Positions 1 through 28,896 of a DNA stretch of 28,896 bases are shown here, piece after piece. Within the stretch, counting starts at the first letter, position 1. Each line of letters begins with the position of its first letter. Made by a program: the position numbers and the translations under genes. Origin of the DNA: an uncultured Thermococci archaeon (GTDB lineage: Archaea; CAYQAE01; CAYVLA01); NCBI GenBank assembly GCA_964549615.1, contig CAZJVP010000086.1, forward strand, positions 1-28,896. The letters run 5' to 3'. Under the pieces are notes generated by a model, which searched no databases, was not told the DNA's origin, and was given only the letters and a program-made list of their open reading frames with translations.

Positions 1-857
1 ACGTGGTCGTCGATGAAGACGCCGTCGAAGCCGACCTCCTTGTATGCCCTCATGGCAGCGACCATGTCGGTCTGGCCGTCGTCTACGAAGGTCTCGTGGA
101 ACTTGTTCCGGGTGCCTATCACGTTCCGGAAGTGGACGTAGAAGATCTTCTTCCTTGAGCCGAAGTACCTTATGGCCTCGACCACATCGGCGCCCATTTC
201 GCTGAAGGTTCCTTGGCAGAACTCTATCCCGCTGTAGTCGCTCGGGACGATCTCGATCATCCTCTTGAAGGCATCGACGCTGCGGAAGATCCTGGCTATG
301 CCCGCAAGGGAGGGAACGGGCGGGTCATCAGGGTGGAGGGCCATCCTCACGCCCGCCTGCTCGGCCGTTGGGATGACGTTTTTGAGGAAGTAGGTGAAGT
401 TGTCCCACATCTGACGGTCGTTGAGCCTGCCCATCGATGTTACGGGGGCATTCCTTGCCAGCCTGTAGTCGAAGCTGCTAACGCGGGCGCCACCCCTCCA
501 CGGGGTGTCGGTGCAGGTCCTCCATACGCCGGTGGGGCAAAAATGGTAGCCTAGGATCGGTATGCCCGCCCTGCCCATGTTCTCCAACGTCCGGCAGAAG
601 TTCTCGATCTCCTCGTCCCGTCCTGGCTGGCCGAGCATTGCCTTAAGGTACCACGTGTGGGGTATGTTCTCGATCGCGGCGAGGTTCAGGCCGGCAGATT
701 CGACGCGGGTTCGCAACATCAGTAGCGGCGTAAATTCCCAGTAACCGTCCCCGGGGAGCGGGGGCGTGTGTACCACCAGGTCGGTGGCTCCGAACTGCTT
801 GGCGAAGACGAGCTTCTCTTCGGTGACCTCATGGATCGCTCCGTAAGCAAGCCTCAT
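1..857 (-). CDS. uxuA: Mannonate dehydratase (UxuA family), 3' end runs off the window
   Basis: Not in the ORF track; translated by hand from ATG at 857: MRLAYGAIHEVTEEKLVFAKQFGATDLVVH...LRTRVESAGLNLAAIEN...KIFYVHFRNVIGTRNKFHETFVDDGQTDMVAAMRAYKEVGFDGVFIDDH. These match UxuA motifs (HFRN, FxETF.DDG..DM, DH). Confidence 0.88.
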   Translation of the reverse strand, partial: MRLAYGAIHEVTEEKLVFAKQFGATDLVVHTPPLPGDGYWEFTPLLMLRTRVESAGLNLAAIENIPHTWYLKAMLGQPGRDEEIENFCRTLENMGRAGIPILGYHFCPTGVWRTCTDTPWRGGARVSSFDYRLARNAPVTSMGRLNDRQMWDNFTYFLKNVIPTAEQAGVRMALHPDDPPVPSLAGIARIFRSVDAFKRMIEIVPSDYSGIEFCQGTFSEMGADVVEAIRYFGSRKKIFYVHFRNVIGTRNKFHETFVDDGQTDMVAAMRAYKEVGFDGVFIDDH

Positions 858-892
858 GAACAGCCTCGACGGCTTGGATGGGCGCACGCTTT

Positions 893-906
893 CTTAAAGC
901 GTTTTG
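893..906 (-). promoter_or_regulatory. Putative archaeal BRE/TATA element for uxuA
   Basis: Minus strand reads CAAAACGC-TTTAAG, 36 nt upstream of the ATG. The same TTTAAG occurs at similar spacing upstream of the PfkB and nfeD genes. Confidence 0.55.
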
Positions 907-1234
907 GCGATCGACGCGCGACAGATGCTGCCCGCCGGCCTGGCCGAATGCTCGCGCCGAGGCTGTGGGGGCTGAGGAGCCTTGTTCTGGTGGGCATACT
1001 GCACCGCCGTAATCGAGCCGGGGGTCCAAGGTTATGACCAAGATCCGAGCAACACCAAGGTCTGGATAGATGACATACCCGGCGCCAACTTCTAGTTCCA
1101 GATACCATGCAATTCCAAAATACATAATGGTCTAGAAATCCCGTAGTAACCAAGCAGCTTGATCTCGCTTCTGACTCGGGCAAAGAAAGGTCGTGGGTGC
1201 GCGGTAGGCCAAGGAGGCCCCGGAGGCCAGAGAC

Positions 1235-1633
1235 TTGCTGGGTAGTGGTTCTCACTTATCGCAATGGCATATCGCTGCAGCAGGCATGACCGCTGCAGCA
1301 GGCATGACCCTTCTGGTACTGCGTTCAGCCCAAAGTCGAGGGTTGGAGGAGCCTGGGCAAGAAGGTTCCTTTTGCCTGGTGGATAGGATCGGGGAAGGAC
1401 TGGTCACGGGCCTGGATTTCTCGCCCGACGGCAAGCTTATCGCTGCATCCGGCCAGGGCCTTGCGGTGTACAGCTCGCGAACAGGGGAGAGGATCGTATA
1501 TCTCTCCCAACCTTGGGTTCATGAGGTGGCGTGGTCGCCCAGAGGCGACCTGATTGCCATAGCTTGTAGGGAGAACGAGACCGACCAATGCGGACATTCT
1601 CCTTCTCCGATAAGCTGGAGCCGCTCCTTGTAG
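1235..1633 (+). pseudogene. Truncated WD40/beta-propeller protein with a signal-like N-terminus (about 2 repeats only)
   Basis: VTGLDFSPDGKLIAAS and VHEVAWSPRGDLIAIA are typical WD40-like repeat cores. The ORF ends after two blades, too few for a propeller. Confidence 0.6.
1273..1308 (+). repeat. Perfect 18-bp tandem duplication (CGCTGCAGCAGGCATGAC x2)
   Basis: Read directly from the sequence; encodes AAAGMT twice in the WD40 fragment. Confidence 0.95.
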
Positions 1634-1741
1634 GCTGAGCGCACTTGCGACAGAAAGCGATCGCTCTTTACGATCGCGATCACGGATGGATGGCGCGGAT
1701 CGTACCTAGTTATTTTATGGAACGCTGGCCTATACTTACTC

Positions 1742-2470
1742 ATGCCTACCAATCCTGACAAGGTCGAATCTGCCATCGTCGAGATCCTCCGCCGCGCGAA
1801 GCGGAGGCGGTTCAACGAGCTCCTTGAAGGCCTACAGGAGATGGGCTTGGAAGTGAGCCGCCCCAAGCTTTCAAGGCGTCTCAAGAAACTGGTCGAGGCG
1901 AACGTTATAGGGAAGAGCGTGATTCCTGGCTGGCCGCCCTCGTCATATTATTGGTTGACAAGTGAGAGGGTCGAGGAGACGGCTTCATCATCCAAGCCTA
2001 CTGTTCGCCCATATAAGACTTGTGGGAGGGCTCATTGGGTTGCTGCAGGATTTCTCGGCATGGGGCTATTGATCTCGCTGGTTGGGCTCTTGTCGGCGAG
2101 CCAAAGGTGCAGTTCTCTCCAAGCAGATCTCCGCTCCAAAGAAGTTGAACTGGTTCGTCTGAGCAACGAGTTGGCAGCCACAAGAGCGACTCTTAGGCAG
2201 GTGGAGCTGAAACTCTCTTCGGAGGGAACAGCTAACCGGGCTTTTTCCGGCGAGCAGAACCTGCTAGCGGCAGGCGAGGAAAGTCCGGACAGCCTCGAGG
2301 AACTTTGTCGGAAACCCGTGAGTACGGTCATCATCAAACTTCCCGACGGACGCTTTGAGAGTCGTGCAATATTCGAAGATGGTTCTTGGGGATGGTTCGT
2401 ATTTGGCGACCCCCCCGCACCAGATTATGGAAGACTCCAAGTGAGCGTAGATGGAGGCGATAGGAGGTGA
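1742..2470 (+). CDS. Membrane-anchored winged-helix (HxlR-like) protein: wHTH, single TM helix, coiled coil, C-terminal domain
   Basis: N-terminal RRFNELLEGL...SRPKLSRRLKKLVEANVIGKSVIPGWPPSSYYWLT fits the HxlR pattern. It is followed by hydrophobic WVAAGFLGMGLLISLVGLLSA and a heptad-like segment LQADLRSKEVELVRLSNELAATRATLRQVELKL. TTTTAT at 1713-1718 suggests a leaderless start. Confidence 0.75.
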   Translation: MPTNPDKVESAIVEILRRAKRRRFNELLEGLQEMGLEVSRPKLSRRLKKLVEANVIGKSVIPGWPPSSYYWLTSERVEETASSSKPTVRPYKTCGRAHWVAAGFLGMGLLISLVGLLSASQRCSSLQADLRSKEVELVRLSNELAATRATLRQVELKLSSEGTANRAFSGEQNLLAAGEESPDSLEELCRKPVSTVIIKLPDGRFESRAIFEDGSWGWFVFGDPPAPDYGRLQVSVDGGDRR

Positions 2471-2474
2471 CAAG

Positions 2475-3176
2475 ATGAGAGAAGCTATTCCGGCGGTACT
2501 ATTTGCCCTTTTCCTTGTGTCACTGGCAGCCACAGTTCCGGCAGAGAGAACTGGAACTCAGTTCGGGTTCACCCCCATATGGAGGGATGAACCACTTGAA
2601 ATGCCAGTTTTCCCATTAGGTCGGACGACATGGTGGTTTCCCACGGATATGAACATTGGGGACGGGGGTTCGTATAGCAAGGATTCGAGCGAGATTGGGC
2701 ATGACTCCAAGAAAACCACCTCGAAGAAGGCAGAGATCTACGCTTGGGCATGGAGTCAGGATGGGGTGTGGGACTCGTCGTGGGCAGATGTTGCCATGTG
2801 GAGGGACTTCACGGTGTACTACACAACGACGGTAGAATTTGAGATAATATTCGATCTCGATACCAGCCTCTCGTATGAGGAATCCGGAGCTGTGCAGTAC
2901 GCCAACTCGTATCTGATAGTGACGGATCTCACGACGGGAGCACAGGTAGGCTCAGGTTACAGTCGATGGGATAATCCGGGCGGAGACCCGCAGCCCAGGG
3001 TGCTGAATGCATGTGGTTATCACGGTTGGTTCGATTCGGTAGCTGGACATTCCTATAGAATCTGGATGAAGTTCAAATGGGTGTCGCAGAGCAATTCGGA
3101 CGCCGCCGCCGAAGGGAATTCCTGGGGCGATCCAGCATACGTGGAGTGGGCGTACTGCTGGATTGATGTGCCGTAG
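2475..3176 (+). CDS. Secreted Trp/Tyr/Ser/Asp-rich hypothetical protein (233 aa), probably beta-rich
   Basis: Start moved to ATG 2475, which follows GGAGGTGA overlapping the upstream stop. Signal peptide MREAIPAVLFALFLVSLAATVPA. No family recognised. Confidence 0.75.
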   Translation: MREAIPAVLFALFLVSLAATVPAERTGTQFGFTPIWRDEPLEMPVFPLGRTTWWFPTDMNIGDGGSYSKDSSEIGHDSKKTTSKKAEIYAWAWSQDGVWDSSWADVAMWRDFTVYYTTTVEFEIIFDLDTSLSYEESGAVQYANSYLIVTDLTTGAQVGSGYSRWDNPGGDPQPRVLNACGYHGWFDSVAGHSYRIWMKFKWVSQSNSDAAAEGNSWGDPAYVEWAYCWIDVP

Positions 3177-3835
3177 GGCGGGCGGGTTGGACTCGATCGC
3201 AGGGTTTCGGCCCGGGAGAACGTTCTGGGCCGCGAGTGAGGATGATTGACGGCTGTCTCCCGTTTGTTGCAGCCTCCCTCGAGCTTTGGGACCGGATTGA
3301 ACCAAGTGCATGGGAACTCATGATCCTTAGGGCGGGTTACCCACACACCTTTCGCAAAAGCAAGACTTGAGAGGGAAAAAGAGACGCGCCCAACGGCATA
3401 ACCCGAGATCCACACCCAGCACGGGGCCAGTGTTGCAGCGGATCGGGTCTCTTCCTCGACACAGACCGAAACAAACTATCTGCGAGCCTTCTCCGATACC
3501 GTGGCGAAGAGAATATGCACACCGCAGGCGCTGCAGACACCGTGGACAACGTGGATATCGTCTGTTTGGGTCGGCATATATCGTTCATCTTTGCTTGAAA
3601 CCGTCTCGTCAACCCCTTGTTGTTGGGGCTTGTCGAGACCGGTGGCTGTGCCAGCGATTATGCCCAATAGACAGTCATATGTGGTACCTTGTAGGCACAA
3701 GCGGCACTGAGTCTGCCTAATGTTGCAGATCGAGGAAATCGGAGGAGTTGGACCGCGAAGAGCAAGGGCGACTCGCCTTTTGGGCGAGGGTCAAAGCGGA
3801 TCTCAGAAAGCTTTAGAAGGAAGAGACTTCATCCG

Positions 3836-6241
3836 GTGGGCCTCGGAGGAGATCGGACGAGTCCCCGTGCGAGAATCGTTAAGAACACGGCATACGTGGT
3901 AGTCCTGCTCGCTTGGGGCTCGGCGACCATGGGGCTGACGGGGATCCAGGAACCATGGGACTCAATCCTGAGCAATCCCTCCTTCTATGAGACGAACCCG
4001 CTCGACTACCTGTGGGTCGTCAACACGGTCAGCCCCGACAGGATCCCCGTCGTCGCAATGCCGCCGGAGCTGTTCAGCAGGTACGGGGACAAGGTCATCG
4101 GAAGCTTCCAGAGGCTCGTCCACGCGAGCCCCGACTACATGGAGTGGCTCCGAGCCAACTACGGAGTCAACGAGCAACAATGCTTGGACTCAGGGGATCC
4201 CCACCAGCCTTTCGCGCCGGCGAACTTCTTCGTCGTGCCCACCGAGCACAGGATAGAGTGGCACTGGCTCTTGAGCAGCAGGGCGATCGACCTCGGGGCA
4301 AGGCAGGTCATGTACGAGGAGCCCGAGTTCTGGCACGGCACGGGGTACAGCGAAGTGATGAAGCGTAAATACTGGGAGATGTACGGCGAGGAGGTGGCCT
4401 GGAAGGACCGTACCTGTACCTTCCTGCAGAGGTGGCGGATGGAGAGGCTGAAGGAGAAGGTGCTGGGGGATGCATATTCCGAGCTCTTCCGCAGGGTCAA
4501 GGAGAAGGATACCGGGGTGACCACCATAATCCCGATGCACGACATTGCTAGCTACCAGCTCGCCAAGATAACGTCCTGCTTCGTCCAAGCCATGAAGAAC
4601 CCGGACGCCGACGTCATACAGTCCCAGACCTGGGACTGGGCGCTTGAGTGGGCCGGTGACGAGAAGATCGCGGCCTACGTCGACCTCGCCTACTGGGTTT
4701 TCAGCTCCAAGTTCCGCAAAGATCTCGAGCTTTGGCTGTTGACAGACCCCGTCGATGACCCGCTCAACGTTGAGGTGCAGAACCTCAGGGACTACAGGGC
4801 GGCGGTCGATGCCGGCATCCTCCTCGGCTTCTACACCCATCACATACCCTGGCCGGCGAGCCGCATCGGCGCCATACGAAGCTCGGGTTGGACCCGCTAT
4901 GAGCAGGAGGTCACCCAGAACTTCAGGATCCATCGCTCCGGCCTGAAGTTCGGAGACTCAAGGCTGGCGCCGCAGTCCTGTCCCAAGCTTGGCTTCCTCT
5001 ACTCCCAGGCCAGGAACTATGTCACCTATGCGAGCAAGGAGACGCCGGGGCGCGACCCGCTCAGGGACGTCACGAGGTACTTCGCTGAGGATCTCCTCAG
5101 GCGCGGGCAGGAGTTCCAGGTCCTGGAGACCGAGCTCATCGATCAGCCGGGCACCCTGGATGGGCTCGCCGTCATCGTGGCGGACGGGGAGGCGGGCGGA
5201 TTCATCCCCACCAGGTCGTGTGCGGATGCCTTGGTTGAGTGGATTCGATCGGGCGGCATAGTCCTGTGGCTCGGGCATCTAGGAAGCTTCCATGGTGTGC
5301 CTGAGTACTCCTCATCATCCCTTGACTACGTGGCGGACAGGCTCGGGGTACAGCTTTCCGATGTGCGGGTGACACACCCAGGGGCGGTTAAGATCGAGCT
5401 TGAGAAGGAGGGTGGCGAGTTCCAGCTGCCGAGCGGGATCTACCTGACGGAGCCCGTCAGCTTCGTCGATGTGACGGGGGCCCAGATCCTGTACCGGCTG
5501 CCCGGTGGCAGGGTCTTTGCTTGGTCCAAAGGCTTCGGGAAGGGGAGGTTGGTCTACTTCGGATACCCCATGGCGGAGATGCGCTACAGGCCCACCGAGC
5601 ATTGGACGATCATCAGGAAGCTGCTCTCGGACCAGGGGGTCGTGCCAAGCGAGGACGGGCTCGTTCGGTTCCAAAGGACGGTCAATCAACTTGAAGACTA
5701 CGAGGTCATATGGCTGGCGCAGAAGACCGGTTCGACGAACGCAAGGATAGTCACGAGGAGCTGGGATTCGGACGCAGAAGAGGTCTTCTATGCGACGGTC
5801 AAAGCTGGCAAGGATCTGGTCGTCATGAAGACGCCTTACTTCTCGGCGTTCTCCGAGGATGCCATTCCCGTCAACACAACTTACCGGGGGAAAGTGGTCG
5901 AGATCCTGCTCGAATCAAGGGGCCGGTCTTGGACCATTGGGTCCGACGCCCCCGGGCCGGAGGCAGCTTACATCTATCTTCCCGTGCCCGAGAAGGTGGA
6001 GAAGCTGCTCATCTCGGGGGCGCAGATCGGGCCCGCTAAGATCGTCAAGGTCGATCTTCCTGAATACACCACCCGTGTCCAGATCCACTTCAAGGAAGAG
6101 TTGCCGCGCATCCCGGGTGGCACCGGACAACCGATCGGCGAAGGCCTGTCAGTGGGCATGTCCATACTGAGCGCGGGGCTCCTCGGCCTGCGCGATCGGC
6201 AGGAAAGGCAGGCTGTTGGGCGCCTTTCTACCCGGGCTTGA
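3836..6241 (+). CDS. Large secreted glycoside-hydrolase-like protein (TIM-barrel-like region, GH42-trimerisation/GATase-like domain, C-terminal hydrophobic anchor)
   Basis: Signal-like N-terminus, a YEEPEFWHGTGYSE segment, a GATase-like region (LDGLAVIVADG...ALVEWIRSGGIVLW...FGKGRLVYFG) and the tail PIGEGLSVGMSILSAGLLGLRDR. The ORF itself is solid; the family call is an inference. Confidence 0.6.
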   Translation: MGLGGDRTSPRARIVKNTAYVVVLLAWGSATMGLTGIQEPWDSILSNPSFYETNPLDYLWVVNTVSPDRIPVVAMPPELFSRYGDKVIGSFQRLVHASPDYMEWLRANYGVNEQQCLDSGDPHQPFAPANFFVVPTEHRIEWHWLLSSRAIDLGARQVMYEEPEFWHGTGYSEVMKRKYWEMYGEEVAWKDRTCTFLQRWRMERLKEKVLGDAYSELFRRVKEKDTGVTTIIPMHDIASYQLAKITSCFVQAMKNPDADVIQSQTWDWALEWAGDEKIAAYVDLAYWVFSSKFRKDLELWLLTDPVDDPLNVEVQNLRDYRAAVDAGILLGFYTHHIPWPASRIGAIRSSGWTRYEQEVTQNFRIHRSGLKFGDSRLAPQSCPKLGFLYSQARNYVTYASKETPGRDPLRDVTRYFAEDLLRRGQEFQVLETELIDQPGTLDGLAVIVADGEAGGFIPTRSCADALVEWIRSGGIVLWLGHLGSFHGVPEYSSSSLDYVADRLGVQLSDVRVTHPGAVKIELEKEGGEFQLPSGIYLTEPVSFVDVTGAQILYRLPGGRVFAWSKGFGKGRLVYFGYPMAEMRYRPTEHWTIIRKLLSDQGVVPSEDGLVRFQRTVNQLEDYEVIWLAQKTGSTNARIVTRSWDSDAEEVFYATVKAGKDLVVMKTPYFSAFSEDAIPVNTTYRGKVVEILLESRGRSWTIGSDAPGPEAAYIYLPVPEKVEKLLISGAQIGPAKIVKVDLPEYTTRVQIHFKEELPRIPGGTGQPIGEGLSVGMSILSAGLLGLRDRQERQAVGRLSTRA

Positions 6242-6327
6242 GCGAACCGGGCCGTGATGTTAGAGTTATCAGGGGCGCCGTTTCCTGTGGGTGCCACGAT
6301 TCGGTAAGGCCGGCGAGGGAAGTTTCA

Positions 6328-7299
6328 ATGTCTGAGGAAGGTGACGCGGGGCCCGTTGCGATCGAGCTTGAGAACCTCTGCAAGACGTTCCCGGGAGGGG
6401 TTCGAGCCGTCGACGGGCTCAGCCTCAAGATCAAGAGGGGCGAGCTCTTCGGGTTCCTCGGTCCCAACGGTGCTGGAAAGACCACGTCCATAAGGATGAT
6501 GGTGGGCCTTCTGAAGCCCACATCGGGCAGGGTGACTGTCGAGGGGCGGCCGATAGAGAAGGCCCCGAGGGAGCTGCGCGCGAAGATAGGGGTCTGCCCC
6601 CAAGAGATCGTGGTGTGGAACCTCCTGACGTGCAAGGAGAACCTTACCCTGATCGGGGCCATGTACGACCTGCCCGCCGGCGAGGCGAAGAAGAGGGCGG
6701 ATGCCCTTCTTGCCGCGATGCAGCTGACCGACAAGGCTGATGCCCTGGCCAACACCCTTTCGGGCGGCATGAAGCGTCGTTTGAACGTGGCGATGGCCCT
6801 CGTGCACGACCCCGACATAGTCGTCTTGGACGAGCCCACCGCAGGGCTGGATCCGCAGTCCAGGTTGGTCGTGACCGAGTACATAGACGGCCTGAGGAAG
6901 GGCAAGGAGAAGACGATAATCCTGACGACGCACATGATGGATATCGCCGACCAGTTCAGCGACCGCGTCGCCATCATCGACCACGGCAAGCTCTTGCAGC
7001 TGGACACGCCGGAGAACCTCAAGGACCGGATTGGCAAGGGGGATGTTCTGGAGATCGCGCTGCTGGATCCCTCAGAAAGCGAGACCGCCATCGCAGCCCT
7101 GAAGAAGGTGGAGGGAATAAGCGAGGCGGTTCGGATTGAGCAGAAGGTGGAGGTGCGGGCGCTGGACGTAGCGGGCAAGATACCTCAGATCCTCAGGGTA
7201 CTCGATGAAGCCGGTGCGAGGGTCTCGGACCTTTCATTGAGGCGAAACACGCTGGAGGACGTGTTCATAACCCTGACGGGCAGGAGGCTGAGGGAGTGA
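6328..7299 (+). CDS. ABC-2 type exporter ATP-binding protein (DrrA-like)
   Basis: Walker A GPNGAGKTT, signature LSGGMKRR, Walker B VVLDEPTAGLDP, H-loop TTHMM and C-terminal TLEDVFITLTG. Start taken at ATG 6328. Confidence 0.95.
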   Translation: MSEEGDAGPVAIELENLCKTFPGGVRAVDGLSLKIKRGELFGFLGPNGAGKTTSIRMMVGLLKPTSGRVTVEGRPIEKAPRELRAKIGVCPQEIVVWNLLTCKENLTLIGAMYDLPAGEAKKRADALLAAMQLTDKADALANTLSGGMKRRLNVAMALVHDPDIVVLDEPTAGLDPQSRLVVTEYIDGLRKGKEKTIILTTHMMDIADQFSDRVAIIDHGKLLQLDTPENLKDRIGKGDVLEIALLDPSESETAIAALKKVEGISEAVRIEQKVEVRALDVAGKIPQILRVLDEAGARVSDLSLRRNTLEDVFITLTGRRLRE

Positions 7300-7303
7300 T
7301 CCC

Positions 7304-8602
7304 ATGAGGTTGCTTGCGATCGCGTCCAAGTCCCTGAAGGAGAGGATGAGGAACCGCAACGTCCTTGGTATACAGCTGGCCTTCCCGGCCGTCTTCATGC
7401 TCGTCTTCGGCATAGCGTTTAGCCTCGGCGGCCTCGGCAAGAACCAGCCCTACGACGTACTGATCATCAACGAGGACCGCGGGACCTTCCTCGACCACGC
7501 GGGCACCAACTTCAGCTACGGCGAGGATCTCACCGGCCTGATCCGGGGCGTTACCTTCGAAAACAGCACCCTTCCAATGTTCAAGCTCAGCAACGGCACC
7601 AAAGAGGAGTCCAGGGACATGCTTATGGATCGGAAGGTTGCCTGCGTGGTCGTCATCCCCCCGGAGTTCTCCGAGGCAATGGAGGCTTTAGCCAACGCTA
7701 CGATCCGCAGGGCCCTCACCTCCCTAGTGGGCGAGGGCGTCGTGCCGGCTTCGGAAGCGATCCTGCCGGTAAAGGGCCAGGTCGATGCCACGGTAAGGAT
7801 CGAGGGCGACTTCGGGTATATGGCCTTCGGCGCAGCCCAGGCCCTCTTGCGCGGCATCTTGGACGCCTACATCCGAGGCGTGCAAGCTCAAGCGATCGAG
7901 TCGGCATTGCGGTATTTCCCCGACGTGCCCGGCCCGGACGACCCGCAGGACCACGTGTTCACCGAGGTGGTGAGCGTGTCGGGCACAAAGATGTCGACGG
8001 CCTTCGACTACTTCGCCCCCGGCATAATGATCTTCGGGCTCCTTCTCGGGGTCATGTCCGTCGCCGAGTCGCTCGCCAAGGAGGTCGAGGAGAAGACGCT
8101 CTCGCGACTGAAGATCTCGCTCATGACCTCTTTCGATTACCTTGCAGGCTCGCTTCTTTCGTGGACGCTGTTCGGAGCATTTCAGGTCTTCATGCTGTTC
8201 GCGGTGGCGGTGGCCATCGGGTTCAACTGGGTTGGCGGCCTGGGAAGCCTGTCGGTCGCAATATTCATCGGGTGCCTCGTGGCGATCTCGAGCGTCGCGC
8301 TGGGGATGCTGATAGCCGGCTTTGCCAAGAACCAGGAGCAGGCCTCGAGCCTGGCAACCCTGATAGCAGTGCCCATGAGCTTCGTGGTCGGGGTTTTCAT
8401 CGCGTTCCCGCCCGGCCTTTTCACCGAGCTGACTGGGCTTCTCCCGTGGCGCCAGGGCTTGGTGGGGCTATTGCAATCGTTGACCTATGGGGCCAAATTT
8501 GGCAAGGTCTTGCCAAACATCGTCGCCATTGGAGTCGAGACTGCCGTCCTGTTCGCGGTGGGCCTCTTCGTTTTCTCGAGGAAGAAGATGCAGGCCGAGT
8601 GA
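7304..8602 (+). CDS. ABC-2 type exporter permease
   Basis: One N-terminal TM, a large extracytoplasmic loop, then multiple TMs; motifs FDYFAPG and EVEEKTLSRL. Starts 4 nt after the ATPase gene. Confidence 0.92.
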   Translation: MRLLAIASKSLKERMRNRNVLGIQLAFPAVFMLVFGIAFSLGGLGKNQPYDVLIINEDRGTFLDHAGTNFSYGEDLTGLIRGVTFENSTLPMFKLSNGTKEESRDMLMDRKVACVVVIPPEFSEAMEALANATIRRALTSLVGEGVVPASEAILPVKGQVDATVRIEGDFGYMAFGAAQALLRGILDAYIRGVQAQAIESALRYFPDVPGPDDPQDHVFTEVVSVSGTKMSTAFDYFAPGIMIFGLLLGVMSVAESLAKEVEEKTLSRLKISLMTSFDYLAGSLLSWTLFGAFQVFMLFAVAVAIGFNWVGGLGSLSVAIFIGCLVAISSVALGMLIAGFAKNQEQASSLATLIAVPMSFVVGVFIAFPPGLFTELTGLLPWRQGLVGLLQSLTYGAKFGKVLPNIVAIGVETAVLFAVGLFVFSRKKMQAE

Positions 8603-8699
8603 GGTCGGTCACGAAAAGCAAGCGTAAGCTCCTATCCGTCAAGAGACCATGTGCCAAACTTCCGCCCCGAAGCAAGCTCACTGGCGGCAAGACGCGGGC

Positions 8700-9057
8700 C
8701 TAGAGCAGATCTTCCGCGGTCTTGCGGTGTATCCAGTCGACCGAGTCGAAGTGGGCGTCGTAGGAGACTATGGTGTCCCACGACAGTGCCCTCAGTGCCT
8801 GGACGGCCAAAGCGTCATCGAAATCGAGGCCATAGTCCCTCATGGCCATGGTTGCCTTTATCCTGTCGTCGAAAGATGGATATCTCCCTCCAGCCCTTCC
8901 CGTAGCTCTCCATGACGAGTACGATCGAGTCGACATGAAAGTCGGTCACCCCCGCGTCGATCTTGCCGTCTCTCGGTCTTTCGAGGATGGTCTTGCACGC
9001 CCATCCGTGTTCCTGAGCCAGGGCCGCTTCCAGGAAGATGTTGGCGTCAAGGAGCAT
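8700..9057 (-). pseudogene. vapC: Frameshifted PIN-domain toxin (VapC)
   Basis: The N-half MLLDANIFLE...TDFHVDS...EISIF and the C-half DDRIKATMAMRDYGLDFDDALAVQ...IVSYDAHFD lie in different frames. The span is 358 nt (3n+1), with the junction near 8870. Confidence 0.85.
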
Positions 9058-9337
9058 TCCGATACCCCGAGGCCTTTCTGGTCCTCATCTCTTTGGCCTC
9101 GTGTTGGAGGTCCACGCCGCTTGCTCGTTGGCCGGACAGGCAGCCGTAGATGGCGCCCACAGGGTCTCCCACCAGGTCAACGAGATCCGCCACCTCCCTG
9201 ACCCTTGCAGTCCATTCTGACAACGCCTTCTCGGAGGCAATGCTCAGTGAGCCCTTACCATAGCCATACAGCTTCATGGCGGCTTCTCTGAACTTCTGTT
9301 CCACCTCGTCGGAGACGTAGACCTTAATGCGTCCCAT
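9047..9337 (-). CDS. Ribbon-helix-helix antitoxin (VapB-like)
   Basis: MGRIKVYVSDEVEQKFREAAMKLYGYGKGSLSIASEKALSEW has the archaeal RHH pattern. It overlaps the vapC start by 11 nt. Confidence 0.8.
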   Translation of the reverse strand: MGRIKVYVSDEVEQKFREAAMKLYGYGKGSLSIASEKALSEWTARVREVADLVDLVGDPVGAIYGCLSGQRASGVDLQHEAKEMRTRKASGYRNAP

Positions 9338-9721
9338 ACGCGATTCCTTGGGTCTTAAGGCACAAAGGAATTCATATCTCTTGCTGAGATTGAGGCCGGC
9401 TCACGGATCAGATCGCCGGGACTCCGCTTTGGTGGCCTCACGGCGCCCTGCCACGCAGACGGGGCGATCGTGTTACGCTGGGGCGCCAGGGTCAATACTC
9501 GTTTCAAGCACTGGGTGTCAATGCTGGTTCTGGCGTCCTTGACGGGCGAATCGTCATCTGCGTGCCTTTTCCTTTTGAGGAGTGCCCGATAGCACAGCCG
9601 CCTTGCAGCGAACTCGGGCCGCTTCGCCCTCGCGCCATATGGGTCTTCGCTCGACGCCTGCCTATTCGCGTGCCCGCGTTGGCCTCGGACCGGTTGATCT
9701 CGCCAACTGGCCTTCGCTCGC

Positions 9722-10651
9722 TCATGATGCCTGGCGCATGAACCGCTCCACCTTGCCGAGGGTGGGAAACGATCGATCCCTGCGCTGGATGTGTACCTCC
9801 GCGGCAGCGACGGCGAAGTCGGCGACCTTCTGCAGGTCCCAGCCCTTGGTTAGGCCGTAGACGAAGGCCGCGTTGTACACGTCGCCCGTGCCGGTGGGGT
9901 TCACGACCTGCACGTCGTGGGGCCTTGCCCTGATGACCTCCTTGCCGGTCACGACCGCGGACCCAGCCTTGCCGAGGTGAAGAGCGACCATCTCCGGCCC
10001 CGCCTTAAGCAGCTCCCTTGCCCCCTGGAGGGGGTCGGCCTTGCCGGTGAGCTTCTCGACCTCGTCCTTGTTCGCGAAGAACACGTCGGTCTGGCCCAAG
10101 GCGACGAAAACCGACCTCACCCTATCCCGGGTCCAGCCCCGGTAGTCCCAGCCGACATCAAGCGAGGTCTGCGCGCCGTGTTCCCTGGCCCTGCGCAGGA
10201 CCTCAGCGGTCGGCCGGCCGAGCATCCGGTCCGCCCACCAGTATCCCGAGCGATGGACGTGCTCGGCCCCTTCGACGAGGGACAGGTCAAGGTCATCAAG
10301 ACGAAGCTCCCTGTTGGAGCCCAGCGTGGCCAGATAGGCACGTTTGCCGTCCTGGAAGGAGAAGGCGAGGGTGATGCCGCAGGTCATGCCCTTCTTCCTC
10401 TTGACCTTGACCTCGACTCCGTGCTGCTGCATTTCCGAGATCAGCCAGTCGCTCATGGCATCGTCGCCAAGCAGGCCCATGAACCTGGTGGGCAGGCCGA
10501 GGGTCGCCGTCGCCGCGGCGAAGTTCGCGGCGCATCCGCCAACCATCAGGACGTAGTAGTCGATTATGGTGGATGCTTCCTTGCGCGGGAAGTCGGCCAG
10601 GGGCTGGCTTATGAGGTCTATGTTGAGATCCCCGACGCTCACGATCTTCAT
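9722..10651 (-). CDS. PfkB/ribokinase-family carbohydrate kinase
   Basis: Motifs VGDLNID, GGCAANFA, FFANKDE and NPTGTGDVYNAAF. TTTAAG lies 36 nt upstream (10687-10692). Confidence 0.95.
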   Translation of the reverse strand: MKIVSVGDLNIDLISQPLADFPRKEASTIIDYYVLMVGGCAANFAAATATLGLPTRFMGLLGDDAMSDWLISEMQQHGVEVKVKRKKGMTCGITLAFSFQDGKRAYLATLGSNRELRLDDLDLSLVEGAEHVHRSGYWWADRMLGRPTAEVLRRAREHGAQTSLDVGWDYRGWTRDRVRSVFVALGQTDVFFANKDEVEKLTGKADPLQGARELLKAGPEMVALHLGKAGSAVVTGKEVIRARPHDVQVVNPTGTGDVYNAAFVYGLTKGWDLQKVADFAVAAAEVHIQRRDRSFPTLGKVERFMRQAS

Positions 10652-10771
10652 GGTCTTGCCCGGATCGCTTCCACTCTACGCAGGGACTTAAATTGATCGG
10701 TTCCGAGCCGCGATGTTGAGGACATGGCGAGGCGAAGATCTTAAGGCGGCGGAGCGTCTACGTGATCCCTT

Positions 10772-10999
10772 TCATTGCCGGTCCCGCAGGAACACTGTGG
10801 TAGGGCCGGTTGAACCTTGAGCCGACATGCACGTGCCCTGCTGGCGAATCTGCGGGCAGGTGGGGTCACCGACCTGCTTAGCATTCGCGTTGGTCTTGCG
10901 CGGGCGCGGAATCCGCCTCAGGGTAGCTAGGAATGAGCCCGCGAGCAGTACTCCAAGAACGGATGCCAAGTTCAGGACGGCACGTTTCAAACTTGTCAT
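10772..10999 (-). CDS. Small single-TM hypothetical protein
   Basis: Hydrophobic AVLNLASVLGVLLAGSFLATL followed by basic RRIPRPRK. ATGA overlap with the upstream RHH gene. Confidence 0.4.
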   Translation of the reverse strand: MTSLKRAVLNLASVLGVLLAGSFLATLRRIPRPRKTNANAKQVGDPTCPQIRQQGTCMSAQGSTGPTTVFLRDRQ

Positions 11000-11544
11000 T
11001 TGTCGGCGCTCCCTTGGCGCGTTTCGGTGATCGTTGTGTCCGATGCCACTATGAGGGCGGAGAATCGAGTGACCTTCCTGTGTGATCTGAGTTTCGACGG
11101 CCGATGACCCGGCTTTCCATCAGCACCTCTTCGTGGTGCCTCGGCCGGCCCGTTGGTCGAAGCGCGATGTCGGCCGACAGCTTCCATGATCTTGAGGCCC
11201 GGGTCCTTCCGCGCTCGAGCCAGGGAGTCCGCTGAGCCAGTTTCGCTCGTGGGTTCGCCGAGATCTGGGTGATCCGGGGTGAACCATTGGTACACCTTCT
11301 CCTCCAAGTAGAAGTCGACGGCATCCCAGAGGAGGCTTTCGACCGAGAAGCCGGTTCGGCGGTTCGCTTCGCGAAGCTTGGCCAGAATGCTGGCGGGCAG
11401 CCTCACCCAGGTCGAGGTAGCAGGCTCACCAGGGCAGTTAGGTTGGAGGGCCGAGGGATCTGAAGCGGGGCCGTTTTCGGTTTGGCTTTCTGCCATCTCG
11501 AAGATGGCGCGTGCGAGCGATTCCGTGATCGTCCTGCGGGCCAT
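10996..11544 (-). CDS. Hypothetical protein with a central ribbon-helix-helix-like domain
   Basis: TWVRLPASILAKLREANRRTGFSVESLLWDAVDFYLEE fits the RHH/CopG pattern. A GAGGT SD-like site precedes the ATG; the flanks look disordered. Confidence 0.55.
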   Translation of the reverse strand: MARRTITESLARAIFEMAESQTENGPASDPSALQPNCPGEPATSTWVRLPASILAKLREANRRTGFSVESLLWDAVDFYLEEKVYQWFTPDHPDLGEPTSETGSADSLARARKDPGLKIMEAVGRHRASTNGPAEAPRRGADGKPGHRPSKLRSHRKVTRFSALIVASDTTITETRQGSADK

Positions 11545-11922
11545 TTTCCTAACCTCTCTTCATATGCGGCCTTGGTAGGGCTGGAACTGTAGTTGATGGT
11601 TGCCTGGTACAAGGTGGAACCGTTCGTTCCACTTGCGCAAGGCGGCTTGAAAAAGCCGGGCAGGTTGGGTCCGATCGCGCTCAACGAACACAACTGCGAT
11701 CTCGCGAAGGGGCAGCCTAGCACTCAGTGGTGGCAATACCCATTGCGAACCATGAACCTGGCTGGAACCACCACCTCCATACCCTGGCAGGGCTTCGCGA
11801 AGGGGATCTAGGTCTGGAACCATTCCCGAAGTATTCCCTCGGGATGAGCCATGGGTAGGGCAGTGGGCAAAAAACATATTATAGGCCTTTCCGACGCTGG
11901 GCGGGCTGGGAAGTGTCGTTGG

Positions 11923-12675
11923 ATGCCCCTAGGAATAAGCTCGTGGAGCCTTCACAGGAACCTTGGGGCAGGCCGGCTGTCGATACTCGACTTTCCATAT
12001 AGGGCGAAAGCCCTCGGCTTTGAGGACATCGAGGTGCTCACAGCCCATCTCGACGGGAATGCCATGATATTGAAGGAAAGGTGCAAGGACGCCGGCATAG
12101 CTTGGAACTGCGTCTCGGTCGAAAACAACTTCGCCCTACTGGACGAGTGGTCCAGGAATGAGCAGGTACGGATCGTCAAGTCGGCCGTTGATCTTGCCTG
12201 CGCCGTCGGTGCCAAGATCGTGAGGGCCTTCTTCGGCAGCGTGGTGGGTGAGCCTCCGGTGGGGCTCAAGTACCTCACGCTTGAGTGCCTGAAGGAGGTG
12301 GCCCGTTACGCCAAGGAGAAGGGAATAATCATCGCGATGCAGAACCACGGCAACTACTGCAACACCGCGGACGAGATCCTGGAGATGATAGAGGCGGTGC
12401 GAAGCGAGAACCTGCGCGTTTGCCCTGATACGGGGAGCTTCCGCGGGAACGTGTATTCCGAGCTGCAGAAGCTGGCTCCTCTGGCGGTGCACATGCATGC
12501 CAAGACGTACGCCTTCAACGAGAAGGGCGACGAGACCACCCTCAACTACCGGCGAATCTTCAGGATCTTCAAGGATGCGGGCTTCGAGGGCACCTACTCG
12601 CTTGAGTACGAGGGGGAGGCCGACGAGTGGGAGGGGATAGAGAAAAGCCTTGCCCTCTTCAGGCGCTACATCTAG
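11923..12675 (+). CDS. Sugar phosphate isomerase/epimerase (xylose-isomerase-like TIM barrel)
   Basis: Motifs GISSWSL, GFEDIE, MQNHG, CPDTGSF, HMHAK, GFEGTYSLEYEG. Start moved to ATG 11923; TATTATA at 11877-11883. Confidence 0.9.
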   Translation: MPLGISSWSLHRNLGAGRLSILDFPYRAKALGFEDIEVLTAHLDGNAMILKERCKDAGIAWNCVSVENNFALLDEWSRNEQVRIVKSAVDLACAVGAKIVRAFFGSVVGEPPVGLKYLTLECLKEVARYAKEKGIIIAMQNHGNYCNTADEILEMIEAVRSENLRVCPDTGSFRGNVYSELQKLAPLAVHMHAKTYAFNEKGDETTLNYRRIFRIFKDAGFEGTYSLEYEGEADEWEGIEKSLALFRRYI

Positions 12676-12768
12676 CCTTCTCGTGCAAGTCACACCCGGC
12701 GGGGTGGAAGAACAGTTTATATCCGCGGCGGGCCCGCCTGCGGCCGGCCGTCCACGGAGGACGCCATC

Positions 12769-15700
12769 TTGTTCGGCGTCGTAGGAACCGTTGAGAGGGT
12801 GGAAAGAAGGACCGGGAGCCAGGGCCAGTATGCCCGCCTCAAGGTTGCGCTGGAGGGGGGTGAGGAGCGGTCGGTCTTCTTTGCCTCCACGGACGAGCCG
12901 GAAGAACGAGGGATGCCCTGCCTGCTGCAGTTCATCGAGAGGGGCATCGTCAGGGAAGGGACCCATCTCCTTTTCCACAAGCCGCCCGAGGAGAATGAGT
13001 GGTTCAGGTGGCATGGCTACAAGGACCGTCAGGGCCTTTGGAGGAAGGGTCCGGGCGTTACCGTGGACGTTGACAGGTTGGTGCCCGTCTACGAGGCGAT
13101 CCCTTACTGCAGGCTGAGGGGTTTCGTGACCGGGCGTCTCGGAGTGGAGGAGGTGACGGCCGAAACCAGCGTCATGGGCATAGTACGCCACCGGATACTC
13201 CAGAGGCACTGGAGGCTGCTCTGGGGAGAGCTCTCGGCCGGGCGGTCCCCTGCGGAGGCGCTGCGCGTCGCAAGGGCGGGAACGGAGGATCTCATCGATG
13301 TGCTTTCCAGGGAACTGGGCATCCCTGATATCGCCACCGAGGCAGGCACGACGCTCTCCACGTGCGAGGAGATCTCCAACGAGATAATGGCGTGGGCTGG
13401 GCCGCACGGCTACTTCTGCTCCGAGTACAACGTCCTAAGCCACAGGTTCGGCCTGGTCGGTAGGGCCGATTTCGTGGGGCTGAGGCGGGGGAAGAGGAGC
13501 GAGGGCCGGGTGATAGAGTACAAGATAACGGATCAAACCGCCATCTACGAGCGCAGGGATGGCTGGGGGGCGAGCAGGGCGTTGCTCCAGGCAGCTACCT
13601 ATGCCGAGATGCTCAGGGAGGCACTTAGGGTTCCCGACGCCGGTGCCGAGGTATGGGTTTTCGACAAGTGGACAGGGGGGATGGCGCACAGGCATGGATG
13701 CGATGTGGCCGAACTTACCAGCCAGCTTCAGCGCTCGCTCTGGGGACGAGATGAGTACCTGTACTCGATCAGCTCGCCCGTGCCGGACATGGAAGACTTC
13801 GGCAAGAAGAAATGTGCATCCTGCGGCTTCAGGGACGTATGCAGGAGGCTTGCCGGGTATCGGCCGGACGGCTTCCTGTCAAGGATTCGGGATGCGCTGG
13901 ACCTGGAGGCGGAGGCCGGGTGGCGGAGCTTCCGCGCCGGGCCCACGGACAGCCTCTTGGAGGAAGGCATAGTCGTGCCCGCAAGCGACATTCTGGCATA
14001 CAGCGAGGATGCCCTCGTGGTGAGGCTGAGGGACTGGGAGAAGGATCTATCCGTCACGCCAGGCTCCTTCGTGAGGCTGTCGCCCGTCGAGGCAAGTCAC
14101 GGATGGGGATTCGGCGTTGTGCGGAGCATCCAGCCGGACGCCATGAAGATCGCGCTGCGGGATCCTCTGACTCCGCCCCTTCTGTCAGATGGGAAGCTGA
14201 GGTTGGATTTCTCCGTGCCTTTGGACTTCTCCGGCCGCGCCAAGATGGCGATCACGGCAATTGAGGTCCCGGGACTTTTGACCGACGACGATGAGGTCAG
14301 GGGCCATCTTGAGGAGCTGAGGCGGGCCGTGGAGGACGCATCGTCCGTGAAGTCATGCAGCGTCGAGGCAGGTTTCGTGGATCTGAACGAGTCCCAACAG
14401 AGAGCGGCACGGATGATCATGGCATCCAAGCTGACCGTCGTCCATGGGCCCTTCGGATCCGGCAAGACGACCGTGATCGCCAGGTCATCCGTGGAGCTAG
14501 CCAAGCAAGGGAAAAAGGTCCTCGTCACCAGCTACACCAACAACTCCGTCGATAACGCTTTGCAGATGATTCGGGACCTCTCTCGAAGTGAGGGCCTTTC
14601 GCTGAAGATCGTCAGGATCGCGACCGGGAACAGGCAGCAGGACCTAGAAGGGATCGAGGTGGTGGACACCCACCACTTCGGCAGGGAGGGGATCTCCCTC
14701 ATGAGGGAGGCAGACATCGTGGGCTCAACGCTCATATCCTGCCTGAGCAACGCGTTCCGGGACGCGTACATGGAGAAGGGCGGCTACGTGAAGCTCCGCC
14801 ATCTGCCTTTCGATGTGGCCATCGTGGACGAGGCCTCCCAGTGCATCCTTCCATATGCCCTGATCCCGTGCCTGATGTCCAAGAGGTGGGTGCTGGTTGG
14901 AGATCACAGGCAGCTTGAACCCTTGGTGTTGGACGCGCGCGCAGCGGACTTCCTCACCAGCTGGTTCGACATGGCCGTCAGGGACCTTGGGGAAGGCGGA
15001 GAGGCCGTCATGCTGGACGTTCAGTACAGGTGTCCGCACGAGGTGGGGAGCTTCCTCTCCCGACATTTCTACGGCTCGAAGCTGAGAAACGACGAGGAGG
15101 CCGAGAACCACGACCACCGCCCTATCGAGGTCGACGCAGCCGCGGCATCGAATCGGATCAATGCCAAGTTTTCGGCGGCGGGCCTTGATATGCAGATGAG
15201 CCCCGGCCAGATTTCGATCCTCGCCAATCCCCGGAACCACCTGATCTTCATCGACACGGCAGGCCGCAGCAGGGAGAGGGGACGGAAGAGCAAGTCAAAC
15301 TCGGGGGAGGCGATAGTTGCCTCGGAGGCCATGGGCATCCTGGGCCAGGCTACGTCGGACATGCTCTTCCTCTCGCCCTACCGCGCCCAGAACAGCCTCG
15401 TCCGCAGGATGGTTGCGGGGGACGTCAGGATGGGCACCATCGACAGCTACCAGGGCAGGCAGGCCGACATAGTGATCCTGAGCCTCGTGAGGAGCAACGC
15501 CAACGGCCTGCTTGGCTTCTTGCGCAACGTGAGGAGGCTGAACGTCGCCATGTCCAGATGCATGAAGAAGCTCGTGGTGATATCGGATTCGGCCACCATA
15601 AGGATGAACAGGGCAGACCTTGACGCCCGCGAGGTGCTCATGGACTACATCCGGACGTCCAAGGAGCTCGGAACGTACATCTGCCTCGCCTCGCAAAGGG

Positions 15701-15798
15701 CCGATGTGGTTGAGAGGGCGAGGCGAAGGGAGCTCGCCTTAAGGCCCGGGTTGAGAATAGGAACAACCAAGCGGCCAGCCCATGAAGCCGGCGCGTGA
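12769..15798 (+). CDS. Dna2-like nuclease-helicase: Cas4/PD-(D/E)xK nuclease with predicted Fe-S cysteines fused to an SF1B (Upf1/Dna2) helicase
   Basis: Nuclease motifs: PYC, GIVRH, SEYNV..GLVGRAD, IEYK, QAATY, CASCGFRDVC. Helicase motifs: LNESQ, GPFGSGKT, DEASQ, GDHRQLEP, QYR, SPYRAQ, TIDSYQG, RRLNVAMSR. TTTATA at 12716-12721 and GGAGG before the TTG start. Confidence 0.88.
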   Translation: MFGVVGTVERVERRTGSQGQYARLKVALEGGEERSVFFASTDEPEERGMPCLLQFIERGIVREGTHLLFHKPPEENEWFRWHGYKDRQGLWRKGPGVTVDVDRLVPVYEAIPYCRLRGFVTGRLGVEEVTAETSVMGIVRHRILQRHWRLLWGELSAGRSPAEALRVARAGTEDLIDVLSRELGIPDIATEAGTTLSTCEEISNEIMAWAGPHGYFCSEYNVLSHRFGLVGRADFVGLRRGKRSEGRVIEYKITDQTAIYERRDGWGASRALLQAATYAEMLREALRVPDAGAEVWVFDKWTGGMAHRHGCDVAELTSQLQRSLWGRDEYLYSISSPVPDMEDFGKKKCASCGFRDVCRRLAGYRPDGFLSRIRDALDLEAEAGWRSFRAGPTDSLLEEGIVVPASDILAYSEDALVVRLRDWEKDLSVTPGSFVRLSPVEASHGWGFGVVRSIQPDAMKIALRDPLTPPLLSDGKLRLDFSVPLDFSGRAKMAITAIEVPGLLTDDDEVRGHLEELRRAVEDASSVKSCSVEAGFVDLNESQQRAARMIMASKLTVVHGPFGSGKTTVIARSSVELAKQGKKVLVTSYTNNSVDNALQMIRDLSRSEGLSLKIVRIATGNRQQDLEGIEVVDTHHFGREGISLMREADIVGSTLISCLSNAFRDAYMEKGGYVKLRHLPFDVAIVDEASQCILPYALIPCLMSKRWVLVGDHRQLEPLVLDARAADFLTSWFDMAVRDLGEGGEAVMLDVQYRCPHEVGSFLSRHFYGSKLRNDEEAENHDHRPIEVDAAAASNRINAKFSAAGLDMQMSPGQISILANPRNHLIFIDTAGRSRERGRKSKSNSGEAIVASEAMGILGQATSDMLFLSPYRAQNSLVRRMVAGDVRMGTIDSYQGRQADIVILSLVRSNANGLLGFLRNVRRLNVAMSRCMKKLVVISDSATIRMNRADLDAREVLMDYIRTSKELGTYICLASQRADVVERARRRELALRPGLRIGTTKRPAHEAGA

Positions 15799-15889
15799 GC
15801 GGTCTGCGCGCCGAGGCGGGCGGATCTGGCCTCGGCGGCCCGACAAAGATTTATACGGGCCGCGTCCCGGCCCAGTCCGAGGCACTCGC

Positions 15890-17107
15890 ATGGCAAGGTA
15901 CCTTTCACCCCTGGTGATCGGCCCCGACGGGCTGGCCCCGGACCCGATCAGGAGCTTCGTCAGGCGGGCTAATGCCCTGGAGAAGGAGACGGGGCGCAGG
16001 ATCATCAGGCTGAACATCGGCGAGCCCGACCTCCCACCTACGGCGGTCTTGGAGGCCTACAGGAGGGGCCTCAACTCCCCCGATGCAGTGCAGTCAAGCA
16101 ACTACCCGCCTGCCGAAGGTTTGCCGGCGCTCAGGGAAGCGATATCGGGGATGGAGGCAAAATGCTTCGGGGTCAATGCGCCCGACTCCCGGGTCTACAT
16201 CACGCTGGGGGCGTGCGGGGCACTGAAGTTCATCTTCAAGGTTTTGGGAGCGCGGGGAGCCCAGGTGAACGACCTGATAGCCCTGGCACCGGGCTGGGGC
16301 GTCATAACCAACTTCGCCTGGGAGTACCAGATCCGAACCAACTTCGCGCAGCTCATAACCCCCGACGGCCGGTTCAAGGAGGACGAAGCCCAGAAGATGG
16401 TCGGCGACCGGACCGTCGGGATCTATGTGAACTCGCCGAACAATCCGACGGGCAGCATCCTGTCCAGGCACACCGTGAGATCCATACTGAAGTTTGCCCG
16501 GGACAACGACATGTGGGTGGTGACGGATGAGGCCTACCAGCACCTCGTCCATGGCCCGCTTGCGGAGCACGTGTCCTTCGCAAGGTATGCAGAGTTTGCG
16601 GATCGCGTCTTCAAGTGCATCTCTTTCTCGAAGATACTAAAACCCAACATAAGGCTAGGTGCGCTCATCATCCCGGACGGGCTTTCCCAGGAGGTCAGGG
16701 ATTCGTTCTTCACCGCGCTCCGAAACGAGGGGGCGGGAGTGCCGGCCGAGTGCCAGTGCGGAGCACTGGAGGTGCTGCGCACCGACCCCGAACTTTCCTA
16801 CATGGCGGAGGTCAACTCGCGCTACAGACGGAAGGTTGAGGCTGCAAAGCCGATCCTCAGGGAGTCGGGTTGCTCGTTTGAGTCCTACAACGACCCAAGG
16901 GCAAGCTTCTACCTCTTTCCTAGGACGCCGGTTGCGGATTCCCGGGCGCTCACCGAGTCCTTGCTCCAAAACGGCGTCAGCGTCGTTCCGGGGACCAGCT
17001 TCTACCTTGACTCCCACATCAGGATCGCCATAGGCACGAACATGTCTTTGCAGGATGTGGAGGAGGGCGTGAGGAGGATCGCCTCTACGCTCTCGAAAGC
17101 TCCTTGA
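15890..17107 (+). CDS. PLP-dependent aminotransferase, class I/II
   Basis: Motifs LNIGEPD, NSPNNPTG, TDEAY, SFSK (PLP lysine) and HIRI. Start moved to ATG 15890; TTTATA at 15850-15855. Confidence 0.93.
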   Translation: MARYLSPLVIGPDGLAPDPIRSFVRRANALEKETGRRIIRLNIGEPDLPPTAVLEAYRRGLNSPDAVQSSNYPPAEGLPALREAISGMEAKCFGVNAPDSRVYITLGACGALKFIFKVLGARGAQVNDLIALAPGWGVITNFAWEYQIRTNFAQLITPDGRFKEDEAQKMVGDRTVGIYVNSPNNPTGSILSRHTVRSILKFARDNDMWVVTDEAYQHLVHGPLAEHVSFARYAEFADRVFKCISFSKILKPNIRLGALIIPDGLSQEVRDSFFTALRNEGAGVPAECQCGALEVLRTDPELSYMAEVNSRYRRKVEAAKPILRESGCSFESYNDPRASFYLFPRTPVADSRALTESLLQNGVSVVPGTSFYLDSHIRIAIGTNMSLQDVEEGVRRIASTLSKAP

Positions 17108-18281
17108 TCTGCTGCAGGACCTCTGAGGCCGGCGCATCGGTCTTAAGACCTGTGCCCGTGATGTGCGTCGGGGTCGCGTGGAATCCCTGCGCCCGGAGGG
17201 CGTCGATGAGCCGAGAGGTTGACGGGGCAGGCACGCCAAGCATCCTCGAGGAGTGATGGGTGTCGTAGAACGAGAAGATGTCGGCCTCTTCTGCGACCTT
17301 CTTGACTATCCCGGCTGCCTCATCCCCCATCCCGGGAAACGGCATCAAGCTCGTCATCGAGGTTACGAACCCGTCATTCTTGAGGGGGCCGGTCCAGAGA
17401 GGGCCCGAAACTTCCATGGCCGTGCCGCAGCAGAGCTCCCGTGGCGGCAGGAATCCCCGCGCTGGCCGTCTGGACCCGCACTTGAAGCAGTGGAGCGCCC
17501 AGCCCATGCTGCCAAGGCTTTCGTCCGCTGCCCTGCGAGAACCCTTGACCTCCAGGTACAGCCTGTAGTAGTGCGCCGTGGCATGCGAGAAGACGGGTCT
17601 GATCCCGATCTCGACCGAGCAGGCCCTCCGCACGATGTGGCCCGCCAGTATCCTGAGGCCGATCTCGTGCCTGTACTCGGTCTTGACCGGAATGGCGTCG
17701 TACCTGCGCATGCAGGTTCTTGGGTAGGTGCCGCACAACGGCGCGGTGTCCGTCGCGGTCACGCAGAAGAGGGAGCCATGCCTCAGGGACTTCAAGCAGG
17801 AGGGAATGAAAAGGACGGGCGAGCCGAAGGGGTCCAGGTCGAGCACGTCGAACGCGTGCTTGTGCTGGGCCAGGAAGGCCAGCGCCTCTTGGTTGGTGAT
17901 GTAAACGTTCTTTCCGTCGACCGTGCAGGTTACGAGTCCCTTCCTCCGCCTGACCGATCTTGGCCGGAAGTTGAGCTTCATGTTCTTGAACATGAGATCG
18001 AACGGGGTTCGCCCGACGTCGTTCATGTGAAGCTCTCCTACGCCATCCAACCCGAGGAAGCGCAGGCCTCTCACCCCGGTCGCCGAGAGGAGATCGCACA
18101 CGGAGATCAGCCGCCGCTGCGTGCGAGCATAGGCGGCGACGCATAGGACGGCTATGTCCCTGTTGGGAACCATCCGCGGGTTGTAGAAGGCCGCCATCTC
18201 GGATGAGACTTTTCCGCCGGGCTGAAGGGGCGCAAGGATTTGAAGCCCACCCTCTTCCTGAACCTCTAACTCGGACTCCAC
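17085..18281 (-). CDS. trm1: tRNA (guanine(26)-N2)-dimethyltransferase
   Basis: Motifs FYNPRM..NRD, LSATGVRGLR, DLDPFGSP, VTATD, HEIGLRIL, CFKC, GPLWTG, THITGTGLKTDAP. Confidence 0.96.
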   Translation of the reverse strand: MESELEVQEEGGLQILAPLQPGGKVSSEMAAFYNPRMVPNRDIAVLCVAAYARTQRRLISVCDLLSATGVRGLRFLGLDGVGELHMNDVGRTPFDLMFKNMKLNFRPRSVRRRKGLVTCTVDGKNVYITNQEALAFLAQHKHAFDVLDLDPFGSPVLFIPSCLKSLRHGSLFCVTATDTAPLCGTYPRTCMRRYDAIPVKTEYRHEIGLRILAGHIVRRACSVEIGIRPVFSHATAHYYRLYLEVKGSRRAADESLGSMGWALHCFKCGSRRPARGFLPPRELCCGTAMEVSGPLWTGPLKNDGFVTSMTSLMPFPGMGDEAAGIVKKVAEEADIFSFYDTHHSSRMLGVPAPSTSRLIDALRAQGFHATPTHITGTGLKTDAPASEVLQQIKELSRA

Positions 18282-18301
18282 TGGCGCGCCCCGCCGAAGC
18301 G

Positions 18302-19054
18302 CTATCTCTGGAGACTTTTCAGCAACTCGATGGGGATGGGAACCACGATCGTGTTCGCCTTCTCGGCGGCCGCCTCGGTGAGAGTTCCGAGCAGCCTAAG
18401 CTGGAGGGATCCCGGGCTCTTCTGCAGCGTCTTTGCGGCCTCCGCGAGCTGCATGGCGGCCTGCATCTCACCCTGGGCGGAGATTATCCTGCCCCTCCGG
18501 TCCCTCTCTGCCTCCGCCTGCTTGGCCATTGCCCTCTTCATGCCCTCGGGCACCTCGACCTGCTTCAGCTCGACGGCGCTCACCTTGATTCCCCACGGGT
18601 CAGTGGCCTCGTCGATGATCGTCTGCAGCTGCTTGTTCAGCTTCTCGCGCTCCGAGAGAAGCTCGTCCAAGCTGGCTTGCCCTACCACCACCCTCAGGGT
18701 CGTCTGAGAATACAGGGAGGTCGCAGCCACGTAGTTCGTGACCTGCACGATTGCCTTCTCCGGGTCCATTATTCGGAAGTAGACCACGGCATCGACCTTG
18801 ACCGGCACGTTGTCCCTGGTTATTACCTCTTGGGCCGGCACGTCCAACACGGTCGTCCTGAGGTCAAGTTTGACCATGTTCTCGAAGATGGGGATTATGA
18901 AGAAAAGCCCCGGCCCCCTCGCGCCGACGAGCCTGCCCAACCTGAAGATCACGCCCCTCTCGTATTCCTTGACGATCCTGATCGCTGAGGCGAGTATTAT
19001 CAGCGCGAGGAAAACGAGCGGCCCGATGATCCACGCCAAGTCTTCCGCAGCCAC
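18302..19054 (-). CDS. Stomatin/SPFH (slipin) family membrane protein
   Basis: N-terminal TM, IVKEYERGVIFRLGR, QEVITRDNV, TDPWGIKV, AMAKQAEAER. Has its own TTTATA at 19089-19094 on the minus strand. Confidence 0.96.
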   Translation of the reverse strand: MAAEDLAWIIGPLVFLALIILASAIRIVKEYERGVIFRLGRLVGARGPGLFFIIPIFENMVKLDLRTTVLDVPAQEVITRDNVPVKVDAVVYFRIMDPEKAIVQVTNYVAATSLYSQTTLRVVVGQASLDELLSEREKLNKQLQTIIDEATDPWGIKVSAVELKQVEVPEGMKRAMAKQAEAERDRRGRIISAQGEMQAAMQLAEAAKTLQKSPGSLQLRLLGTLTEAAAEKANTIVVPIPIELLKSLQR

Positions 19055-19232
19055 CTAGTCCACCGGGCACTGTAGACCTAAAATCCAATATAAATCTTTG
19101 GCAGGGCTCCTCCTTGCAAAATTCGGCGCAGGCTCGCCGAGATCTAGGCTCCGCCCGTCCGAATTCGATCCTGGGGAAAGAGCTTTTCAACCCGAGCGCT
19201 CCAGGCCGCGTGAGGTCGGACGCTTGGGAAGG

Positions 19233-20165
19233 GTGTGTCCCCGGGAGAACTTCATGTTGGCCGTGGAGCGGGAGGCCCCCTTCTGGCTGCCGTGTCCGCT
19301 TTTCGATGGGTCGGTGGCGACGATCGGCCACGGGCTGAGGGAACGGGTGGATTCGGGAGAGGATGACTGGGGCGTCCGGTGGGAGGCCAAGGAACCGAGA
19401 TCAGGAAGCTTCCCGGTCATTCACCCCATCACTTCGCCGGAGCTAGTGGAGGACTATCCTTTCCCTTCGCCGGACGACCCGCGCCTGGCAAGGGCTGCCC
19501 GGGATTCGGCGTCAAAGGCCGATCGGGATAGGGCCGTGCTGTTTGGGGACAATGGGTGGGGGCTTTTCGAGAGGTCGTGGCTGCTGCTTGGGATGCGGAG
19601 GTTCTTTCACTGGGCGTTGAGGTACCCGGATGCGCTTTCGGCGTTGCTCGACCGGATAACCGAGGTCAAGGTTCGGCTTTCCGAGGTCTTGATCACCGAA
19701 GGCGGGGCAGAGGTGCTGGGGTACGGGGACGACTGGGGGATGGAGACGGGACTCCTTTTCTCCAGAAGTCTGTGGGAGAGGTTCATAAGGCCGCGCCAAG
19801 AGAGGCTCTACAGGGTCGCAAGGGATTACGGCGTTCTGGTCTTCCAGCACAGCGACGGCATGGTCCAGGACTTAGTTCCCGATCTTCTGGACATAGGGGT
19901 TGACATCATGAACCTTCAGAGGGAGTGCAACGACTGGCCGGGCTTGATGAAGAGGCATGGCAAGAGGGTCGTGCTCTGGGGCGGCGTCAGCGCAAGGACG
20001 CTGGACCTGGGAAGCGCGGCCCAGATAAGGGCCGAGGTTGAGGAATGCTGCGTTCTCGGAAGGGAGGGCGGAGTCGTTTTGGCTCCGGGGCATTCCCTCA
20101 AATTTGAGAGGAGGAAGTTGGGCGTTATGCGCAGGGCGTGGGCCGAGAAGGGTGTGTACCGTTGA
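19233..20165 (+). CDS. Uroporphyrinogen-decarboxylase-family (URO-D/MtaA-like) TIM-barrel protein
   Basis: Motifs DDWGVRW, GLFERSWLLLG, GDDWG, HSDG, LWGGVS, GGVVLAPGH. Start probably GTG 19233 (xPRENF..AV); the track start is 19098. Confidence 0.85.
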   Translation: MCPRENFMLAVEREAPFWLPCPLFDGSVATIGHGLRERVDSGEDDWGVRWEAKEPRSGSFPVIHPITSPELVEDYPFPSPDDPRLARAARDSASKADRDRAVLFGDNGWGLFERSWLLLGMRRFFHWALRYPDALSALLDRITEVKVRLSEVLITEGGAEVLGYGDDWGMETGLLFSRSLWERFIRPRQERLYRVARDYGVLVFQHSDGMVQDLVPDLLDIGVDIMNLQRECNDWPGLMKRHGKRVVLWGGVSARTLDLGSAAQIRAEVEECCVLGREGGVVLAPGHSLKFERRKLGVMRRAWAEKGVYR

Positions 20166-20313
20166 GGGCGGGATGCGGAAGAGGTTGGGAGGCCGGGCAG
20201 ATGATCTACGTCTCCCTAGATGGAAACGACGCGTGGTCTGGTAGGCGGCCGAGCCCGAACGGGGCCGGGAAGGACGGGCGGATCTGGCGATGCTGTTGCG
20301 TCGGCGGACGGGC

Positions 20314-21657
20314 CTAGCCTTGCGGCCCGGCCCTCCTGACGATGAGCGTGAGTCCCTTTCTTCCCACTATCTCGACATCCGTGTTCGTCTCAATCCTGCC
20401 TTCGGCCGAAGACGCGCTCCAGATCTCACCGCGCACCCTCACCTGCCCGGTGGGGTCAAGCACGCTCACCGTGGTCGCGGTCATGCCGATGAGCTCCTGG
20501 CCGCCGGTTACGGCGGGCTTCTTTCGCGCCTTGATCACGTATCGCATCGAGACGGCAAAGAATGCCACGAATCCAGCGACGAGGGTTAGGGCGGTGATGG
20601 TGAACGTCCTGTACCACTCCCTCGGCATGTAGAACGCCGGTTCAACCCCCCATTTCGGGGGAACGAAGAGTATCCCGAACACGAAGCTCACGATGGCCGC
20701 GGCGGTGAAGAGGCCGAAACTCGGGGTGGCCGCCTCGGCTGCGAGGAAGATCGCGCCGAGAACCAGAAGCAGGATTCCGACGATGTTTGCCCCCACGATC
20801 CCGAGTCCGAAGAGGGCGAGCACGATGCATATTGCGCCGATCGTCTCGGGGACGTATGTTCCCGGCGAGGCGAACCCGAAGATCAGGCCGTACAAGCCGA
20901 TCATGAGCAGCACGTAGGCCAATGTCGGGTTGCTGAAGAAGTTGGTGAACCTCTCCGAAGCGCTCAGCTCGACGTACTTCACCCTGGCGTCGGAGAGCGT
21001 TACCGCCGGCTTGCTTCCGTCGGCCAGGGTCCCGTGGATCTGGAACTCCTCCACCTGGGAAAGCAGGTCTTCGATGTCCGCGGCGATGAAGTCGATCACG
21101 CCGGCGCTCAAAGCCTCGCTTGGCGTGAGAACTAGGTTCTTCGTCACGAATTCGACGCAGGGCTCGGGCGGCCTGCCAACAAGGTTGGCGGTTGACTCCA
21201 TCTTGCCGATGATGTAGGACTTAGTCTTATTGGGCGCGGGCTGGATCACGCCGGTCTGCGGATCGTAACCGCTGATCGGCTCGGCCGCGCCTATGGCGGT
21301 GGCAGGGGCCATTGCCGCGATGTGGGATGCCACCGTGATGAAGGCCCCCGCCGATGCGGCGTTTGCGCCCTTCGGGGCGACGTACACGACGACCGGGACC
21401 TTGGAGGCGAAGATCCTCTTCATGATCTCGAACATGGAGTCCACCCTTCCACCCGGCGTGTCCAGCATGATCACTGCAGCCGCTGCGCCGTCCTCCTCCG
21501 ACAGAGAGATGATCCTGTCGAACTGGCTCACGGTGGGGGGGCCGATGAAGTCGGCCTTGAGCTTCATCACGTACACGAACTTCTCGCAGAATGCGGGGCC
21601 GGCCGACACAAGAAGCGTGACCAAGATGGCCCCGGCAAGGATGCAGGTGGATCGCAT
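20314..21657 (-). CDS. nfeD: NfeD long form: membrane-bound ClpP-class serine protease (stomatin operon partner)
   Basis: Signal peptide, LDTPGG, AASAG (catalytic Ser), AMAPATAIGAA, multiple TMs and C-terminal NfeD OB domain GQVRVRGEIWSA. TTTAAG at 21696-21701 on the minus strand. Confidence 0.94.
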   Translation of the reverse strand: MRSTCILAGAILVTLLVSAGPAFCEKFVYVMKLKADFIGPPTVSQFDRIISLSEEDGAAAAVIMLDTPGGRVDSMFEIMKRIFASKVPVVVYVAPKGANAASAGAFITVASHIAAMAPATAIGAAEPISGYDPQTGVIQPAPNKTKSYIIGKMESTANLVGRPPEPCVEFVTKNLVLTPSEALSAGVIDFIAADIEDLLSQVEEFQIHGTLADGSKPAVTLSDARVKYVELSASERFTNFFSNPTLAYVLLMIGLYGLIFGFASPGTYVPETIGAICIVLALFGLGIVGANIVGILLLVLGAIFLAAEAATPSFGLFTAAAIVSFVFGILFVPPKWGVEPAFYMPREWYRTFTITALTLVAGFVAFFAVSMRYVIKARKKPAVTGGQELIGMTATTVSVLDPTGQVRVRGEIWSASSAEGRIETNTDVEIVGRKGLTLIVRRAGPQG

Positions 21658-21724
21658 TGATGCTCCCCGTGACGTATGCTCCTTGAAGTCTGCGGCTTAA
21701 AATCCTTTGTTTGGGCGTTGGGGT

Positions 21725-22525
21725 CTAGCCTAGGCGGAAGCCGCGCGAGGTGAGGGGCAAGGCGCGAGCCATGGCGGCTACGCACCTCCTGGACGAGACG
21801 ATCGCGCGGATCGGCCCGAAACCGTGAAGGAGAACTCGGGCCATGGACGCCATGGTCGCTCCATTGCTGAGCATCCGTAGGAAGCTTTCCTCGTCCGTCA
21901 CCGAGTTATTGCCGATTATCGGAAGGTCGGTCGAGGACGTCGTTTGCCTGAGGAGGCGGATGTCCGGCCCCGGATGGCCGGGCTTCATGAGGTCCAAATG
22001 CAGGGCGAGTGCCCCGGAATCCTCAAGCTGCGAAGGAAGGCCGGGAGGAATGCACATCGCCCGAGCCTTGACCAGCGTGGGCAGGTACCGGGATGATGCC
22101 GAGACGGCCCTGGCCAGCACCCCGGGACGAGACAGAAGGCCCTCACCAGCGCCGACCTCAACGAACTCCTGCTGTCTGCAATGTGCGTTCAGCTCAATGA
22201 CGTCCACCGTCCCTACCAGCCGACGGCAAAGCTTGGCAAGTTCCCTCGGCGCCGCGAACCTCAGGTTCACACAGATCGCCACGCCATCGGCACGCGCGAC
22301 ATCGGCTTCCTTGCGAATGTGCTCTGGAAGCGCCGAAGGTCGGATGGGAAACTCCCTTCTCTTCTTTCCGACGTGAAGTCCGGCTCGGTGGGTGGGTCCG
22401 TCCGCGTTGTAGCCGCCGAGCGTCACCATGGCGGCACCGGCCTCCGCCGCAGCCCTGCAGAAGCGGCCATCCGACCATCCCGCCATCGCCGACTGGATCA
22501 GGAGGTTCTTGAGAAAGATCGGCAA
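21725..22525 (-). CDS. MJ0144-type tRNA-dihydrouridine-synthase-like FMN TIM-barrel protein
   Basis: Motifs SAMAGWSD, LGGYNAD, ELNAHCRQ, GAGE.LL, IIGNNSV, SMAR. Confidence 0.85.
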   Translation of the reverse strand: MPIFLKNLLIQSAMAGWSDGRFCRAAAEAGAAMVTLGGYNADGPTHRAGLHVGKKRREFPIRPSALPEHIRKEADVARADGVAICVNLRFAAPRELAKLCRRLVGTVDVIELNAHCRQQEFVEVGAGEGLLSRPGVLARAVSASSRYLPTLVKARAMCIPPGLPSQLEDSGALALHLDLMKPGHPGPDIRLLRQTTSSTDLPIIGNNSVTDEESFLRMLSNGATMASMARVLLHGFGPIRAIVSSRRCVAAMARALPLTSRGFRLG

Positions 22526-22547
22526 GGGCCATTCACCCGGAGTCCGG

Positions 22548-23759
22548 TCAGTAGGGCCATGACCTCCTGAAAAGGTACGCTATCAGCCCCACGAGGCCCA
22601 GCATGGCCCCGGCCACGACGATCCCGATCAGCGGTGAAGGCCCCACGGTGAGAACCCGGTAGGCTTCTATCAGGGTGAGCGCCCCCTGGGCCTGGACCTG
22701 GAGGTCGCCCATCACGCCGCCGCCGATCTGATCCGTGAAGGATCCCGCGCTCCTGTCATAGCCGCGGCTGAGTATCGAGTCAAGCAGGGATTTGCCTTGG
22801 TTGAGGTATTTCTCCTCTAGGGTGACCTGATAGGCGTACAGGTAAGCGCGCACCATGAGAAGGTGGTCGATGGTCCTGTGGCGCCGCTCGACGATCTCCC
22901 CATCCAGCGAGATTGCCTCCCAGAACGTCCTGGACACCTTGTCGCCCATCCTGCTCACCATGTAGAACATTACATCGATGGCCCTCTGCAGGTAGTCCTT
23001 CCTGTTGGTCTCATCGTACGCAGAAAGGTAAGCCAGAGCAGCGGTCGCATGGTCCCTGCAATATCTTGTGTCATCATCGAGGCTGTGGGAGTACCCGTAG
23101 TTGTTCCTGTCCCAGAACACCTCCGAGCCGGCGAGGATGCGCTTCCCGGCTTCCAGCAAGGTCTGGTTGTGATCCACGGCGTAGGCCTTGAAGAAGGATA
23201 TGGCGGGCTCGAAGTAGTCCATACAGGTGTCCGCCGGCGAACACGTCATGTTCTCGGCGTCCCACCAGGAGTTGACCTTGTTGGAGGCGGGCCCCTCGGT
23301 CAGCCTGTTCAGGATGAAGTCTGCGAGGGCCCTGTACCTCGTCCTGTACTCCTCCTTGGCCGTGCTCCTGTAGGCCTCTATGTAGGCCCGCATCACTATG
23401 GCCTGCTCCTGTATGTGGAAGCGGGGAGGCCCCTCGATGACCCTGCAGTAGCCCCCGTACGGGGAGTCGTAGAACGAGAGGTAGTGCATGATCGCCTCCC
23501 CCCGCTCTAGGCTCTTGCGCTCGCCCGTCGCATTATGAAGCACGAAATGGGCGGACGCGATGAGGCCCTGCTCGTGGGAAAGCTTGACCGGCCTACCGTA
23601 GGGATTGGAGTAGAACCCCTCATACTGGCCGTCCCAGAATTCCCTGTCGATGAAGGACAGCACGGCTCGGGCATCGCGGGCGTACTCAGCCTTCTTCTCC
23701 CTCGCCAGTCCCGACTGGGATAACAGAAGCAGAACAGCCAGGACAAGCTGCCCCCACAT
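22548..23759 (-). CDS. Secreted, C-terminally anchored (alpha/alpha)6-barrel protein (AGE-epimerase/GH76-like six-hairpin fold)
   Basis: Start moved to ATG 23759 (signal MWGQLVLAVLLLLSQSGLA). Repeated FWD...GF/GY and AY..T.E..YL..A helical-hairpin motifs, and a C-terminal TM followed by RR. The track extension to 24122 overlaps the opposite gene. Confidence 0.75.
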   Translation of the reverse strand: MWGQLVLAVLLLLSQSGLAREKKAEYARDARAVLSFIDREFWDGQYEGFYSNPYGRPVKLSHEQGLIASAHFVLHNATGERKSLERGEAIMHYLSFYDSPYGGYCRVIEGPPRFHIQEQAIVMRAYIEAYRSTAKEEYRTRYRALADFILNRLTEGPASNKVNSWWDAENMTCSPADTCMDYFEPAISFFKAYAVDHNQTLLEAGKRILAGSEVFWDRNNYGYSHSLDDDTRYCRDHATAALAYLSAYDETNRKDYLQRAIDVMFYMVSRMGDKVSRTFWEAISLDGEIVERRHRTIDHLLMVRAYLYAYQVTLEEKYLNQGKSLLDSILSRGYDRSAGSFTDQIGGGVMGDLQVQAQGALTLIEAYRVLTVGPSPLIGIVVAGAMLGLVGLIAYLFRRSWPY

Positions 23760-23871
23760 TTTCTGCCTCCGTCCCGCGTGATGGCTTTTCCGATAAATAT
23801 CGCTCGGTGGCCAGCGACGCAACCGCGGAACCGGGGGAAGAGATTTATCGTCGGGATGTTGAGGGGCGGAT
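23760..23871. promoter_or_regulatory. Divergent promoter region with back-to-back TATA-like boxes
   Basis: TTTATC on the minus strand (23792-23797) and on the plus strand (23844-23849). Confidence 0.5.
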
Positions 23872-24921
23872 ATGTCGCTTGAGCTGATGAACTTGGGATT
23901 GGGTTCCCTGCCCCTCCTGTCGAGCGAGGAGACCAGGTCCATATCTGCCGAGAACCCTACTGGCGAACCCGGGAAGGGCGCTATGGCGGTGCCCGAGGGG
24001 GGACCGGCCTCGGAGTTGGGGCGAGGCTGGAAGGTCAGGCCGTGCATCACCCTTCCGAAGGGAACGGTCACGACACTGGCCGAGATCAAGGGTCCCGGGA
24101 GGATCCAGCACATATGGATCACGGTCGATCCGAAGGCCTACAGAGATTGCATACTCAGGTTCCACTGGGACGGGGAGGTTGCGCCGTCGGTGGAGGTGCC
24201 GCTGGGCGATTTCTTCGCATGCGGCCATGCGCTGCGTTACAAGGTCGACAGCCTTCCCATCGCCGTCAACCCATCGGGCGGGTTCAACTCCTACTGGCAG
24301 ATGCCCTTCAGGAAGACGGCTAAGATAACGGTCGAGAACCAGAGGTGGGAGGACATCGGAGGCTTCTTCTACCAGATAACGTATGCCCTGGGCGATGTCC
24401 CGTCGGACGCGGCGTACTTCCACGCGCAGTGGAGGAGGTCCTTGACGTCCCGCGCTTTGCCGCTGCACACCATTCTTGACGGCGTCCGGGGCCGGGGCCA
24501 CTACGTTGGCACCTTCCTGGCCTGGACCCAGCTCTCAAACGGCTGGTGGGGGGAGGGCGAGATGAAGTTCTACATAGATGAGGACGAGGAGAACCCAACC
24601 ATCTGCGGGACGGGGACGGAGGACTATTTCGGCGGCGCCTGGGGCTTCGGCGACACCTACTCGACGGCCTTCCTTGGGTATCCTCTGTGGCGCAAGGAGC
24701 CGGGAGAGGTGCCCAAGCATGCCCTGTACAGGTGGCACATCATGGACCCCATACGCTTCCAGAAGAGGCTCAAGGTCACCATACAGGCCTTGGGCTGGTG
24801 GCCCAACCACAAGTTCCAACCGCTGACCGACGACATAGCATCGGTGGGCTACTGGTACCAGGCCGAGCCCCATGCCGCCTTCCCGCAGATGCCAAGCATC
24901 TCTGAGCGCTGGCCTCGTTGA
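23872..24921 (+). CDS. Glycoside hydrolase family 172 (DUF2961)
   Basis: Motifs SISAENPTG, GPGRIQHIW, PSVEVPLGDFF, NSYWQMPF, WWGEGE, GTGTEDYF, YRWHIMDPI, YWYQ. Confidence 0.93.
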   Translation: MSLELMNLGLGSLPLLSSEETRSISAENPTGEPGKGAMAVPEGGPASELGRGWKVRPCITLPKGTVTTLAEIKGPGRIQHIWITVDPKAYRDCILRFHWDGEVAPSVEVPLGDFFACGHALRYKVDSLPIAVNPSGGFNSYWQMPFRKTAKITVENQRWEDIGGFFYQITYALGDVPSDAAYFHAQWRRSLTSRALPLHTILDGVRGRGHYVGTFLAWTQLSNGWWGEGEMKFYIDEDEENPTICGTGTEDYFGGAWGFGDTYSTAFLGYPLWRKEPGEVPKHALYRWHIMDPIRFQKRLKVTIQALGWWPNHKFQPLTDDIASVGYWYQAEPHAAFPQMPSISERWPR

Positions 24922-24944
24922 GGTTGGACTGAGGCTTGAGGTTG

Positions 24945-25466
24945 ATGGGTAGATCGCTTCCACTGGGCTGTCTGTGTCTGGCGTTAGCCATCTCCGCTGC
25001 GCTGCGCGCAGGAACCTACAACGAGATCAGCGTTGATCAGGCCTACGCGATCCTGAGTGCCGATGGGAGCGTCTTTCTCCTGGATGTGAGGAGCCAGGAT
25101 GAGTACGAGGAGGGCCACATCCCTGGTGCCTATCTTATCCCCCACACGGAGATAGCCCAGCGCAAGGCGGAGCTACCTGCGGATCTGTCCGCGCCGGTCG
25201 TCGTCTACTGTTTGGCCGGCTATCGGTCGGCGCAGGCAAGCAGCGTCCTTTCCGATCTCGGATACTCAAACGTGAGCAACGTGGCGGGCGGTTTTTCCGA
25301 ATGGAAGGCGAAGGGTTATCCCTATGTCGTTGGCGCGGACAGGGGCTCTTTCGCGGTGCCGGATTCCTTTTCGCCCCTCTCGGCCGTCGTGCTCTGGGTC
25401 GGTCTTGCTTTGGCGTTGAGGGTCCCTGAGAGCGGCGCAGCCATCTCGACGGCTCGGCGTCCCTGA
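24945..25466 (+). CDS. Secreted/membrane-anchored rhodanese-like domain protein
   Basis: Signal peptide, LLDVRSQDEYEEGHIPGA, active-site loop YCLAGYRS, GGFSEW and a C-terminal hydrophobic segment. Confidence 0.88.
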   Translation: MGRSLPLGCLCLALAISAALRAGTYNEISVDQAYAILSADGSVFLLDVRSQDEYEEGHIPGAYLIPHTEIAQRKAELPADLSAPVVVYCLAGYRSAQASSVLSDLGYSNVSNVAGGFSEWKAKGYPYVVGADRGSFAVPDSFSPLSAVVLWVGLALALRVPESGAAISTARRP

Positions 25467-25555
25467 TCCGATCAAGCTCCACGACGCCCTCCTGAGGCTG
25501 AGGGGCGACCAAAACAATCTTAACCCAGCCCACCTGCGGCCAAGCGGGACCGTCG

Positions 25556-26551
25556 ATGGGAAGATTTGGGCTAGCTGTCTGGTCGCATCATATCAGGGAC
25601 TTTGGCGGAAGGGAGGATGTGGAGAAACATGCCGAGAGGCTGGCGGATGCGGGCTACGACATACTGATCCCGTGCGTGAAGAACCCGCCAGGGGCTGTGG
25701 ACTTCTTCACTGACCTGGCGGATGTCAACCCCGCCTATCCCAGCTGGGATCCCCTGAAGGTCCTGATCGAGTCCTGCCAAGCGAGGGGAGTGAAGGTCCA
25801 TCCTTGGTTCTGCGTCTTCACGGAGGGCGAGCAATCAAGGCTCCTGAGGGAACGCCCGGAGCTGAGGGCAAGGATAGAGGGCGACCTGCGATGGGCATGC
25901 GCTTGCCGCGAGGAGGTGCAAGAAAACGTGTTCAACCTGTACAGGGACCTTGCACTGCGGTACCGGCCGGATGGGCTCCACCTGGACTATATCAGAACCG
26001 GAGGCCTGTGCCGGTGCGGGTTCTGCAAGGAGCAGATGAGGGCCAAGGGCGTCGACATCGAGACCGTGGAGTTCAGGGATCCCGCGTCCGAGCTGTGGAC
26101 CGAGTGGCGCGCGTCGAAGATCACCGGTTTTGTCAAGCGCCTTCACGAGTTCACCTCGGCGCGTCGCATGGAGCTTTCTGCTGCCGTCTTCGCCGCCTAC
26201 CCGGATTCGATAAGGGGCCAGGCTCAGGACTGGGTACAGTGGGCCGAGCTGGGGATAGTGGACTATATCTTCCCCATGAACTACACGAACTCCCTCCGCG
26301 TTGCCGCCGCGCGCACGACCTCGCACATCGCCCTGGTCAAAGGGAGGGCGCCTGTGTGGGAGGGGCTCGGCAAGAGCAGCAGCGCATCGCAGCTCAGCAC
26401 CGAGGCCCTGCAGATGCAGGTCAGGGAGGTGGTTCGGGCAGGGGCGAAGGGCGTCGTCCTCTTCCACTACGGGGCGATCACCCCCCAAGATGACGAGGCG
26501 ATAAAGGCCCTGAGAAGGTGGGGCCGGACCGGACGAAAGGCGGAGGCGTAG
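25556..26551 (+). CDS. Glycosyl-hydrolase-like 10 (GHL10/DUF187) protein
   Basis: Motifs WDPL..LIE.C..RGVKVHPW, DGLHLDYIR, LSAAVF, QDW..W...G.VDYIFPMNY, GVVLF. Confidence 0.88.
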   Translation: MGRFGLAVWSHHIRDFGGREDVEKHAERLADAGYDILIPCVKNPPGAVDFFTDLADVNPAYPSWDPLKVLIESCQARGVKVHPWFCVFTEGEQSRLLRERPELRARIEGDLRWACACREEVQENVFNLYRDLALRYRPDGLHLDYIRTGGLCRCGFCKEQMRAKGVDIETVEFRDPASELWTEWRASKITGFVKRLHEFTSARRMELSAAVFAAYPDSIRGQAQDWVQWAELGIVDYIFPMNYTNSLRVAAARTTSHIALVKGRAPVWEGLGKSSSASQLSTEALQMQVREVVRAGAKGVVLFHYGAITPQDDEAIKALRRWGRTGRKAEA

Positions 26552-26596
26552 GGCTTGAGAGGGGGGAAGCGTGATCTGCAAGCCCCACAAAATATC

Positions 26597-27840
26597 GGTG
26601 CTGTCCTGTCATTGGCTATCTTTCTGTCCTGCCTGTGACCGTGCTGGTTGTGTGGTCTTCCACCGGGTGGTAGATGGTTTTCCACGCGGACTTATACAGA
26701 TTTCTGTTGGTGTATCTGACCAGAAGCAGGGTTAGAAGGTTGTTCAATCCTTTCTCGGACCAGTGGGCCCACCTGTTCTTCACCCTCTTGGCAACCTCGC
26801 CCATCAGCCTCTCCATCAGGTTGACCGTGTAAGGTATCCTGACATGCTCCAGGGCCAGCCTGGCGAACACGACCATCTCCTGGACAGACCTTGACACAAA
26901 CCCGGCTGCAGAGGCACACCCCTCCGCTTTAAGCCTTGCCGCATAGATGTCCAGAGCCTTCAAGGCCTGCGTGATCCTGCGCCTCAACCAGGCTGGGTTG
27001 GGTGATAGGAGGTGTCTCTTCACAGACCTGACCAGGCGAAAGAGGATGCCTGCCAGATCCCTGACCAGTGAAAGCCTCACCTTGGTAGGTATGTGCTGGC
27101 TCTGTTTCCAGAGCTTGAAGTTGACAGCCCGGGCAACATGAAGCAGACAGAGCTGGTAGGCAGCTGTACAGCCGTGAAAGCTGGTGCGGATCTCCGGCTC
27201 AGCATCACCCACCATGACACACCTCTCCGCGGGCAGGCCCATCCTGGCCAGGTTGTGTGAGATCTCTTTCCAGGGCTTGTTCACAGAGCTTGAAAGAAGG
27301 ATCTTGTCCCCATCCTTTCCTTGGGCGATGACCACTCTGGCATCGTTCTTCCTCCCCCTGGCCGTGCTGCTGTGGGTCTTGGTTCCATCAGCCTGAAGCA
27401 GAGCGAGCCTGTCACCCTTCTTCAGCCTCCTTACCTGGCCTTGGACGTACTCCTTGTTCACCTGGGCCATGGCTGGTCCGGCTTCCTGTACGAACCTGTG
27501 GATGCTGGACCGGGCGGGAGAGATGCCTGTTGCCTGCAGGTGGGTTTCGGAGGCGTCTCGGTAGGACACCTTCACGGCTAGGTCGGCACAGCTCTGCCTG
27601 ACGTCCGGGCAGTACCTCTGATTGGTCTTCAGGCCGAGCAGTCCTAGAAGCGGGGCGTACCAACCCCCGGTATCCTTGTCACGGACCCTGCACAGCCTTA
27701 TCCTGACGGGTCCCAGCTCCGTTATGATCCACCTCTTCCTGGAGCCCCTGGAACCTTTCCGGCTGTGCCTGGATGTGTTGTTCCTCTTGTACCTGGGTCC
27801 GCACAGCCTGGTTAGGCAGTCCTCTTGTATCTTTTCCAGT
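26597..27840 (-). mobile_element. ISH6-like (Mutator/IS256-superfamily) insertion sequence, left end missing because of the adjacent insertion
   Basis: Putative terminus GGTGCTGTC at 26597, just past the transposase stop; ISH6-family ends begin with GGT. Transposase-like coding stops at 27840, where an IS66-like end starts. Confidence 0.65.
26616..27840 (-). pseudogene. ISH6/ISLre2-like DDE transposase, 5'-truncated
   Basis: DDE and CxxH motifs QADGT, VGDAE, LCLLH, NLMERL. The frame stays open upstream of the track start (LEKIQEDCLTRLCGPRYKR...RWIITELGPV...QRYCPDVR...VSYRDA), with no ATG/GTG/TTG before an in-frame TAA at 27849-27851. Confidence 0.8.
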
Positions 27841-27906
27841 GTACGTATTTAGCTGGCCTAAGGCCTCCGATGGGATGCGGAGACCTAGGTGCTAGTCTGG
27901 CGCTCT

Positions 27907-28020
27907 GACCTTGGGTCTGGACCTCGGTCTGGACTTCGGTTTCGACCTGGACTCGAACGCGGATTTGAACCCGGACTTGAACCCGGACTTGGACCGGGAC
28001 TTGGACTGAACCTGGACTCG
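27907..28020 (+). repeat. Degenerate hexamer tandem array (about 19 units, consensus GGACYT; 12-bp superperiod GGACTTGAACCC)
   Basis: Units read directly: gggtct ggacct cggtct ggactt cggttt cgacct ggactc gaacgc ggattt gaaccc ggactt gaaccc ggactt ggaccg ggactt... Confidence 0.85.
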
Positions 28021-28097
28021 CTGGTTGCATAGTCGCTTCGTTGAAACCCGCCTCCGCCCGCCCCAGCCTCCCATCCACATCCAGAACGAGAGCTTCA

Positions 28098-28122
28098 TGT
28101 GTAGCTACATTATAGCTACACA
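28098..28122. promoter_or_regulatory. Perfect 10-bp inverted repeat (TGTGTAGCTA-catta-TAGCTACACA) just before the DUF2080 start
   Basis: The repeat is read directly; its role as an operator is inferred. Confidence 0.6.
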
Positions 28123-28123
28123 C

Positions 28124-28282
28124 ATGCCCGCGAAGAAGATCGCTGAACGCCCCATCAGGATAGAGATGCTAGGCTACGAGGTAGTCGAAAAAGTGGCCAT
28201 GACGAGCGGGAACTCCAGCAGGATATACCTCCCCGTAGACTGGAAGGGAAAGCGCGTCAGAGCTGTCAGAGTTGACTCCTGA
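28124..28282 (+). CDS. DUF2080-family transposase-associated small protein (52 aa)
   Basis: MPAKKIAERPIRIEMLGYEVVEKVAMTSGNSSRIYLPVDWKGKRVRAVRVD shows the GYEV.EK....GNS..IYLP..W.GKRV signature. Confidence 0.85.
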   Translation: MPAKKIAERPIRIEMLGYEVVEKVAMTSGNSSRIYLPVDWKGKRVRAVRVDS

Positions 28283-28896
28283 GTGATTCCTGAGACCCTC
28301 AACACACCGTACGCAGTCTATCCATATCCGCCCTTCGAATCTCGATCCGGATTTGAAGCAAACACAAAACACACCGTCAACGCGATCGACCTGATCGATC
28401 TGATCGACCGGACCGACCAGATCGACCGAGCTGGCATGATCCCTGGCTTGTGCCGGAGCCAGAACTGTCCGATCTGGCACCAGAACCAGAGCTTGCAGGA
28501 GAAGAACACAAAGCTGGAACAAATGATCGCCCAGCTTGAAGCACAGAACAAGATCCTCGCACACCGCCTGGCCCACCACGAAAACATCCGCAAGCCCAAG
28601 CTGCTGAAGAGGCTTCGCAGAAGAAGCCAGATGACCACAACCAGGTTCCCGGGCAGACCCAAAGGATACCCCGGGACAACCCGCCCCAGACCAGAACCCC
28701 AGACCATCGTCAAGGCCGACACACTGACAGAATGCCCCCAGTGCGGGACAGGCCTCGACCAACCCTTCCTAACCAGGCACAGAATCGTAGAAGAACTGCC
28801 CGAGACAGAGCCTGTGAAGGTTGTGGATTATCATGAGGATCACTACCTCTGTACAGGGTGCAGCTGCAGGATCGTTTCAAGACATCCGGACTGTCC
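28283..28896 (+). CDS. tnpC: IS66 transposase TnpC, N-terminal part (partial); start at GTG 28283 or ATG 28436
   Basis: Translated by hand: coiled coil LQEKNTKLEQMIAQLEAQNKILAHRL, PGRPKGYPG, zinc ribbon CPQCG...RIVEELP...YLCTGC. Confidence 0.82.
   Translation, partial: MIPETLNTPYAVYPYPPFESRSGFEANTKHTVNAIDLIDLIDRTDQIDRAGMIPGLCRSQNCPIWHQNQSLQEKNTKLEQMIAQLEAQNKILAHRLAHHENIRKPKLLKRLRRRSQMTTTRFPGRPKGYPGTTRPRPEPQTIVKADTLTECPQCGTGLDQPFLTRHRIVEELPETEPVKVVDYHEDHYLCTGCSCRIVSRHPDC
28384..28428 (+). repeat. Five degenerate 9-bp tandem units (GATCGAYCN)
   Basis: gatcgacct gatcgatct gatcgaccg gaccgacca gatcgaccg; in the tnpC frame it reads IDLIDLIDRTDQIDR. Confidence 0.85.

Follow-up and report, generated by a model that had tools for sequence, protein, structure and literature searches.

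A candidate transmembrane HxlR-like regulator beside an orphan secreted protein gene in one family of uncultured archaea

When a gene for a membrane-tethered DNA-binding protein is followed at once by a gene for an exported protein, do the two make up a sensor, or does the regulator head a surface-protein gene that can be gained and lost as cargo? The question is raised by two adjacent genes in the window, by which we mean the whole stretch of DNA analysed, 28,896 nucleotides and one entire contig of an archaeal genome of 3.2 Mb (G000, the own genome in what follows). The sequence-only reading of this locus had proposed a ToxRS/TcpPH-like signalling pair consisting of a tethered regulator (gene 1, protein P0001) and its secreted partner (gene 2, protein P0002). 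The features of the locus are collected in Table 1. A single contig of run X1, possibly the source sample, spans positions 800-4200 with 5 substitutions and 0 gaps.

Table 1. Features of the two-gene locus, with positions in the window
Feature	Positions	Strand	Length	Basis
Truncated WD40 fragment directly upstream of gene 1, probable remnant	1235..1633	+		Pfam WD40 E 1e-5
Promoter element: 10-bp CGTACCTAGT followed by TATA-like TTTTAT, 23 nt before ATG	1701..1718	+		conserved copies
Gene 1 (P0001), candidate transmembrane transcription regulator	1742..2470	+	242 aa	Pfam, AF2, Foldseek
HxlR-like winged helix, residues 5-72	1754..1957	+		Pfam, AF2, Foldseek YodB E 6e-4
Single transmembrane helix, ~residues 99-118, N side basic	2036..2095	+		hydropathy, flank charge
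Outer coiled coil, residues 119-166, core-position Cys123	2096..2239	+		AF2, heptads
Small C-terminal beta-meander domain, residues 187-240	2300..2461	+		AF2; alignment to P0010
Shine-Dalgarno GGAGGTGA containing the gene 1 stop	2463..2470	+		sequence; equal junction before C101 and L018 copies
Gene 2 (P0002), orphan gene for an acidic secreted protein rich in aromatics, all-beta and probably a jelly roll	2475..3176	+	233 aa	
P0002 predicted signal peptide	about 2475-2543	+		hydrophobic N-terminus ending VPA/ERT (cleavage at the slash), by eye

In the database, gene 1 is called with 35 residues fewer than the frame starting at 1742; we favour the longer frame because its promoter and start are conserved. 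The winged helix passes the Pfam HxlR cut-off marginally (23.4 bits vs 20.8, residues 12-74), and all six Pfam families found at E <=1 are HxlR/ArgR/ArsR-like or coiled coil, an OmpR/CadC-type HTH being absent among them. In the AF2 model the domain at residues 5-72 has a pLDDT mostly >90, and all three Foldseek matches at E <=0.001 are YodB (best E 6e-4). The linker behind the wing (residues 78-94) is disordered; then come a single long helix (97-166) and, with pLDDT of about 62-68, a meander of three strands (194-221). By hydropathy only, there is a single hydrophobic 19-mer, starting at residue 100 (KD 2.15), and a 19-mer of this kind is present too in all four paralogues scored. Its N-side flank carries 4 K/R and zero D/E, which suggests N-in topology. 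Behind this segment 57% of the heptad a/d positions are hydrophobic, vs 9% at other positions. The architecture that had been read from the sequence, namely an HxlR-type winged helix, one N-in transmembrane helix, a coiled coil and a small C-terminal domain, is borne out by these results.

Soluble HxlR/DUF24 proteins (YodB, HypR, QsrR, HxlR), which are small and consist of one domain, share the winged-helix fold and the wing motif with P0001 and give its best structural matches. P0001 differs from them in being anchored in the membrane, in its 242 aa with transmembrane helix and coiled coil, and in the disordered linker after the wing. The redox regulators YodB and HypR sense through an N-terminal cysteine, whereas the winged helix of P0001 is cysteine-free: the protein has cysteines only at positions 94, 123 and 189. 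Cys123 is located at the core of the coiled coil and has a counterpart, Cys120, in three paralogue copies. It may be that the transmembrane helix and the coiled coil, perhaps helped by a Cys123 disulfide, replace the helix-mediated dimerisation of the soluble HxlR proteins.

The hydrophobic N-terminus of the gene 2 product looks by eye like a signal peptide, and the final residues of the signal together with the cleavage region are identical across the three known copies. The mature protein is acidic, has no C-terminal anchor and contains 12.9% W+Y, so that in a crude set of genes it ranks second among the 15 ORFs that combine a signal with a strong SD; the export signal and the Trp/Tyr richness first noted from the sequence stand on these data. 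Profile searches gave no match in Pfam, NCBIfam or PHROG, and a sequence search of the PDB returned one weak match, a nanobody (E 0.07). The AF2 model, built on a three-sequence alignment, is all-beta with a mean pLDDT of 52 and core strands at 70-79. For this model Foldseek places CBM27 at the top (E 1e-4, TM 0.3), and VIA-align matches jelly-roll sandwiches of diverse types with rmsd 3-5 over 100-140 residues and Z 7-8.3, values up to 8.3 lying in the range that the tool itself calls common. Viral structural proteins are among the fold matches (IBDV VP2 with Z 8.3, tail fibres), and no lipocalin title occurs among the Foldseek and VIA matches listed. The beta-sandwich topology of the model is shared with CBM27, GOLD, the Tk-SP beta-jelly roll and the collagen-binding domain; sequence similarity to these modules is absent and the fold scores are in the common-arrangement range. 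P0002 is a probable jelly-roll sandwich according to this low-confidence model. The earlier hint at a glycan gains a compatible fold, with CBM27 as the top match, and a glycan-binding role is plausible at the confidence that such a model allows.

Gene 1 is an HTH-TM-outer-domain gene adjoined on the same strand by the gene of an exported protein. Its TGA lies inside GGAGGTGA, the Shine-Dalgarno sequence of gene 2, as had been proposed; a 4 nt gap separates this sequence from the gene 2 ATG at 2475, and the frames do not overlap. Coupling by a stop codon within the SD occurs here at 10 of 141 strong-SD ORFs and hence is not rare. The gene-2 copies that share it have diverged to a dS of about 1.3; the stop/SD junction is old, which counts against taking gene 2 for cargo.

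The promoter element CGTACCTAGT is 10/10 identical in seven copies, namely one in the window and two each at C101 (another contig of the own genome), in the related genome G001 and at the metagenomic locus L018. The seven descend from three promoter lineages, and the 40 nt upstream of them are merely 28-47% identical (ungapped). With <=2 mismatches allowed, the own genome has 3 sites of the element plus TATA, each of them at a regulator or gene-2 locus; no wider regulon was found, a stricter pattern matching only G000 and G001 out of five genomes. In archaeal promoters the BRE is directly beside the TATA box, and CGTACCTAGT occupies the BRE position. Spacing of the gene 1 promoter appears to be of the leaderless type. 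Judged by its sequence, the element is a candidate autoregulatory site (operator) or an unusual BRE; it has no clear inverted repeat, which counts against an operator. A second motif copy before a secreted gene was considered as an independent operator and rejected, as it belongs to a regulator copy that has been deleted and whose promoter it was.

Of 301 archaeal genomes, three have matches to the regulator family, at 7 loci in total, and the three belong to a single family; L018 is an eighth locus. Two of the loci are in genome contigs that carry the depositor's label Candidatus Hadarchaeota. The expectation that gene 1 homologues co-occur with a secreted gene holds in part: a gene-2 homologue is present at three of the eight loci and absent from five. 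Six loci appear intact, half of them with gene 2 (3/6). Two of the eight look broken (an in-frame stop at G001 C74, a 5' truncation at G002 C19), which speaks against a regulated cargo, as does the number of independent loci with gene 2, which is only two. The same is true of the finding that the full-length gene-2 copies, 3/3, follow a family regulator within about 470 bp. At G002 C19 the truncated regulator is followed by three unrelated probable secreted genes (L015:6601-10983), one of which has an internal duplication.

Two copies of gene 2 reside in the own genome; it has no match in 4 other genomes of the phylum sample, nor in 40 relatives. Among 5.8 billion proteins searched a single close relative was found, and HMMER over 1.84 billion representatives gave just P0003 and the 53-aa fragment P0011. 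Atlas feature matches for P0002 (0.90-0.93) are clusters without names, mostly from Thermoplasmatota, and we treat them as a lead only because of the HMMER outcome. A metagenome scan with the regulator alignment returned 0 of 501 candidates; its sensitivity is low, since it missed the L018 copy found afterwards. The tree of the winged helices has zero supported branches, and the outer domains of the paralogues differ or are absent. Among 387 candidates for longer proteins with the gene 1 outer domain, the window's own protein alone was recovered. The beta-meander stands alone in G003 (C42, L016:9952-10317), near a contig end, as a 121-aa protein (P0010) in which it follows a signal/anchor sequence; P0010 is 47% identical to gene 1 over 59 aa (pairwise E 1e-9). 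Gene 2 has no match in G003 (91% complete, 500 contigs).

The relation between the two genes is seen most clearly at the second locus. On C101 the order is a full-length gene 1 paralogue, a 460-bp gap, a gene-2 copy (68% identical to gene 2) and a secreted WD40 gene. The paralogue is 43% identical to gene 1 over 175 aa, has a different C-terminus and, adjacent to the gene-2 copy, is without the meander. The gap contains the second promoter copy and what is left of a gene-1-type gene, namely its first codons, with the start lost. At L018, a metagenomic orthologue, the remnant is an in-frame 26-codon ORF with a P0001-like beginning and the same stop-in-SD end. This start and junction indicate that the coupling between gene 2 and a regulator of the gene-1 type is old, and the remnant at L018 and C101 indicates that the coupled regulator was internally deleted at the second locus. 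The deletion would predate the split of G000, G001 and L018, as the remnant is common to all three. The secreted gene at C101/L018 has 19 nonsynonymous vs 30 synonymous differences (dN/dS about 0.15, p 2e-10) and has been kept under strong purifying selection after the coupled regulator's loss. In contrast, the adjoining full-length paralogue has 57 nonsynonymous vs 20 synonymous differences, with three pairwise dN/dS values of 0.64-0.95 (p 1.6e-4 for the difference in selection between the two genes). When G000 C101 is compared with G001 C86, with the indel placed by blastn, the flanks are 90-92% identical on both sides and about 727 bp with the secreted gene are missing in G001. Regulator and WD40 gene are intact there, and gene 2 finds no match anywhere in that genome (100% complete, 8% contaminated). 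An obligate form of the ToxRS/TcpPH-like pair proposed in the sequence-only reading is not supported by these results: gene 2 is at a minority of the loci (3/8), is cleanly absent in G001 and has been conserved after regulator deletion. It should be added that within G000 P0001 could act in trans for the secreted copy at C101, which counts against that copy's being independent cargo.

The second locus has two further peculiarities. The secreted WD40 beta-propeller (761-773 aa, with a hydrophobic C-terminal tail) is retained at 3/3 orthologous loci (L001:5913-8198, that is G000 C101 35912-38197; L012:8068-10389; L018:5047-7049), with dN/dS of about 0.3 in codons 1-600. The ~300 bp that separate the paralogue from the second promoter are unrelated in G000 and G001 (L001:9069-9369 vs L012:7636-7922) and are flanked by sequence that is 91% identical; this stretch is a replacement hot spot. 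The WD40 fragment of the window is just 36% identical to the C101 WD40 over 70 aa and contains a short tandem duplication of about 19 bp (1272-1309). Elsewhere in the window there are a gene for a probable secreted protein of 801 aa (3836-6241), whose C-terminal tail is hydrophobic and which is unmatched in Pfam and NCBIfam, and, near the contig end, an ORF that by eye is transposase-like (26616-27575). A non-coding stretch downstream of gene 2 (3570-3715) is shared with G000 C51 (95022-95208) at 80% over 50 bp, the C51 copy having a tandem run of GTGACT. The C51 island (L029, G000 C51 90033-95976) is bracketed by two near-identical ORFs, presumably HIT-like. It includes a broken transposase-like gene that we take to be IS91-like, together with a pair of orphan ORFs rich in W/Y, of which one has a signal peptide; a family regulator is absent from it. 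The W/Y-rich ORFs at C51 and G002 C19 have no detectable kinship to P0002 (hhalign probability 0.1 and 0.6).

On balance we find it probable that the transmembrane regulator heads a swappable surface-protein cassette, probably acting via the 10-bp element, with gene 2 as the regulated output. A regulator with a swappable surface-protein gene is likelier than an obligate sensor because in related genomes either gene is retained where its companion is lacking: gene 2 is absent in G001 and is kept at C101/L018 despite the remnant regulator. The differing or absent outer domains of the paralogues, the lone gene 1 meander in G003, the orphan W/Y-rich secreted ORFs at C51 without a regulator and the conserved promoter element favour the same reading. 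Alternatively, the locus might be a facultative archaeal co-component system, in which P0002 would attach to the outer meander of the regulator, for example by strand addition, sense a glycan and alter the regulator's dimerisation or proteolysis. Its mode of action would be that of ToxRS, with unrelated folds. We regard this as unlikely. The age of the translational coupling and the place of all three full-length secreted copies behind a family regulator agree with it, as do CBM27 as the top fold match and the fast-diverging outer domains, which recall co-component cassettes as described in the available part of PMC9214523; moreover, the anchorless P0002 would presumably be retained by a membrane partner. 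All this has to be set against the persistence of either gene without the other, the meander without winged helix in G003, where gene 2 is unmatched, the weakly constrained paralogue without meander by the C101 copy, and a type of coupling that 10 of 141 strong-SD ORFs have in common. Equally unlikely is a version in which none of the components would be related to those of ToxRS: a small exchangeable meander, presented on a coiled-coil stalk, would capture a secreted glycan-binding jelly roll. Ligand binding would then switch the HxlR-type winged helix at a BRE-overlapping operator, and paralogues would swap outer domains and partners, like fast-evolving bacterial cassettes.

Purifying selection on the winged helix between the window and C101 copies (pN 0.28, pS 0.61, p 3e-5), the invariant promoter element and a 232-codon frame that stays open in 3/3 paralogue copies (chance about 0.05 by a rough estimate) argue against a somewhat less probable account still. 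According to it the family would consist of genes under little constraint, many of them in decay, or would tether DNA to the membrane; it would not be a specific sensor, and gene 2 would merely use the promoter. It draws on the near-neutral dN/dS of the C101-type paralogue, on three remnants plus two broken copies among the loci seen, and on the GC content of 1100-3800, which at 55% vs a genome mean of 60% is among the lowest 1%. The low GC, together with the viral structural proteins matched by the jelly-roll fold, would also suit a relic of a virus or mobile element, consisting of a structural jelly-roll protein and its regulator. We hold this to be very improbable, because neither gene's alignment has a relative in viral contigs (0/65 and 0/362 candidate stretches), P0002 and P0009 are without PHROG match, the regulators match through the HTH only, gene 2 has a signal peptide and the flanking genes are cellular by Pfam (UxuA family, ABC transporter).

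If the regulator does head a swappable surface-protein gene, gene 1 would be a one-component transmembrane transcription regulator from a small family confined, among the genomes searched, to one uncultured archaeal family. The P0001 dimer may act on the 10-bp element, which lies where its own promoter, apparently a leaderless one, would have the BRE, and by acting there would control itself and the gene translated behind. Gene 2 would be the regulated output, an exported jelly roll that according to the model is a probable binder of glycan or surface polymer with a function of its own, and may be gained or lost independently of the regulator. As to the stimulus, the outer part might sense the state of the envelope, or proteolysis might be the trigger.

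How far does this arrangement resemble known systems? Membrane-bound regulators, HxlR ones included, are already catalogued: in the available part of Demey et al. 2023 (PMC10269533) the census of TTRs counts 1,384 archaeal ones, spread over 367 of the 404 species, and lists 294 TTRs that contain an HxlR domain; similar archaeal entries may be among these. P0001 falls under the TTR definition given there, a DNA-binding domain plus one transmembrane helix, and differs from TTRs at large, as covered in that part, in its long outer coiled coil, its exchangeable C-terminal domain and its lineage-restricted family. ArnR is the sole archaeal entry in the available portion of the review's table, where no associated protein is listed for it. 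According to the accessible text of PMC6396743, ArnR/ArnR1 of Sulfolobus acidocaldarius are, like P0001, archaeal membrane-bound HTH regulators, and their target is surface structures; ArnR has an HTH-HAMP-sensor order with two C-terminal transmembrane helices, whereas P0001 has one central transmembrane helix followed by the coiled coil. With the co-component systems ToxR/ToxS, TcpP/TcpH and VtrA/VtrC, as far as the available text of Kinch et al. 2022 (PMC9214523) describes them, the locus shares the HTH-TM-small outer domain layout, an exported protein encoded directly downstream and fast-evolving outer parts. It differs, on the same text, in an HxlR-like instead of a CadC-like HTH, in the outer coiled coil, and in a partner that looks cleavable and is modelled, at low confidence (pLDDT 52), as a jelly roll, ToxS-type partners being lipocalin-like. 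The outer domain of the regulators in those systems is an alpha-beta sandwich; the P0001 model has a coiled coil and, at modest confidence (pLDDT 62-68), a three-strand meander. Gene 1 and gene 2 are not co-retained, whereas the co-component cassettes of that text are obligate. The analogy to ToxRS stands for gene layout and fails for HTH type and co-retention. The word 'archaea' is absent from the available text of PMC9214523, and our literature searches showed neither an archaeal co-component pair nor an account of the P0001 family. The regulator is a lineage-restricted form of a known class, probably not described before, and its neighbour codes for an orphan secreted protein.

If P0002 does not bind P0001, the locus holds a lineage-restricted regulator of surface cargo and an orphan jelly-roll protein, which is of modest interest; if binding is true, it would be a co-component system outside bacteria. 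Almost nothing is known of what archaeal membrane-bound regulators sense, and the P0001 family is a compact test case, in which the promoter element does not vary, the outer part is modular and nature supplies variants with one or the other gene deleted.
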